IMG/VR virus record: IMGVR_UViG_3300004151_000006
Location: 186,001-250,000 of that record
Length of the DNA stretch: 64,000 nt
Direction: 5' to 3' (one strand)
The notes under the pieces were generated by a model. It was not told the origin of the DNA, ran no database searches, and was given only the letters and a program-made list of their open reading frames with translations. Shown here piece by piece: positions 1-64,000 of the stretch (within the stretch, counting starts at the first letter, position 1; each line of letters opens with the position of its first letter). The translations under genes were made by a program, and so were the position numbers.

Positions 1-2
1 TT

Positions 3-230
3 AATACAATAATCAGTACTTTAGAATGGGACACAGTAGTTAAAGAAATAGTAGAATTTCTTATTAATAATAATAAAGCTATTAATCTCCCATTTTATTT
101 CTTAGAACAACTAAAGATTGATCATCTTAATCAAAAAGAATATCAGTATCCTGAAATTATTATCAAAACCATTTGTGGATATACATTGGATGTTACAACA
201 GGCATCTATGAAGGAGCAATTGAAGCATGA
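3..230 (+). CDS. 3' end of a hypothetical protein, truncated by the window edge
   Basis: Open frame from base 3 to TGA at 228-230; the stop overlaps the next ATG (ATGA coupling). Confidence 0.6.
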   Translation, partial: NTIISTLEWDTVVKEIVEFLINNNKAINLPFYFLEQLKIDHLNQKEYQYPEIIIKTICGYTLDVTTGIYEGAIEA

Positions 231-1378
231 TCATAGCCATTAAACCCAGTTCTTTTGAACCATGTATAAAATTTGTAGATAGTAGTACTACAAGAGTAAT
301 TCGTGGTACCCATTGTGGTGAAAGTTATTATGGTATTGGTGGATATTTTCATGTCTCTGATAAAATCCAGAAATATAGAATCACTGAATATCATCAAGGT
401 GTTTATATTGAAAGATATTTTGTTGGTCCTAAGGGATACTTATTTCATCCAAAATGGAGATCTGATAAATTGCTTTGTCAGATTATGATAAAGACCGTTG
501 ATCCCAGAGTAAACATTTATCGGGGTGATATTACCCATGTACTCATTGATAGACGTGGTATTGAAAAGTGTTTAAAGCTTTATAATGATTTATCTGTCAA
601 TACAAAGTTTCTCAGTAATATCTTTTATAAATGTGTAAAAGCTGAATGTGAAAATGATGCCTATTTAGGAGAAGCTTTTGATGATGCAGAATGTAGTATA
701 GATCAATATCAACAACTTAGTTGGGTATTATCTAAACATTTAAATCATGGTAGAGAATTTATTCCACATTATCAACCTGAAGACATTATGAATATATTAC
801 TTACAGATTTTCAAAGTATACAGCGTGGATATATACCTACAAGACAATTGTTATATTCAGTGGAAGATCTTTTTGTACCAGATGGGAGTCTTACATTTCC
901 CAATAGATTCAGTGCACAAATACTCAAAAATCCAGGTACATCACAAGATGAAATCATGTCACATGTCGGTGGTGAAATAGGGAGAGATAGTGTATGTACA
1001 GATGATGTAGAATTTATGGATTTAGCAAAATATAGATATAAAATTAAACCAATCACCTATTATAATGAGGCTATCATGGATCTAATTGATGTGTGTAGTA
1101 CTATGGTCTATAGTGATCTTTATTTCGAATATATATCATTAAAATGTGGTAATATAAAATCTACTGTAAGATATGCTGGTGTAATATTAGATTCAGTTTA
1201 TTCAAATGATATATTGAGAAATATAGCTACCATTATCATAGATGATCTCATGCCTACCATTGGTGAGTTTAAGTTTTATAAAACATATGATCAAGAGATC
1301 TATATTGAAGCTAACAATGAACTTATTGTAATAGACATGGTTTTAGGTAATATTATTTCTTTAGCACTACATAGGTAA
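227..1378 (+). CDS. Hypothetical protein, 383 aa
   Basis: Long ORF coupled to the upstream stop, GAAGGAG RBS; no motif recognised. Confidence 0.75.
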   Translation: MIIAIKPSSFEPCIKFVDSSTTRVIRGTHCGESYYGIGGYFHVSDKIQKYRITEYHQGVYIERYFVGPKGYLFHPKWRSDKLLCQIMIKTVDPRVNIYRGDITHVLIDRRGIEKCLKLYNDLSVNTKFLSNIFYKCVKAECENDAYLGEAFDDAECSIDQYQQLSWVLSKHLNHGREFIPHYQPEDIMNILLTDFQSIQRGYIPTRQLLYSVEDLFVPDGSLTFPNRFSAQILKNPGTSQDEIMSHVGGEIGRDSVCTDDVEFMDLAKYRYKIKPITYYNEAIMDLIDVCSTMVYSDLYFEYISLKCGNIKSTVRYAGVILDSVYSNDILRNIATIIIDDLMPTIGEFKFYKTYDQEIYIEANNELIVIDMVLGNIISLALHR

Positions 1379-1433
1379 TAACAAATTTATCTTTGTATCT
1401 AAATTGATCCGAAAAGAGGAGGGCTATACATAT

Positions 1434-3041
1434 ATGATCCCCATTCTGCCCAATCAAGCATTGCCAAATTATATCAATGATGCAAATATGTTCATGCAGG
1501 GTAGTGCATTTTCTTCAAGATGTGCTACCTTGTATTTATTTACTCCAAAACATCTGTCGGATCAATTCCGCAGACCTCATGTATACAAATTTGAACAGCC
1601 CTTTATTTGGAATATCCAAAACACTATTGAACATAATAAAGTATCACAGCGTAACATCAATATGTCTTCATTCATGGTGGGTAATGCTGAAGCTAATACT
1701 TCCGTTATGCCAAATATGCATGGTATCCCCATTCAAACTAATCCACTTCGTATAATGTGGACATTTGTACTCATTGTTGACAATGATAAAGATCCTTCTA
1801 TTGGTATGTATCTTAAAGTGAATCAGAGAGCCATTTATTCTGGATATTGTACAGATGAACCTGTTAGTGTTGGTCTTAATGGTATGAATCCTCAACCTAA
1901 TCCACAGTGTTTCTTTGTAGTGACACATCGTACTTCTACTAATGTTGGAAATGTAATTAGTCAAACTGGTACTGTGCCACAAATGCATGTATCATCCAAT
2001 GCAGATATTTTACCTGTAGATAATATCATCATGACTTCACCCACTCCTGAGATTTATGATATTACACCACGATCCATTAATAGAAATGTAGTGGATAATC
2101 CCAATAATGGAACAGTTGATGTGTTTGCTGGTAATCATAGTTTACTACAACGCAATGCGGCAAATCAAAACGGTAATCCTATTATTGATGCGGAGTTTTC
2201 TTCTCCTAAACACCATATGCACTGGGTAGTCAATAATCTTCAAAAAGCTATACTTGATGTACACCCACTGGTTGGTAATGAACAGGCTCTTCTCATGCAG
2301 GGTAGTGGTACATCTATGGCTGAAACTTCATTTGATAGTTATATGGATGCAGCTTCACCATCTAATTATAATGATCCTTTAAATAGTAATCATCCCATTG
2401 CATTTCCAGATATCTTGCGTAGGTATCCTGATCTTGATATTAAAGATTGTCGTGCACCATATGAAACACCTTGGTATACTGATACTGCTAATCAAGGTGA
2501 ATCTACTCCTAAGAATGTAGCACAAGCTGTACTCTCATATACTGTACCTTTCCTTCTCAATGAATTTCAGTTGTGTGATGTTTCATTTCGATATGCTAGT
2601 TATATGACAGATGGCATTTCTAATATCAAAGGTATGGATCAGCCCGATATGGTCACAAGTATCATCCCCATGGCAGATGAATTTAGATATCAAAAATATC
2701 GAATGTTCATTGAACGTATGAAGATCTTGGTATTTCCAATCTTAGAACAAATCGATGGTCCATTTGATCTCATGATGACATGTTCAGTCTCTGGACCCAG
2801 TATCATCAATTTACAATATAAAGATTATAATGCAAATAATAACTTTTCAGGTTTTTATGAAACCAATAATCTTTTTGGTGGTATTAATACACCTCTGGTT
2901 GGTACAAAACCTATCTTTGAAAATAATGTCAATGAATTGGCTAAACTCAAAGGTTGTATCCTGGAAGCTGCTATGCCCAATCAGCAGTTTTTCACAACAG
3001 ACAATTGGTCTCCAATGACCGATTGGACTAATCTCGAATAG
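1434..3041 (+). CDS. phiKZ gp69-like protein (PicA/Imp1, phage-nucleus protein import factor), putative
   Basis: Position upstream of gp70-like and nvRNAP genes matches phiKZ order. Segments LYLFTPKHLSDQFRRP and WTFVLIV...RAIYSGYC resemble the family as recalled. ATG 1434 follows AGGAGGG. Confidence 0.5.
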   Translation: MIPILPNQALPNYINDANMFMQGSAFSSRCATLYLFTPKHLSDQFRRPHVYKFEQPFIWNIQNTIEHNKVSQRNINMSSFMVGNAEANTSVMPNMHGIPIQTNPLRIMWTFVLIVDNDKDPSIGMYLKVNQRAIYSGYCTDEPVSVGLNGMNPQPNPQCFFVVTHRTSTNVGNVISQTGTVPQMHVSSNADILPVDNIIMTSPTPEIYDITPRSINRNVVDNPNNGTVDVFAGNHSLLQRNAANQNGNPIIDAEFSSPKHHMHWVVNNLQKAILDVHPLVGNEQALLMQGSGTSMAETSFDSYMDAASPSNYNDPLNSNHPIAFPDILRRYPDLDIKDCRAPYETPWYTDTANQGESTPKNVAQAVLSYTVPFLLNEFQLCDVSFRYASYMTDGISNIKGMDQPDMVTSIIPMADEFRYQKYRMFIERMKILVFPILEQIDGPFDLMMTCSVSGPSIINLQYKDYNANNNFSGFYETNNLFGGINTPLVGTKPIFENNVNELAKLKGCILEAAMPNQQFFTTDNWSPMTDWTNLE

Positions 3042-3055
3042 GGGAGACCACATAT

Positions 3056-4669
3056 ATGGAATCATTCACGAGTCAGGATATCACAGATTTTGTTAAACTT
3101 ATTGTTGAAGCTGGTGGTGGGTATTATGTTGATGCTGATAATGTGATTCGAAGAGAGAAGACTAATGATATTTGGTGTATTGAAACAAATGATACTCCTC
3201 CGCGTAAAGTAAAATTGGTGATTTACAATCACAATCAAAAAGATTCAGATGTCATCATGGTCAATCCATTTATTGAAGGTTTGCAAACATCAAAAGAATT
3301 ACAGTGGTTTTATATCACTAAAAATCTTGTAGTGTCTGTGTATCTCAAATTGCTTTATATTAATATTATCAAAGAATGTTTGAAAGTCAAAGCTAATCAA
3401 GAACTTGATAGTAATATTGTGAAACTTATTTCACCCTATTTGGAAATGGTAGATGATAAGATGTATGCTGAAATTGAAACCATCACAGCTAAGATCCACA
3501 CATTCTGTGACATTTATTGGAATGTGAATAAGAAATCTAGTGAACTCAAAGTCAGTGTACTTTCTGAGAATTTTAGAAAATCTTTTGGTAAGAAGATCCG
3601 TCAGAAGACTTGGACATATCTCATTGAAGTGGCAAAAGCTATCTTTGGTACTGATGATCCATCTTCTGTTTATCGAATGAAATCAGATAATCATGGATGT
3701 GCTAAGTTTGAAGCATTCGCTCAAGTGTTCTTGATGGTATTTAAAGCTTATAGACCGTATTTTGTATTGACTCCTGATTTTAAAGCATTTGATTTTGAAG
3801 CTATGGAGAAGCATATCTCCATGATTCCACTTTATTATCATCGTGCTAAAAACCTTGTGTCTCCAGCTATTGTGGATCAAAAGAAAAAAGCTGTAACTCC
3901 AGCCAATCCTCCTTGGAAGCCAGTTCCAGTTATGGCTACCAATGTGGAATACATTCCACCGGCTGCACCAACAGTGGCGACTCCAGTCATTGGGTCTGCT
4001 CTCGGTACTCCGGTGACACCCACTCCAGTACCAGTACAACAAGCTACAATCCCGACAGCACAAGCCACCGTGCCGGCTATCCCTGTGGCAGTACAGCCGA
4101 TGGCTGCACCGACATATATGCAGCCACCTATCTCTGTGGGACATGCTGTCCAGGCTGCTATGATGGCACCCCAGATGATGAACAATATGTGGGGAGGGTA
4201 TCCCCAAAACCCTATGGTACAGCTGCCACCCATGCCCCAGGTGGCAGCTGTGGGCCAAATGGGTGCACCATACGGTAACATGCCCATGATGATGGGACAA
4301 CAGCAGTATCCCATGATGCAGCAGCCTGGAGCAATGCCCACTCTTGGTCAAGCTATGGGAACTGTACCACAGCAACCACAGATGTATCAGCAGCCCATGC
4401 CTGTAGGGTACCCCAATCAAATGGGATATCCCAATATGGGTATGCAGATGCAGCCAAATATGGGACTCATGGGTATGCCGCAACAGCAGCAAATGATGCC
4501 CATGCAGTATCAGGGTATGATGCCCCAACAGGGTATGTATCCTGGTCAATATCCTATGCAGCAGCAGATGATGCCTGCTAGTGATACCATGACGATGTCA
4601 TCAATTGGTGTGCCGATCCGTATGAGTAATAATCCTGATAATAATCGTGCAGCATATAAACGTGGATAA
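3056..4669 (+). CDS. phiKZ gp70-like core protein with a long Pro/Gln/Met/Gly low-complexity C-terminus
   Basis: N-terminus (DFVKLIVEAGGGYYVDADNVI...KLVIYN...NPFIEG) resembles the gp70 family and synteny fits; the last ~230 aa are PQMG-rich. Confidence 0.55.
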   Translation: MESFTSQDITDFVKLIVEAGGGYYVDADNVIRREKTNDIWCIETNDTPPRKVKLVIYNHNQKDSDVIMVNPFIEGLQTSKELQWFYITKNLVVSVYLKLLYINIIKECLKVKANQELDSNIVKLISPYLEMVDDKMYAEIETITAKIHTFCDIYWNVNKKSSELKVSVLSENFRKSFGKKIRQKTWTYLIEVAKAIFGTDDPSSVYRMKSDNHGCAKFEAFAQVFLMVFKAYRPYFVLTPDFKAFDFEAMEKHISMIPLYYHRAKNLVSPAIVDQKKKAVTPANPPWKPVPVMATNVEYIPPAAPTVATPVIGSALGTPVTPTPVPVQQATIPTAQATVPAIPVAVQPMAAPTYMQPPISVGHAVQAAMMAPQMMNNMWGGYPQNPMVQLPPMPQVAAVGQMGAPYGNMPMMMGQQQYPMMQQPGAMPTLGQAMGTVPQQPQMYQQPMPVGYPNQMGYPNMGMQMQPNMGLMGMPQQQQMMPMQYQGMMPQQGMYPGQYPMQQQMMPASDTMTMSSIGVPIRMSNNPDNNRAAYKRG

Positions 4670-4692
4670 TAGATTGATTCATTGATTATTGT

Positions 4693-4729
4693 GCTACAGA
4701 TAGGGAGCCTGGGGCTCCCTATCTGTAGC
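4693..4729. terminator. 17-bp stem hairpin after the gp70-like gene
   Basis: GCTACAGATAGGGAGCC-TGG-GGCTCCCTATCTGTAGC; T7 run about 20 nt downstream. Confidence 0.7.
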
Positions 4730-4775
4730 TTAAAGAGTATGTACATCTATTTTTTTATAAGGAGAATAAGACATT

Positions 4776-6338
4776 ATGGGAACAGAAAGCGGTACTATCG
4801 GAATAAAGCCATTAAAGCTATCACTGTATTTTGGTACAGCTGCAGCAGATAAAGAATTTAATGGTAGAGAAATCAAAGTTTATATCACAGATTTTCTTCC
4901 TTATCTGAGTGGTAAACTTGAAGCCACTGAAATAACATCAAAAGTTGGTTTAGAAGACGATAGATCTGATGGTGGATCTGGTGAAGCTAAACAAACTAAT
5001 ACTATCACTGCCACATATTCAGATCTATTCACTAATAGAAAGTGGCCACCTGATATACGTAAAGGTGAACAAGTATTTGTTTTCAATGTGGGGGACAGTG
5101 ATACATATTATTGGTTTTCACTTGGTAGAGATGATAAATTAAGGAGATGTGAAAAATTACGTTGGGAAATCTCAGATGATGTGCAATTTATAAAAGAACT
5201 CACCAATGACAATACTTGGTATGTGGAGATGGTTACTTTACCTGATGAAGAAGGTAACCCAGTAAAACAATTTGTTATATCTACTGCTAAATCTGATGGT
5301 GAAGAATTTAGATATTTGATTAGGATTGATGCGATAGCTAATACACTTCAAATCAATGATGATGCCGACAACATGATACTTATGGAATCTAAAGAGAAAC
5401 GTATATTTTTACGTAACACTGATGGTTGTAGTCTTGAATTAAATAAGAAAAATGCTGCTTTAGTTGCTGTAGATGAACTTACTCTTAAAGCTGGAAAATT
5501 GATAGTCTTTGATGGTCCATTATTAGCAGATCAACAAGATACTAAAGATAAAGCAGCTATCAAAATAGCAGATAATATACATTTCACTGCAAATGAATCA
5601 TTTGTCATTACGACACCCATGTTAGGTATACGTGGTCCGAAAAATGAAGATACTGGTGAAGAAGAACAAGTCAATGTGACTATCTGTGGTACACTCCTCA
5701 CCAAGATGTTTGCAGCTATGTGTACGAGTATGGTTAAGTTTGATCCGAGTGCTTGTGGTGAGAATCCATGTGAAGAAATTGACAGTGAAGAAGCCAATAA
5801 TAATGTAGAATCTTTAGTCATGCGATCTATAGCAATGTTTGGTGCAGAAACTAATACCTTAAAGAGCAGTGGACCTGATGAAGGTAACAGACCTGAAGAA
5901 CTCAAAGAAGAATTTGCTGATGGATGGGGAGCTGATGAATTGAGAGATGATTATCATTTCCATGATAGTAATGTACCATCTACAAGTGCTTCTGCTTATA
6001 ATGGTGTTGAAATAGATATAAATACTGCAAGTTGTAGTGAAACTGGTAATGAAAAAAACAGTGTAGATACTGAATCTGGTAGACACTTGGCTGCATGGGA
6101 TCAAATCACTTCAGCTTTAGATAGAAATTCTGTAGCCATTCAAAATATTCGTGAAGCCATTGATAGACTAGCTGAAGTAGTATTGGATACGAGTGATGGT
6201 TCTAATCCAGAAAAGCAATCTTCATATATGGATATATTAAATGAGATTAAACAAAAGACTGAATATGCCGATAAACTCGGTGTAGAAGCGAGAGTTCTTG
6301 GTGTCAATAGTTTTGTAAAAAATGGTCACACTGGATAA
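4776..6338 (+). CDS. Baseplate spike / cell-puncturing protein (phiKZ gp164-like, Gp5-type OB fold N-terminus)
   Basis: N-terminal IKVYITDFLPYLSGKL...TITATY...NRKWPPDIRKGEQVFVFNVGDSDTYYW matches the recalled gp164-type pattern; beta-rich middle; acidic C-terminal extension. Confidence 0.6.
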   Translation: MGTESGTIGIKPLKLSLYFGTAAADKEFNGREIKVYITDFLPYLSGKLEATEITSKVGLEDDRSDGGSGEAKQTNTITATYSDLFTNRKWPPDIRKGEQVFVFNVGDSDTYYWFSLGRDDKLRRCEKLRWEISDDVQFIKELTNDNTWYVEMVTLPDEEGNPVKQFVISTAKSDGEEFRYLIRIDAIANTLQINDDADNMILMESKEKRIFLRNTDGCSLELNKKNAALVAVDELTLKAGKLIVFDGPLLADQQDTKDKAAIKIADNIHFTANESFVITTPMLGIRGPKNEDTGEEEQVNVTICGTLLTKMFAAMCTSMVKFDPSACGENPCEEIDSEEANNNVESLVMRSIAMFGAETNTLKSSGPDEGNRPEELKEEFADGWGADELRDDYHFHDSNVPSTSASAYNGVEIDINTASCSETGNEKNSVDTESGRHLAAWDQITSALDRNSVAIQNIREAIDRLAEVVLDTSDGSNPEKQSSYMDILNEIKQKTEYADKLGVEARVLGVNSFVKNGHTG

Positions 6339-6349
6339 AGGGAGGATAC

Positions 6350-6925
6350 ATGCTTTTTAAACCAAAACAAATATCTAAAGATTATACATTCATTTTAAAA
6401 GATGTTATCTATTCTTTAGAATATCCAACTATAAAGTTTACACAACAATATGAAACAATGGCACCTATTTTAAAATCATGGATCAATGATGAGTGGCATA
6501 TCATTAGTGCTAATCTTGGTATCCCAATTCAAAATAGAGTATTGGTACAATTTGCTAAAATAGTAATAAGACATATAGCCAAACCTGAATATCGTGAGTA
6601 TCTTAGAAAGGTGAGTCAAGATCCTAATGGTTTTACTACTTTTAGTAGATTCATGGACATAATTGGTATGATTCATATTGCATGTGAACCAAAGTTTTTA
6701 GATATATTACGTATACGTTTTTTAAAATCACACATAGATGATGTGTATGGTAAGATGTATAATGGAGAGGAGCCAGAGCTCCTCCCCACTGCTGAAGACT
6801 GGATCAGTTGTATGGAAGAATTTCCATGGGTATGGATCATACCACATATTCAAGTTTTGTTTTATGGCGATAGTAATATACAAACTCAATTCAACGTTTT
6901 ATACCAGCAGCAATTACGGCCTTAA
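6350..6925 (+). CDS. Hypothetical protein, 191 aa
   Basis: ORF with GGGAGG RBS; 3' end overlaps the convergent gene by 35 nt. Confidence 0.7.
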   Translation: MLFKPKQISKDYTFILKDVIYSLEYPTIKFTQQYETMAPILKSWINDEWHIISANLGIPIQNRVLVQFAKIVIRHIAKPEYREYLRKVSQDPNGFTTFSRFMDIIGMIHIACEPKFLDILRIRFLKSHIDDVYGKMYNGEEPELLPTAEDWISCMEEFPWVWIIPHIQVLFYGDSNIQTQFNVLYQQQLRP

Positions 6926-7256
6926 AAATACTAAGTAATTTATCGATATAACTAGTATCCGGTATACGAACATTAGTATTTAATTGATTAAAATCCATAT
7001 CAGAAACTAATTCATTGATAAACATAAATATCCAAATATATTTAGGATCTTTAATATTGTGATTTTCTTTTAAATAGAGTTCTGGTCTAAAGAGATATTG
7101 TTCCATATCTTCAGGAGTGATAATAACTTTAGTTGAATTATCCAATATTAATTGTTTATGATCTTGAATATAAATACGCCAATCTTCATAAGCTTGATTG
7201 TATTTTGATATATAGTTATTGAGTCTATCTGATAATTTGATCTGATCTAAAGCCAT
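6891..7256 (-). CDS. Conserved small phiKZ-type protein (LysM-like / baseplate wedge-like), putative
   Basis: GGAGG RBS before ATG 7256. Pattern WRIYIQDHKQLI...YLFRPELYL...IWIFMFINELVSDMDF...IPD resembles the small gene found divergent to the nvRNAP beta in these phages. Confidence 0.45.
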   Translation of the reverse strand: MALDQIKLSDRLNNYISKYNQAYEDWRIYIQDHKQLILDNSTKVIITPEDMEQYLFRPELYLKENHNIKDPKYIWIFMFINELVSDMDFNQLNTNVRIPDTSYIDKLLSIFKAVIAAGIKR

Positions 7257-7345
7257 GGTATTTCCTCCATACAATAGTGGATTTTATTCATCAAATATGT
7301 ACATATATATTACATCTAAGAGACAATATAAAGGAGGAATCACAC

Positions 7346-9592
7346 TTGTTAGAACCGGACTCCTTTTGTGGGAATTGTACGGTAGATTTAAGGTTTGTTG
7401 GTATTGGTCCACTCTTATCACCACTTTCAGAGACAGATTCATCCCAACGACTCATGATGTATGGGGCACATTTGCCCCAAGCTATGATCCTTAGTGGATC
7501 TGAAGCACCAGAAATTGGTACAGGTTTTGAATTGTTAGTTGGAAAATATGAATTCAATCCTTCTAAACGTGATAACGATATTCAGATTTTAGCTGCTATT
7601 AGAAAATATATCCCAGAGTGTGGACCATGTCCTATCAAATCAAATTCTAATCCACTCACTACTGTTATCTATCGTGACAATAAAACTGGTGAAGTAAATT
7701 ATTTTGAATTACATAAATATACAAAAGGTAGTGATGGGCATGGTTATGAAAATCAATTGATGAATACACATCTTCTTAGTAAAGACAACTATGTTCCCAA
7801 AGAAGTACAATTTCAAACTTCTCCATGTCATAAAGATAACATGTATGGTGTTGGTCTTAATGTAAAAACTGCTTATATATCTTTAGAATCAATCACTGAT
7901 GATGCATTTGTGATCAGTGAATCATTAGCTAAGAGATGTCAATCTACAGCTATTCGTACTGTCAACTTTCAAGTAGGAATTAATAAAATCCCACTTAATC
8001 TATATGGAAATGAAAGTGAATATAAATTTATGCCTGATATTGGTGAAGCAGTGAGATCTGATGGTATCCTTTGTGGATTTAGAGAACCAGATTCAGTGTC
8101 TTATGCATCTGATACTCAATTTGATGCACTTTCTAGGATTCAACCATTACATGATACTTTATATTTTGCACAACATCCAGAAGGTGTGGTGATTGATATT
8201 AATATTTATGTAAATAAGAAACATAAGATCCCCAGAAAGATCTATGATCAGATTCAAAAATATCAAGATCAGAATCATCGATATCACATGTCTATCATTG
8301 AAGCGTATAATGAAGCTAAACAGCGTGGATATCCCATTTCATATGCATTCAATACATTAGTGACACGTAGTTATGCATTACTTCGTGCAGATGGTCGCGG
8401 AAAGATCCCTGGACTTACGGCTAAACCAAATATTACACTCATTCAAAAGAAAGACCCCATTGAGTTCTTATCTATATCTGTAACTTATATGTATCCTAAT
8501 GAAGTAGCTGCTGGATATAAATTTACTGGACAATGTGGTGATAAGGGTGTTGCGTGTATTATATTACCAGATGATGAGATGCCCATGGATAGATATGGTG
8601 TACGTGCAGATATGATACTTGATCCCGCATCAGTATTTAACCGTATGAATCCAGGACAGCTATATATTCAAGAACTCACTAGAAAGAATTTATTTATGCG
8701 TTGGCGTTTGCATCATATGCGTAATGGTGGAGACATTTATCAACCATTTTCATTTCAATTGCCTGATGGTAGTATGAGTGATCCAGTACCACCCATCGCA
8801 TCCGATATAGTAGTCAATTCACCATATGATTTGTTATTGCAATATTTTCACGATATGAATCCAAAATATGCAGAGATGGTAAAAGCTAATATGCAATCTT
8901 CTATGGATATTGAAAATCTTCTTAATGAAAGTATTAATCATGGTATTTATTTAATCATGCCACCGTTTTTAAAACACACTAAACCTGAATGGTTTTTAGA
9001 AATGGATAGAAGATATCCTTCACCGGCTACTTCAGTACTTATCACTACTAACAGACGTGATGGTAGAAAGAAATATGATTGGACTATCAGTCCAATAACT
9101 ATTGGTTTAAAATATGTATATTGTTTGTGTAAGATTCCACAACTTAAATCTTCTGGTCCCGGATATATCAATCAACACAAGACACCAATTCATCCTTCTA
9201 CACATGCTAAGTTACAATATCCTATTTCACAGACACCAGTGCGTGATGGGGAAGATGAAGTACGTAATAAATCTATGGCAGCAGGGCCTGCACCAGTAGC
9301 ACGTATGATAGCATTACACGCTAATAGTCCAGATGGACTTACTGCACTTATGGAGAATTTAATCTATAATAAGCATCCAACTAAGATCAATCGAATCCCA
9401 ATGACTACCCGTGAACTCATCAATACAAATTGTATCAATATGACTACACAGCATTTGTTTAGTACATTTGGTGTAGACATTTTACAGCAAGTTGGTCCTG
9501 GTGAATCGAGATATGATAGTTATATGGAGTATCTCAATATGGTCAATGGGGGAGTCATCGATGATCGAAGTGGCTTACAGTCAGATAGTTGA
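7346..9592 (+). CDS. Non-virion RNA polymerase beta subunit, C-terminal part (phiKZ gp71-73-like)
   Basis: Beta motifs DSSQRLMM, GYKFTGQCGDKG, DMILDPASVFNRMNPGQ and PVRDGEDEVR; TTG start at 7346 after AAGGAGG. Confidence 0.9.
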   Translation: MLEPDSFCGNCTVDLRFVGIGPLLSPLSETDSSQRLMMYGAHLPQAMILSGSEAPEIGTGFELLVGKYEFNPSKRDNDIQILAAIRKYIPECGPCPIKSNSNPLTTVIYRDNKTGEVNYFELHKYTKGSDGHGYENQLMNTHLLSKDNYVPKEVQFQTSPCHKDNMYGVGLNVKTAYISLESITDDAFVISESLAKRCQSTAIRTVNFQVGINKIPLNLYGNESEYKFMPDIGEAVRSDGILCGFREPDSVSYASDTQFDALSRIQPLHDTLYFAQHPEGVVIDINIYVNKKHKIPRKIYDQIQKYQDQNHRYHMSIIEAYNEAKQRGYPISYAFNTLVTRSYALLRADGRGKIPGLTAKPNITLIQKKDPIEFLSISVTYMYPNEVAAGYKFTGQCGDKGVACIILPDDEMPMDRYGVRADMILDPASVFNRMNPGQLYIQELTRKNLFMRWRLHHMRNGGDIYQPFSFQLPDGSMSDPVPPIASDIVVNSPYDLLLQYFHDMNPKYAEMVKANMQSSMDIENLLNESINHGIYLIMPPFLKHTKPEWFLEMDRRYPSPATSVLITTNRRDGRKKYDWTISPITIGLKYVYCLCKIPQLKSSGPGYINQHKTPIHPSTHAKLQYPISQTPVRDGEDEVRNKSMAAGPAPVARMIALHANSPDGLTALMENLIYNKHPTKINRIPMTTRELINTNCINMTTQHLFSTFGVDILQQVGPGESRYDSYMEYLNMVNGGVIDDRSGLQSDS

Positions 9593-11501
9593 TCCACAGA
9601 CTCCATATTGGCTCATGGAACAACAGGGTATAGCTAAACAGCAAATCATACTTCAACTATCCGATGGTGCAGTCAAAATGTATGCACCCGATGCGATCAT
9701 CAATATGCTCTTGTGGCAAATATTTGTAAAGTTTAATATACCAATCAAGATCGAACATATTCAACCACGCATGCCACTTAATTCAAATAATCTAGCTAAG
9801 ATGCTCACCACTATTCACAATGAAGTAGCATTTATATATCCAGAAAAAGAATTTGAAAGAAAAGATGCTGTATTTACTACTATCAGTAATCTATATAATT
9901 TTATTGTAGAAGAACTCAATGCATATGTATCGAGTATTTCAGCACTTGATCTTTGTAAGATAATCACAGATCCAAAAGTAGTAGCTCTTAAGAAATCCAT
10001 GAATCTCAATACTGAATTGGGCACTGATGTCATTGAACAAAAAATCAATATAGCTAGTGTGGAATTACTTAGATTATTGGGTACTGAAGGTGAACTTTCC
10101 AATCAAACACTTCTTATTTATCAACAGACTGGTACTCTCAATAAGTTCCAAGTACCACAAATGTTATTAGCATATGGTCCACGTACTGATGTAGATGATG
10201 TCATTATTAGATACCCAGTACTTGATTGTGCAGTAGAAGGACTGGGTGATATTAAAGCTTTTGCTATTGAGTCTCTTTCTGCTAAGAAATCTGCATTTTA
10301 TAATAGAGTGGCTGTCACTGAATCTCAGTATACTGGACGTAAGCAGCATATCTTAGCATCATCCATTACTACCATTTATCCTGGTGACTGTGGTACATCA
10401 CTGACTGTAAAATTCTTGATCCATGAGAAAAATTATAAAGCTGTAGTTGGTAAGAATTTCATCAAAGATGGTGTAATGTATACTTTCAGAGAAGAGAATG
10501 AAGTTAAACCTTATATTGGACAATATGTAGAATTGCGTAGCCCATTGGTATGTAGATATCAAGATGGATATTGTTCAGTATGTGGTGGTCTCATTACTAG
10601 AAATATCAATAAGAAAATCAATGCTGGTATCTTAGCATCTATTGCAGTATTTGAGCCAACTACTCAGCGTATCTTATCTGCTAAACATTTAGTGAAAACA
10701 AGTTCACAAGTATATGACGTACCAGTAGAAGCCGCAGAATACTTTACTAGACTTAGTGCTGACATGATCTGTTGGACTACAGCCCTACATACTAAGTTAA
10801 AAGATTTATCTATGGGTGTTTCTAATAAAGATCTACCTGCTGGATCACTTACTGATATTCAGCATATTACCATGAACAAAAACTTAGATGAGGCGAAATA
10901 TAGTAATATCACCAATATCATACTCAGAGTCAATGCTACTGGTGAAGTATTCACTATTCCTTTAATGAATAATAATCAGTGCCCATTTTTCACTAAAGAA
11001 ATGCTTATGTATTTGCGCGATAGATATAAAGACATTGTAGCTGATGGGAATATGTATTGGTTACCTTTAGATGGTACACATCAGTTTCCAATATTTAAGT
11101 CTACAGTGATCAATGATAACATGATGCTCTTTGTGAAATCTGTGAAAGATTGTTTAGAAAGTAACATTGACAGTTATACTTCAGTATCATGTGCATTGAG
11201 AGATTTTTCTGATATAGTTTATTCTAAGGTGGACAATGCTGCACTCATGCATCTTGAAGTATTACTTAAAGCATACTTGATTAGTTCACCACTTGATTAT
11301 CGTATCCCAGTAGTGACAGATCCTGAGAATGTGAGATTTCAAACTCTTAAAAATGTCATAGCAAATAGATCCATTGGACAGAAGTTTGCACATGAATGTT
11401 TGGGTATCTATCTCGGTAATCCTACCGTGTATCTGGTACCTAAGCAAGGATCGGTCTTTGACATCTATGTGGGGATCATTGGTCCAAAGCAAGCTGCATA
11501 G
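9561..11501 (+). CDS. Non-virion RNA polymerase beta' subunit, C-terminal part (phiKZ gp74-like)
   Basis: Bridge-helix-like SEYTG/ESQYTGRK region, DCGT and RSPLVC-x5-CSVC Zn site, EPTTQRILSAKH; ATG 9561 after GGGGGAG. Confidence 0.9.
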   Translation: MIEVAYSQIVDPQTPYWLMEQQGIAKQQIILQLSDGAVKMYAPDAIINMLLWQIFVKFNIPIKIEHIQPRMPLNSNNLAKMLTTIHNEVAFIYPEKEFERKDAVFTTISNLYNFIVEELNAYVSSISALDLCKIITDPKVVALKKSMNLNTELGTDVIEQKINIASVELLRLLGTEGELSNQTLLIYQQTGTLNKFQVPQMLLAYGPRTDVDDVIIRYPVLDCAVEGLGDIKAFAIESLSAKKSAFYNRVAVTESQYTGRKQHILASSITTIYPGDCGTSLTVKFLIHEKNYKAVVGKNFIKDGVMYTFREENEVKPYIGQYVELRSPLVCRYQDGYCSVCGGLITRNINKKINAGILASIAVFEPTTQRILSAKHLVKTSSQVYDVPVEAAEYFTRLSADMICWTTALHTKLKDLSMGVSNKDLPAGSLTDIQHITMNKNLDEAKYSNITNIILRVNATGEVFTIPLMNNNQCPFFTKEMLMYLRDRYKDIVADGNMYWLPLDGTHQFPIFKSTVINDNMMLFVKSVKDCLESNIDSYTSVSCALRDFSDIVYSKVDNAALMHLEVLLKAYLISSPLDYRIPVVTDPENVRFQTLKNVIANRSIGQKFAHECLGIYLGNPTVYLVPKQGSVFDIYVGIIGPKQAA

Positions 11502-11538
11502 CTTGATTCCTTTATATTGGCAGGGGCGTTGAAGTACC

Positions 11539-11563
11539 AGGGGATCCCCAAAAGGGATCCCCT
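11539..11563. terminator. GC-rich hairpin after nvRNAP beta'
   Basis: AGGGGATCCC-CAAAA-GGGATCCCCT. Confidence 0.55.
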
Positions 11564-11574
11564 ATCTCTACTCT

Positions 11575-12042
11575 ATGGTTGGAGGTGTTGTGGTAAAAAA
11601 CGAATTGACGGAAAAAGAATGGATCATTAGGGAATCTAAAAAGTATTGGGTACATTATTGGTTTTATTTGACATTGGTTTTGTTTTATTCTTTGATTTAT
11701 TTTCCTTTTATTGATAAAACCATTACTTTTGGTGATTTCATGAATACATATATTTATGCAATGTCTGGTATGGCTTCAATTTGCGCGATTAAAGTGTTCA
11801 CAGATTGGGATATCACAGGAGCTATTTATAATAAAGATGGTAATGTGAGATTTATTATATATCTTGCAGCATTTGTTTATCTATTACAGGGGATGGGTAG
11901 AGTAGTAGTAGTTGTCATGTCACATATTAAGTATACATCTTCTTTAGATCTTAGTTTATTATCTATGTTTGGGTTTATATTCATAATCTTTGGAACATAT
12001 TCTATTGATATGATACAGGATCCAAAAGAGTATTATAAATAA
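11575..12042 (+). CDS. Hypothetical membrane protein (about 4 TM helices)
   Basis: Four hydrophobic segments in 155 aa; exact start uncertain. Confidence 0.65.
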   Translation: MVGGVVVKNELTEKEWIIRESKKYWVHYWFYLTLVLFYSLIYFPFIDKTITFGDFMNTYIYAMSGMASICAIKVFTDWDITGAIYNKDGNVRFIIYLAAFVYLLQGMGRVVVVVMSHIKYTSSLDLSLLSMFGFIFIIFGTYSIDMIQDPKEYYK

Positions 12043-12105
12043 ATATATATCCACATTTGACTACCATCATACAGGAGAATTACCATGAAATGAGAGGAGT
12101 AATAT

Positions 12106-13575
12106 ATGATTAATATTTTTATACATAATACATATTTTAATTTTGCATGTCCACCCAATGGTGAATTGATATCTGGTAAACTCAATATAAATAGATTCTT
12201 ATGGAATATCACTGAATCTACATGGAATCCACGTATACGAAAATGGCAGAAGCAATATGTGTATTGCTATTATGATAGACGTACAAAGATGTTACATTTT
12301 CCACGATATATTTTAGATCTATTTTTAGAATACATTAAACATGTAGAATATATTACTACATATATACCAGCTTCACCACCAAGAGAGATCAGTGTAAAAC
12401 TAAAACCGAATATCGAAGATAAAGACGATCAGGTGGATCTTATTGAATACATCACCGATCCGAATGAACATGTGAAATTATTAGAAGCTTCTACTGGTAT
12501 TGGTAAGACGTATTGCACTATCAAAAGTGGATTGGTTAAATTGGGTTATGTCACTATGATACAGACTGCTAGTCTTATTGAACAGTGGAAAGTTGAAGTA
12601 CTCAAATTTACTAAGATCAATGAAAAAGATATTTATATATTGCAGGGTAGTAACAGCATAGCTAAATTACTCAAGACTAAAGGATATAAACCAAAATGTA
12701 TCATAGCTTCATTACGCACATTACACAACTATGCAGTATATAAAAAAGAACCCTATATACATTTCCCACCACTCAATGAATTCTTAGCTAAATATGGTGT
12801 AGGATTTCGTGGAGTAGATGAAGTTCATGAAAACTTCTTTGCTAATGTGATGATAGATCTCAATTGTGATGTGGAACATACAGTCAATCTATCTGCCACA
12901 TATGGGAGAAGTAATAATCAAAGTAATAAGATATTTCATTTAGTGTATCCTGAGTTCTTACGATATGGTAGTCACCACAATATGAAATATACGAAGGTAT
13001 TCATGTATGGGTATCAGCTGACATATTACATGGAGAAAGCTAGACTCATTGGTCAGAGTGGATATATGCAATGTAAATATGAAGGTATCATCTGTCATCA
13101 CAAGATCACACAAGATGTATTTTTAGATCAAGTCATTTATCCATTGGTGCAATCCCACTATATCAACTATCATAAACCTGGAGAGAAACTCTTAGTCTTA
13201 TGTTCCACTAGAAACTTAGTAGAATTATTAGCAAGATATCTTTCTCATAAGTATCCAGATCTTAGAGTGATCACTTACATGAGTGAAGATGATGATGAAA
13301 AACACCAGAATTGTGATATTATTGTATCTACTATTAAATCTTCAGGTACTGGTAGAGATATCAAAAAGTTGATCACATGTATCAATACTACAAGTTTTAA
13401 ATCTGAGACACTCACCAAACAATGTTTGGGCAGACTCAGACATATGAAAGATAGAGATACAATATTTATAGATATTTATAATAAACATCTCCACTCACAC
13501 TGTGAACATAAACGGATCAGACAGAAGATCTATGAGGATAGGGCACTCACCTTTCAACAACTTGATATCAACTAA
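12106..13575 (+). CDS. SF2 DExH helicase (phiKZ gp75-like, UvsW-related)
   Basis: Walker A ASTGIGKT, motif II DEVH, motif III LSAT, GTGRDI, motif VI QCLGRLR; follows the gp74-like gene as in phiKZ. Confidence 0.9.
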   Translation: MINIFIHNTYFNFACPPNGELISGKLNINRFLWNITESTWNPRIRKWQKQYVYCYYDRRTKMLHFPRYILDLFLEYIKHVEYITTYIPASPPREISVKLKPNIEDKDDQVDLIEYITDPNEHVKLLEASTGIGKTYCTIKSGLVKLGYVTMIQTASLIEQWKVEVLKFTKINEKDIYILQGSNSIAKLLKTKGYKPKCIIASLRTLHNYAVYKKEPYIHFPPLNEFLAKYGVGFRGVDEVHENFFANVMIDLNCDVEHTVNLSATYGRSNNQSNKIFHLVYPEFLRYGSHHNMKYTKVFMYGYQLTYYMEKARLIGQSGYMQCKYEGIICHHKITQDVFLDQVIYPLVQSHYINYHKPGEKLLVLCSTRNLVELLARYLSHKYPDLRVITYMSEDDDEKHQNCDIIVSTIKSSGTGRDIKKLITCINTTSFKSETLTKQCLGRLRHMKDRDTIFIDIYNKHLHSHCEHKRIRQKIYEDRALTFQQLDIN

Positions 13576-13581
13576 TGGAGG

Positions 13582-14493
13582 ATGTATATGGCAAGCTTTA
13601 AAGACAATATGGAAAAGTTTAGACTGTTTAAAAAACAACTTAATGATATTGATCCAGAGTGGATAGTATTGCGTTTGAAGTTTAGTATTGATGTAAAAAA
13701 TCTTGATATTTATGTCCGTGCCAATTTAGAGAAAAATGATAAACAGTATAAATTGAATTTTAATGATTCACCAAATAATGATGATGTTGGATGGGTTGGT
13801 GTGACATCTTCAGAAGTCAATCATAATTTTAGACTTTATATGGGATTGGATAGTTTATTTGATTTCATGATACAATATTACCGACAAGAATGTGCTATTA
13901 GAGATTCTACAGTATTTAATTGCGTTATGCAGCATGATTCCTATTCTATCAGTTATGATCCAAAAGAATGTAACAATGATGTCATGTATCCATTTGTTAT
14001 TTATTATACTGGGGCAGCCAATGATATTGATATCAACTCATTTAAAACTCTTCCTAAATATAAAAGTCTTTTACTCAAGGCTTTAAATAAATTATATGAA
14101 GAAAATGCACTTGCTGATACTATTTGTATTGATGTAGATATTTTTAATGTGAAAGAAAAAGATACACCACAGATCAGTAAATCATTTTGGTATACTGTTG
14201 GAGATCTCCGTAATACCTTAAATACTGCAGCTATGTCAGATGAACGTGATGATAGATTGTATGAATTTTTGAATAAGCTTGAAAATTTATATATTGATGA
14301 ATCACTTATACCCACTACAGTTATTCAGTGTGTGTATACTTTAACAAATAATGATACTTTAATGTTACAATTTTCAATTAATGACAATGATAATCCTAGT
14401 CATAAAGGCTTTATTTATGGTTCTGAGAAATCTATGGGTGTGTTGATTGATATTGAAACTTTGATAAAGAATGGTATCTTTCATAATGAGTAA
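13582..14493 (+). CDS. Hypothetical protein, 303 aa
   Basis: ORF with GGAGG RBS; no motif recognised. Confidence 0.7.
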   Translation: MYMASFKDNMEKFRLFKKQLNDIDPEWIVLRLKFSIDVKNLDIYVRANLEKNDKQYKLNFNDSPNNDDVGWVGVTSSEVNHNFRLYMGLDSLFDFMIQYYRQECAIRDSTVFNCVMQHDSYSISYDPKECNNDVMYPFVIYYTGAANDIDINSFKTLPKYKSLLLKALNKLYEENALADTICIDVDIFNVKEKDTPQISKSFWYTVGDLRNTLNTAAMSDERDDRLYEFLNKLENLYIDESLIPTTVIQCVYTLTNNDTLMLQFSINDNDNPSHKGFIYGSEKSMGVLIDIETLIKNGIFHNE

Positions 14494-14504
14494 TTAATGA
14501 ATAC

Positions 14505-14534
14505 TGCATGGGTGGGGATATCCCCACCCATGCA
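14505..14534. terminator. Perfect 30-bp palindrome between convergent genes (bidirectional terminator candidate)
   Basis: TGCATGGGTGGGGAT|ATCCCCACCCATGCA. Confidence 0.7.
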
Positions 14535-16037
14535 TCAAGAGAACTTTATTATTTTTTTGTCTTGTACATATTTAACATTGTTGTTTAAACAGATATAAGC
14601 TTTTTCTAATTGAGTACCGACATACATGGCATGGCCTATATCAGATATACATTGGTTGATATAGAGAAGGTGTTGTATCTCTTGTGGGGTACACCCTTCA
14701 TAGTGTGCTAACTCTATATTTTCATGATCAAAATGATAAGCATGTATGAGCTTTTTATCTGGATCTGTAGTGATTTTAATATATCCATATCTATCTAATT
14801 TTATCCTTGGATGTCTAGTAAGATATGATTCTATTTGATTTGATATTTGACCAATATTGTTTGGATCAAGTGAAATAGAATGTGAGATGATAGTGAGCAA
14901 TCCGACATTTAATTCTGTTTGATAACAAACTCTTTTTAACACTAAAAATAAACCACAAGCATTTTTTATCCAAGCTAATGCACCATTGTGACTACGAAAG
15001 TTTACAGTCAAATGTACTTTATTATCTATCTTTCTAAAAAATAAAGATACCATACAGGGTCTACCTGATATGCGATTAATATCTTTAGTATTGTCCCAAA
15101 GAGTGATATAGCATCTTCTTCTATCACCAGGTAACATGAGTTCATGTATTACTTTTTGAAGATTGTTTTCATTGTTGAAATGTTTAGTGATCCTATTCCC
15201 ATAAGAATAGGTTTGACCTTCATCTATCTCAGGAGACATGAGTGTATCTGCATAACTTTTTAATTCAGCTTTAGTTAAATTACATTCTTTTAACTCCAGA
15301 TCTGTTAGATAATCTATACCTTCTGATTCAATTACCACTTTTAAATTAAGAAGTTCTTTTCTTTGTTTATCATTACTAAATTCTCTCATGACTCCAAATT
15401 TATTAAGCTTGAAGAGTACTTCTCTCCAAGCAGTGAGTACACATTTTTGAATGACTGTGTGTCCAGCTATATTGCTTGGTGCAGTATCAGATATAGCTAT
15501 TAATTCAGGAGATATTACCCTTTTCACAGATGGGTTATCTTTAGGGATATAATGATTGAGATAACTAAGTAGGAGTGGAAGATCAGTGATAGTATTTGTA
15601 GATATGATTTTGAAAGTAAAATTCCTATCTTTAAATTTATATGGTAAGATGAATGGATCTAATAAATATTTACCACAATCAGTATCTATGTAATGTTTAT
15701 CATATTCTACAATTTCTTCAGTGGATACATCTTTATATTGTTGGGTAGATTCAAATCGAAATACCTCATCATTAAAATACGCTTTTAAATAATCAGAGCC
15801 ATGTCCAAGTTCTTTACCAAACACCAACAATGTATCTATTTGTGGGTTGTATAAAAGATTTCTCAATAAAATATTTAATCCACCACCATAGAGTCCACCT
15901 ACTACACATACTGGTCCATTATGACTCAGTGTATTAATGATATTTTCTGGTGGAGACCAGAGGGTACAGATAGCTACTGTACCCTCTTGGTTTATAAGGT
16001 GGACACCTTTGGATGGATATAATAGTTTAATGGACAT
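14535..16037 (-). CDS. thyA: Thymidylate synthase-family protein fused to an N-terminal MtrA-like and a C-terminal DUF4346-like domain
   Basis: TS core: YSYGNRI, RRCYITLWD, catalytic PC (GRPCM), FRSHN, WIKN, HSISL. N-terminus VAICTLWS...GGLYGGGLNILLRNLLYNP; C-terminus DRYGYIKI...GHAMYVGTQLEKAY...KYVQD. Confidence 0.75.
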   Translation of the reverse strand: MSIKLLYPSKGVHLINQEGTVAICTLWSPPENIINTLSHNGPVCVVGGLYGGGLNILLRNLLYNPQIDTLLVFGKELGHGSDYLKAYFNDEVFRFESTQQYKDVSTEEIVEYDKHYIDTDCGKYLLDPFILPYKFKDRNFTFKIISTNTITDLPLLLSYLNHYIPKDNPSVKRVISPELIAISDTAPSNIAGHTVIQKCVLTAWREVLFKLNKFGVMREFSNDKQRKELLNLKVVIESEGIDYLTDLELKECNLTKAELKSYADTLMSPEIDEGQTYSYGNRITKHFNNENNLQKVIHELMLPGDRRRCYITLWDNTKDINRISGRPCMVSLFFRKIDNKVHLTVNFRSHNGALAWIKNACGLFLVLKRVCYQTELNVGLLTIISHSISLDPNNIGQISNQIESYLTRHPRIKLDRYGYIKITTDPDKKLIHAYHFDHENIELAHYEGCTPQEIQHLLYINQCISDIGHAMYVGTQLEKAYICLNNNVKYVQDKKIIKFS

Positions 16038-16584
16038 TGTCTATTAACAATGATGGAATGGTTCTAATGGATGATGTATTGAAAATACTATTAGTAAAAA
16101 CTTCGATACTTTCTGTAGTTAGAGTCAATTGTTCAAATGTATCAAATTCAGAGATAATAGAATTATCTGGCATTTTATTTGTATTTATTGAAACATATGG
16201 ATATTCATAATAAATATGTTTAACTCCAGCTCTATATAAAATCTCAGCACAATTGATACATGGTGATGTGGTGATATATACACTACCATTAATGACACTA
16301 TTCATCATATTTATAGTTCTTAAGTAATTGAGTGCATTTATTTCAGCATGAATAGAATTACAGAATAATTGTTTTTCAGCAGCTTCACGTTTCTTACAAT
16401 AGACTTTATCTTCAGTAGTTTTATCAATACAATGTTCTTCTCCAGATAATGCACCATTGTATCCAGTTGAAATGATTCGTTTATCATTCACGATCACACA
16501 TCCCACTTTACGTACAGAGCAAGTGGATCGTGAGCTCACGATCTTTGTAATGCACATAAAGTATTGATTCCAATCTGGTCTCAT
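16027..16584 (-). CDS. dCMP deaminase (ComEB/dCMP deaminase family)
   Basis: RSTCSVRKVGCVIV...STGYNG, HAEINAL and SPCINCA Zn motifs. Confidence 0.9.
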   Translation of the reverse strand: MRPDWNQYFMCITKIVSSRSTCSVRKVGCVIVNDKRIISTGYNGALSGEEHCIDKTTEDKVYCKKREAAEKQLFCNSIHAEINALNYLRTINMMNSVINGSVYITTSPCINCAEILYRAGVKHIYYEYPYVSINTNKMPDNSIISEFDTFEQLTLTTESIEVFTNSIFNTSSIRTIPSLLIDNVH

Positions 16585-16588
16585 GTAT

Positions 16589-17260
16589 TTACTCCTTTTC
16601 TTTGATTAGTCTATGTGTAGTTCTACCAGATACACCACTAAATACTGAGTTAAAATCTCTATATAAACTTTTATGATTTTGAATACGGGGCCAACGTTTG
16701 ATCATATCTTTAGGTACTGTATCATAGATCTTTACTTCATGCCAAGCCGGACATCCGGGATTCATCATATTTGGAATTGGATATGCATAATACGGATATT
16801 TGTTTAAAGTGGATGAGTTACCACCAATAACAACTATTTGAATATCACAGTGTTCTAACATAGAGAGATAGATACGGTGCATCCCATCACATATCAACCA
16901 ATTAAAATTACCATTTGACATAGTAGAACCTTCTACTATTGGAGGTAAAAGATCAATTTCAAATACACCACCAACATTAGGATATTTAACAGATAGGGTA
17001 ACATATCCATCAAGTTGAAACATATCGATATCGTGCGTCTTTAGTGAATAGTTTAAATTACGAATTTTAATCAATTCATCTTTAGATAAATAATATTGAC
17101 ATGGATAAAGTGTTTCATTTTGTTCATTATTAATTTCTAACCTAACATTACTATCTTTATAAATTTTAATATCTGGATAGCTCATTAAAGTCACTTGTTT
17201 CAATTTATTGATCAATATTTCCACATCATGATGCTTGATATCAATGATTTCCATTTCCAT
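16589..17260 (-). CDS. ParB/sulfiredoxin-fold protein, putative nucleotide-processing enzyme
   Basis: LLPPIVE...LICDGMHR motif. Confidence 0.55.
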   Translation of the reverse strand: MEMEIIDIKHHDVEILINKLKQVTLMSYPDIKIYKDSNVRLEINNEQNETLYPCQYYLSKDELIKIRNLNYSLKTHDIDMFQLDGYVTLSVKYPNVGGVFEIDLLPPIVEGSTMSNGNFNWLICDGMHRIYLSMLEHCDIQIVVIGGNSSTLNKYPYYAYPIPNMMNPGCPAWHEVKIYDTVPKDMIKRWPRIQNHKSLYRDFNSVFSGVSGRTTHRLIKEKE

Positions 17261-17943
17261 TAGTACATCCCCAATTGACGTCTGTGACTGACGTGTTGTA
17301 GTTGATCCATGTGTGCAAGAATTTGCTCATAAGTGGTCACTGAATATAAATTTTTATGTATTCCAGGTAACTCTTCAAGTTTATGATTAAACCAAATAGC
17401 TTTACCACCAAGCTTTAACATAGGGATAATATCATTGTCCCAATGATCACCTATGATACAAAGATTAGATACATTATATCCAAGATCATCAATCACTTTA
17501 CGATAGAATTCACCATAAGGTTTTCTACATCCCATTTCGTGACTAAGATATTTCTTTTTAGCATTAAGATTGAATTTGATGAAATTATCTCTGAATGCCC
17601 GATAAAAAGGTCCCCAAATATTAGAGACCAAACAATATTCAAATTCAGAATCGATTACACTATTAGTAAATTCTTTACTACCTTTCATTGGAAATGATTC
17701 TAATTCTTGATGTCGAATGATTTCCATAAGTGACACTTTATCTTTTAATTCAAATTCTATACCACAACGATATTCAATATTTCGAACAAGTCCATTGACA
17801 TCATTTCCATAATCCATAGTAAATAAGATTTTTTTGAGTATATCTTTTTTATTTTTTGAGATGTTGATATTTTGCATGATTTGTTGGACTGGTGGTTGTT
17901 TATTGTCTAATAGTGTTTGACCGATATCAAACATAAAGAACAT
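17260..17943 (-). CDS. HAD-superfamily hydrolase (nucleotidase-like)
   Basis: Motif I FDIGQTL, motif III KP, motif IV IGDHWDNDI; AGGAGG RBS. Confidence 0.85.
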   Translation of the reverse strand: MFFMFDIGQTLLDNKQPPVQQIMQNINISKNKKDILKKILFTMDYGNDVNGLVRNIEYRCGIEFELKDKVSLMEIIRHQELESFPMKGSKEFTNSVIDSEFEYCLVSNIWGPFYRAFRDNFIKFNLNAKKKYLSHEMGCRKPYGEFYRKVIDDLGYNVSNLCIIGDHWDNDIIPMLKLGGKAIWFNHKLEELPGIHKNLYSVTTYEQILAHMDQLQHVSHRRQLGMY

Positions 17944-18023
17944 AGGTTCCTCCTTTAGGATATATTTTTAACAATAAACTATTATGAGATTACAACAATG
18001 CATATAAAGTGATACAATAGATA

Positions 18024-18055
18024 TATGGATGCAGGCGTATACGCCTGCATCCATA
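18024..18055. terminator. Perfect 32-bp palindrome
   Basis: TATGGATGCAGGCGTA|TACGCCTGCATCCATA. Confidence 0.65.
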
Positions 18056-18064
18056 CAGTGTGGA

Positions 18065-18487
18065 CTATTCTTGTTTAAGAATAAATGGGAGTGCATTATA
18101 TGCTCTACGGATTTCATTTAATGTATATTGATGTTCAGCTACGTTGGTGAGATTATGAAATGCGGGGAGCATACCTATGACATCTCCAAATGGTCCATGG
18201 ATACTTGCAGCCACTGTAAATGGTTTAGTTTCATCTAAAAATTCAGTGGGGACAGCCTCACCTTTTTCATCATATTGTGCAAAATAGACCCACATATAGT
18301 TCGCACCACAAGGATTTTTCAATGGTACCATAGCACGAGGAAAACCAATACCAGTGTTAGGATCTTTAATAGCTACAGTGATGGTCATATGAAGTAGGTC
18401 AACTAATGTATCAGTATTTTTCAAAGGGATATGTGGAATATTAAAGATATCGGGTACCGGGATATTTTGTTGAGCTTGAAGAGGCAT
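18065..18487 (-). CDS. Hypothetical protein downstream of fibre tip A (possible fibre chaperone)
   Basis: TAAGGAG RBS before ATG 18487 (MPLQAQQ); function suggested by position only. Confidence 0.55.
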   Translation of the reverse strand: MPLQAQQNIPVPDIFNIPHIPLKNTDTLVDLLHMTITVAIKDPNTGIGFPRAMVPLKNPCGANYMWVYFAQYDEKGEAVPTEFLDETKPFTVAASIHGPFGDVIGMLPAFHNLTNVAEHQYTLNEIRRAYNALPFILKQE

Positions 18488-18584
18488 GATCTTCTCCTTA
18501 AGGGTATGTGTATGTGTAGACCCATCTGATGGGACATGTAGACTCTCTCGTAGTATATCCAATTTACTTACTCAAAAAAATATA

Positions 18585-19832
18585 TCACGATTTAGCTAAT
18601 CTACACCCAATGACCGAATATCCAGATCCATCCCAATATGAATTGTCATATGTAAATAATCCAGCATTATACCAATCATTACCTCTCCCACCAGATAACC
18701 AAGTATATGGACTATTGGTATATATTGTACAATAATCCGGAAATGTAGAATTAGATTCACTCCCATCAGTTAAAGAAGGTATAAATAATTCCATAAGATC
18801 GTGTATATTTTCATATTCATTGGTACTTGTACCAATAGTGAAACTACCATCACATATATCAACTATCCAACCCCTACCACTAGTATTGTGATCTAAAGTT
18901 AATGTATTGCTATTCAGTGGGTCAGTGAGTAGCAACTGTCTAGTATCTTCATCATATTTTATATTAGGTAAAATACACCAATAATGTGCCCAAAGATCAC
19001 ACATATACAGTGCATTTGATCCAGTTTTTCCTGTCTTAGGATATGTATTATGTGCAGTATTATCACCCCAAATACTTTGTACATTACTACCATTTCCAAA
19101 GATGAGAAGTAATATCTTAAGCAAGCTCATATCCCAAATATCAAAGAGTCTGAATCCAGTATATCCACCGCTATTTCTATTGAGAGCATATGTATTGAAT
19201 GTAGTTGGGGTCTTACTGGCAGTTACAGTTTTATTATATTTAGATGTAATACAAGTTTTTGTCCTCACTGTTTCTGTATTAGCTAAATAGGTACCCCACC
19301 AAATTTTATCTTTGATTGTATTGTCACGTTTAAATGCTGTTGCGGGTCTAAACCCAAGGTTTGGTGCATCAGCTATCCACCAACATTTTTTTCCAACACT
19401 ATCACTACCCATTGGACCGGATACATCCGTTTTGATATACAAGGTTGGTACTTCCATCATGATACATCCATCTATAGTGATTTGTTTTAATTTTGAATAT
19501 ATTGGATGAGAGGTATAAACAAAATCACTGATAAAATTACCCTGCCAATCAATAGTTTTAAATTGTCCACTGCCACCACCAGTAGATACCATACAAATTC
19601 CAACAATGTTAGCTGTTGGTCCAATGATAAAAGGTAGATCTACTATACTCCATTCACTATATCCGAGTTCATCAGTATAATAACGCACTCTAGCATATAT
19701 TGGTTTACCTTCTGGAAGATCTACTCCTTTTTCCACTATATCAATAGATTCAACATAAGTATCTAGATATTCATAGATCAGTGTAGAGAAGTCTTGCACT
19801 ATACTGATTTGAAAATGTGTTTTTGTTTCCAT
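18585..19832 (-). CDS. Tail-fibre tip A: half FN3-like N-terminal module plus C-type-lectin (Mtd/FGE-like) domain
   Basis: N-terminus THFQIS...PIYARVRY...GYSEWS; MMEVPTLY, WWGTYLA, DLWAHYW; C-terminus LSGGRGNDWYNAGLF...VIGCRL typical of CLec-fold adhesins. Confidence 0.65.
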   Translation of the reverse strand: METKTHFQISIVQDFSTLIYEYLDTYVESIDIVEKGVDLPEGKPIYARVRYYTDELGYSEWSIVDLPFIIGPTANIVGICMVSTGGGSGQFKTIDWQGNFISDFVYTSHPIYSKLKQITIDGCIMMEVPTLYIKTDVSGPMGSDSVGKKCWWIADAPNLGFRPATAFKRDNTIKDKIWWGTYLANTETVRTKTCITSKYNKTVTASKTPTTFNTYALNRNSGGYTGFRLFDIWDMSLLKILLLIFGNGSNVQSIWGDNTAHNTYPKTGKTGSNALYMCDLWAHYWCILPNIKYDEDTRQLLLTDPLNSNTLTLDHNTSGRGWIVDICDGSFTIGTSTNEYENIHDLMELFIPSLTDGSESNSTFPDYCTIYTNSPYTWLSGGRGNDWYNAGLFTYDNSYWDGSGYSVIGCRLAKS

Positions 19833-19877
19833 AATTAATCCTTTTTAAATAGATCTATATGTTGATTATAATGCATA

Positions 19878-19914
19878 ATAGAGTGCTCTCCCTGTGATGG
19901 GGAGAGCACTCTAT
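19878..19914. terminator. 15-bp stem hairpin between the fibre stalk and tip A
   Basis: ATAGAGTGCTCTCCC-TGTGATG-GGGAGAGCACTCTAT. Confidence 0.7.
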
Positions 19915-19919
19915 ATATA

Positions 19920-22900
19920 TTAGATATCCACCGCAACATTGATAGCATCGAAAGTAAATGTCACTGCATCTGAAGTGAGTACTGCATTACTTGCTGGATA
20001 TGTGATGGAGGGTGTGGCAATGATATAATGTGGTTTAATAGTAATATTGTATTGATTAACACTGACACCTCCAACTATAGACCAATCATTGATAGCCCAA
20101 TTATTGCTAGTATCAAAACAATGTTCATATGTAGCAATACCTAAAGTCACTACTGTATCTACAGCCACTTTTGGAAAATATATAGTGATATTCTCATTGG
20201 GTAATATTTCATAATTTTTTGATATACTTAAACCTGTCAATCCAGCACCATCAATAAACCATATGTAATAACCTCTAATTTGATCAGTATCAACACCATC
20301 AGCACCACCAGTCATCGAAACAGTCATTGAATTATTACCAGTTATAGTTGTTATTATACCAGTTACTGTGGGTGCGATTGGATAAGTGTTGATTTTACGA
20401 ACAAATGTTTTTGTAGTAGTTTCTAAACCGTCTGTTGCAGTAACAGTAAATGTAATAGTATCACCACGTACAGCACTGTTCGGTATAGTTATATTGAAAG
20501 TTTCATCATTTATTAAATTAAGCGATTTTGAAAAACCTATATTCGGATAAGTTGTAGAGATATTGTAAGTTATAGTCTGATTGGTACTATTAATATCAGT
20601 TATTCCACTGATTTTACATCCAGAATATATACCACCCCACCCACTATTTCCACTACCTAAAGGTACTAAATAATTTGGTAAATTGAAGATAGCTGAACTT
20701 AAATCTGGTAAACTATTTACAAGTGATGTGACTATTTTAGTAGCAACTTCACAATAATCAGATACTACAATAGTGAAACTGACTGTAGTATTTCTGGTAA
20801 TGTTATTACCAACAGTCATAGTGAATGACTGTCCACCAGGTATTGCAGTAGTATTAAAATCATGAGAAAAAGTAATATTTGCATCATTAGCATATAACCC
20901 ATATTCTACAACAGATTGACCAGCATCAGATGAACTACCACCTGTGATATTTAAAGTGTATATGCCGCCGGGTTTAATAATTGGAGGTAAATTATTAATG
21001 ACTGCACCACTTGCATTTGGTACCGTATTTATAATAGAAGTAAATGTGGTGTTGACAGTTTCTAATCCATCAGAAATGGTTACTGTGAATGTAATTGTAC
21101 TACCACGGGTAGCATCACTAGCAACAGATAAAGAAATATTTTCACCACTAGTGATATCAGTAGATTTGGATAATATCACTTTGGTAGTACTTGGTACAAT
21201 AGACATTTTCAATGTTTGATTATCAATATCTGTAGCAGTGGCTGAAATTGAATAGGTTGCACCAGGTACCAAATATGGAACAACATTGTGTGTAATAGCT
21301 GTTGAAGGTAAGGTATTAATTTTAGTAGTGAATACTTTATTGATGGTAGTTAGTCCATCACTAACAGCAACTGTCACTGTTATTATTTCTCCACGTGTGG
21401 CAGATTCACCTATAATGAGATTTATGCTTTCACCTGAAGCTATTCCGATATTTTTAGAGAATGTGGCATATAATTTATTTGAAGAGATTGAATATGTGAG
21501 TACTTGCCCATCGGGATCAGTAGCACCAGATATAGAAAAAGGTACAGTGCTGTTGGGTTTCACAATACTTGGAATTGTAGTAATAAGATTAGTTATTACA
21601 GGAGTATTATTGATCTTAATAGTTTTAGTAATACTCGATGTTTCAATTCCATCATTTCCAATAATCGTAAAAATAAGTGTTGTGTTTTCAGCGATATCAC
21701 CAATAATTACATCAAATGATTCGTTATGCATTAAACCTGTATTCTTTGAAAATGATACACCAACAGTATTGCAACTGATTGAATAAGTCAATCCACCAAT
21801 AACAGTCACATCAGTCATTCCTGAAAGGGTAGAAGTATAAGAAGTATTTGGTTTTACTATATTGGGTGTATTGAGTATTACATTTGACATATTGGGCAAT
21901 ACGTTAATAAGTACACCCATTGGTGAAGGTGTTGATTCTAAACCATCACTAGCAAAGATAGTAATATTAGGTGAACTACCACGAGTGATATCATTAGTTA
22001 CAGTCATGGTGATTTCTTCATCTGGTGCAATATCTGTAGTTTTGGAAAAACTTACTTTGGGGTCATTGCATACAATAGAATACAAGATAGCTGTCCCATT
22101 TGGGTCATTGAATCCAGAAAAAGAAAGTGGAGTAACTGTACCGGGGGCTACAATAGAAGGAATACCTGCCACCAAATCACCAATAGGTAGAGTATTTATT
22201 GCAGCGGTAAACGTATCTGTATTATATTCAAGCCCATCAAAGATCGTCACCGTAAAGATGATGGTCTTTCCACGAGTGATACCAACCTGTGGTGTAATGG
22301 CGAAAACTTCATTAATTGCAATACCAGCACTTTTAGAGAAATGTACATTTATATCATCACTCGTAATTGAATATGTGAGAGTTTGATTAGACTGTTCATC
22401 AATACTGGATACTGATACATTATAATCTTGTCCAGGTACTAATATTTCAGGTAAATTTTCAATTATAATACCTTCGGGCAATGTATTTACAGTGATAGGA
22501 AAAGTTTTATCTTTTGTAATATATCCATCATGTACAGATACTGTAAATATGACAGTGCTACCACGAATAACATCAGAATCTATTGACACAGTGAGTGCTT
22601 CATTTTCAAGAATATTGTTATCTTTAGAAAAAGTGAATTTCGGATCAGAAGATACAATACTGTATGTGAGTACTTGCCCATCGGGATCAGTAGCACCAGA
22701 TATACTGAATGGTACAGTACTATTGGGTTTCACAATAGTGGGTAAGTTTAATACCATATCGGTGATTATCGGTAATTGGTTGACTTTAAAAGTCTTTGTA
22801 ATCGATATACTTTCCACACCATCAGAAATATCAACAGTAAAAGTAACTATAGTTCCCAGTGGAATAGTTTCAGTGATGGTCATCATAAATGTTTCATTGG

Positions 22901-25900
22901 GTACCAATTTTTCAGATTTAGAAAATGACACATTTAAATTATCAGCACTAATGTCATATGTGAGGTTTTGATTATCCACATCTACACTAGTAATATTCAT
23001 ATCCACAGTTTGTCCAGGGATTACATATTGTGGAAAGTTATTAATAGTAACAATGTTGGAAGGTAAATGATTAATAATAGATGATATAGTTTTTGATGAA
23101 GTTTCTAATCCATCACTACCTGTGATAGTAAAAGTGATAGTACTACCACGAACAATATTACCAACATGGATATCAAAGTTTTCACCGTTAATGAGATCTG
23201 TAGATTTGGAAAAACTAATATCAGAATTATCACAAGTGATGATATATTTAAGATTTGTTTGACCGGGAGTTATATCTGTGATACCCGAAATGTGTACATT
23301 ATTGAGAGTGATATTTGGTGCAAAATATTCAGGAATGACTGCCGTAACATTCGTCATATCTGGTAAAGTATTAATATATGTGGTGAATGTATCCTTAAAT
23401 GCAGATTCTAATCCATCTGATGCAATGACTGTGAAATAAATATTTTCACCACGGATGATTCCGCTACCAATTGACATAGTAAATGTTTCACCTTCAATTA
23501 ATCCAGTTGATTTAGAAAAACTGATATTTGGATTCACTGTTTGAATGGTGTATGTGAGAGTAGAACTATTAATATCAGTAGCACCAGTAATGTTAAGTGT
23601 ATAATCTTCATTGGGGATACAGATAGTTGGGAGATTATTAATATTGAGTGCAGAGAGATCGGGAAGATTGTTGATTAAAGTACCACGAATGTGTTGATTG
23701 GTTTCTAATCCATCACTACCTGTGATAGTAAAAGTGGGATTTGTATTGCGTGCAGTATTACTAATAATAGTATCGAATGGTTCATTAGACGTGAGATCCG
23801 TAGACTTAGAAAATGTAATGGTAGGATCATTGCAAACAATAGAATATGTGAGTGGTTGTGCATGTGTATCAGTAATACCATTTAATTTAGTAGAATATGT
23901 AGCATTGGGTTTTATAATATTTGGTAATGAATAAGATATAGCAGTCATATTAGGAATAGTATTTACTTCATATACCAGTGTTTTATTAACAGATTCCAAT
24001 CCATCCATGACGGTCACAGTAAATGTAACAGCACTACCACGAGTAGTGTTGGTAAAGTTAACAATAATAGATTCACCGGGATCAATATCATTTACTTTAG
24101 AAAAATTGACACTCAGATCACTACTAACAATAGCATATTTAAGAGTTTGGGAATTGATATCACTACCACCATTTAAACTAATTTCATAATCAAAATTGGG
24201 CTTTACAATAAATGGGAGATTGTTTATAATTACATCAGTAGCTATCGGAAGTGTATTGGCTTCAGTGGTAATAGTCATATTGGTGGTCTCTAATCCATCA
24301 GAAATAGTCACAGTTAATGTGATGGGAGTACCACGATCAATGTTGTTAGCTACTAACATGGTAAATGTTTCACCACTGGTAATATCAGTAGATTTACTAA
24401 AAGTGATACCAGTATTATTACTAGAAATACTGTAATGTAAATCTTGTACAATGTCCATATCGGTAGAAATAATAGTAATGGGATAATTTTGTCCAGGGAT
24501 TAACAAATCAGGTACATTATGTGATATCCCAATTGAAGGCAGTGTATTAATAACAGAATAATATTCTTTAGTATTGGTTTCTAAACCATCAAATGTGGTG
24601 ACAGTGAAAGTAATGGTGCTACCACGAACTATATCAGCAGCAAAGCTAACATCAATATTTTCACCATTAGCAATGTTAATATCTTTAGAGAAAGTCACTT
24701 TAGGATCATTGGCTGCAATAGAATATACTATTCCTGGGATAGTCAATGTGGTATCAATAGCACCAATAACAGTAACAGTATGTGTACTATTGGGTTTTAC
24801 AATGGAGGGTACATCAAAATGAAGACCTGTAAGTATTGGAAGAGTGTTGACAATTGACTGTTTTATTGTGGGTGCACTATATTCCAAACCATCCGATCCA
24901 ATGATGGTGAAATTTACGGTATTTCCACGGGTCACATTACCAGTAGTGATAGTGAATATTTCACCTTCTGTAATACCTGTAGATTTGGAGATAGTGATAC
25001 TACCATCATTAACTGTGATTCCATATGTAAGAGTCTGCCCACCAGAGGTATCAGTGATACCAGTAAGAGTTACATCATTATACATCGTATTTGGTTTAAT
25101 GATATTAGGGAGATTAAAATTAATATCTGACATGTTGGGTAAAGTATTAACATATACATCAAACATCTTTTCTACAGTTTCAAGACCATGAGCTTTTACA
25201 GTAAATGTGACTGTAGATCCACGAGAGATATTTGTATTTGTGGTGATCTGAAATGATTCACCATCACTAAGACCTGAGGCTTTAGTAAAAGTTATCATGC
25301 CTTCAGGAGCATTGCTGGAGATATCATACACCAAAGGTACACCACTGTCATTTTCTGTACCATTAATATTAACCATATAGGGAGTATTTGGTTTTACAAT
25401 AGTAGGCAATGTATTGATTTGTGTATTGGTCATATCAGGTAATACATATGCGTGACTCGTAACATTAATATCGATAGATTCCATACCATCAAAGATAGTC
25501 ACTTTAAACAATACAGCATCACCACGAACAATATCATCACTTGTAAAGATGGTCACTGATTCATTGGGAGAAATACCTGTAGTTTTAGATAATGTTACTT
25601 TGGGATGTAAAGATATTACAGTATATGTAAGTGCTTGTCCATCGGGTTCAGTAGAAGTAAATACACATGTGGTATTTTCACCAGGAATGAGGAATGTAGG
25701 AATTGTATGTATTAAATCATTGATAGGGAGTTGATTTACTTTAGTGGTGATAGTTTTTTGGATGGTTTCTACACCATCAGAAATGTCTACTAAAATATCA
25801 ATAGATTTACCACGCAGAACATCATTAGTGACATTCATCTGTACTGGATCATCAGGATGAATATTGGTTGAAGGATTAAAAGCAACATGTGTATCATTAG

Positions 25901-27695
25901 CTAACAGCGTATATGTGATTTCTTGTTCATCAAATTCATTAGAATCAAAAGTAAGATCATACGTAGAGTTGGGTTTGATATAATCTGGTATGTTGTGAGC
26001 TAATACGTTAGATGGCAACATGTTAATTCTAGTAGTAAAGATCTTTGGTACCACTTCAAGACCATCAGTAATTAAACAAGTAAAAGATACGATATTTCCA
26101 CGGAGAACATTATTATTTACAGTGATAGTAATTTCTTCATCAACATTAAGATCGAAAGATTTATTTAAAACGATGTTGGTGGGATCATCAGTAATAATAG
26201 CATAACTAATCAATTGACCATCAACATCATTGACTCCAGAGATTTTGAAATTATAACTACCATTAGGTTTAATGTATTCTGGAAGAGTAGAGTTAATATT
26301 TGTGATATCAGGGAGTGTGTTAATTCTAGTAGTAAATATTTTATTGACAGTAGCACCAACACTATCAGTGACTGTCACTGTGATACTGACTAAAGTACCC
26401 CGATTAATATCCTGTGGCACAAACATCGTGACGGTTTCATTATTATCAATATTGATATTTTTAGTAAATGTAATAGTGGGCTGGTTGGTAGTAATGGCAT
26501 ATTTAAGAGACAATCCTTCTGGATCAACAGCACCAGAGATTGTAAAATCGATATTACTGTCTGGTTTTATGATAGTTGGAATAGATGTTGTGAGAGAAGT
26601 GATATTGGGAAGTTGATTGATCTTAGCTGTATTGAATGTACGAGTACTACTACCCATATAGCTATCAATAGCTATTACATCGAACACGATAGTGCTACCT
26701 GCGGTGGCACTATCAGCTACAATGATAGAGACTATTTCAAGTGGATTGATATTTTCTATTTTAGAGAATGTAATATGTGGATCTGTGGAGACAATATTAT
26801 ATTTGATATTGTGACCATCGGGATCGGTGGCACCAGATAATTGAAAATTGGTGCTAGTGTTTTTAGCTACCAAGTTAGGAAGAGTACATGTTAAAGTAGA
26901 TATATCGGGCAGTTGGTTGATCTTCAAACTAAAAGATTTAGTAGCCATACCATCTTTAGTATCATGTGCAGTCACTAAAAAGGACACAGTACTTCCACGT
27001 TCAGCATCATCGGCAAGAGTAAATGAAATATAATCATTTTCTATGATACCAGAAGTTTGATTAAACACTAAACTTGTATCTGAAATGGAATATAAAAGAC
27101 TATCTCCATAAGGAATATCAATATCAGTAGCTCCAGAAAAAGATATTGAGATGGTGTCTCCAGGATTAGCATAAAGTGGAAGACCATTGCATATTAAATT
27201 AGTGAGATCTGGTGCAACATTGTTGGTGATAGTATATTCTACCATGGTGGGAGGTGAAATATTGTTGACTTCATCATAAGCATAAAACGTGATCACCTGT
27301 TTTTCAAATCGGTCACCCACTAAAGCTATTGTAACTGTAGCACTATTGTTAATAACCTGGGGCTCTTCTATGGTAATGACAGTATCATCAGATTTAATGA
27401 TCTTAAATTTAGTAATACGGGTACCCACCAGCAAAGGTGTGGCTGTCAAAGTGATCATATATTCTTCTTCAGATTCTACTGTAAGAGGACCACTGATGAT
27501 GGGTTTTTCAATAGCTATAGGGATCTTAGCTACTTCAGCACGGATATCAGGGTGTGCTTCTTCACTAATATTGTGTGTAGCAACATAAGCAATATTGGAA
27601 CGCAAAAGGTTACTGGTATTTTCAATTTCAGCACTCGTAACAACTACTTGGTCAATTGCATCCTGCAATGTCTTGAGATCATCAGCTGAAGGCAT
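19920..27695 (-). CDS. Giant Ig/cadherin-like repeat tail-fibre stalk, 2591 aa
   Basis: AAAGGAG RBS before ATG 27695; fibre-head motif HNISEEAHPDIR; about 24 tandem ~97-aa repeats (N-x-L-P...ATDPDGQxLTYSI...FSK...RG...FTVTxSDG). Confidence 0.85.
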   Translation of the reverse strand: MPSADDLKTLQDAIDQVVVTSAEIENTSNLLRSNIAYVATHNISEEAHPDIRAEVAKIPIAIEKPIISGPLTVESEEEYMITLTATPLLVGTRITKFKIIKSDDTVITIEEPQVINNSATVTIALVGDRFEKQVITFYAYDEVNNISPPTMVEYTITNNVAPDLTNLICNGLPLYANPGDTISISFSGATDIDIPYGDSLLYSISDTSLVFNQTSGIIENDYISFTLADDAERGSTVSFLVTAHDTKDGMATKSFSLKINQLPDISTLTCTLPNLVAKNTSTNFQLSGATDPDGHNIKYNIVSTDPHITFSKIENINPLEIVSIIVADSATAGSTIVFDVIAIDSYMGSSTRTFNTAKINQLPNITSLTTSIPTIIKPDSNIDFTISGAVDPEGLSLKYAITTNQPTITFTKNINIDNNETVTMFVPQDINRGTLVSITVTVTDSVGATVNKIFTTRINTLPDITNINSTLPEYIKPNGSYNFKISGVNDVDGQLISYAIITDDPTNIVLNKSFDLNVDEEITITVNNNVLRGNIVSFTCLITDGLEVVPKIFTTRINMLPSNVLAHNIPDYIKPNSTYDLTFDSNEFDEQEITYTLLANDTHVAFNPSTNIHPDDPVQMNVTNDVLRGKSIDILVDISDGVETIQKTITTKVNQLPINDLIHTIPTFLIPGENTTCVFTSTEPDGQALTYTVISLHPKVTLSKTTGISPNESVTIFTSDDIVRGDAVLFKVTIFDGMESIDINVTSHAYVLPDMTNTQINTLPTIVKPNTPYMVNINGTENDSGVPLVYDISSNAPEGMITFTKASGLSDGESFQITTNTNISRGSTVTFTVKAHGLETVEKMFDVYVNTLPNMSDINFNLPNIIKPNTMYNDVTLTGITDTSGGQTLTYGITVNDGSITISKSTGITEGEIFTITTGNVTRGNTVNFTIIGSDGLEYSAPTIKQSIVNTLPILTGLHFDVPSIVKPNSTHTVTVIGAIDTTLTIPGIVYSIAANDPKVTFSKDINIANGENIDVSFAADIVRGSTITFTVTTFDGLETNTKEYYSVINTLPSIGISHNVPDLLIPGQNYPITIISTDMDIVQDLHYSISSNNTGITFSKSTDITSGETFTMLVANNIDRGTPITLTVTISDGLETTNMTITTEANTLPIATDVIINNLPFIVKPNFDYEISLNGGSDINSQTLKYAIVSSDLSVNFSKVNDIDPGESIIVNFTNTTRGSAVTFTVTVMDGLESVNKTLVYEVNTIPNMTAISYSLPNIIKPNATYSTKLNGITDTHAQPLTYSIVCNDPTITFSKSTDLTSNEPFDTIISNTARNTNPTFTITGSDGLETNQHIRGTLINNLPDLSALNINNLPTICIPNEDYTLNITGATDINSSTLTYTIQTVNPNISFSKSTGLIEGETFTMSIGSGIIRGENIYFTVIASDGLESAFKDTFTTYINTLPDMTNVTAVIPEYFAPNITLNNVHISGITDITPGQTNLKYIITCDNSDISFSKSTDLINGENFDIHVGNIVRGSTITFTITGSDGLETSSKTISSIINHLPSNIVTINNFPQYVIPGQTVDMNITSVDVDNQNLTYDISADNLNVSFSKSEKLVPNETFMMTITETIPLGTIVTFTVDISDGVESISITKTFKVNQLPIITDMVLNLPTIVKPNSTVPFSISGATDPDGQVLTYSIVSSDPKFTFSKDNNILENEALTVSIDSDVIRGSTVIFTVSVHDGYITKDKTFPITVNTLPEGIIIENLPEILVPGQDYNVSVSSIDEQSNQTLTYSITSDDINVHFSKSAGIAINEVFAITPQVGITRGKTIIFTVTIFDGLEYNTDTFTAAINTLPIGDLVAGIPSIVAPGTVTPLSFSGFNDPNGTAILYSIVCNDPKVSFSKTTDIAPDEEITMTVTNDITRGSSPNITIFASDGLESTPSPMGVLINVLPNMSNVILNTPNIVKPNTSYTSTLSGMTDVTVIGGLTYSISCNTVGVSFSKNTGLMHNESFDVIIGDIAENTTLIFTIIGNDGIETSSITKTIKINNTPVITNLITTIPSIVKPNSTVPFSISGATDPDGQVLTYSISSNKLYATFSKNIGIASGESINLIIGESATRGEIITVTVAVSDGLTTINKVFTTKINTLPSTAITHNVVPYLVPGATYSISATATDIDNQTLKMSIVPSTTKVILSKSTDITSGENISLSVASDATRGSTITFTVTISDGLETVNTTFTSIINTVPNASGAVINNLPPIIKPGGIYTLNITGGSSSDAGQSVVEYGLYANDANITFSHDFNTTAIPGGQSFTMTVGNNITRNTTVSFTIVVSDYCEVATKIVTSLVNSLPDLSSAIFNLPNYLVPLGSGNSGWGGIYSGCKISGITDINSTNQTITYNISTTYPNIGFSKSLNLINDETFNITIPNSAVRGDTITFTVTATDGLETTTKTFVRKINTYPIAPTVTGIITTITGNNSMTVSMTGGADGVDTDQIRGYYIWFIDGAGLTGLSISKNYEILPNENITIYFPKVAVDTVVTLGIATYEHCFDTSNNWAINDWSIVGGVSVNQYNITIKPHYIIATPSITYPASNAVLTSDAVTFTFDAINVAVDI
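21493..22704. repeat. Identical 42-nt direct repeat inside the Ig-repeat gene (21493-21534 and 22663-22704)
   Basis: TATGTGAGTACTTGCCCATCGGGATCAGTAGCACCAGATATA occurs at both positions, 1170 nt apart. Confidence 0.85.
23101..23736. repeat. Identical 36-nt direct repeat inside the Ig-repeat gene (23101-23136 and 23701-23736)
   Basis: GTTTCTAATCCATCACTACCTGTGATAGTAAAAGTG occurs twice, 600 nt apart. Confidence 0.85.
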
Positions 27696-27748
27696 ATGTG
27701 ATACTCCTTTAAGAGTAGATTTTATCATGTATGTAGTACGATACACGC

Positions 27749-27815
27749 AGACTATAAGATGGAATTTAGATATATCACTACAGTTGTTATTATTGTCATT
27801 TCCATCCTATAGTCT
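27749..27815. promoter_or_regulatory. 16-bp imperfect inverted repeat (15/16) around a 35-nt spacer in the divergent fibre intergenic region
   Basis: AGACTATAAGATGGAA (27749-27764) and TTCCATCCTATAGTCT (27800-27815). Confidence 0.5.
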
Positions 27816-27848
27816 TTAGATACCATCACCTCTAGGAGGATCACATAT

Positions 27849-29351
27849 ATGGCTACGCCCTCTGGTACTCAATTTCAAGTAGCTACAGATAGTAGCTTTG
27901 CTAATAAACTCATAGACTACTCTGGTGCATACAAGACGAGTCATGTGACTGCTAGTGGTACGCTCACCAAAGGTGTCCCACTGTATAGCAGAGTGAGACA
28001 TGCTAGTGTAGAGACGAGCTATAGTGACTGGAGCAGTACAAAGCAGTTTAGTATAGCGAATTATGTGAAAAAAGTAGTTTATTTTAATAATGTTGTTGGG
28101 TATCTGTTATATTACCATATTTTTACACAATCATTTGACTCAAATTCTAATCTTTTTTATGTCTTTAGATCTCAAACTGATGATTCTTGGAATATTGTAA
28201 AATTAAATAAAAATTTCAATATTCAAAAAGTATTGACAATAATTAATCCTAATCAAATTTTAGCAAATTTTTGTATAGATGCATCAGATAATGTAATTGG
28301 TGTTTTTCGTAATTATGATTCCAATACAACAGCATATTATCCAACTATAGTCAAATATGATAATAATTTGAATGTACGGTGGTGTAAAAAAATAGTGTTT
28401 TTAAATAGTGAAATATCATCAATGCAATATAATTTTATTTATACCGATGGTGATGAAATAATAATTGGGATACAAAGTAGAAACATTGCTAACACTCTTT
28501 TTTATTCACATTTATTGTGGGTGAATACCAATGGTGAAGTGATCAAGTGTGGAATTCTTGGTGGTGGTTATCACAACGATTTTAAAGTTACTTCAATTAC
28601 AAAAGACAATCTTAATAATTTTTATATTAGTTCAGCATACACAGTGGGTGTTGCACAAAATGGTGGTCAAGTGTCTGGTGGGTGTCTCATGAAAATAACA
28701 GATACAAATTCACTCATGTGGGTGAACTCATCGAATCCAAATATTAGCACAACTAATTTTTCCTTTCATGTAATTTTAGGATCTACAATTATAGTCTGCG
28801 ATTATTCTTATATAACTTGTATAAATAATATCACCAAAGATGTCTTGTGGCAAAAAACCATACCATATGGTAGATTTGGTAATATGTTGGTATATTCTGA
28901 AAACATCTATATTCTATATGTAATTTCGACAAGTGCTGCCGGTGTTATTAAAATGGATATGAATGGAAATGTCCACTGGATACGTAGTTTTAAAGTTAAT
29001 AATACTGGGGTTGTACCAATAAGTCTTGGTATTGATAATAAGACTGGTACTATTTGGATTAATGGCGCATTAAATTATAGTGGTACTTCTGGTTATTTTT
29101 GGGGTATGGATCCTGTCGATGGTGCACCAATTGGTAATTTTGTTACAAACAGTACTTTTGCATTTGATACATTCACATCTATATTAAATGTTAGTGGTGA
29201 AGGATTATATGATTTATCAAGTACTTTGGGATATCTTAATGTTACTAACACATCCACAGTAGTCAATACAATCAATTTCGATTATAATTTGTTAGGAATA
29301 ACAGACACTACTGCTACAACACAGATCACTACAACAGTCTGTGATTATTGA
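27849..29351 (+). CDS. Tail-fibre tip B: half FN3-like N-terminal module plus a beta-propeller-like domain
   Basis: AGGAGG RBS; N-terminus TQFQVATDSSF...PLYSRVRH...SYSDWS; repeated blades (IVKYDNNLNVRW, KDNLNNFYIS, KMDMNGNVHWIRS). Confidence 0.6.
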   Translation: MATPSGTQFQVATDSSFANKLIDYSGAYKTSHVTASGTLTKGVPLYSRVRHASVETSYSDWSSTKQFSIANYVKKVVYFNNVVGYLLYYHIFTQSFDSNSNLFYVFRSQTDDSWNIVKLNKNFNIQKVLTIINPNQILANFCIDASDNVIGVFRNYDSNTTAYYPTIVKYDNNLNVRWCKKIVFLNSEISSMQYNFIYTDGDEIIIGIQSRNIANTLFYSHLLWVNTNGEVIKCGILGGGYHNDFKVTSITKDNLNNFYISSAYTVGVAQNGGQVSGGCLMKITDTNSLMWVNSSNPNISTTNFSFHVILGSTIIVCDYSYITCINNITKDVLWQKTIPYGRFGNMLVYSENIYILYVISTSAAGVIKMDMNGNVHWIRSFKVNNTGVVPISLGIDNKTGTIWINGALNYSGTSGYFWGMDPVDGAPIGNFVTNSTFAFDTFTSILNVSGEGLYDLSSTLGYLNVTNTSTVVNTINFDYNLLGITDTTATTQITTTVCDY

Positions 29352-29362
29352 GATTGGGTGTC

Positions 29363-29395
29363 ATAGTGGGTGGGGCAAAATGCCCCACCCACTAT
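29363..29395. terminator. 15-bp stem hairpin
   Basis: ATAGTGGGTGGGGCA-AAA-TGCCCCACCCACTAT. Confidence 0.7.
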
Positions 29396-29435
29396 ATTTC
29401 ATCATATTTAAAATCAGATATATGGATTTATTTAT

Positions 29436-29867
29436 GTGGGGATTAACACAATAATTGGAAATCAGATGTCAAGGACTAATTACCCAGAGCGTCTTCGTTT
29501 GGCTATCATCAATAAACAACTCAACATCCCACTATATTCAATCTCTGGTGAACTTTTAGCTAGTAGCTATACCCGTATAGTTATTGGTGAAAGAGGGCCT
29601 TATATTGAATGTTTACCAGATACAATTATTTGGTTTAATTTTTATATACCAACTAGTCGCATATGGAAAGCCGATAGTGATATGGTAGATTATGTAGAGT
29701 ATAGATCAAATCAAGATAATGTAAAACTCTATCTACAAAAACGTGAAGTCAACTATGCAACATATAAGATAAACTATGTCTATCTCTCTCCTTTTGATGT
29801 TTATTTTGATCCAGATGGAACTGGAAATTTGATAGTCATCATTGAAAAACTAAAGAAGAATATGTAA
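29436..29867 (+). CDS. Conserved hypothetical protein, 143 aa
   Basis: ORF; YTRIVIGERGPYIE...KLYLQKREVNYATYK resembles a recurrent phage family of unknown function. Confidence 0.65.
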   Translation: MGINTIIGNQMSRTNYPERLRLAIINKQLNIPLYSISGELLASSYTRIVIGERGPYIECLPDTIIWFNFYIPTSRIWKADSDMVDYVEYRSNQDNVKLYLQKREVNYATYKINYVYLSPFDVYFDPDGTGNLIVIIEKLKKNM

Positions 29868-29931
29868 TGTTTTACTCTAAACCTCAAATAGAAAATCACC
29901 TGTATCTTATACTCGGGAGGACCAAATCCAT

Positions 29932-30597
29932 ATGACACCATACCGAGATCCACGTGATATCCAAGAGTCCATCGTAGGACATATTCAAAATAGTTGCAAT
30001 GATTGGCCAGGTAAAATATCTACAGTCATCTTTTTATCTGGGTGTAATATCTTTTGTCCAACTTGTCATAATTGGGAGATAGCACATCCTCAAGGAAAAC
30101 TGGATAAAGTATTGCTAGATAATATCCTTATGTATATTCAAGCTAAAAGAAAATGGTTAGATGGAGTAGTCATTTCTGGTGGTGAACCTCTTATACACAA
30201 TAATCTGTCTGATTTAGTATTCCAACTCAAATCTATCTCTGATCTCCCCATCAAATTAGATACTAATGGATTGGATCCCGATGCATTAGATGAGATATTA
30301 GCTACCCAGTATATAGATACAGTCGCTATGGATATCAAAGCCTATTGGGATAAATATCCAACAGTCACTGGATGTAAACAAAAGGATCCAGAATATTTTC
30401 AACATCACATTGAAAGATCCATCCAAGTCATACAAGCTTATCAAGATGTTCACCTCTATTTTCGGACTACCTTGGTACCAGAGATCAATGATCCAATTTA
30501 TCTTGAACAAGTAAAGAGCATCATCCCGGCTGGGTATGTCCATAGGTATCAGACCTATAGACCCATTGACCACACCACTACCAAAGGATCACAGTAG
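29932..30597 (+). CDS. nrdG: Anaerobic ribonucleotide reductase activating radical-SAM enzyme
   Basis: CNIFCPTCHN (CxxxCxxC), GVVISGGEP, IKLDTNG, AMDIK, FRTT; directly upstream of nrdD. Confidence 0.9.
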   Translation: MTPYRDPRDIQESIVGHIQNSCNDWPGKISTVIFLSGCNIFCPTCHNWEIAHPQGKLDKVLLDNILMYIQAKRKWLDGVVISGGEPLIHNNLSDLVFQLKSISDLPIKLDTNGLDPDALDEILATQYIDTVAMDIKAYWDKYPTVTGCKQKDPEYFQHHIERSIQVIQAYQDVHLYFRTTLVPEINDPIYLEQVKSIIPAGYVHRYQTYRPIDHTTTKGSQ

Positions 30598-30598
30598 T

Positions 30599-33500
30599 AT
30601 GGAATCCCGTCAGATCGTCAAGCGTGATGGACGTATTGAATCTTGGTCCACACCTCGTATTGGTGATGCTATCTTTAAAGCATTCAAAGCTTCTGGTATC
30701 AAAGATCGAATGATGGCTGATAGACTCGCTAAGAAAGTAGCTGATAAAGTCTTTGAAGATGGTCGTGTCATGGTGGAACAAGAATTCGTACAGGATACAG
30801 TTGAATCTATTTTGATGAAATCGGGATTTGATGAAGTAGCTAGACGGTATATCATTTATCGTGAACAACGTAGAGCTATTCGATCAATGGATACTACATA
30901 CATGCTTGATAGTAAAGAAATTATTGATAGTTATTTAGATGAATCAGATTGGCGTGTAAATGAAAATGCTAATATTGGTATGAGTGTATCTGGTCTTATT
31001 CTTCATATGCAGGGTGAGATGCAGAAAAAATATGTACTCAATAGTGTATATACTAAAGAAATTCGAGAAGCACATATGAATGGGTATTTCCATATACATG
31101 ATTTATCATTCTCACTTGTCGCATACTGCTCAGGATGGTCATTTAGAGATCTCTTATTGGATGGATTTTCTATTAAAAATGCATGCGCTGCAGGACCTGC
31201 AAATCATTTTACTGCTGCACTCGGTCAGTGTGTGAATTTTCTTGGGACTTTACAAAATGAGTGGGCTGGTGCACAAGCATTAAACAATTTTGATACATAT
31301 CTTGCACCATTTATTCGACATGATGGTTTGGATTATGAACAAACTAAACAGGCTATTCAGAATTTTATTCACAGTATTAATACTACTTCTCGTTGGGGAG
31401 GACAATGTCCTTTCACCAATGTCACCATTGATGTAACTTGTCCTGAACATATGAAAAATGAACCCGTGATCATTGGTGGAAAATATCAAGAATCCACCTA
31501 TGGTGAATATCAAACTGAAATGAATATGTTCAATAATGCATTTGTTGAAATTTTAATGAAAGGTGATAATAATGGTTCAATTTTTTCATATCCTATTCCG
31601 ACGTATAATGTTACTAAAGATTTTCCTTGGGAAAGTGAAGTGGTGACCAATGTATTGGGTATGACTGCTAAATACGGTATTCCTTATTTTCAGAATTTTA
31701 TCAATAGTGATCTTGATCCTAAGGATATTCGTAGTATGTGTCCTCTCACTGGTGATACTAAGGTACTAGTCCGATCTACACGTAATTTTACACAAACTGC
31801 GGACATTAAAACAATTTATGAAAGGAGTGTTAAAAATAATTTAGTTTATGAAGTTTGGACACCCGAAGGTTGGTCCTTTGCACGTCCAGTAAAAATGCCC
31901 ATGACAGATGTGTATGAAATTACTCTCAGTAATGGTAGTACAATTAAAATGGGTGAAAATCATCTTCAGCCGGTGCGTGGAATAAATCAACTGGAGATCT
32001 TGTCGGCAAAAGATCTTAAAATGGATATGTGGATTCCGTATAATAAAGATGTAATTCCGAATTATGGCTTAGGAAATTATAGTCTTGGATATGCAGTTGG
32101 TGCTTATCTTGGTGATGGTTCGCTTACCTCTAAAGGTATTCTTTATTCCTTGAATCAAACTACTAAATTAAAGACCGCTTATGAATTGGCTGAAATTTGG
32201 GCATTCTTTGGTTTTAGTTCTAAATTGATTCCTTCTACTGATGGTGAATTGTTAACACTTAGAATTAATGGCCGTCCATGGGATTTAATTTCTGATTATG
32301 TTGGTGGAGATGGTGCTATAACAAAATATATTTCAGATGCAGTGTTTGATACTACTGAAGAATTTAAATTTGGACTTATTGATGGTCTAATGGATACCGA
32401 TGGATCTCGTGAAAAGAAACGTTTATATACTTCTTCTTTGGAACTTGTCAATACACTTAAAACACTCTTTACTCAGCTGGGAAAAAAATGTCGACTGTGT
32501 TCAGTGGATACTCGTGATGGTAGGCTGGGAACTGCGCCAAATTATTGTTTGAGTTTTACAGATAGAACTAGTTATGGTAATATGTTTAATGAAGATTCTG
32601 AATACAATTATTATTCAATTGTTAAAATTGAAAATTTAGGAAAACTTAATAATGAAGAATTGTATTGTTTTGAAGTGGCAAATGCTGATAACTTATTTAT
32701 GTTGGCTGACGGTATGATTACACACAACTGTCGATTGTCTCTTAACCTCAATGAAATTCGTAAGAAGACTGGTGGGTTATTTGGTGCTGGAGATCTGACT
32801 GGTTCAGTTGGTGTAACAACTCTCAATCTTTCTAAATTGGCATATCTTGCTCAAGATGAAAATGAATTTATGGATCTCATTACTGAATATGCTGATTTGG
32901 CTAAAGAATCTCTTGAGATTAAACGTAAATTTGTGAATAAACAATTAGAGTCTGGTCAGATGCCTTGGACTAAGAAATATCTTAAAAATGGATATGGTGG
33001 ACATTTTTCAACTATTGGCATTAATGCTGGACACGAAGCATGCATGAATCTTATTGGTAAAGGCATTGAAACTAAAGAAGGTACTGAACTCATGGTTCGA
33101 GTATTACAGCATCTTAATATACTTACCAAACAGTATCAAGAAGAAACTGGTAATCTCTATAATCTCGAGGCTGCACCTGCAGAAGGAGTAAGCTATCGAT
33201 TGGCTAAACTTGATAGAGAACTTTATGGTAAAAATATTTATATCAGTGGTAATGAAGAAACGCCATACTACACTAATTCTACAAATCTCCCCGTGAACCA
33301 CACCTCTGATGTATTTGAAGCATTGGAACATCAAGATAAATTACAACCTTTATATTCGGGTGGGACAGTTTTTCATTCCTTTTTTGGAGAAGCTATGCCC
33401 GATGTAGAATCAGTAAAAAACTTTCTAATCAAAGCTATGTCTATGACTAAGATTCCATATATTTCTATTACACCCACTTTTAGTATTTGTCCTGAACATA

Positions 33501-33709
33501 AATATATATCTGGTGAACATTTTGAATGTCCCAAATGTGGGTGTGAGACTAGCGTATATTCAAGAATCGTTGGCTATTTCAGAAGTATTTCTCGTTGGAA
33601 TGTTGGAAAAAAACAAGAATTCAAAGAAAGAAAAACATATGATATTGATTATACTGAGTTGAATTCTGAAATGAAAAATAGCACAGTCAACGAAAAGTTG
33701 GAAGTCTAA
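30599..33709 (+). CDS. nrdD: Class III ribonucleoside-triphosphate reductase with ATP cone, interrupted by an intein
   Basis: VKRDG ATP cone, HIHDL, QNEWAGAQA, RSMC[intein]CRL, YYTNS, CPEH...CPKC Zn site, glycyl-radical loop YSRIVGYF. Confidence 0.95.
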   Translation: MESRQIVKRDGRIESWSTPRIGDAIFKAFKASGIKDRMMADRLAKKVADKVFEDGRVMVEQEFVQDTVESILMKSGFDEVARRYIIYREQRRAIRSMDTTYMLDSKEIIDSYLDESDWRVNENANIGMSVSGLILHMQGEMQKKYVLNSVYTKEIREAHMNGYFHIHDLSFSLVAYCSGWSFRDLLLDGFSIKNACAAGPANHFTAALGQCVNFLGTLQNEWAGAQALNNFDTYLAPFIRHDGLDYEQTKQAIQNFIHSINTTSRWGGQCPFTNVTIDVTCPEHMKNEPVIIGGKYQESTYGEYQTEMNMFNNAFVEILMKGDNNGSIFSYPIPTYNVTKDFPWESEVVTNVLGMTAKYGIPYFQNFINSDLDPKDIRSMCPLTGDTKVLVRSTRNFTQTADIKTIYERSVKNNLVYEVWTPEGWSFARPVKMPMTDVYEITLSNGSTIKMGENHLQPVRGINQLEILSAKDLKMDMWIPYNKDVIPNYGLGNYSLGYAVGAYLGDGSLTSKGILYSLNQTTKLKTAYELAEIWAFFGFSSKLIPSTDGELLTLRINGRPWDLISDYVGGDGAITKYISDAVFDTTEEFKFGLIDGLMDTDGSREKKRLYTSSLELVNTLKTLFTQLGKKCRLCSVDTRDGRLGTAPNYCLSFTDRTSYGNMFNEDSEYNYYSIVKIENLGKLNNEELYCFEVANADNLFMLADGMITHNCRLSLNLNEIRKKTGGLFGAGDLTGSVGVTTLNLSKLAYLAQDENEFMDLITEYADLAKESLEIKRKFVNKQLESGQMPWTKKYLKNGYGGHFSTIGINAGHEACMNLIGKGIETKEGTELMVRVLQHLNILTKQYQEETGNLYNLEAAPAEGVSYRLAKLDRELYGKNIYISGNEETPYYTNSTNLPVNHTSDVFEALEHQDKLQPLYSGGTVFHSFFGEAMPDVESVKNFLIKAMSMTKIPYISITPTFSICPEHKYISGEHFECPKCGCETSVYSRIVGYFRSISRWNVGKKQEFKERKTYDIDYTELNSEMKNSTVNEKLEV
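31742..32728 (+). mobile_element. Intein with LAGLIDADG homing endonuclease in NrdD (start 31742 Pro or 31739 Cys)
   Basis: (C)PLTGDTKV block A, ENH block B, GAYLGDGS and GLMDTDGS LAGLIDADG motifs, YCFEV block F, ITHN|C splice junction. Confidence 0.9.
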
Positions 33710-33713
33710 TATA

Positions 33714-33743
33714 GAGTGGGGTGGGCAGTGGCCCACCCCACTC
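33714..33743. terminator. 13-bp stem hairpin after nrdD
   Basis: GAGTGGGGTGGGC-AGTG-GCCCACCCCACTC followed by ATTTACTTTTT. Confidence 0.7.
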
Positions 33744-33752
33744 CATTTACTT

Positions 33753-33768
33753 TTTAAACATATATTAT
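33753..33768 (+). promoter_or_regulatory. Putative early (vRNAP) promoter
   Basis: TTTAAACATATATTAT; same motif recurs upstream of many genes and resembles the phiKZ early core TATATTAC. Confidence 0.5.
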
Positions 33769-33803
33769 TTTAATGTATCCATAACTAAAATTCCTGGAGG
33801 AAT

Positions 33804-35312
33804 TTGTATATGCGGGCTATTTATAATGAAGATATGGATTTCTTTGATAAATCCATATCTGATGAACAGTGGTTTCTCAATAAAATTTTAGAAGGAAGAT
33901 TTGAATTATTAGAAAATGATACGGTGATCTATGATAAAGTAAGAAATACTCACAGAAAACCTGGAATAAAACATAATGGTGATACTCCATCCGTCCGGTA
34001 TAAAGTGTATGATATTAAAATTGCATCCCCACAACGTGGTAAGAGATCAATTTATCTTCATAAATTTGTATTTATATTTTATACAAAAAATATAGTACTA
34101 AAAAATACTTATTTAAAGTTTAAAGATGGGAATATTGGGAATACAAGTTTTGATAATTTGGAATTAGTATATAAACGAAAAGAAAATGATGATTTTTATA
34201 ATGATGAAATTTCTGCAAAGCAATGGTTTTATTCTGAAATTATAAAAGATCGTTTTGTATTATCTGAAAATGATACTAAAATATACGATAAGGTGCGAGA
34301 TAAATATGTCATACCTGGAGAATTTTCAATTTATTATAAAGACAATAAACGCAAAAAGAATTATCTTCGGTATTGCGTTGATTCTAGTATTCCGTATTAT
34401 AAAGAACGGTATATTCAATTGCATCAATTCGTTTGGATGTATTATCATAAACAATTGATACCTGAAGGACATGAGGTACACCATAAAGACGAAGATAAAC
34501 ACAATAATTGGCATGGAAATTTAGAACTGATATCTAATTTTGACCACATGCGACATCACAACAACAGTACAGAACGTCGACAAAAATTGACATCTCCTGA
34601 AAGTATAGCTCGACAAGTGAAACATAGACTATTATATCGAATGTTAAAACATAAGTATTGTTTTTCTGAAAAGAAGCTTTGTAGTAAGTGTAAAAGGTTA
34701 TTACCATTTATACGTTTTGATAAAGCAAACGAACAAAATTATATTTTAAAGTTAGAATCACTATGTAAAGAATGTAAATATATTTTATATGGGGACAATA
34801 AAAAGAACATAGACCGCTATCAATTCCCATCCGGGGTTTTATCAGATAAAATTGTTCTTGATATAAGATTTTTATTTAACATTGTAAATCAATCTTTCTA
34901 TCTTGTACAAAAGAAGTATCCTAACATTTCTAAACAAGATCTTAAAGATATCATTCTAGGTAATACATACACTCACATAGATACACTTCATGGTATCCAC
35001 GATACTCCTTATAGAAATGAAAAATATATCAATCAAATTGAACACTGTCATATACAACATGCATACAAACAGGCTGATTTCACTCCAGAAGAGTTATCCA
35101 AGATCTATGGAAGATCATTAAATGAAATTATCTATGTACTTACCGTAGGAAGGTATAGACCAGAAATAGAAATGGTAATGGATGTGCAGAAGTATGTGAA
35201 ACTATATAACGGGATATATACACAGCGTGAAGAATATATAATTGATTTCAATAAACTCAAGGAACGTGATATTAGTATCCCCACCAATGTGGTAGCTGGT
35301 GAATTAGTTTAA
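33804..35312 (+). CDS. Free-standing HNH homing endonuclease with two HNH-like modules
   Basis: LHKFVF...FKDGNIGNTSFDNLEL and LHQFVW...VHHKDEDKHNNWHGNLEL; CSKC/CKEC Zn pairs. Confidence 0.75.
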   Translation: MYMRAIYNEDMDFFDKSISDEQWFLNKILEGRFELLENDTVIYDKVRNTHRKPGIKHNGDTPSVRYKVYDIKIASPQRGKRSIYLHKFVFIFYTKNIVLKNTYLKFKDGNIGNTSFDNLELVYKRKENDDFYNDEISAKQWFYSEIIKDRFVLSENDTKIYDKVRDKYVIPGEFSIYYKDNKRKKNYLRYCVDSSIPYYKERYIQLHQFVWMYYHKQLIPEGHEVHHKDEDKHNNWHGNLELISNFDHMRHHNNSTERRQKLTSPESIARQVKHRLLYRMLKHKYCFSEKKLCSKCKRLLPFIRFDKANEQNYILKLESLCKECKYILYGDNKKNIDRYQFPSGVLSDKIVLDIRFLFNIVNQSFYLVQKKYPNISKQDLKDIILGNTYTHIDTLHGIHDTPYRNEKYINQIEHCHIQHAYKQADFTPEELSKIYGRSLNEIIYVLTVGRYRPEIEMVMDVQKYVKLYNGIYTQREEYIIDFNKLKERDISIPTNVVAGELV

Positions 35313-35328
35313 GTATAATAGTATTACT

Positions 35329-35364
35329 ACTATCACACACCCGGATATCCGGGTGTGTGATAGT
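35329..35364. terminator. Perfect 36-bp palindrome
   Basis: ACTATCACACACCCGGAT|ATCCGGGTGTGTGATAGT. Confidence 0.65.
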
Positions 35365-35435
35365 CCCTAATGCTGTTCATTATCATTTAAAAAATATATT
35401 AGTCATTTGTTGGGTACTAAATTTTCAACTCAGAG

Positions 35436-36044
35436 GTGGGGTGTATGTCATTGAGTAAGTTAACTAGAGATTGGTTATGGTCTATGTTTATTGCAAGAAT
35501 ATTCTTTGCCTATTCATATACCATTTCTACGGTGTATCTTTGGAATCATTTGGAGTCTAAACATAACGCAGTAGCTGGTATATTGGCTGCAGGATTTGGT
35601 ACTGTTGCATCACAATTTTGTTTAAATGGTCGCATCCGGACATGTATCCTAAAACATGGGATATCACTCTTACTGATAATAACAGCCATTGATGCTGGAA
35701 CAGAATTGTTCTTATTGGTGAGTCCATTTACTAAGTTGATTGGGGATGTGATAGCTGGGCCATTTACATATCAGATCCTCAAGATGTTGGTGTTGGAACG
35801 TAAAAATGTTATCTATCAAAATCCTGAAGATCGTATCTTGTTTGATGTAAAATTTGATAAATACACCAATTTGGCCTTGGTGGTTGGATGTGTTGGGGTA
35901 TTGTGTTATTCTCCAGATATTGAAGTAGTGGTAGGTATCTCTGTGTTAGCAAATGTGCTACAATTTGGGTTAATGGTTTGGAGATTTAAACTATGTGATA
36001 GATACATGTGTCACCATGGATTGGAATTTGCCATAACACGGTAG
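35436..36044 (+). CDS. Hypothetical multi-pass membrane protein (half-MFS-like, 5-6 TM)
   Basis: Alternating hydrophobic segments over about 200 aa. Confidence 0.6.
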   Translation: MGCMSLSKLTRDWLWSMFIARIFFAYSYTISTVYLWNHLESKHNAVAGILAAGFGTVASQFCLNGRIRTCILKHGISLLLIITAIDAGTELFLLVSPFTKLIGDVIAGPFTYQILKMLVLERKNVIYQNPEDRILFDVKFDKYTNLALVVGCVGVLCYSPDIEVVVGISVLANVLQFGLMVWRFKLCDRYMCHHGLEFAITR

Positions 36045-36052
36045 ATGATGTG

Positions 36053-36078
36053 GTGGGTGGGGGATATCCCCCACCCAC
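36053..36078. terminator. Perfect 26-bp palindrome
   Basis: GTGGGTGGGGGAT|ATCCCCCACCCAC; T-rich run downstream. Confidence 0.65.
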
Positions 36079-36197
36079 AATGATGGGGTATTTATTTTTT
36101 TTTATAATGCCGATTGCATAACTAATCTATTTAGTTTATAGTCTGAAATTATATATGTCCTAAATCTAATATAGTCCAAATGATATGGGAGGACATC

Positions 36198-36560
36198 ATG
36201 ATTAGATTTATATTCAGATTGCATATAAGATGTAATAATCAATGCTTGATAGTGGAAGATACATTGGAAGAATTTTGTAAAGCATATTTAAATCATACTG
36301 ATGAATCATTAAAAGAATATAAAGAAAAACATTGGACTGATTTTGGACAAAGCCTGTTCAATGATTTTATTTTAAAGTTAAGAACAAACAATGGAATGTA
36401 TACTGGATCTCAATCTCATCACTTAAAGGTATATCATTTAGAATTATTCACTATTAGACAATATGAAGAATATCGACTTAACAAGATTGCTGAAGAATTT
36501 ATACCACCAACCAATGTTTCAAAATTGTGGGATGATGCACCCACACAGGAGGAATCATAA
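36198..36560 (+). CDS. Hypothetical protein
   Basis: GGGAGG RBS before ATG 36198. Confidence 0.7.
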   Translation: MIRFIFRLHIRCNNQCLIVEDTLEEFCKAYLNHTDESLKEYKEKHWTDFGQSLFNDFILKLRTNNGMYTGSQSHHLKVYHLELFTIRQYEEYRLNKIAEEFIPPTNVSKLWDDAPTQEES

Positions 36561-37051
36561 TGACTACAGATAAACATCCCACAGTCCAAATGTTTGAAAC
36601 ATCTGATGCTACTATGACCAATGCACCCAATGGGTATCTCATCATCCGTGAAAAAGAAAGCGGTAGTCTCACTGTACAGTGGTTTAATCCTGGTACTGAA
36701 AAAGAATTGTTTCAGATGATGAAAGAAGAAGTATTGAAACATATTAAAAAGGGTAATCGTATCTTGTCTGGTGGAAAATATCAAATTTGGGGTGTAGCCA
36801 CTAAGAGTTTTAAAATGTATAATCTCAATTTAAATGTCCCCAGTGGGATTGTTCCAATTGATCATAGTGTTAATCTTATTCCTAAGAAAGATGATATCTT
36901 GAAATTGAATCAACATGTTGGTGACATTATACGGAATAATGTATTCAGTAGCAATGATGAAGATTTTCAATCAGACCTCGATACTTTGAAAGTGATCATT
37001 GATAATCACCAAAAAGATGCTAAATTTATGATAGGTCTGTCGGAAGAATAA
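36560..37051 (+). CDS. Hypothetical protein, 163 aa
   Basis: TAATG coupling with the upstream stop; GGAGG RBS. Confidence 0.7.
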   Translation: MTTDKHPTVQMFETSDATMTNAPNGYLIIREKESGSLTVQWFNPGTEKELFQMMKEEVLKHIKKGNRILSGGKYQIWGVATKSFKMYNLNLNVPSGIVPIDHSVNLIPKKDDILKLNQHVGDIIRNNVFSSNDEDFQSDLDTLKVIIDNHQKDAKFMIGLSEE

Positions 37052-37055
37052 ATCT

Positions 37056-37787
37056 ATGATATTAACAAATCTTACAAAAAATCCATGTATTCAATGTGAT
37101 CATTGGAAACGTACGAAATATAATAAAGGTATTAGTATATCAGAATTTGGATCATGTGCTTCAAATAGAGTGATCAATCTTACTAAAGATGCGGATATAA
37201 AAGATATTTTTGCTCCAGGATCATTGCAGTATATCGGTATCTCTTCAGATAACGATTGTGAAGTATTGCTTCGTACTCATGCATGGTTTGGTTGTAGTAA
37301 TTATGGGCTTATCAATGGTGATGAAAATAGAAATATGATTAATTGTGTTACTAGATACCCGAGACTGTTTGAAGATAGCATCATTAAACGTGAATTGTTA
37401 AATGGTGTGATGTATAAGTATCTTTATGCTGAAAAGAATAGAGCTGTAGTAAATTTTCAAGATAATGTGGTCATTGAATTTCATGTCCTGAAAGAAGATT
37501 GTGGTCCAAAAGAATATGAATTATTTTTAAAGATGCTTGATGAATGGAAACAAGCCACACATATCTTTACACCAGAAGAATTGAATAATGAAGAAAATAT
37601 AGAACAAGAAAAAAATAGACCATACAACACCATGGGTTTATCGTATTTTATTAAACATATTGCAGAACCCAAATATGCCTTAGATATATATGATCTTAAA
37701 CTTACAGAATACTATCTAGAAAGTAAGTACAATCAGCAACTCCTTTTTGTACGGCTTGAAGGTATCTTTGGTGGATGCAATTCGTGA
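37056..37787 (+). CDS. Hypothetical protein with N-terminal Cys cluster, 243 aa
   Basis: CIQCDHW...GSC N-terminus; ORF in operon. Confidence 0.7.
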   Translation: MILTNLTKNPCIQCDHWKRTKYNKGISISEFGSCASNRVINLTKDADIKDIFAPGSLQYIGISSDNDCEVLLRTHAWFGCSNYGLINGDENRNMINCVTRYPRLFEDSIIKRELLNGVMYKYLYAEKNRAVVNFQDNVVIEFHVLKEDCGPKEYELFLKMLDEWKQATHIFTPEELNNEENIEQEKNRPYNTMGLSYFIKHIAEPKYALDIYDLKLTEYYLESKYNQQLLFVRLEGIFGGCNS

Positions 37788-37791
37788 TAGG

Positions 37792-37817
37792 TGGGTGTAC
37801 CCCATGGGGTACACCCA
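37792..37817. terminator. Perfect 26-bp palindrome
   Basis: TGGGTGTACCCCA|TGGGGTACACCCA. Confidence 0.65.
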
Positions 37818-37825
37818 TCATCATG

Positions 37826-37840
37826 TTAAATATATATTAC
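37826..37840 (+). promoter_or_regulatory. Putative early promoter
   Basis: TTAAATATATATTAC contains an exact TATATTAC. Confidence 0.55.
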
Positions 37841-37884
37841 TTTTATGAATCAGTAATTTATTTCAACTCTATGGAGGAAAGACT

Positions 37885-38262
37885 ATGGTTAATCAAGAAG
37901 AGAATGTGTTGAGTCCGGATGAACAATATAGAAAAGATATTATCACCTTTGTTAAATTATTATGTGATCAGAAAAAATTACTTACTTTTAATTTTACATA
38001 TACCCTTGGTGTGGATGATTCTAATGTAAATGAAATTTTAGAATTTGTTTCTAAGGTACCAGATTCACTTAAAGAAATGTTTCAGATTGATATCTTAGAA
38101 GAAAATTGTCACAAAAGAAAAAAAGATGATGTGGATATTCATACAGGACAATGGTGCATGGCCAATATGGAGACACTTTTTAACTATGTGAGTAAGTGTC
38201 AACAGGAAATGAATGATACAATTATTGCTATGTTAGAAACTATTGCTGTGGAACATAGGTGA
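37885..38262 (+). CDS. Hypothetical protein, 125 aa
   Basis: GGAGG RBS. Confidence 0.7.
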   Translation: MVNQEENVLSPDEQYRKDIITFVKLLCDQKKLLTFNFTYTLGVDDSNVNEILEFVSKVPDSLKEMFQIDILEENCHKRKKDDVDIHTGQWCMANMETLFNYVSKCQQEMNDTIIAMLETIAVEHR

Positions 38263-38297
38263 TCTAAACTTAAAGTTGTTCATTAAAGGAGAACCCC

Positions 38298-38687
38298 ATG
38301 GCAGAACAACTTATCGTTCGATTGACTGGTATCATTGACGATAGTGCAGTGGTGCTGGACTTTACTATTGAAGATCTATTAAAACGTATGTGTGAATTTA
38401 CTGATGATTATATTCTTGAATCAAAAGCTGAGCATGATGATGGTTGGAATATGTTAGCCACTCTTACACTATGCAATGGTTTTAAAAAGAGACCATTGAT
38501 GGTACTAAGTCACAGACATATACCAGATCCAATTCCATCTGATCAAGTGGGTGAATATGTTAAAAATTTCTTTATTTATGAACTGCTGATGTTTATCCAT
38601 GATGAATCTGAAGAATCTTTACGTAAAGATGATATATGGTGTATTGTACGATTCCCGCATCATAAGGAGAATCCATATGTCCAATAA
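38298..38687 (+). CDS. Hypothetical protein, 129 aa
   Basis: AAGGAG RBS. Confidence 0.7.
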   Translation: MAEQLIVRLTGIIDDSAVVLDFTIEDLLKRMCEFTDDYILESKAEHDDGWNMLATLTLCNGFKKRPLMVLSHRHIPDPIPSDQVGEYVKNFFIYELLMFIHDESEESLRKDDIWCIVRFPHHKENPYVQ

Positions 38688-39222
38688 AAGACATCTCATG
38701 CTTAGAGATAGAGCTGTTGGTAATAGCTTTGCTTTAGTATATTCTGCATCAGTAGATAAACATAAAAGTGATTATGAATTTTATTGTGCTGCACAAGAAG
38801 AATTGGAAATGATGAGAAAGTTTCCGACTGTAGTCACTTGTATGTTTACAACAAAGATAATGAGCTTATGTGAAGAAGCTCCAGATACTCCATGGAAAAA
38901 ATATACTCAAGGTATGCGTGAACACTTTATCATTTATCCCGATGTAAAGACTATTCATGTTTTTGATAATATTGGATATCATAAAGATTGGTTTAGTGAT
39001 ATCACAAAATGTATTTATACTTTGAATAAAAATGGCATTGCTTATTATGTTGATTATTTGGATTGTCCAAATTACATTGATGAGTTACAAGAACGTTTTC
39101 ATATTCTAGATAACTATTTTGAATCTTTAGAAGCTAGATGGAGTGATGTGCATGATCCCTGTGACTTGAGTGATAAGTTTGAAGTATCTGATATTCAACG
39201 TATCTTAGGTGAAATAGAATGA
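38677..39222 (+). CDS. Hypothetical protein
   Basis: AAGGAG RBS before ATG 38677. Confidence 0.7.
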   Translation: MSNKRHLMLRDRAVGNSFALVYSASVDKHKSDYEFYCAAQEELEMMRKFPTVVTCMFTTKIMSLCEEAPDTPWKKYTQGMREHFIIYPDVKTIHVFDNIGYHKDWFSDITKCIYTLNKNGIAYYVDYLDCPNYIDELQERFHILDNYFESLEARWSDVHDPCDLSDKFEVSDIQRILGEIE

Positions 39223-39683
39223 ATAATAATGATACACATAGTGAAATGGTTCCAGCATATTGGGATAATTTATATGATACACTCTTTAGACCTAAGATAT
39301 TAGAAGTCTATCATGATTGTTGTGAAGAACTTGAATTGGAGATCTTTCCAAGTGAAATATGCAAAAAGTTAAATGATACCATGAAATTATTAGAATATAC
39401 TGCAGTACTTGGGATTGCTACATATCTAGATAGAATGGATAAACAAATAAAATATACTAAAGATATTAATTTCATCATGCCTGGTTGGTTATCATTTATT
39501 GGTGCTACAAATAAAGAAGATTATCCATCAAATACATATATCCTTTCAATAAATATTGTGAGTAAAGATATGCTAGAACATATATTTGTAACTGTGAGTA
39601 TGGAATTTTATAAAGGTAGATCTGATGGTATGATGGAATTAGTCACCACACTTTATGAAGTTGTACCAGAATACGTCCAATAG
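39219..39683 (+). CDS. Hypothetical protein, 154 aa
   Basis: ATGA coupling with the upstream gene. Confidence 0.7.
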   Translation: MNNNDTHSEMVPAYWDNLYDTLFRPKILEVYHDCCEELELEIFPSEICKKLNDTMKLLEYTAVLGIATYLDRMDKQIKYTKDINFIMPGWLSFIGATNKEDYPSNTYILSINIVSKDMLEHIFVTVSMEFYKGRSDGMMELVTTLYEVVPEYVQ

Positions 39684-39704
39684 AATTTAAAAGTTAATAT
39701 CAAT

Positions 39705-39905
39705 ATGTCCAATTCAACAGCAAGTCAAATTAATTTATCTGGAGTGAATACTGATTTTGATGGAGATGAAATACTTTACATTAAAATACAAAAACCACGT
39801 AAATGGTTATCTGGTAAAGAAAATAAACGTATCCATAATAAAATTACTAAACGTGGTCGTCCATTTAATATTAAAAATATAAATAGATTTCCAAAGTTAA
39901 ATTAA
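39705..39905 (+). CDS. 66-aa ORF carrying the RNAP catalytic motif NTDFDGDE followed by a basic tail
   Basis: Motif encoded at 39747-39770; weak RBS. Confidence 0.45.
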   Translation: MSNSTASQINLSGVNTDFDGDEILYIKIQKPRKWLSGKENKRIHNKITKRGRPFNIKNINRFPKLN

Positions 39906-39913
39906 TGGATAGG

Positions 39914-39942
39914 AGGAGGACCACCATAATGGTGGTCCTCCT
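39914..39942. terminator. 14-bp stem hairpin
   Basis: AGGAGGACCACCAT-A-ATGGTGGTCCTCCT; T-rich run downstream. Confidence 0.65.
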
Positions 39943-40150
39943 ATCTACTTTATATTTTTTAATAAAAGTACGACATTCATTACGCTATAAATATATATCA
40001 TCTATGCGAAGACACATAGATGATGATGTCTCGGGGACTCGACATGATCATTTGTGTGAATCAAATCGAATATCATCACATGGTGTGATGAATACGATGG
40101 GTCATATAACCCAAATACTTTTAGTCTTAAACTTTCTCAGGAGTATACTC

Positions 40151-42295
40151 ATGGCTAAGATCATCTTTCTTATCATGGTGTCAATGTTGTTAGCAGATCA
40201 TAGCTTTGGTCAGACCAAAAACAATGATCTCCCCACAGTGGAAGAAGTACAGGATAATATCCAAAGATCTGGTAAGCAGTGGACAGCTAAACGCAATAGA
40301 TTCATGGATATGAGTCAGGCTGAGATCGATGCCACACATGGAGCAGATGATTGGTCTACTCTCTCCAGAGATATGGATCTCAAAGGTTTAGAGGGTTCTC
40401 CATATGACAAAGATGTCACTGGTGTCCTCACTGATAATCCCCTTCCATCAGCACATGATTGGAGGAATCATAATGGAAAAGATTATACTACTCCAACCAA
40501 ATATCAATCCAGCTGTGGTGCATGTGTCACATTTGCAACAGTTGCTATATGGGAAACACTCCTTAAGATTCAGTACTTGGATGAAAGACCTTCATTCAAT
40601 CCGGATCTCAGTGAACAGTTTATAGTTTCATGTCCATTACCGAAATCTTGTTTTGGAGTCAATCCAACTTTTACAATACCGGATATGGTACAAAACGGTA
40701 CTTATTCGGAGACATACATCCCATACATTGCAAAGCCAGTACCTTGCAGTGAAGTGACAAGCGGTGTTGATCTTACAAAGATTGGGCATTATCGTGTTAT
40801 GAATTATGAACATGTGGTTGTGTATGAACCCGGTGGAGATGATGTGAGTATTGACATGTTAAAACGTATGTTGGTGGAGATTGGACCATTTTTCACAGTG
40901 ATGATGCAATACGATGATTTCTATCTTTATGCGGGTGGAGTATATTCCACAACACCAACTGCGAGTTATCGTGGGCTTCATGCCGTCTGTGTGATTGGGT
41001 ATGATGATGCTGAACAATGTTTCATTGTGAAAAATTCATGGGGAGATTGGTGGGGAATAAATGGTTATTTTAAGATAGCCTATTCAGAAGCTACAAAATT
41101 ATCCCGTACTACATTTGGCTTAGATACATGGGCATTTTCTGGTGCTGTCATTGATCGTGAAGAACCAGAGCAAGAGATACCCCCAATAGCCAAAGTCATA
41201 AACTTTCCCACAGGTACAATATATGCACATGATCGGGTGTACAATGTAACTTCTGAACCAGCAACTGCAGTATCATTTGCTTTTCGTACTGATGGTGGTA
41301 CCTGGAGTGAACAGATACCCATTTTAGGATCTTTGTGGATCTATGATCCCACTGATGGTCCACATACACTTGAAGTGATTACATGTAGTGTATCTGGTGC
41401 TTGTCAATCTAAAAATGATCCCACTACATATCATTGGATCAATGATACTACACCTCCAGAATTTATCAATATCACCAATCCACCAGCTGCTATCACTGAT
41501 GTCACATCTTACGTATTCAATGTCACTGCGAGTGCAGATACTGTAAAATATATGTGGGCATCTGATTTAATAAGTGGCTGGTCTGCTATGCTACCAATAT
41601 CAAATGCAACTATCACTTTAAATGATGTCCCCGATGGTAAACATTATATTATTCTGGTAGCCAGTGATGTAATCGATAATTACAGTGAGCACACTCGGGT
41701 GGAATGGACGGTATCGAGTAAAATCACAGCATTGTTAAGTGATCTCCCAAATATCAAAACTACAGATACTTCAACACGGATCACGGTATCTTCTAATTCA
41801 TCAAAATACATTGGATATCGATATCGTCTTGATGGTAGTATGTGGTCTGCAACTGCAGATAAAGATACAAAGATACAGTTATCTGGGTTATCAACAGGTG
41901 TACATACTCTTGAAGTAATTGCAGTGGGGAGTGACGGTAGTATTCAAGATGAAACTGCTACTTCAATGTATGCTTGGATAATTGAAGAAGCCGCTGCAGC
42001 TGTAGCAGTATTGCAAAATCCACCTGATTCAGTATCTACCGCATCGAAATATCAACTGTATGTTGGTGGGGAAAATACCGTGGCATATAAATATTCTATC
42101 GATGGTCAACCTTTATCACAGGAGTATGATATCAACACACCTATCAATTTGACACTTTCATCGGGCCTGCACATACTCCGGTTGTCAGGAAAGAATAATG
42201 CTGGTGTATGGCAAGAAAGTTATACCACTAACAGTTGGACAGTCAAACGGTCTACTGTAAACCTTGGTGCAGTCTATCAGCTATTATTGAATTAA
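40151..42295 (+). CDS. Secreted papain-family (C1A) cysteine protease with C-terminal Ig-like domains
   Basis: CAGGAG RBS; signal peptide MAKIIFLIMVSMLLA; QSSCGAC (Gln/Cys), GLHAVCVIGY (His), KNSWG (Asn); repeated beta-rich domains; hydrophobic C-terminus VNLGAVYQLLLN. Confidence 0.85.
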   Translation: MAKIIFLIMVSMLLADHSFGQTKNNDLPTVEEVQDNIQRSGKQWTAKRNRFMDMSQAEIDATHGADDWSTLSRDMDLKGLEGSPYDKDVTGVLTDNPLPSAHDWRNHNGKDYTTPTKYQSSCGACVTFATVAIWETLLKIQYLDERPSFNPDLSEQFIVSCPLPKSCFGVNPTFTIPDMVQNGTYSETYIPYIAKPVPCSEVTSGVDLTKIGHYRVMNYEHVVVYEPGGDDVSIDMLKRMLVEIGPFFTVMMQYDDFYLYAGGVYSTTPTASYRGLHAVCVIGYDDAEQCFIVKNSWGDWWGINGYFKIAYSEATKLSRTTFGLDTWAFSGAVIDREEPEQEIPPIAKVINFPTGTIYAHDRVYNVTSEPATAVSFAFRTDGGTWSEQIPILGSLWIYDPTDGPHTLEVITCSVSGACQSKNDPTTYHWINDTTPPEFINITNPPAAITDVTSYVFNVTASADTVKYMWASDLISGWSAMLPISNATITLNDVPDGKHYIILVASDVIDNYSEHTRVEWTVSSKITALLSDLPNIKTTDTSTRITVSSNSSKYIGYRYRLDGSMWSATADKDTKIQLSGLSTGVHTLEVIAVGSDGSIQDETATSMYAWIIEEAAAAVAVLQNPPDSVSTASKYQLYVGGENTVAYKYSIDGQPLSQEYDINTPINLTLSSGLHILRLSGKNNAGVWQESYTTNSWTVKRSTVNLGAVYQLLLN

Positions 42296-42305
42296 TCTAT
42301 GATGA

Positions 42306-42331
42306 CATGGGGGACCATTCGGTCCCCCATG
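42306..42331. terminator. 11-bp stem hairpin
   Basis: CATGGGGGACC-ATTC-GGTCCCCCATG. Confidence 0.6.
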
Positions 42332-42427
42332 CCCTTACAAATGCTACTCATTTTTTTATAAATATATATCATAAAATTGAATGTGGATTAAAATCTGATT
42401 AACACTTTAACAATGAGGTAAAATGTT

Positions 42428-42652
42428 TTGGCTGGAAATTTATGTTCATTAATTGCTGTGACTGGTAAAGGCCGTGGTCCCCGTCAACCTGAAGTCAGGC
42501 CCGACACTGGACGTGAAGCTGTCATCTCCTTACATCAGCGTAAGGGGATGGTTACCTGCAAAGTGTGTAAGACACGATTTCCTCGATTTAAGATGAAGCA
42601 TGGGTTATGCCCATTCTGTCATCACGACCGGAAACAGAAGATTGAGGATTGA
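42428..42652 (+). CDS. Small Zn-ribbon protein, 74 aa
   Basis: CKVC...CPFC; GAGGT RBS, TTG start. Confidence 0.55.
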   Translation: MAGNLCSLIAVTGKGRGPRQPEVRPDTGREAVISLHQRKGMVTCKVCKTRFPRFKMKHGLCPFCHHDRKQKIED

Positions 42653-42657
42653 TTTTA

Positions 42658-42682
42658 GGGACCTGGGCAATGCCCAGGTCCC
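42658..42682. terminator. 12-bp stem hairpin
   Basis: GGGACCTGGGCA-A-TGCCCAGGTCCC. Confidence 0.6.
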
Positions 42683-42815
42683 GTATCAAATATAGTAGAT
42701 ATCTTTTTATTAACAATGATTATGCTGATCATCTTTTTTCAAATATATATAATCAAAGTGAAGTCAATAGGATATCCCACTGACTAATCGTCTTAACATC
42801 CGAAAGGAGAGCATC

Positions 42816-43016
42816 ATGGCTACTACCTTTACGGGACTCCTTGATCGTGAACCGATCGTCGGGGTCCTCCCCGAATTTTGGTGGCACGATGAGACCCGTC
42901 CTGGTTTTACCCTGGTGCTCGACCAGGATGTCCAGGACCAAATCAATACTGGAAACTGTGACTGGACAGCTATGGCTGACAGTCTTGGTGCCCAGGCTAT
43001 AGGGGCTGCCGCATGA
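42816..43016 (+). CDS. Hypothetical acidic protein, 66 aa (GC-rich codons)
   Basis: AAAGGAG RBS; coupled to the downstream HTH gene. Confidence 0.65.
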   Translation: MATTFTGLLDREPIVGVLPEFWWHDETRPGFTLVLDQDVQDQINTGNCDWTAMADSLGAQAIGAAA

Positions 43017-43324
43017 ACACCTCCATTATCCCAATGAGGAGACCGCTCTCTTCTCCTCCCATGCAACTGAAAGAAGCTGCCAAATCCAGCATGAATCGAC
43101 TCATGCTGGCTGAGATGACTTGTCGAAAGGCGGGTCATCGGATCCGGGTCCTACGAATAGCTTATCGCATGACCCGTGAGGACATGGCCCAGCGGGTGGG
43201 TCTTACCCCCAGTCAGATTGAGGAACTGGAAAGCTGCAAGGGGAATACTTGCAGAAATCTCCTCAAACAAGTGGCTTCCTTCTTCAAAGTGCCGGTCGAC
43301 GAGCTGGCACTTGACTGTCAGTAG
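43013..43324 (+). CDS. XRE/Cro-family helix-turn-helix regulator
   Basis: GHRIRVLRIAYRMTREDMAQRVGLTPSQIEELES...LKQVASFFKVPVDEL. Confidence 0.8.
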   Translation: MNTSIIPMRRPLSSPPMQLKEAAKSSMNRLMLAEMTCRKAGHRIRVLRIAYRMTREDMAQRVGLTPSQIEELESCKGNTCRNLLKQVASFFKVPVDELALDCQ

Positions 43325-43329
43325 GGTCA

Positions 43330-43365
43330 ATGGGATGGGTACCCCATTTGGGGTACCCATCCCAT
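43330..43365. terminator. 17-bp stem hairpin
   Basis: ATGGGATGGGTACCCCA-TT-TGGGGTACCCATCCCAT. Confidence 0.65.
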
Positions 43366-43439
43366 GTCACATGGTACTCATATTTTTTGATATATACATT
43401 ATAGTTCTGATATCAATACAAAATTCCACGGAGGAACAC

Positions 43440-43772
43440 ATGCTTAGTGAAGAACAAAAACTCCCCATCTTCAACTATGGAAAGATCGTGGTATGGCGAG
43501 TATCATACTTCCGAAAGGATGATACTACGCTTCATGATAACCTTTTTACCAACCATGATTTCAGTCTGCAGTTTCTTGGTGGGGGTTGGCCACTCACTGA
43601 AAATGAAGAATTCCAGTTTATTCAAGAACTTCTCGGCACCAAACGGTGGTATCCTCAAATCAAATCTTATATCGAAATGGTCCGGATCCAAAAGATCCAA
43701 CTCGACTTCGGTCGGGATGAAAATGTCAGATTCAAGGAAACCGTCACCATCATCGGCAACTGGACCCATTGA
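43440..43772 (+). CDS. Hypothetical protein, 110 aa
   Basis: GGAGG RBS before ATG 43440. Confidence 0.65.
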   Translation: MLSEEQKLPIFNYGKIVVWRVSYFRKDDTTLHDNLFTNHDFSLQFLGGGWPLTENEEFQFIQELLGTKRWYPQIKSYIEMVRIQKIQLDFGRDENVRFKETVTIIGNWTH

Positions 43773-43784
43773 TCGCATGCTAGT

Positions 43785-43810
43785 GGAGCAGCCCCATGTG
43801 GGGCTGCTCC
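43785..43810. terminator. 12-bp stem hairpin
   Basis: GGAGCAGCCCCA-TG-TGGGGCTGCTCC. Confidence 0.6.
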
Positions 43811-43896
43811 CATCAAACATGTATCTCTACCTTTTTTTATTGGTATTTTGGTGCGATTCTATAGATCACATACATCCTCTCTAAGGAGATTTATAT

Positions 43897-46800
43897 ATGT
43901 TGACTATGCAGGACTTTTTCTTTGAATGTGATGATATTGAAACAAATATCATCTCCAATGAAATGTTTAACTATCCAAGATTTAAACTTAATTATCATAA
44001 CTGGAAGTATTCCTTCTTGACTAATAATTTTTTTGACATTGGTACAATGCAATTGCCATGGGATGCTACGTATCATACTGCAGATAATTGGTTTGGTGGC
44101 GTACAACAGGACTATCCAAATATAGTCAATGATCCTTTTATCTCTAACGAAATGTATTATAAATGGATCTATCATCAAACTATATTTCAATTAAATGGTC
44201 CTATTCAATATGATACTAAATACAACTATTTGACTAGTGGGTTGTCTACTATCTTAAATGCATTTCGATCACAATATAAAGCACAGTTTCGATATCTTCA
44301 AAAATTAGAAGACACTCCAAGAAAGAAAGAATCTCTCACTATCATTAATTACAATCCTTTATTTAGATGTTACACATTTGGTGCATTGCAATATTTTAAG
44401 AAAGTAAATTTGATATTATCTACTATGTTTAATACAGTAGCTCACATGATTGATATGTATCCAGATAAACATCAATATATCTTGATCCCATGGAATAATG
44501 AAATCTATACTCAAGATCAATTTACACGTACAAAGAAAAAGATCGATATCTCTTCATTGAGAAATCCCAATAGTTTTCATTTTATTTTTATGGTCTATTT
44601 GATGAATTTCATTGATCCTAATACTGATCTTGGACTCTTTAATCAATATCCAGAAAAGTACTGGAAAGAAACTAATTTAGTATTTCGAAATGGTAATAAA
44701 GCCACTATCTTTAATTTAGAAGATCTCAAGACTCTTAATGATAAAAATAGAGCCTATCTCAAGGTAGTATCGCATCTCAATATCTTATCTACCATAGGGA
44801 GCAGTACTATAGTACTGGATACCTCTGAAGTAGATGGTATCTCTGGACCAACAGATCGTATCCCAGTGATCACTGAGACTAAATGTACTATCTCATTACC
44901 TGATATCACTACAGTACCTTTAGATAAGACTAATCCTGAAGTCACTGATAAATCAGAGAGTGTCTCTAAAGATCCAGTACCTATCGTAGATACTACACAG
45001 AGTATCATGCCTAGCAGTATCATTGGTACAACCAAATCAGTGATCCAAAAGACTTTTATCCCTATGGTAAAATCCACAGTATCTATTATGCCTAAAGTGA
45101 TCTCTAAATCAGATACACCAAATCAAATATTAGAAGACACTAAACCTGTGATGAGAAATCTCATTCCACAATTAGCTTCTAATATCACCCAGATAGAATC
45201 AGAGACTGATCCCAATGTAATCAAACAGCGTAGTAAAGAATATTTAGAAGACATTGATGCACAAGCTGTAACATATATTGATAATAGAGAAGATCTCACC
45301 CCAAAACAAAAAGAAAGACTCAAGACTGTAGCAAAGAAATATAAACAAGTCACTATTGGTGAAGAGACTCTTCAAGATATCATCCTTAAAAACAATGATG
45401 TACTCATTGATGAAGATCCACCACAGTCTGTGATAGATACTTTACCTGATAAGACTATGGCTAAATCAAAAGCATTTCATTTTGATAAAGCTTATATCCA
45501 TAAAACTATGAAAAAAGACTTAGCCAGCATTGCTGTAAACTTTAATAAACTTGGTATGTTTTTGACAGATATTAAGACTTCACAGACTATTAATGAATTG
45601 ACACAATCTGAAGAATACACTTTTAAGTTTGAAGATGTCCAAGGTAAATCACATACTGTCAAATTCAGCGTGCCTATCATTGATAGTAATGGATATTGTT
45701 ATATCAACGGTGTCAAAAAGTATTTGAAGAAACAAATGATCAATATCCCAATTTGTAAGATAGGTGAGAATAAGGTTTCTATGGTCTCCAATCAGAATAA
45801 AGTATTGATCTTGCGTAATGAAACTAAAGCTCATAGTTTTGATACACAGATAGATAAAATAGTAGAACTTGGAAAATCAGTACTTAATATAATCTATGGT
45901 ACACTGGATCTCAATCTTTCTTTAGCTTATGAATATGTCTCCATTGCACAAAAATATAATACCATTACTATTAAATCACAAGATGGTAAATCACATACTT
46001 TATGTTTTGATTATTATAATAGATTTAAAGATATTGCTGATGTAGCACTACATTCTAAATTAGATGCATTGGAGAAACAATATGGTACACTCTTTGGTAA
46101 AGATGGTCATACTGGATATTATTTTATTGATACTAATAACTTAGTCAGTTTGATTACATTGGATAGAAAAGATATCACACCTTCAGATGTGGTATCTATT
46201 GTAGATATCTTTAAGACTACATATCCTAAAGAGTTAGCTAGTAAGATAGGTTTCATCACAGAATGGATAGATATTAACTTAGTCTCTAAACCTTTACCTG
46301 TTGGATTTATCTTAGCATACCGATATGGTCTAGTCAACATGATGGATCACCTTGGGGTGAAATATAAGCTCTTAGCTAAACGTGGTAATAGTGTGTTAGA
46401 AGAGAGTGAATTCTCAGGTGAGAATGTTATTTCTGCTACTGAGTCTTTTGATACTTTGACTATGGATAAAGTGATCAATATTGATACTCGTAGGAAATGG
46501 AAGATCGATGATGTCAAACATCTTGAACTTTTAGAAAAGTACAATATATCTAAAACTGAATGTATCATCAGTGGTAGTGCTGCTATGATAGCACATCGAT
46601 ATCCGAACTGTATCAACAATGATCTTGATATTGTGGTGACTGATAGAGTATATGCTAAACTTAAAAAGGATACTACAAATTTTTCAGTACATAAAGCACG
46701 TGATGGTATTGGTACTGATATAAAATTGGTCAGCAAAGATGAGAAACTTGAGATCACTAAATATTTCCATGCTTTATCTGAAGAATATACTTTTGATGTG

Positions 46801-47862
46801 GTGAAAAAAGAAAGTGTGAATGTCATTGATGAATATATGTTCACTGATTTGGATTTCTTATTTAAAATGTATACCAAACTCAATAGACCTAAAGATCAAG
46901 ATAAGATCAAATGGTTGACGGAACATCAAGGTAAGACAGTAGCTGCCAATGAATCCCTGATATCACATGTGACTGATAAAATCATCTATATTGAAGATGA
47001 AGCACATCATTTGGTGAATGCTAATGAAGCACTCACTGTAGATAAGTACACTTACACCCCTGGGGATATAGTCATCAAATTCAAAGATTGTAATTTAGTC
47101 TTCAATAGGTATCCCATGTATCAATCTTTGATCATGTGTGGGCTCGATCATTTCAATACCCAAGCATATACCTTTGATGAATTTAATATGAAAGATGTAT
47201 ATTACTCACTCATGGAAGATAGGGGTATCAAATCTAACTACCTTAAAGCTGTTAATAGTTTCTTTGATCTCTTTATGGACCCTATCACCAAAGATGTACT
47301 TCAGCAGATGGGTGAACCAACTAATGTACAAGATCTCCTGATCAGAGCCAGTGTATTACTTACTACCAAAGATCATAAAGAGGCTTCATCTATAGCCAAC
47401 CACCGTATCCGTAGCTATGAACAATTCAATGCTATCATCTATAATGAAATGGCTAGAGCCTATGCAGCCTATCAAGTGGGTAGAGGTAAAGGTAATACTT
47501 TCAGTGTGAATCCCAATGCTGTATTCCAACGTATCATCCAGAACCCATCATTCACTATCGTAGAAGATATCAATCCTATCCAGGAATTAAAAGAAAGAGC
47601 TGGATTTACTTTTGCTGGTGTGGGTGGTCGTACATCTGAATCTTTTGTAGTGGATGATAGACGGTATCCTGAAGATGGTATTGGTATCATCTCTGAATCT
47701 ACAGTCGATAATGCTAAGGTCTCCATGAATGCTTATCTCACTGTTGATCCAACTATAGCTAATACTCGTGGTATCATTGATATTGAAGCTTTAAATAAAT
47801 TAAGTTCTAGTAATGTACTCAGTGTCACTGCACTTAATGCACCATGTGCAATGCATGATGAT
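43897..47862 (+). CDS. Virion RNA polymerase beta subunit (phiKZ gp178-like), exon 1
   Basis: PIIDSNGYCYING, LKKQMINIPICKI, LFMDPIT, HRIRSYEQF, TFAGVGGRTSESF, IGIISESTVD motifs; ends at ...HDD before the intron. Confidence 0.85.
46400..47040 (+). other. Nucleotidyltransferase-fold domain inserted in-frame in vRNAP beta
   Basis: IISGSAAM...NNDLDIVV (GS 46573-46578, DLD 46621-46629) and LNRPKDQDKIKWL; flanked by SGE, ATE, ANE and ANE. Confidence 0.6.
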
Positions 47863-48242
47863 GGAGATGTTGAATACACAGAAGATTCAGCATTATCTCT
47901 CTGTCCCACCAAATAGTGATATTTGGATGGTATCTCCCCTAATTGCTGGGATACCCTTAGAGCCATTCTACCTAAGCGGAGTGTGAAAACACACACGTGT
48001 CGAAAGACAGGTTGGAAAAGTGAATGGATTGGGTAATCAGCAGCGAAGTCCCTAAAGACACTATGTCCATGGGATGTGTTCAACGACTGACCGCTTATCA
48101 CGGTGTACACACTGAGTGGTGTGGAAATGGGGAGCACCCCAAGTGGGTGAAGGTATAGTCTCATCTGCATTGAAAGATGCAGCAGTACAGTATATTTATA
48201 CTGTACGGGATTGTAGGTAACGCTACAGTCCGAAGACACATG
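47863..48242 (+). ncRNA. Self-splicing group I intron without ORF, 380 nt
   Basis: P AATTGCTGGG 47941, Q AATCAGCAG 48035, R GTTCAACGACT 48078, S AAGGTATAGTCT 48150; P3 CTCCCC/GGGGAG; P1 gives U47862-G47903 wobble; terminal G48242; splicing restores HDD-SKRISF in frame. Confidence 0.85.
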
Positions 48243-49391
48243 AGCAAACGCATAAGTTTTATATCTACCCAGATGAGTCATGTGGTGGCTACTAAAGACC
48301 TTGATCTTTGTAGAGTCCGTACTGGATATGAAAATATGATAGGACAACAATGTAGTAGTACATATGTTGGTATAGCAAAACAAGATGGTGTAATCACACA
48401 AGTAGATAGAGCTAATAATATCCTTAGAGTGGATTATAAAGATGGAACAGCTGATGTGTATAGTTTTGGTGAACAATACACCAATATCTCTGGTATGTAT
48501 ATTACACAACATCTCATTTGTGTCGTAGACCAGGGTGATAAAGTAAAGAAAGGTGATATACTCTGTTTCAATGATCAATATTTTAAAATGGATAAATATA
48601 CTAAACAATTAAATGCTGGACATGGTGTGTTAGCTAAAGTGGTACTTATGGAGACCGATAATACACTTGAAGACAGTAATGCTATCACTAAACAGTTTGG
48701 TAAAAGACTTACCATCACACCCACACATACTCGAGATATTGTATTGACTAAAAATAGTGTGATACATCAATATCTTACAATAGGTACACATGTAAAGAAT
48801 ACTGATACTATATTGGTGTTTGAAGATGAAGATCTTGGCGATATGGGATCACTCACTGGTGGGGATATCTCAACTTTAGAGATGTTAAAGACACTTAATA
48901 AAAATATGCCTAAAGCTAAACATAGTGGTGAAATAGTCAAGATAGAGGCTTTTTATGCCTGTCCTATATCTGAGATGGGTGAATCTGTAGCTAAACTTGT
49001 CACTGAATGTAATAAATCTAAATTAACTAAATATAAGTTCTCTCGTGGTACCAATATGGAATATGATTATATTCCGCCCACAGTACTTCCTGAAAGGACT
49101 AAATATAAAGGTAATGAATTTGATAAGGATACGGTAGTCATTCAGTTTTATATCAAAGAGGATATAGCACATGGTGTTGGTGATAAAGCTGTACTTGGAA
49201 ATCAATTAAAAAGTACCTCTAATGAAGTATTAGAAGAACCTATTCTTTCTGAATCTGGTATAGAGATAGATGTCGTATTTGGTACTGCTAGTGTAGCAAA
49301 TCGTGTTGTACTTGGATGCTTTTTATCTGGTAGTGCATCTAGAGTATTGGAAGAATTACAATATCAAGCTGTAGATATGTATTTTAATTAA
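48243..49391 (+). CDS. Virion RNA polymerase beta subunit, exon 2 (spliced product about 1704 aa)
   Basis: KRISFISTQMSH, GVGDKAVLGNQLK and DVVFGTASVANRVV beta motifs. Confidence 0.85.
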   Translation, partial: SKRISFISTQMSHVVATKDLDLCRVRTGYENMIGQQCSSTYVGIAKQDGVITQVDRANNILRVDYKDGTADVYSFGEQYTNISGMYITQHLICVVDQGDKVKKGDILCFNDQYFKMDKYTKQLNAGHGVLAKVVLMETDNTLEDSNAITKQFGKRLTITPTHTRDIVLTKNSVIHQYLTIGTHVKNTDTILVFEDEDLGDMGSLTGGDISTLEMLKTLNKNMPKAKHSGEIVKIEAFYACPISEMGESVAKLVTECNKSKLTKYKFSRGTNMEYDYIPPTVLPERTKYKGNEFDKDTVVIQFYIKEDIAHGVGDKAVLGNQLKSTSNEVLEEPILSESGIEIDVVFGTASVANRVVLGCFLSGSASRVLEELQYQAVDMYFN

Positions 49392-49401
49392 CTACTGATA
49401 G

Positions 49402-49437
49402 AGATGGATGTAGGGGCATATGCCCCTACATCCATCT
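49402..49437. terminator. Perfect 36-bp palindrome
   Basis: AGATGGATGTAGGGGCAT|ATGCCCCTACATCCATCT. Confidence 0.65.
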
Positions 49438-49523
49438 GCATTGAATATATATATTATTCACATGATACAATGTATTTATTTTTAAGGATCACTATCAATG
49501 ATTTGAAATGGAGGTAAATCCAT

Positions 49524-50360
49524 ATGGGTAATGATTCAACAAATCATACAAAATTGATTCATAGTATATTAAATAATTTAGAAGATACTGCCTATGGTCA
49601 GAAAAGAGAAATGATGCATGAGTTATATAACACCGATATCTATTGCCCATCAATTACTCCAATGAAAATACCATCATGTAAATCAGGAGTATTATCTATA
49701 ATGAAAACATTTCCACTAGATATGAATCTTGGTAAAACTCTATATTTCAATGAATTGGAGATACGTAAATATGAAGCTTTTGATAGTGATGTAAAGATAC
49801 CAGAATCTATCACTGTAGGAAGCATTGCTTTATATTTATCTGAGAGTAAACAATGTAGTGTTATGGAACTTTACAGTACAATGGATCCTTATCAGAAATA
49901 TAAATTAGCTATAGTGTTTAAAGATAATATGTTCATTGAACCATTGAAGATCTTTTTATTTCAAAAGTTATACAGTTATATGGGAGGGAGTCCATTATAT
50001 CAGGATATACACAGTGTGTTTGGTAATGACAGTATCAATCTACGTGCGGATCCACGACATATATATGTAAAATGTAATAAAGATACAATAAAACCACATG
50101 AGGTAACTAAATATATTTATTATGATAAATCAAATACATCATCAGAAACATTGAGTGGACGTTGGGATGATACATCCAGAGTAGAGTATTTAAATTATAA
50201 ACATGAATTGTATAAAGATGATACCTGCATACTACTTGAGATCTTACATATTGAAGATATAACTATATTGCATAAACATATGCATACATCTAGACAATAC
50301 ACAAAGTTAGATAGCTGGTTAGGTGTAAATCTCAATATACGGAGTATCTATGGGATATAG
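49524..50360 (+). CDS. Hypothetical protein, paralog of the next gene
   Basis: Shares EIRKYE...IP...V.ELY...YK..I and C-terminal W.GV.L...I.GI with 50350-51363. Confidence 0.7.
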   Translation: MGNDSTNHTKLIHSILNNLEDTAYGQKREMMHELYNTDIYCPSITPMKIPSCKSGVLSIMKTFPLDMNLGKTLYFNELEIRKYEAFDSDVKIPESITVGSIALYLSESKQCSVMELYSTMDPYQKYKLAIVFKDNMFIEPLKIFLFQKLYSYMGGSPLYQDIHSVFGNDSINLRADPRHIYVKCNKDTIKPHEVTKYIYYDKSNTSSETLSGRWDDTSRVEYLNYKHELYKDDTCILLEILHIEDITILHKHMHTSRQYTKLDSWLGVNLNIRSIYGI

Positions 50361-51363
50361 TGGATGTGAGTTATTAAAACCCATATCAAGTACAAATCAA
50401 GATTTGATATATCGACCATATTTAATAAAAATACAAGATATAAACAAAGAAATAAAAGAGATAGAAGAAATATTAGAATGTAATAGAAGAATATATTACG
50501 ATCGGTGTAATGATGGTTTTGATAATAAAAGTCTTGTAGAAAATATTGATTTATTAGTTAAAAAATTAGAAAAGAAAAGAATTGAATGGTGTGAATATGA
50601 CAAGAAAATCAAGGAGGTAAAATTAATGAGTGTGACAAATCACATGAAAGATGAGATCGCATATCCATTTGGTATTAATATCAACAATGCTATTCTCATA
50701 GATCCCATTGAAATCAGGAAATATGAATGCTTAGATACATGGTTGGCTATCCCAGATCAATTTGAAATCAAATGTATTGGTATGTATAGTACTAAAAATG
50801 GAAATAGTCGTGTTGTTGAATTGTATAATGGTACAGATATACTTAACAGTGAATACAAGATGAGTATTTTGACTACAGATGCAAAAGCTAATGCTATTAG
50901 AGAAATTATATTCTTTGAAAGAGCAGAGATCGGTAATGTGGTTACAGATATTGAACAATATCGTACATTACGAAAGATGTGTGGTGATGGATATATCACT
51001 TTAAATTGGGAAAATGATGAAGTGCCAATGGAACGTATTTATACTCGTATATTGGATAATCAAGATCTGAGTAAATCATCAGAAAAGACCATCTCTAATC
51101 ATAAACTATTTTACAATAAAGTCATTGATCCAAAGAATAATAAAGAATATGCACATGAATGGAGTTTCCAATGTCCGATTGATAGTGTACCATATATCAC
51201 AATGTTGTATGAAGATAAAGATACTCAAGTTGGTGAATTGGTAGAATTTGATTGTTTCAATTATAGAGAAGGATATCGCGGTAGCGATTTTAATGCAAGG
51301 CATGTAATTATTTGGGTGGGGGTAAAACTTAGTTTGACAAATATTAAAGGTATCTATGTTTAA
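50350..51363 (+). CDS. Hypothetical protein with N-terminal coiled coil, paralog of the previous gene
   Basis: Shared motifs as above. Confidence 0.7.
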   Translation: MGYSGCELLKPISSTNQDLIYRPYLIKIQDINKEIKEIEEILECNRRIYYDRCNDGFDNKSLVENIDLLVKKLEKKRIEWCEYDKKIKEVKLMSVTNHMKDEIAYPFGININNAILIDPIEIRKYECLDTWLAIPDQFEIKCIGMYSTKNGNSRVVELYNGTDILNSEYKMSILTTDAKANAIREIIFFERAEIGNVVTDIEQYRTLRKMCGDGYITLNWENDEVPMERIYTRILDNQDLSKSSEKTISNHKLFYNKVIDPKNNKEYAHEWSFQCPIDSVPYITMLYEDKDTQVGELVEFDCFNYREGYRGSDFNARHVIIWVGVKLSLTNIKGIYV

Positions 51364-51369
51364 GGAGGG

Positions 51370-52350
51370 ATGATGAAAAAATATAGTTGGATAACTTTAT
51401 TTATTTTATCAATAAGTCTCATTGCTAATATCACTTATGCTAAAGGTAGTAGTAGTAGTAGTAGTAGTTCTAGTGGAAGATCATCGTCATCATTTTCTTC
51501 TAGTAGTAAATCTAGCAGTAGCTTCAGTAGTAGTAGTAAACCAAGTACACCCTCATATACTTCATCATCTAGTAAACCCACTGGTATTACATCATCTAAT
51601 TCAAGTAATACACCTAGCAGTACTATACCCAAGACACCAATAATTTATAGTAATACAACCAAGTCAACCACCATCTCTAGTGGTAGTAATAATACAATCA
51701 AACCAAATAATCCACCTAAACTCAATTATATTCAGAATGCAAATACACCCACTAAAAAGACTGAAGATGTGAAAAGTTATCGTACGGAGAAAGCTCGATA
51801 TACTTTTAATACTTCAACTCCTCCAGTGACTACAAGATCAACTATCCCAACGAGTAATCGTAGCTGGTCTAGTTATGATGAATACAAATCTAATCAACGT
51901 AGGTATTATACTGAGCACAATTGGAATCCTCCTGTTTATATTTACAACACCTATCCTTCATTTGGTGGATTCTCTAATCCATGGTTATTTTTCATGTTAG
52001 GTAATATGTCATCGAATTTCTTTTATCATAGACAAGATGATCCTGGTGTAAAGACATTCTTAGCTGAAGCAGAAAGATTATCTACTGATAATAAAGAATT
52101 AAAAGATCAATTAGCTAAAGTAAAAGCTGATATGGAAAAATTGAAACAAGATGGTACTACTATAGAAAAAGAATATTTTCCCAAAGATCAGGATCCTGAT
52201 ATAGCCACTGAATTGGAAATCGATGATGATGATGAAAGTAGTGATTTTGGTACTATCTTAGTATCTATCTTAATCATCGGTATGTTTATTTGGATAGGTG
52301 TTGTAGCTATACGTATTTTACGTAGACATAAACAAAAGAGAGATTGGTAA
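51370..52350 (+). CDS. Exported/membrane protein with signal peptide, Ser-rich linker, coiled coil and C-terminal TM helix
   Basis: N-terminal hydrophobic leader ending YA, poly-Ser, FFYHRQDDPG...AERLSTDNKELK, C-terminal TM followed by RRHK. Confidence 0.75.
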   Translation: MMKKYSWITLFILSISLIANITYAKGSSSSSSSSSGRSSSSFSSSSKSSSSFSSSSKPSTPSYTSSSSKPTGITSSNSSNTPSSTIPKTPIIYSNTTKSTTISSGSNNTIKPNNPPKLNYIQNANTPTKKTEDVKSYRTEKARYTFNTSTPPVTTRSTIPTSNRSWSSYDEYKSNQRRYYTEHNWNPPVYIYNTYPSFGGFSNPWLFFMLGNMSSNFFYHRQDDPGVKTFLAEAERLSTDNKELKDQLAKVKADMEKLKQDGTTIEKEYFPKDQDPDIATELEIDDDDESSDFGTILVSILIIGMFIWIGVVAIRILRRHKQKRDW

Positions 52351-52475
52351 TGTATGAATGGATCGACCATTTATTGTTTGATAATCCAAGGCTTACTATC
52401 TATACATTACTTGGTATAATTGTTGGGATGATTATAAGTCTTATATACACTGTAATTCGCAGTAGATTCGAATAA
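52350..52475 (+). CDS. 41-aa single-TM microprotein (not in the ORF track)
   Basis: TAATG coupling; MYEWIDHLLFDNPRLTIYTLLGIIVGMIISLIYTVIRSRFE. Confidence 0.5.
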   Translation: MYEWIDHLLFDNPRLTIYTLLGIIVGMIISLIYTVIRSRFE

Positions 52476-52495
52476 ATCCTAAATACGGAGGTAGC

Positions 52496-53380
52496 ATGTT
52501 TTCACCAATTGCGGTTTTTGCAAGTATGATAGTGTTACTTGTTATAAGTCTTGGTGTGGGATGGCTTGTTAATGACATTACACAACCCTCTAACAGAAGG
52601 AGAAAGACCATGGGCCTGTTCGGAAAGCTGTTTGGCGTCAAAGTCGATCGCATCAAGGATGCCATCCTCAAGAGTGATGTCCTTGGTAACCCCAATGACA
52701 TTTCTGAAGCACAGCTGCGGGAATACCAGGAAAAGTGGGAAGAAATCACCACTCGTCTTGGCACTGCCACTCAGCGTCTGGCCAAAGAACAGCGGGATGT
52801 GACTGAGCTTGAAGAAGCTATTCGCATCCACGTCATCGGTGCCAAGAAGATGCAGGAAAAGCGCGATGCTGCCGGCACCGAAGAAGAAAAGAATCGATTC
52901 CAGGTCAAGATCGACCAGATGGTCGGCGACATCAAGTCCATGCAGGCCAAAATGGACATCGAAAAGGCTGAAGCCACTACTGCTTCCAGCCATGTCAATC
53001 TGTTGCAGGAAGCGGCAGATAAATGCATGGAACGCATCAAGTCCCATCGCAAGGCTATCCAGGATGCCAAAGATAACCTTGAGTCTGCCAAGCTCAAGCG
53101 TGACATGGCCAAGGATCGTGAAGAAGATGCCAAGCTGGTCTCTGGCCTGGTAGATCCCAATGCCATCGGCATCAACAGTGCCCTGGATGCCATCAACAAA
53201 GTGGCCCAGGATCTGGAACAAGAAGCTACCATCGCCAACCAGCGGGCTGACATGCTCCAGTCTGATGTGGCCAAGGATTCTCCGGATGCTGACATCCGTC
53301 AGGTCTTGGAAGAAGCCAAGAGCACCACTCCCAAGGGTACTCCTGAGTCCACTGACGACTTCTTGTCCAAGTTCAAATAG
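52496..53380 (+). CDS. PspA/IM30-like coiled-coil protein; two in-frame starts (52496 TM-bearing, 52610 soluble)
   Basis: MGLFGKLFG amphipathic start and long heptad helices; GGAGG before 52496 and GAAGGAG before 52610. Confidence 0.65.
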   Translation: MFSPIAVFASMIVLLVISLGVGWLVNDITQPSNRRRKTMGLFGKLFGVKVDRIKDAILKSDVLGNPNDISEAQLREYQEKWEEITTRLGTATQRLAKEQRDVTELEEAIRIHVIGAKKMQEKRDAAGTEEEKNRFQVKIDQMVGDIKSMQAKMDIEKAEATTASSHVNLLQEAADKCMERIKSHRKAIQDAKDNLESAKLKRDMAKDREEDAKLVSGLVDPNAIGINSALDAINKVAQDLEQEATIANQRADMLQSDVAKDSPDADIRQVLEEAKSTTPKGTPESTDDFLSKFK

Positions 53381-53390
53381 CACATGCTAA

Positions 53391-53424
53391 GGATAGGGTG
53401 CACCCACATGGGTGCACTCTATCC
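53391..53424. terminator. 16-bp stem hairpin with one G-T pair
   Basis: GGATAGGGTGCACCCA-CA-TGGGTGCACTCTATCC. Confidence 0.65.
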
Positions 53425-53444
53425 ACCTTGTTATCCATTTATTT

Positions 53445-53460
53445 TTTAAATATATATTAT
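53445..53460 (+). promoter_or_regulatory. Putative early promoter
   Basis: TTTAAATATATATTAT. Confidence 0.55.
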
Positions 53461-53501
53461 TTATTTGGTGTTTATGTTAAAATCTATAAGGAGGATGTCA
53501 T

Positions 53502-54320
53502 ATGGCCAAACATTATAGGGCAGCATTGGTCCGTGGTGATATGGAACTTACCAGCAATCAAATCAAACAAAATAAAGCTCTTGTCAAAATGTTTAATATG
53601 ATGCGTGAAGAAGAATTCTATATGAATTTAGTGAACATATTATTTATGTATGCTACACAAAAGAAAGAATTAGAAGTCTTACCTGAAGATATTGTATATA
53701 TCACCATGGATGGAGATATCAAATTTAAGATGATATTGACTCAAGAAAACATTGATGTATTTAAACAAGCTGTTGTGAGAAGTGTCATAGATGGTGAACA
53801 CACCGTAGTGGAATCACACAGTATTTCAGATGTATTTTTAATGACTAAAAAGAACTTTGAAAAGTTTCATTATCGGGATACTCCGGGAAAGATCTTCGTG
53901 TTAGTCAGTGGTTTCAGCAAAGCAAATGCTCTTAAAATCCTGGAGCAATATGATAGCATGTTGGATAAATCCGACTGGGAGGATATTACTCATGAAAAAT
54001 ATACAGAATTAAAATCGGGTATTGAAGCTATAGCTGAAGAGTATTTTTACAATAATGGTGTCCCCTACAACGATGACTCTATAGAACTCATGCTTGCAGT
54101 ATCTATCATTTTGGATTCATTTACCATAATTGATTATGATTATTTAAATTGGTATAAATCCATTGGTAAAAAAGATGCTATGAATTTTCTTGAATTGTTG
54201 GAGGATGTCATTGAAGAAGACAAGTTGAACTATTATCAAGATCTTGATACATTGAAAGAAAAGATCAAAGTACTCAAAGAAGAGTTGTTGGCACATTACA
54301 CCCCTAAACGTGTAAAATAA
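53502..54320 (+). CDS. Hypothetical protein, 272 aa
   Basis: AGGAGG RBS. Confidence 0.75.
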   Translation: MAKHYRAALVRGDMELTSNQIKQNKALVKMFNMMREEEFYMNLVNILFMYATQKKELEVLPEDIVYITMDGDIKFKMILTQENIDVFKQAVVRSVIDGEHTVVESHSISDVFLMTKKNFEKFHYRDTPGKIFVLVSGFSKANALKILEQYDSMLDKSDWEDITHEKYTELKSGIEAIAEEYFYNNGVPYNDDSIELMLAVSIILDSFTIIDYDYLNWYKSIGKKDAMNFLELLEDVIEEDKLNYYQDLDTLKEKIKVLKEELLAHYTPKRVK

Positions 54321-54332
54321 AGGAGAGACTAT

Positions 54333-54599
54333 ATGTCCATTATTCTGGAATTGATACGGGCGCACCCATTTCTTACATATCTAAACATAGGGATCTTAAT
54401 TATTGCGTTTTCAATTTTGATCAGGTCTAATATCACCAAAACCAACATATTGAAAAAAATAAATGATCATATCTGCGATCGCATAATTTATGAAAATGTC
54501 AGTCCGATCTCCGTAGGGATTTCACTTTTCGTGTGTTTTCTTATTTGGCCACTGTTCATATTCTTATTGTTTTTCCATTTTACACCCAAAACCAAATAG
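54333..54599 (+). CDS. Small 2-TM membrane protein, 88 aa
   Basis: Two hydrophobic helices, ending in ICFLIWPLF-like segment (CFLIWPLFIFLLFF); AAGGAG RBS. Confidence 0.65.
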   Translation: MSIILELIRAHPFLTYLNIGILIIAFSILIRSNITKTNILKKINDHICDRIIYENVSPISVGISLFVCFLIWPLFIFLLFFHFTPKTK

Positions 54600-54615
54600 T
54601 AGGGGAATTTTTCAT

Positions 54616-55254
54616 ATGCTTCGTATTTGTATGCAGGATCTGGCTGATTTCGTCAATCAAGATTCTCCTGGACAGATCAAACATCTGGAAGACTTTATGT
54701 CTTATAATCTGGATGTTTTTCAAACCTTTAATAATATTGTGCGAAGTGGAAGGGTCAAACTTTCTACGGAAATCGGCAACCGCCCTTACAATGAAATGAC
54801 GGAGCAATTTACTGTGTTTTGGTGGATGCGTCATAGTAATGTTGAAACCACTTTGCTCATCTTACAATGGTTGAGTCAGAGTAATAAATTCATTCATCGT
54901 GAGCAGGTGTTGGACATTTGTACCAAGGTATGTATCACCATTCTCAATCATTCCATTGATTATTATACCACCGAGAGGTATCTCGGATTTGCTTTTCGTG
55001 TGGAACAATATTTGACCAATCCCATCAAAGATGCATCGGAGTTTGATGATATTGGAAAAGATATTGTAAGGGATTATTGTGATGCACACTTGATCCTAAA
55101 CCATATAACAGCTGAAGATAATGTGGCATGGTTTTGTTTAAAACGTATGCCTTGGGCAGCATACACTTTCTATCGAGATGATACTACCACCAAGACATTT
55201 CCAATTGAGCTTCGATCAAAGATTGAAAAGCTTTTGGAGTATGAGCTTGGCTAA
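54616..55254 (+). CDS. Hypothetical protein, 212 aa
   Basis: ORF with AGGGG RBS. Confidence 0.7.
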   Translation: MLRICMQDLADFVNQDSPGQIKHLEDFMSYNLDVFQTFNNIVRSGRVKLSTEIGNRPYNEMTEQFTVFWWMRHSNVETTLLILQWLSQSNKFIHREQVLDICTKVCITILNHSIDYYTTERYLGFAFRVEQYLTNPIKDASEFDDIGKDIVRDYCDAHLILNHITAEDNVAWFCLKRMPWAAYTFYRDDTTTKTFPIELRSKIEKLLEYELG

Positions 55255-55282
55255 TGTATAAACACATCTAAACCCTTCTAAC

Positions 55283-55308
55283 TGGAGTGGGGAATATTCC
55301 CCACTCCA
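55283..55308. terminator. Perfect 26-bp palindrome
   Basis: TGGAGTGGGGAAT|ATTCCCCACTCCA. Confidence 0.6.
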
Positions 55309-55320
55309 CCTGAGGTAATC

Positions 55321-56028
55321 ATGTATATCCAAATCACTGATCGTTGTAATATGTCATGTGTACATTGTGGTCATAATTGTACTACTGTTGGTAATGACAT
55401 GGATGTTAAAACTTTTGCACAGTCCTGTAAATTGGCAGTTAAATTTCACTATGATATTTGTATTGGTGGAGGAGAACCAACACTCCATAAAGATTTTGAA
55501 AGATTTCTTGAAATCAGCTTGGATCATTCTGATAATGTCAATTTGGTGACTAATGGAACCAACACCAAAATGTCCTTATTTTTAGCAGAATTGGCTGCTG
55601 ACGGTATTATTCATTGCACACTATCTCTTGATAAATATCATGATCGTTCTATGGTTAGCCAAGATGTGATCAATGCATTTCAAAAGGACACTACCAACAA
55701 AAAAGATCATCGACATATACAGGATGTCTCTGAACCAGGACACCGGCTAGTATATGCTGGACGAACAATACTCTCCAAAACAAAAGGTCTCATTGATCAG
55801 GAAATCAGAGATGATTGTTTTGGTCCTGGATTCCATGTGAAACCAGATGGTCGTTTATATCACTGTGCTTGTCAAATGGTCTCATACAACACAGTGTTCA
55901 ACCCCACTTTTCATCGAAACATTTATCGCACACGGTATACCTGTTCTGAACGGGATCCATGGCGCAAGTATTTGCGTATGACCAATGATGATGAAGATTG
56001 GGAAAAGATGGTTTGGAGGGGATATTAA
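55321..56028 (+). CDS. Radical SAM protein with a short Cys-containing (Twitch-like) C-terminus
   Basis: ITDRCNMSCVHC (CxxxCxxC), GGGEPTLH, LVTNG, SLDKYH, C...HVKPDGRLYHC. Confidence 0.85.
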   Translation: MYIQITDRCNMSCVHCGHNCTTVGNDMDVKTFAQSCKLAVKFHYDICIGGGEPTLHKDFERFLEISLDHSDNVNLVTNGTNTKMSLFLAELAADGIIHCTLSLDKYHDRSMVSQDVINAFQKDTTNKKDHRHIQDVSEPGHRLVYAGRTILSKTKGLIDQEIRDDCFGPGFHVKPDGRLYHCACQMVSYNTVFNPTFHRNIYRTRYTCSERDPWRKYLRMTNDDEDWEKMVWRGY

Positions 56029-56076
56029 ATTCAATGGATTTAATCAAATACTTTGATTTAACCTTTTAACATGTGA

Positions 56077-56120
56077 CACATAGCACAGATGGTAGCACAT
56101 GCTACCATCTGTGCTATGTG
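56077..56120. repeat. 21-bp-arm inverted repeat
   Basis: CACATAGCACAGATGGTAGCA-CA-TGCTACCATCTGTGCTATGTG. Confidence 0.8.
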
Positions 56121-56141
56121 ACTATTATAAGGAGTATTTTT

Positions 56142-56960
56142 ATGGGATGTATACCAAGACATAAGGATCCAAGAGTCAGTATCTTTAAACAGTATATGAA
56201 TTTTAATTCCATTAGTACAAACATTATTATTGCACGTGGTACTCCTAACTATGTCAGTATTTATCATAATCAACAAAACACTGCATTGAAGTTTGTATTT
56301 AAATCAGAATATAGTGAAGGTGATGCTTCTATCACTAAGAACAATAATGGTGCAGCATTGCGTATCAATTCAGCACATATTGGAAAATATATTGATTTAG
56401 TTAAACAGATACCCATCTATCAAAGCTTGAGTGATCCATATGTTTGGTATTTACCTATTGATCATAAATCAGATACAGTAAAGCCATATCACATTGTTGA
56501 CAATGACACTTGGATTCAAGATCCTGTGATCATTCGAAATACAAAAGATGTATCTATATTCACTATTACTTATTGCCCACAAACTACAACGTGTATGAAT
56601 GCAATATTCAGTACTTCAGTTTCACAATTAGATAAATATCCTAAGTTTTTCATGAGTAAATCTATTTACTTTGATTATGATACTACCATTAATAAGGTAG
56701 CCATTAAATTTAATCATCCATTTAAATATGGACATAATTTATACAATACAATGTATGGTAATAATGCATGTATTGATATTGAGCATATCAATATGATATA
56801 TGGGTATTATGGTAAAGATCTGATAGATAAAACTGTGAAAAAATCACATTCACATTATTTTAAGATAGGATATCATCCCACTGATGATGGAGTATATGTG
56901 ATAGAGGATATCTATACCACACAAAGTTGTATGGTCAATGCTAATGAATGTGAAAAATAA
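56142..56960 (+). CDS. Hypothetical protein with two internal beta-rich repeats
   Basis: TAAGGAG RBS before ATG 56142. Confidence 0.65.
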   Translation: MGCIPRHKDPRVSIFKQYMNFNSISTNIIIARGTPNYVSIYHNQQNTALKFVFKSEYSEGDASITKNNNGAALRINSAHIGKYIDLVKQIPIYQSLSDPYVWYLPIDHKSDTVKPYHIVDNDTWIQDPVIIRNTKDVSIFTITYCPQTTTCMNAIFSTSVSQLDKYPKFFMSKSIYFDYDTTINKVAIKFNHPFKYGHNLYNTMYGNNACIDIEHINMIYGYYGKDLIDKTVKKSHSHYFKIGYHPTDDGVYVIEDIYTTQSCMVNANECEK

Positions 56961-56975
56961 GGAGTCTGTATCTCT

Positions 56976-57689
56976 ATGGGTAAAGAAAGGTTGGATCATC
57001 CAACGATAGCATTCTGTAGTGGTCAACTCATCTTCAATCAACAGGTAGTCAAACTTCAACCTGACATGCAATATGTGAAGGTATATTATCATCCTAAATT
57101 TAATATATTCAAATTTGTATTTACATCTGAGGATGAAATTGAAATCAATAGTCTCAAACTCTCTACACAATGCAGTAATTATTCATGTTCCTCATGTAGC
57201 GTAATATCACATATCTTTAATAAGTTTGGTAAAATGGATCTCACTAAATATTCACTCATCTATCGTAAACATAGAGATGCATTTTATCTCTTGTTGGACA
57301 ATATCAATATCAGTACTGAGATAATTGATTCTTTTATTCCAATGGAAATACGTGATGAATTTAAACCATATACATTCACGATATACAATTATAAATCAAG
57401 TCAGCGTGGACATTTTAGTAGATCATTCAAAGATGTATTAATATATGAAGAATATGATACTGTCAATTTTGTAATAGATAATGATGATGTCTATTTAGTA
57501 TTTGATATTGATGGTCCTAAGATATATCCACCTATCAGAGGAAGAGGATATTCATTTTCTTGTACTAATATTTTACCATCTATTTATAAAACATTTAACA
57601 AATCAGATAAATATATGATGCTCCCTCACCCACAGAGAGCACATACTTATCTGATCAAGGAGTACACCCATGGATCCCATCACCCTTAA
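56976..57689 (+). CDS. Hypothetical protein, possible paralog of the previous gene
   Basis: AAGGAG RBS; VKVYYHPKFNIFKFVF resembles VSIYHNQQNTALKFVF. Confidence 0.65.
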   Translation: MGKERLDHPTIAFCSGQLIFNQQVVKLQPDMQYVKVYYHPKFNIFKFVFTSEDEIEINSLKLSTQCSNYSCSSCSVISHIFNKFGKMDLTKYSLIYRKHRDAFYLLLDNINISTEIIDSFIPMEIRDEFKPYTFTIYNYKSSQRGHFSRSFKDVLIYEEYDTVNFVIDNDDVYLVFDIDGPKIYPPIRGRGYSFSCTNILPSIYKTFNKSDKYMMLPHPQRAHTYLIKEYTHGSHHP

Positions 57690-58176
57690 TAAAACTATCT
57701 TGTCCTATACTTCTGGATCCCAGAGTGTAACTGAATTGTATCAGTTTGTTACAAACCTTCTTAAAAGTATCCCCATCACGTATGGTAATACATCACGATT
57801 GAGTGAAGAAACTATGCATTATCAAGTATTGTCATTGCTTTCTACTGAAGATGCTGAGACATATTTGGGATGTATCATTGAAAACAATGGATTTAAGTGG
57901 ATCAAACATTGGATCGATGAACAATATTTACGTGCAGCTAAAAATCAATTCATCTATCAAGATGTTCATATACGTATTGACACTGATAATCATGGTAAAT
58001 ATTTTATCACCCTTGATTATGATCGTATCAAAAGTACTCAACCCTGGTTGGTCTCTCACATCAAGACACTCCCTGATACGGGTATCATCACTGTGACTAT
58101 GTCTATGCAATTGTATGCGAAAGATGTGGATGAAGTCAACATGATCAGTGATACAGAAGATACTCCGGTGACATAG
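57670..58176 (+). CDS. Hypothetical protein, paralog of 59029-59544
   Basis: I.L.KTI..Y, (W/Y)IK(H/Y)WI and LP..G...V motifs shared. Confidence 0.7.
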   Translation: MDPITLNKTILSYTSGSQSVTELYQFVTNLLKSIPITYGNTSRLSEETMHYQVLSLLSTEDAETYLGCIIENNGFKWIKHWIDEQYLRAAKNQFIYQDVHIRIDTDNHGKYFITLDYDRIKSTQPWLVSHIKTLPDTGIITVTMSMQLYAKDVDEVNMISDTEDTPVT

Positions 58177-58195
58177 CTCTTTAATCATGCATTTC

Positions 58196-58224
58196 TAGGA
58201 GTGGGACAATATGTCCCACTCCTA
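58196..58224. terminator. 13-bp stem hairpin
   Basis: TAGGAGTGGGACA-ATA-TGTCCCACTCCTA. Confidence 0.6.
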
Positions 58225-58285
58225 TGAATATGTTAATTAATATGACATATTTTCTTTTTATAGTCTAGAAAGGAGGATATTAGCC

Positions 58286-59008
58286 ATGACCACATCTCTC
58301 ATAGGTTGTGAAATGTGTGAGTATATTGAATTTAAATATGATCACTGTGATAATGATGATAAGAAAAAACTATTAGCTGATAACATTGTAAAATGTAATT
58401 GTGAAATCAATGTGTTTGATATTGCAGCTAGTCAATGCGGTGTTGGTAGTGTTGATTACACTGATCTGATCTTAGATAATGGATACATTGAAGCTATTGT
58501 ATTCAACCTTAAATATAAAGATGAAGTGATCTCTCTTAAAATGGACATCAGTAAATATGTATATTCCAGATATGGATTACATAAAGATACAACTACAGCT
58601 GCCACTAGGGTAGCTAAATTCTGTGGATCATTTAACGTGGCAGAGCTCATTGAAGAGAATCTTGAATATAGGTCGTTGTTATCATCTGTTCCACCGGATA
58701 TCTATATTGGTTTAGAATTTAAAAGTTATATTGATTTACAATATGGAAATCTCCACAGTAAAGTGATATCCACATATAGTGATGGATTTAGTACAATATT
58801 TGAATTATTAGATATTGGATACATCCCAAAACTGTGTATCCATAAGGCAAATGATACTCCTACATTACATGTTACAGACATGACCCATGTCTCTAAAGTC
58901 ACTTTAGATGAATATGCTCAAATTGAATATGATGCCAAACATTATAATGTGATCAGTATCAACTGTAGTCAAGATCAATGGACACTCACTCTCACTAAAT
59001 GTAAATAA
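58286..59008 (+). CDS. Hypothetical protein, 240 aa
   Basis: AAGGAGG RBS. Confidence 0.75.
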   Translation: MTTSLIGCEMCEYIEFKYDHCDNDDKKKLLADNIVKCNCEINVFDIAASQCGVGSVDYTDLILDNGYIEAIVFNLKYKDEVISLKMDISKYVYSRYGLHKDTTTAATRVAKFCGSFNVAELIEENLEYRSLLSSVPPDIYIGLEFKSYIDLQYGNLHSKVISTYSDGFSTIFELLDIGYIPKLCIHKANDTPTLHVTDMTHVSKVTLDEYAQIEYDAKHYNVISINCSQDQWTLTLTKCK

Positions 59009-59028
59009 ATACAAAAGGAGATAACATC

Positions 59029-59544
59029 ATGAGTATCATCTCATTAGACAAGACCATCAGTGAATATGTGATCACTGATCTTGATCTGGATACTACGTTG
59101 ATCATATTGTATAGTCTACTCGATGATCAAGTACAGAATTTACTTTATAATATTTCTATTGATATGGATGAAGATACTAAAGACAGACTCAAAAATGATC
59201 ATGTTAATAAATTGTTGTATATTTGGTATAGGTCTATACATCCTGATGATAGGTTGGCATATATCAAATATTGGATCACCAATCCCTATGGTAGTGTAGC
59301 TATCATGATGTTGGATACCTTATCTAAACATAGTTCTTATTATAACCATTCATCTTCATATATCGTAGTATCACAATTGAGTCTTCAACCAGATCAATAT
59401 CAAATCACTATCACTCTTGATCATCTTAGGTATGAAGATGCTGTGCAGCTCATCTCTCATCTACCGCCTAAAGGTACAGTGCATGTCAAACATGATATCC
59501 GGGTGAATGCAGCAGCTCTGCCTACTCTTGATGTGACTACATAG
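59029..59544 (+). CDS. Hypothetical protein, paralog of 57670-58176
   Basis: AAGGAG RBS; shared motifs. Confidence 0.7.
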   Translation: MSIISLDKTISEYVITDLDLDTTLIILYSLLDDQVQNLLYNISIDMDEDTKDRLKNDHVNKLLYIWYRSIHPDDRLAYIKYWITNPYGSVAIMMLDTLSKHSSYYNHSSSYIVVSQLSLQPDQYQITITLDHLRYEDAVQLISHLPPKGTVHVKHDIRVNAAALPTLDVTT

Positions 59545-59549
59545 GGAGA

Positions 59550-59576
59550 GGAGTGGTGGCACTATGCCACCACTCC
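59550..59576. terminator. 12-bp stem hairpin
   Basis: GGAGTGGTGGCA-CTA-TGCCACCACTCC. Confidence 0.6.
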
Positions 59577-59684
59577 ATCCACCCATCATGATATATCTCT
59601 TTTTTAGAGGAATAATATGTATCTCTATTGATCAATAGTTTATAATGTTTAATCGATACATTATTTATAAGGGGAGAAAAGATT

Positions 59685-59828
59685 ATGACTATCATCAAAG
59701 ATATAATGAAATCTCTTAAAGATAGATTGATAGGATATATACATTTTCTTACTATAAGGATCAAGTTATCTAAAGGAGATACTCATCCTTCATTATTCAA
59801 ACATACTAAGGAGAAACAAGATGACTAA
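59685..59828 (+). CDS. 47-aa microprotein (not in the ORF track)
   Basis: AAGGGGAG RBS; stop overlaps the next start. Confidence 0.4.
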   Translation: MTIIKDIMKSLKDRLIGYIHFLTIRIKLSKGDTHPSLFKHTKEKQDD

Positions 59829-60228
59829 AGTCTTTTTAGGTGGTACTACCAATGGATCAGATTGGAGAGAGAAGCTCATACCTGGACTATCTATCAATTA
59901 TTATGATCCGGTAGTACTCCATGATTGGACTAGTACACATAAAGAGAAAGAGATTAAGATGAGAGATGAATGTGATATCCTTTGCTATGTCATTACACCT
60001 AAAATGACTGGAGTTTACTCTATAGCTGAAGTAGTAGATGATAGTAATAAACATCCACATAAAGTAGTCTTTATGGTACTCACTTTAGATGATGGTGAAA
60101 CCTTTAGTAGTGAACAATCTAATAGTCTACTCAGTGTGGGGACTATGATAGAAGCTAATGGTAGTACTTGGGTACGTAGTGGAAAGATACAAGATCTTTG
60201 TGATACTCTCAATTATTTCATGGACTGA
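59821..60228 (+). CDS. Nucleoside 2-deoxyribosyltransferase-like protein
   Basis: KVFLGGT...WREKL...YYDPVV..W...E......D.LCYVITPKMTGVYSIAE pattern. Confidence 0.7.
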   Translation: MTKVFLGGTTNGSDWREKLIPGLSINYYDPVVLHDWTSTHKEKEIKMRDECDILCYVITPKMTGVYSIAEVVDDSNKHPHKVVFMVLTLDDGETFSSEQSNSLLSVGTMIEANGSTWVRSGKIQDLCDTLNYFMD

Positions 60229-60237
60229 TATAATAGG

Positions 60238-60261
60238 GTGGGTGGGCATATGCCCACCCAC
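60238..60261. terminator. Perfect 24-bp palindrome
   Basis: GTGGGTGGGCAT|ATGCCCACCCAC. Confidence 0.6.
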
Positions 60262-60277
60262 TCCAGTCCAATAGATA

Positions 60278-60293
60278 TTTAAATATATATTAT
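60278..60293 (+). promoter_or_regulatory. Putative early promoter
   Basis: TTTAAATATATATTAT. Confidence 0.55.
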
Positions 60294-60335
60294 ATTTAAG
60301 ATGAAACTTTATTGTGTTTCATAGGAGGAATAACA

Positions 60336-61031
60336 ATGAATTCGATGGGTAAGTTGTTAACTACTGAGGATGATCGATCAGAACATATCAAAGCAAACAT
60401 TCATCGTATCATACGGATAATTTGTGAAAAAACTCTTAATGTTATTAATATTAATAAAATTTTAGAAACATATTGGGAAACTTTATACCATGAGTATCTT
60501 AAATATCTACATTTACAAGAAAATAATCTCGTAAAACTGGATTATTCTAAAACCAATCCACACAATAATCTCAATGGATGCATTTATAAATTTATTCATG
60601 GTGAAATAGAACATGAAATAAAAGAAACTGGTAACATCTGGTGGGTATTGAAACTTACGTTTAATGTACATGAATATTTAGTTACCACAGATGATCTCCC
60701 ACCAAGTACACTTATTTTAAAATTATTACCCAAAGAAATTGAAGAATTTAAGAAAGTATTGACAATAATAGATACTAATCAAAAACCCTATGAAAAAGAA
60801 ACTAAAGAACGTTGGGATAATCTCGATAAATCAAGTCAAATTGTGGCGTTGAATAAATTGTCGTGTCATCCCGAATTTAGTGAAATAATTTTCTCATACA
60901 TACAAGAGAGAAAAATGTTACCCACTGGAACAATAGTTACACATATTGATATTAAAATTGACAATTTGGATGAATTCTTTATATCTTTAGAAAAATATAT
61001 GCTAATTTATCCTGGAACATCACTTTTGTAA
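60336..61031 (+). CDS. Hypothetical protein; C-terminal domain paralogous to the next ORF
   Basis: AGGAGG RBS; WDNL...EFSEIIFSY...LPTG motif. Confidence 0.7.
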   Translation: MNSMGKLLTTEDDRSEHIKANIHRIIRIICEKTLNVININKILETYWETLYHEYLKYLHLQENNLVKLDYSKTNPHNNLNGCIYKFIHGEIEHEIKETGNIWWVLKLTFNVHEYLVTTDDLPPSTLILKLLPKEIEEFKKVLTIIDTNQKPYEKETKERWDNLDKSSQIVALNKLSCHPEFSEIIFSYIQERKMLPTGTIVTHIDIKIDNLDEFFISLEKYMLIYPGTSLL

Positions 61032-61309
61032 TGGATACTCAACAAGTAAAAGAGTATTGGGAGAATCTCCCCAATTGTGAAAAAATTAGAGTAATATTAC
61101 GATTAGAAGAATTTTCAGAATTTGAAGGTATTTCAATTTCATATACATGTACATCATACCCACTACCAGTTGGGCATGATGGAATTATAATGTATTCAAA
61201 GGTATATTCTGATATAAAAACAGATCCTTTTGATAAGTTTTTAGAAGTATTAACCTGGTGGTTATCAACTAAGGAGGGACAAGTATATGAACGAAGCACA
61301 AAAATCTAA
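61031..61309 (+). CDS. Hypothetical protein, 92 aa
   Basis: TAATG coupling; WENL...EFEGISISY...LPVG motif. Confidence 0.65.
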   Translation: MDTQQVKEYWENLPNCEKIRVILRLEEFSEFEGISISYTCTSYPLPVGHDGIIMYSKVYSDIKTDPFDKFLEVLTWWLSTKEGQVYERSTKI

Positions 61310-61919
61310 ACTTAAAAATAATATCAAAAATCAATATACTGTTATTAAAAGATTATCAAATCAATTAACTAGAGATAAAAAGGAGTATATACGACTCATT
61401 ATCAGAGATATTGGTTTCTATATAGGTAGAACCTTTTATTTAAAGAGTAATCCTGAAAAGATATTTCAAATAGAAGAGACACATATGAATGATTTGGAAT
61501 TTAAGACCATCACTTGTAAGAACAATCAAACATATGAAAAAACCATATGGTCCATACCTGAGATACTGAATATGAAAGCTGATATTTATTTCATTGATAT
61601 CACAGGTGGACCACCCATTTCATATAACAAAGATGTGTATGTTTCTAATTGGGAGAAGTACTATAATTTAAATGATTTACAACATATCATGTTTATTTTA
61701 GATGTACTTTGTCCCATTCTTGAATATGAAAATTATTTGGAATTTATCTTTTATAAAAACAATATGCAAATGCAGCGTATATCAGTCAGAGATGACACTA
61801 TCTTAGATGATATCATGTGTGAGATAAATACCACCAATCTCTTGAATCTTCATATCAGTAGACAATATGATTGGGCTGACATTAATACGAAATATCAATC
61901 TACTAATGGGGATACATAA
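61287..61919 (+). CDS. Hypothetical protein, paralog of the next gene
   Basis: DIGFYIGRTF motif. Confidence 0.7.
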   Translation: MNEAQKSKLKNNIKNQYTVIKRLSNQLTRDKKEYIRLIIRDIGFYIGRTFYLKSNPEKIFQIEETHMNDLEFKTITCKNNQTYEKTIWSIPEILNMKADIYFIDITGGPPISYNKDVYVSNWEKYYNLNDLQHIMFILDVLCPILEYENYLEFIFYKNNMQMQRISVRDDTILDDIMCEINTTNLLNLHISRQYDWADINTKYQSTNGDT

Positions 61920-62482
61920 TGCCTATGCTCATAGATAAAGATATCAATCAATTGAAATCAGAAGCATTGGCATATGACCAAGCTATCAAATGTTTAGAAT
62001 CTTATATGGCTAAAGCAAATTTGAATATCTCAATATTGACATGTATGGATAATGGTTTTTATATTGGTAGAGAATTTGGATTTTTAAGATATGATAAAGA
62101 TCAACCAATTATAATTGGTAAAATCATAGATATTGGAATTGATAACACCATGATAATTGAATTTAATATATTAGAAACAACCAATACATTCAAATGTCAG
62201 CTGATTATAAATACGACTACTTTGTTGCCACAGTATATTCATATTGAAGGTGGGACATTTGGAAAACTTTTATTGATTGAATTGATTTACTTTTTAGATA
62301 TAGATATCCCCAATAAATCAATATTGTTTAAGGATGATCCATATCAAAAGAATCTTAAATTGTATAAAGCATTGGATATCACTGAAAGGACTAAGCTATA
62401 TGGGTATGGTGATGACTTCATATTGAATCAAACTCTATCTAAGGATAGTACTACTGAGCTATTGATACAACTATCTGAATAG
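61919..62482 (+). CDS. Hypothetical protein, paralog of the previous gene
   Basis: DNGFYIGREF motif; TAATG coupling. Confidence 0.7.
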   Translation: MPMLIDKDINQLKSEALAYDQAIKCLESYMAKANLNISILTCMDNGFYIGREFGFLRYDKDQPIIIGKIIDIGIDNTMIIEFNILETTNTFKCQLIINTTTLLPQYIHIEGGTFGKLLLIELIYFLDIDIPNKSILFKDDPYQKNLKLYKALDITERTKLYGYGDDFILNQTLSKDSTTELLIQLSE

Positions 62483-62492
62483 GAGGAATGAC

Positions 62493-63137
62493 ATGACACA
62501 ATTTAATATCCCTATCTTAAAAGTTCATCTCAATATGTTATCAAATAGAATTGTGGGCATGCTTGAGGAATCAAAACAAATAGAAAAAGCTATCAGCAGT
62601 GATCTTGATTCTATAAAGACAGTATTATCTGAATTTGCTATATTTGTATCTAACACTATATTCATAAGTGATTTACCAGATTTAAAAGACACCACCTTTA
62701 AAACTGTTGATATGGATGTTGTTGTGGAAAACAATGATATTGTTATTAAATTAAAAGTATTGAGACATACAGTTTTAGAATCTTCCATTACATTTAAACT
62801 AGATGAATTGACCCACTTTTTGAAACACACTACAGTGGTAGAAGAGAATTGTCATATTGATATCCCAGAAGTTTGGAAAGGTCAATATACGCTACCAACC
62901 ATTGAAGAATTTAGTAATTATCAAATATGTATATTAAATAAACAAGTTGAAAGGTTGATTACGACATACCATAAAGATAATGTGAAGGTGTTAGATAGTG
63001 ATGATGCAACATACATTACTGTATCAGTTAAACCAACAGTGAAAGTCACTAAGATGTTGAAGATCTATATCAGTGGTGCACATGAACATGGTTTTATTGT
63101 TACACAAAAACCTATTGGAGATATTGATGTCAAATAA
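62493..63137 (+). CDS. Hypothetical protein, 214 aa
   Basis: AGGAGG RBS. Confidence 0.7.
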   Translation: MTQFNIPILKVHLNMLSNRIVGMLEESKQIEKAISSDLDSIKTVLSEFAIFVSNTIFISDLPDLKDTTFKTVDMDVVVENNDIVIKLKVLRHTVLESSITFKLDELTHFLKHTTVVEENCHIDIPEVWKGQYTLPTIEEFSNYQICILNKQVERLITTYHKDNVKVLDSDDATYITVSVKPTVKVTKMLKIYISGAHEHGFIVTQKPIGDIDVK

Positions 63138-63606
63138 GAATCTCATTAAAAATGAGGATGGTACATATTCTGTAGTATTGTGGGATTCGATTAAATCAAA
63201 TATCAAATATGATCTCGATTCTATCGAGCAATGTATCATAGTACCAACTATTGGATTTAAATCGAGATGTGATGGTCGTATAGCATTTGGTGAACTGGAC
63301 CCAATATATACAGAAAATATGGCTGAATACATGGAGATAAAAACAACGAATATTTCACATATGTTTACTGGAGTTGAATGTATCTGGCCAACAGAAGATA
63401 AACGTAGATTAGTGATAGCAGCTAGAGTGTTACCAATGGGTCCACATAAACGTCATTTACAAGACCATATTGATAATAATTGGGAATTGCAATTTAAGCC
63501 TAGATGGTTGGTAAATACAAATATCACACATACTGATGTAATATCTATAATTACTTTTGATTGGTACTACAATGCACCATATACTGTATGTAAGGAGACA
63601 CTATGA
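63127..63606 (+). CDS. Degenerate prohead-protease-fold (T4 gp21 / phiKZ gp175-like) protein, putative
   Basis: FGELDP...NISHM...PMGP...L...F.PR spacing; catalytic Ser apparently absent. Confidence 0.4.
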   Translation: MSNKNLIKNEDGTYSVVLWDSIKSNIKYDLDSIEQCIIVPTIGFKSRCDGRIAFGELDPIYTENMAEYMEIKTTNISHMFTGVECIWPTEDKRRLVIAARVLPMGPHKRHLQDHIDNNWELQFKPRWLVNTNITHTDVISIITFDWYYNAPYTVCKETL

Positions 63607-63977
63607 CTATATCATCCGTGACTAAGATTTGTAATGCTTATGAAGCTGGATTTGGTACTGGTATGGAGCTTAAATTTACACATATAAATCCATATTTTCT
63701 AGATACTGAAGAATCTAAAGCTTGGAGTATTGGACTTAAAGAAGGTGAGAAACGTAGTATGGAGATTGAAAAAAATAAGATCACACTCTCAGATAGATTT
63801 GAAGCTATGGATATAGAAAAACAAATGCTATTTAATGCAAAGTTTACTTCACAAATATTGACAAATGCTACTATTAAAGAAGCATTGAAGCTATGTGATT
63901 TATTGATAGAAAATGTGCCAGATGAACAAGTGATACTCTATAGATCAGCTTTGGGTATTGTGACCAAAATAGACTAA
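63603..63977 (+). CDS. Hypothetical protein with an AYxxG...NPY...AW..G motif
   Basis: ICNAYEAGFGTG...NPY...KAWSIGLKEG; ATGA coupling. Confidence 0.65.
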   Translation: MTISSVTKICNAYEAGFGTGMELKFTHINPYFLDTEESKAWSIGLKEGEKRSMEIEKNKITLSDRFEAMDIEKQMLFNAKFTSQILTNATIKEALKLCDLLIENVPDEQVILYRSALGIVTKID

Positions 63978-64000
63978 AATATATATCATTTCCTCGAAGA

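What the first reader, a model, noticed from the sequence alone, without database searches (positions are those of the whole stretch)
52496..53380. PspA/ESCRT-III-like gene with two strong in-frame starts giving membrane-anchored and soluble isoforms
Seen: ATG 52496 (GGAGG) adds a 38-aa leader with one TM helix in AT-rich codons; ATG 52610 (GAAGGAG) starts a classic MGLFGKLFG PspA-type helix in GC-rich codons. Knowledge: PspA/IM30 proteins polymerise and remodel or seal membranes. Inference: co-assembly of anchored and soluble subunits could protect the infected cell's membrane or shape the lipid early-infection vesicle described for nucleus-forming phages.
Basis: partly seen in the sequence, partly recalled or inferred. 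Interest (0 to 1): 0.6.

Follow-up and report, generated by a model that had tools for sequence, protein, structure and literature searches.

The report
Phage PspA-like gene with two starts
A freshwater jumbo phage carries a distant relative of the bacterial membrane-repair protein PspA; the gene has gained a short membrane-anchor extension but kept its original start signal, so it probably makes both an anchored and a free form of the same membrane-binding protein.

Summary
ORF 52496-53380 (+, 294 aa) has ATG 52496 behind GGAGG, a 38-codon leader with one transmembrane helix, and an in-frame ATG 52610 behind GAAGGAG with a 7-nt spacer. At that point GC jumps from about 0.3 to 0.52.

The body is a real but divergent PspA/IM30 relative. 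It misses Pfam PF04012, but its family profile aligns end to end with PF04012-positive PspA proteins (hhalign 97.8%, E 1e-12). The top PDB matches by sequence and by fold are Vipp1/PspA. Bacterial relatives sit in yjfJ-type operons with DUF2491 and DUF350.

About 150 relatives are roughly 255 aa and begin at the internal Met. Only three family members have a TM extension (this phage, a 63%-identical phage contig, and contig L110). All three keep GGAG 5-7 nt before the internal ATG, although the residues it encodes differ. Synonymous codon usage switches from bulk-gene type to capsid-gene type exactly at the internal ATG.

Two isoforms, a minor anchored one and a major soluble one, are therefore likely. 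They are not shown: no RNA or protein data exist.

The link to nucleus-forming phages and their early-infection vesicle is unsupported. Phage-encoded PspA was described in 2026, so this is a new variant of a known kind.

The parts
49448..49456 (+). Candidate phage promoter motif TATATATTA, just after a hairpin that follows the RNAP beta-fragment gene. Probable start of the operon that ends with the PspA-like gene.
   Evidence: The motif occurs 28 times on the + strand and 4 times on the - strand genome-wide, and mostly lies 40-80 nt before an SD+ATG. Its function is inferred.
51370..52350 (+). Conserved partner gene (326 aa). Layout: signal peptide, S/T-rich stretch, Y/W-rich conserved block, coiled coil, acidic stretch, C-terminal TM with a basic tail.
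   Evidence: It lies upstream of the PspA-like gene in L002 (53% identity) and in L110 (E 5e-28). The same holds in metagenome loci L115, L116, L117, L122 and L123. It has no Pfam family.
52350..52475 (+). 41-aa ORF with one TM helix. Its ATG overlaps the partner's stop codon (TAATG). It is absent in L002.
   Evidence: It is an ORF only; there is no evidence of expression.
52487..52498 (+). Upstream start: GGAGG, a 4-nt spacer, then ATG 52496. This start gives the long isoform (294 aa, 32.8 kDa).
   Evidence: In L002 the matching ATG has GGAG 11 nt upstream. In L110 it overlaps the partner's stop codon.
52496..52609 (+). 38-codon leader with one TM helix (about residues 5-25). The N-terminus is uncharged and RRRK follows the helix, so the predicted topology is N-out/C-in. 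Its codon usage is that of the phage's bulk genes.
   Evidence: The leader is 17% identical to the L002 leader, yet both are open, start with ATG and are hydrophobic (KD 2.5).
52596..52612 (+). Internal start: GAAGGAG, a 7-nt spacer, then ATG 52610. This start gives the short isoform (256 aa, 28.6 kDa) and corresponds to the ancestral start of the family.
   Evidence: GGAG at the same spacing in L002 encodes GG instead of RR. In L110 GGAG sits 5 nt upstream. Leaderless relatives have their SD at this position. The chance rate is 1.6%.
52616..52687 (+). Helix alpha0, the N-terminal amphipathic membrane-binding helix (short-isoform residues 3-26).
   Evidence: AF2 model. The hydrophobic moment is 0.48, against 0.49-0.50 for E. 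coli PspA and YjfJ.
52691..53140 (+). Long helical hairpin alpha1 (residues 28-87) and alpha2/3 (residues 91-177), the core of the PspA/ESCRT-III fold.
   Evidence: pLDDT is 90-97. Vipp1 entries 7o3x/7o3w give Z 11.1, rmsd 2.8 over 154 residues. The nine best Foldseek rows are all Vipp1 entries of the PspA/Vipp1 family.
53183..53377 (+). C-terminal helices alpha4 (residues 192-218), alpha5 (227-237) and alpha6 (248-255), modelled with low confidence.
   Evidence: They align collinearly with the PspA C-terminus in hhalign and in the PDB profile match.
53391..53424 (+). Strong hairpin (15-bp stem) that ends the operon. L002 has a hairpin of different sequence at the same place.
53451..53459 (+). 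Next copy of the promoter-like motif, serving the downstream gene (53502..54320). The surrounding AT-rich block is conserved in L002.

Best explanation
The gene encodes a divergent PspA/IM30-superfamily protein of the yjfJ type.

In bacteria this family is a soluble protein of about 255 aa. It starts with an amphipathic helix and is encoded next to DUF2491 and DUF350 membrane-module genes.

In this phage lineage those two genes are gone. The reading frame has been extended upstream by 38 codons that encode one N-out/C-in transmembrane helix. The ancestral Shine-Dalgarno sequence and ATG are kept inside the longer ORF.

Ribosomes therefore most likely start at two places. The upstream ATG would give a minor 32.8-kDa form anchored in the inner membrane. 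The internal ATG would give a major 28.6-kDa soluble form.

By analogy with PspA, Vipp1 and LiaH, the soluble form would bind the cytoplasmic face of the membrane through helix alpha0 and polymerise. The anchored form would act as a built-in membrane nucleator. The likely outcome is stabilisation or remodelling of the host inner membrane during infection.

Shown here: the sequence anatomy, superfamily homology, the rarity and conservation of the TM extension, the conserved internal SD, and the codon-usage switch.

Inferred: use of both starts, the ratio of the two forms, co-assembly and the physiological role.
For: Family:
- hhalign of the 70-sequence family profile against 20 PF04012-positive PspA proteins gives probability 97.8%, E 1.1e-12, over 231 columns from residue 1. 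The reversed-template control gives 10%.
- The best PDB profile hits are Vipp1/PspA with the DPE motif aligned.
- The nine best Foldseek matches are all Vipp1 structures of the PspA/Vipp1 family. VIA-align gives Z 11.1 to Vipp1, including alpha0.
- ESM Atlas features score 0.97 to clusters named PspA/IM30.
- Relatives lie beside DUF2491 and DUF350 genes, as E. coli yjfJ-yjfK-yjfL do (PMC11237479).

Internal start:
- 141 of 149 cluster representatives are 235-270 aa and align from their own residue 1 to the internal Met.
- GGAG lies 7 nt before it in both phages although the encoded residues differ (RR versus GG). In L110 it lies 5 nt before the Met.
- Background for such sites is 1.6% of internal ATGs, against 41% of gene starts.
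- Synonymous sites between the two phages are near saturation (pS 0.59-0.86), so the motif is maintained rather than inherited passively.

Codon usage:
- The log-ratio score (capsid-like versus bulk genes) is -1.25 for the leader and +0.85 for the body in the window. In L002 it is -0.21 and +0.94. No body window is as low as the leader.

Leader is coding:
- It is open, ATG-initiated and hydrophobic in three contigs. Leaderless relatives have stop codons 1-16 codons upstream of the Met.
Against: - There is no expression evidence. Only DNA runs hold the phage, and they show no variants.
- The comparison rests on three TM-extended sequences, two of which are close kin.
- Low-GC, non-optimal codons are common in N-terminal and TM-coding segments for other reasons, so the codon switch is not proof of unequal translation.
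- The GC-rich style could partly reflect origin. One GC-rich gene of the phage is a MYG1-type cellular enzyme.
- The first codons after the internal ATG are GC-rich (GC3 0.74), which is unusual for a strong start.
- Pfam PF04012 is not matched.
- Long helical hairpins give similar Z scores to unrelated proteins.
Confidence: 0.58

Rival explanations
1. Only the upstream ATG is used. The protein is simply a TM-anchored PspA-like protein, and the internal SD+ATG is a relic of the fusion or is kept for another reason (for example the basic or glycine linker residues).
For: - The long ORF and its TM helix are conserved.
- Ribosomes elongating from upstream could occlude the internal site.
- The Arg codons AGA/AGG that suit a positive-inside linker in an AT-rich genome create GGAG by themselves.
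Against: - The motif persists at fixed spacing while the residues change (RR, GG, NG) and synonymous sites are saturated.
- The upstream SD spacing is poor in L002 (11 nt) and absent in L110.
- The codon-usage switch at the internal ATG appears in both phages.
Confidence: 0.22
2. Only the internal ATG is used. The 'leader' is an untranslated 5' region that happens to be open, and the product is an ordinary soluble PspA-like protein.
For: - All other relatives are leaderless.
- The leader has bulk, non-optimised codon usage and only 17% identity between the two phages.
Against: - An open frame of 38-55 codons, starting with ATG and encoding a TM-grade hydrophobic helix (KD 2.5-2.9), occurs in all three contigs. 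Leaderless relatives show stops within 1-16 codons.
- GGAGG precedes ATG 52496.
Confidence: 0.1
3. The protein shapes or maintains a lipid compartment of a nucleus-forming phage (the early-infection vesicle).
For: - The phage has a phiKZ-type multisubunit RNAP fragment (phrog_3148, E 1e-91) and a phiKZ-type head protein family.
- PspA-type proteins remodel membranes.
- The mechanism of vesicle formation is an open question (PMC12908238).
Against: - No chimallin homologue was found by search or pairwise comparison. There was no usable Atlas hit and no tubulin/PhuZ.
- The vesicle forms at injection, from injected components (PMC12908238).
- The same family occurs in ordinary bacterial yjfJ-type operons.
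Confidence: 0.05
4. The long form is an i-spanin-like or other lysis or structural coiled-coil protein (N-terminal TM plus a long helical domain) rather than a PspA-type membrane protector.
For: The layout, an N-terminal TM followed by long coiled-coil helices, superficially resembles Rz-type i-spanins. Generic helical hairpins score as high as Vipp1 in VIA-align.
Against: - Full-length profile homology to PspA.
- Leaderless cytoplasmic relatives.
- The charge distribution places the body in the cytoplasm.
- No lipoprotein o-spanin ORF is embedded or adjacent.
Confidence: 0.03

Closest known systems
E. coli YjfJ (PspA-family protein of the yjfIJKLMC operon) and the yjfJ-type PspA group described in PMC11237479
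   Same: - A soluble protein of about 230-260 aa with an N-terminal amphipathic helix and the PspA helix order.
- Relatives of the phage protein are encoded beside DUF2491 (YjfK-like) and DUF350 (YjfL-like) genes.
   Different: - Direct sequence similarity to YjfJ is insignificant, and the family fails PF04012.
- The gene order differs: partner/DUF2491, then DUF350, then the PspA-like gene.
- The phage copy has lost DUF2491 and DUF350 and gained a TM leader.
PspA / Vipp1 (IM30) / LiaH, bacterial ESCRT-III-like membrane remodellers (PDB 6zvr, 7o3w, 8qbw)
   Same: Full-length profile homology, the same helix order alpha0 to alpha6, the DPE-type motif at the start of alpha1, and best fold matches.
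   Different: - Only 8-19% identity.
- According to PMC11237479, more than 98% of PspA homologues have only the PspA domain. Anchoring is normally done by separate proteins (PspB/C, LiaI), not by a fused TM helix.
- Polymerisation was not tested here.
Phage-encoded PspA of huge phages (Yuan & Chen, bioRxiv 10.64898/2026.10.24.761521)
   Same: A PspA-type gene in a large phage genome next to membrane-protein genes. The preprint's proposed role is stabilising the host membrane during infection.
   Different: - Their genes were found by PF04012 or by structure clusters. Their IMG/VR screen needed PF04012 at E <= 1e-5, which this protein would not pass.
- They describe no TM fusion or dual start.
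- The neighbours differ: here a conserved signal-peptide/TM partner of unknown family.
Mgm1/OPA1 long and short isoforms (PMC2753158)
   Same: A membrane-remodelling protein that exists as a TM-anchored long form and a soluble short form, which act together. This is the closest functional analogy for the proposed mechanism.
   Different: Those proteins are dynamin-family GTPases, and the short form arises by proteolysis rather than by a second start. There is no homology.
Phage lambda S107/S105 dual-start motif and bacterial internal-initiation genes (my own knowledge; for SctQ see bioRxiv 10.1101/648071)
   Same: Two in-frame starts in one phage or bacterial gene give two products with different behaviour.
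   Different: The lambda S starts are two codons apart and change membrane topology. Here the starts lie 38 codons apart and add or omit a whole TM anchor.

Membership tests
PspA/IM30/Vipp1 (ESCRT-III superfamily) | Match to Pfam PF04012 above the gathering score | tested here: not met
   There was no PF04012 hit even at E <= 1 or E <= 10 in the genome. Only 2 of 70 family members hit it weakly.
PspA/IM30/Vipp1 (ESCRT-III superfamily) | Full-length sequence-profile homology to bona fide PspA proteins | tested here: met
   - hhalign of family profile A2 against 20 PF04012-positive proteins: probability 97.8%, E 1.1e-12, 231 columns. The reversed control gave 10%.
- The top PDB profile hits are Vipp1/PspA at E 0.0085.
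PspA/IM30/Vipp1 (ESCRT-III superfamily) | Helix order alpha0, alpha1-alpha2/3 hairpin, alpha4, alpha5(, alpha6) | tested here: met
   - The AF2 model (pLDDT 78.8) has helices 3-26, 28-87, 91-177, 192-218, 227-237 and 248-255.
- Foldseek ranks 1-9 are all Vipp1 entries of the PspA/Vipp1 family, and Vipp1 is top in VIA-align with Z 11.1.
- Caveat: unrelated long hairpins reach Z of about 10-11.
PspA/IM30/Vipp1 (ESCRT-III superfamily) | N-terminal amphipathic membrane-binding helix | tested here: met
   The hydrophobic moment is 0.48 (window) and 0.43 (L002), against 0.49-0.50 for E. coli PspA and YjfJ. The 95th percentile of body segments is 0.50.
PspA/IM30/Vipp1 (ESCRT-III superfamily) | Self-assembly into rings or rods, and membrane binding or remodelling | not testable with these tools
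   The homotrimer complex prediction returned no verdict. This needs biochemistry or cryo-EM.
yjfJ-type PSP module | Encoded with DUF2491 and/or DUF350 genes | tested here: not met
   The feature is met for relatives L017, L018, L022, L115-L117, L122 and L123. The phage genome itself has no DUF2491, and no DUF350 was seen at the locus.
Dual-start (internal initiation) genes | Two in-frame start codons, each with its own ribosome-binding site, conserved in relatives | tested here: met
Dual-start (internal initiation) genes | Both products detected | not testable with these tools
   No RNA run holds the phage, and no proteomic or Ribo-seq data are available.
Chimalliviridae (nucleus-forming phages) | Chimallin (ChmA) homologue | tested here: inconclusive
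   - phiKZ gp54 finds nothing in the genome.
- A GC-rich 624-aa ORF has the same length but only weak collinear BLASTP pieces (best E 0.04) and no usable Atlas hit.
- PhuZ/tubulin is absent, but PhuZ is not essential to the family (PMC11724907).
i-spanin (Rz type) | N-in/C-out TM helix with a periplasmic coiled coil, and an o-spanin partner | tested here: not met
   There is no charge before the helix and RRRK follows it, which predicts a cytoplasmic body. No lipoprotein ORF is embedded or adjacent. The body is homologous to PspA.

The most novel reading that the evidence does not exclude
The long and short isoforms form a self-contained membrane-remodelling machine. A few TM-anchored subunits nucleate a polymer of many soluble subunits, which replaces the cellular DUF350/DUF2491 partners. 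A phiKZ-like freshwater jumbo phage would use this machine to build or maintain an intracellular lipid compartment, or to seal the inner membrane around its own entry or assembly sites. That would be the first phage-encoded ESCRT-III-type system with a genetically set anchor-to-polymer ratio.
Probability: 0.07. Interest if true: 0.85.

Novelty: new variant of a known kind. Interest (0 to 1): 0.5.

Why it matters
PspA, Vipp1 and ESCRT-III polymers must be recruited to membranes. In known systems separate proteins do this (PspB/C, LiaI) or helix alpha0 does it alone.

A natural gene that encodes both a TM-anchored and a soluble copy of the same PspA-type subunit would be a compact, genetically tractable model. 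It could show how anchoring nucleates such polymers and how the ratio of the two forms is set by two ribosome-binding sites.

The finding also extends the newly reported phage-encoded PspA genes to a family that Pfam-based screens miss, and it links that family to the poorly understood yjfJ/DUF2491/DUF350 module.

The abrupt codon-usage switch at an internal start could serve as a general sequence-only signal for finding internal initiation sites in phage genomes.

Tried and rejected
- Pfam, PHROGs and direct PDB sequence searches with the single protein gave nothing.
- tblastn against GenBank phages found no match for this protein, the head protein or the 624-aa ORF.
- hhalign against single sequences of E. 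coli PspA or YjfJ was uninformative. It worked only with a 20-sequence PspA profile.
- The search for related loci with the broad alignment failed for lack of conserved stretches. Scans of viral contigs with the close pair and with the partner alignment found nothing beyond the phage itself.
- The word search with the partner protein found only the window's own protein and the L002 copy.
- Sequencing runs: four freshwater DNA runs hold identical sequence, with no variants, no RNA and no transcript ends.
- The homotrimer prediction gave no verdict and is not evidence either way.
- mRNA folding showed no conserved structure that hides or exposes either start.
- Rfam had no match in 49000-54500.
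- The idea that the partner protein is a DUF2491 relative was rejected.
- The idea that the TM leader derives from a DUF350 gene could not be tested, because the leaders are too short for Pfam.
- 'GC island = recent horizontal transfer' was rejected as the sole explanation. Both phages keep the island although their synonymous sites are near saturation (pS 0.59), and the phage's head protein has the same style.
- The preprint's supplementary tables are not held, so I could not check whether this phage is in its list.

Full report
**What is there**

The window is bases 186001-250000 of a complete 286,688-bp virus record with inverted terminal repeats and 35% GC. Four freshwater metagenome DNA runs hold it without any variant.

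ORF 52496..53380 (+) encodes 294 aa.
- ATG 52496 follows GGAGG with a 4-nt spacer.
- ATG 52610, in frame, follows GAAGGAG with a 7-nt spacer.
- Residues 1-38 contain one hydrophobic helix (Kyte-Doolittle maximum 2.55). The N-terminus is uncharged and RRRK follows the helix, which by the positive-inside rule puts the rest of the protein in the cytoplasm.
- From the internal ATG onward, GC rises from about 0.3 to 0.52 and GC3 from 0.32 to 0.62.
- A 15-bp hairpin follows the stop codon.

**What the protein is**

Single-sequence searches are blank: Pfam including PF04012, PHROGs, PDB and GenBank phages.

The word search found one relative, P0002, on a 12.8-kb Logan contig (L002). It is 63% identical in the body, is also 294 aa long, and lies in the same gene order.

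The exhaustive HMMER search found 160 cluster representatives at E <= 1e-3. Of 149 examined, 141 are 235-270 aa, and they align from their own first residue to the internal Met.

Sources name them 'hypothetical' or give coiled-coil misnomers. Many come from Desulfomonilaceae MAGs.

Evidence that the family is PspA-like:
- A 70-sequence profile of the family puts Vipp1/PspA first in the PDB (E 0.0085), with the DPE motif at the start of helix alpha1 aligned.
- I built a profile from 20 PF04012-positive proteins taken from Desulfobacterota genomes plus E. coli PspA and YjfJ. hhalign against it gives probability 97.8%, E 1.1e-12, over 231 columns from residue 1 to the C-terminus. The reversed template gives 10%.
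- The AF2 model (pLDDT 78.8) has the PspA helix order.
- Foldseek ranks 1-9 are all Vipp1 structures of the PspA/Vipp1 family.
- VIA-align puts Vipp1 first (Z 11.1, rmsd 2.8, 154 residues including alpha0), although generic hairpins score nearly as high.
- ESM Atlas features point to clusters named PspA/IM30 (score 0.97).

Gene context agrees.
- Relatives lie directly after DUF2491 genes.
- In GC-rich bacterial contigs the order is [partner block + DUF2491], then DUF350 (four TM helices), then the PspA-like gene.
- That is the content of the E. coli yjfJ-yjfK-yjfL group and of the yjfJ-type operon described in PMC11237479.

So the protein is a member of the PspA/IM30 superfamily, in a subfamily that Pfam does not reach.

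**The two starts**

A TM extension is rare in the family. Among the 151 proteins only the window's protein, P0002 and P0008 (contig L110, two TM helices) have one.

The leader is coding.
- It is open, begins with ATG and is strongly hydrophobic in all three contigs.
- The window and L002 leaders are only 17% identical, against 63% for the body.
- Leaderless relatives have in-frame stops 1-16 codons upstream of the Met.

The internal start is kept.
- GGAG lies 7 nt before the ATG in the window and in L002, where it encodes Arg-Arg and Gly-Gly respectively. In L110 it lies 5 nt before the ATG, inside Asn-Gly-Val.
- Leaderless relatives carry their ordinary SD at the same place.
- In this phage only 1.6% of internal in-frame ATGs have such a motif, against 41% of crudely called starts.
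- Synonymous sites between the two phages are near saturation (pS 0.59 in the body, 0.86 in the leader). The motif is therefore maintained, not merely inherited.
- The upstream start looks weaker: SD spacing is 4-5 nt in the window and 11 nt in L002, and in L110 there is only an overlap with the previous stop codon.

**Codon usage**

About 15 genes of the phage are GC-rich islands. They include the major head protein (phrog_3231) and a virion protein (phrog_3185).

I scored synonymous codons as the log-ratio of usage in those genes to usage in 144 bulk genes.

| Segment | Window | L002 |
|---|---|---|
| Leader | -1.25 | -0.21 |
| Body | +0.85 | +0.94 |

- The median over the 200 longest ORFs is -1.06, and the partner gene scores -1.22.
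- The body lies above the 95th percentile of those ORFs.
- No body window of the leader's size scores below 0.49 in the window, or below 0.38 in L002.

The simplest reading is that the body is translated much more often than the leader, which makes the internal start the main one. There are caveats. TM and N-terminal segments often use non-optimal codons. One GC-rich gene is a MYG1-type cellular enzyme, so origin may contribute to the composition.

**Surroundings**

The upstream gene 51370..52350 has a signal peptide, an S/T-rich stretch, a Y/W-rich block, a coiled coil and a C-terminal TM helix. It is a conserved partner.
- It precedes the PspA-like gene in L002 and in L110 (E 5e-28).
- It also does so in five metagenome contigs, with DUF2491 or DUF350 genes in between in the leaderless cases.
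- The phage genome has no DUF2491.

A motif TATATATTA occurs 28 times on the + strand and 4 times on the - strand genome-wide. It lies at 49448 and 53451, each after a hairpin. This suggests an operon running from 49448 to the terminator at 53391-53424, with the PspA-like gene last.

**Mechanism and rivals**

The best-supported picture has three parts.
- A soluble PspA-type subunit is made in quantity from ATG 52610.
- A minor TM-anchored version is made from ATG 52496.
- The anchored version serves as a membrane nucleator in place of the lost cellular partners.

The likely role is the one proposed for other phage PspA genes, namely keeping the host inner membrane intact during a long infection (bioRxiv 10.64898/2026.10.24.761521). 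Use of both starts, co-assembly and the role are all inferences.

The rivals are:
- only the long form is made;
- only the short form is made;
- a role in the early-infection vesicle;
- a spanin-like protein.

The vesicle idea lacks support. No chimallin or PhuZ could be detected, and that vesicle forms at injection (PMC12908238).

**Novelty**

Phage-encoded PspA was reported in October 2026 for PF04012-detectable genes, with no mention of TM fusions or dual starts. Across cellular life, more than 98% of PspA homologues are single-domain (PMC11237479).

This gene is therefore a new variant of a known kind in three respects: it is a Pfam-invisible yjfJ-type PspA in a jumbo phage, it has a fused anchor, and it retains an internal start.

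A functional parallel is the pair of long and short Mgm1/OPA1 isoforms (PMC2753158).

Noticed in passing
Whole genome G000; in the window 3683-4549, 42401-43800 and 52500-53400: About 15 sharply bounded GC-rich islands (GC 0.45-0.64 in a 35% GC genome). They cover the major head protein, a virion protein, a MYG1-type exonuclease (PF03690, E 2e-66) and several unknown ORFs. The difference lies largely at synonymous sites. It may mark highly expressed genes, but this is unexplained.
   Followed up: partly
window 7304, 19914, 37831, 49448, 53451, 60284 (+ strand): The motif TATATATTA is strongly strand-biased genome-wide (28 on + against 4 on -). It mostly lies 40-80 nt before an SD+ATG, and twice it sits directly after a hairpin. 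It is a candidate promoter for the phage's own RNA polymerase. The 15-mer around it is enriched (13 matches against 3 expected).
   Followed up: partly
window 51370-52350: A conserved partner protein of unknown family: signal peptide, long Ser/Thr-rich low-complexity stretch, Tyr/Trp-rich block, coiled coil, C-terminal TM helix. It travels with this PspA-like family in phage-like and bacterial contigs. In bacteria it is fused to DUF2491, and in L117 it is split into two ORFs.
   Followed up: partly
window 52350-52475: A 41-aa ORF with one TM helix whose ATG overlaps the partner's stop codon (TAATG). It is absent from L002. In L110 the two-TM leader of the PspA-like gene starts with the same TAATG overlap, so this small ORF may be the detached first helix of such a leader.
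   Followed up: no
window 49524-50360 and 50350-51363; L002 525-1496; L111 80-1024: Two overlapping tandem genes look like diverged paralogues. They share a YE(A/C)(F/L)D..IP motif with single genes in the related contigs. No family match was found.
   Followed up: no
G000 173414-175288 (locus L015): A GC-rich 624-aa ORF preceded by the promoter-like motif. It is nearly the same length as phiKZ chimallin gp54 (626 aa) but shows only weak collinear BLASTP pieces (best E 0.04). Whether it is a very distant shell protein is open.
   Followed up: partly
window 48177-49391 and 55321-56028: A C-terminal fragment of a phiKZ-type multisubunit RNA polymerase beta subunit (phrog_3148, E 1e-91), and a radical-SAM protein (phrog_13987, E 7e-10) that is also present in L002.
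   Followed up: no
Loci L040, L052, L065, L067, L081 (one Desulfomonilaceae-type MAG) and others: The bacterial branch of this PspA-like family is multi-copy in Desulfomonilaceae genomes, with at least five loci in one MAG. In a sample of 151 genomes of that phylum, canonical PF04012 genes passed E <= 1e-10 in only 19.
   Followed up: no
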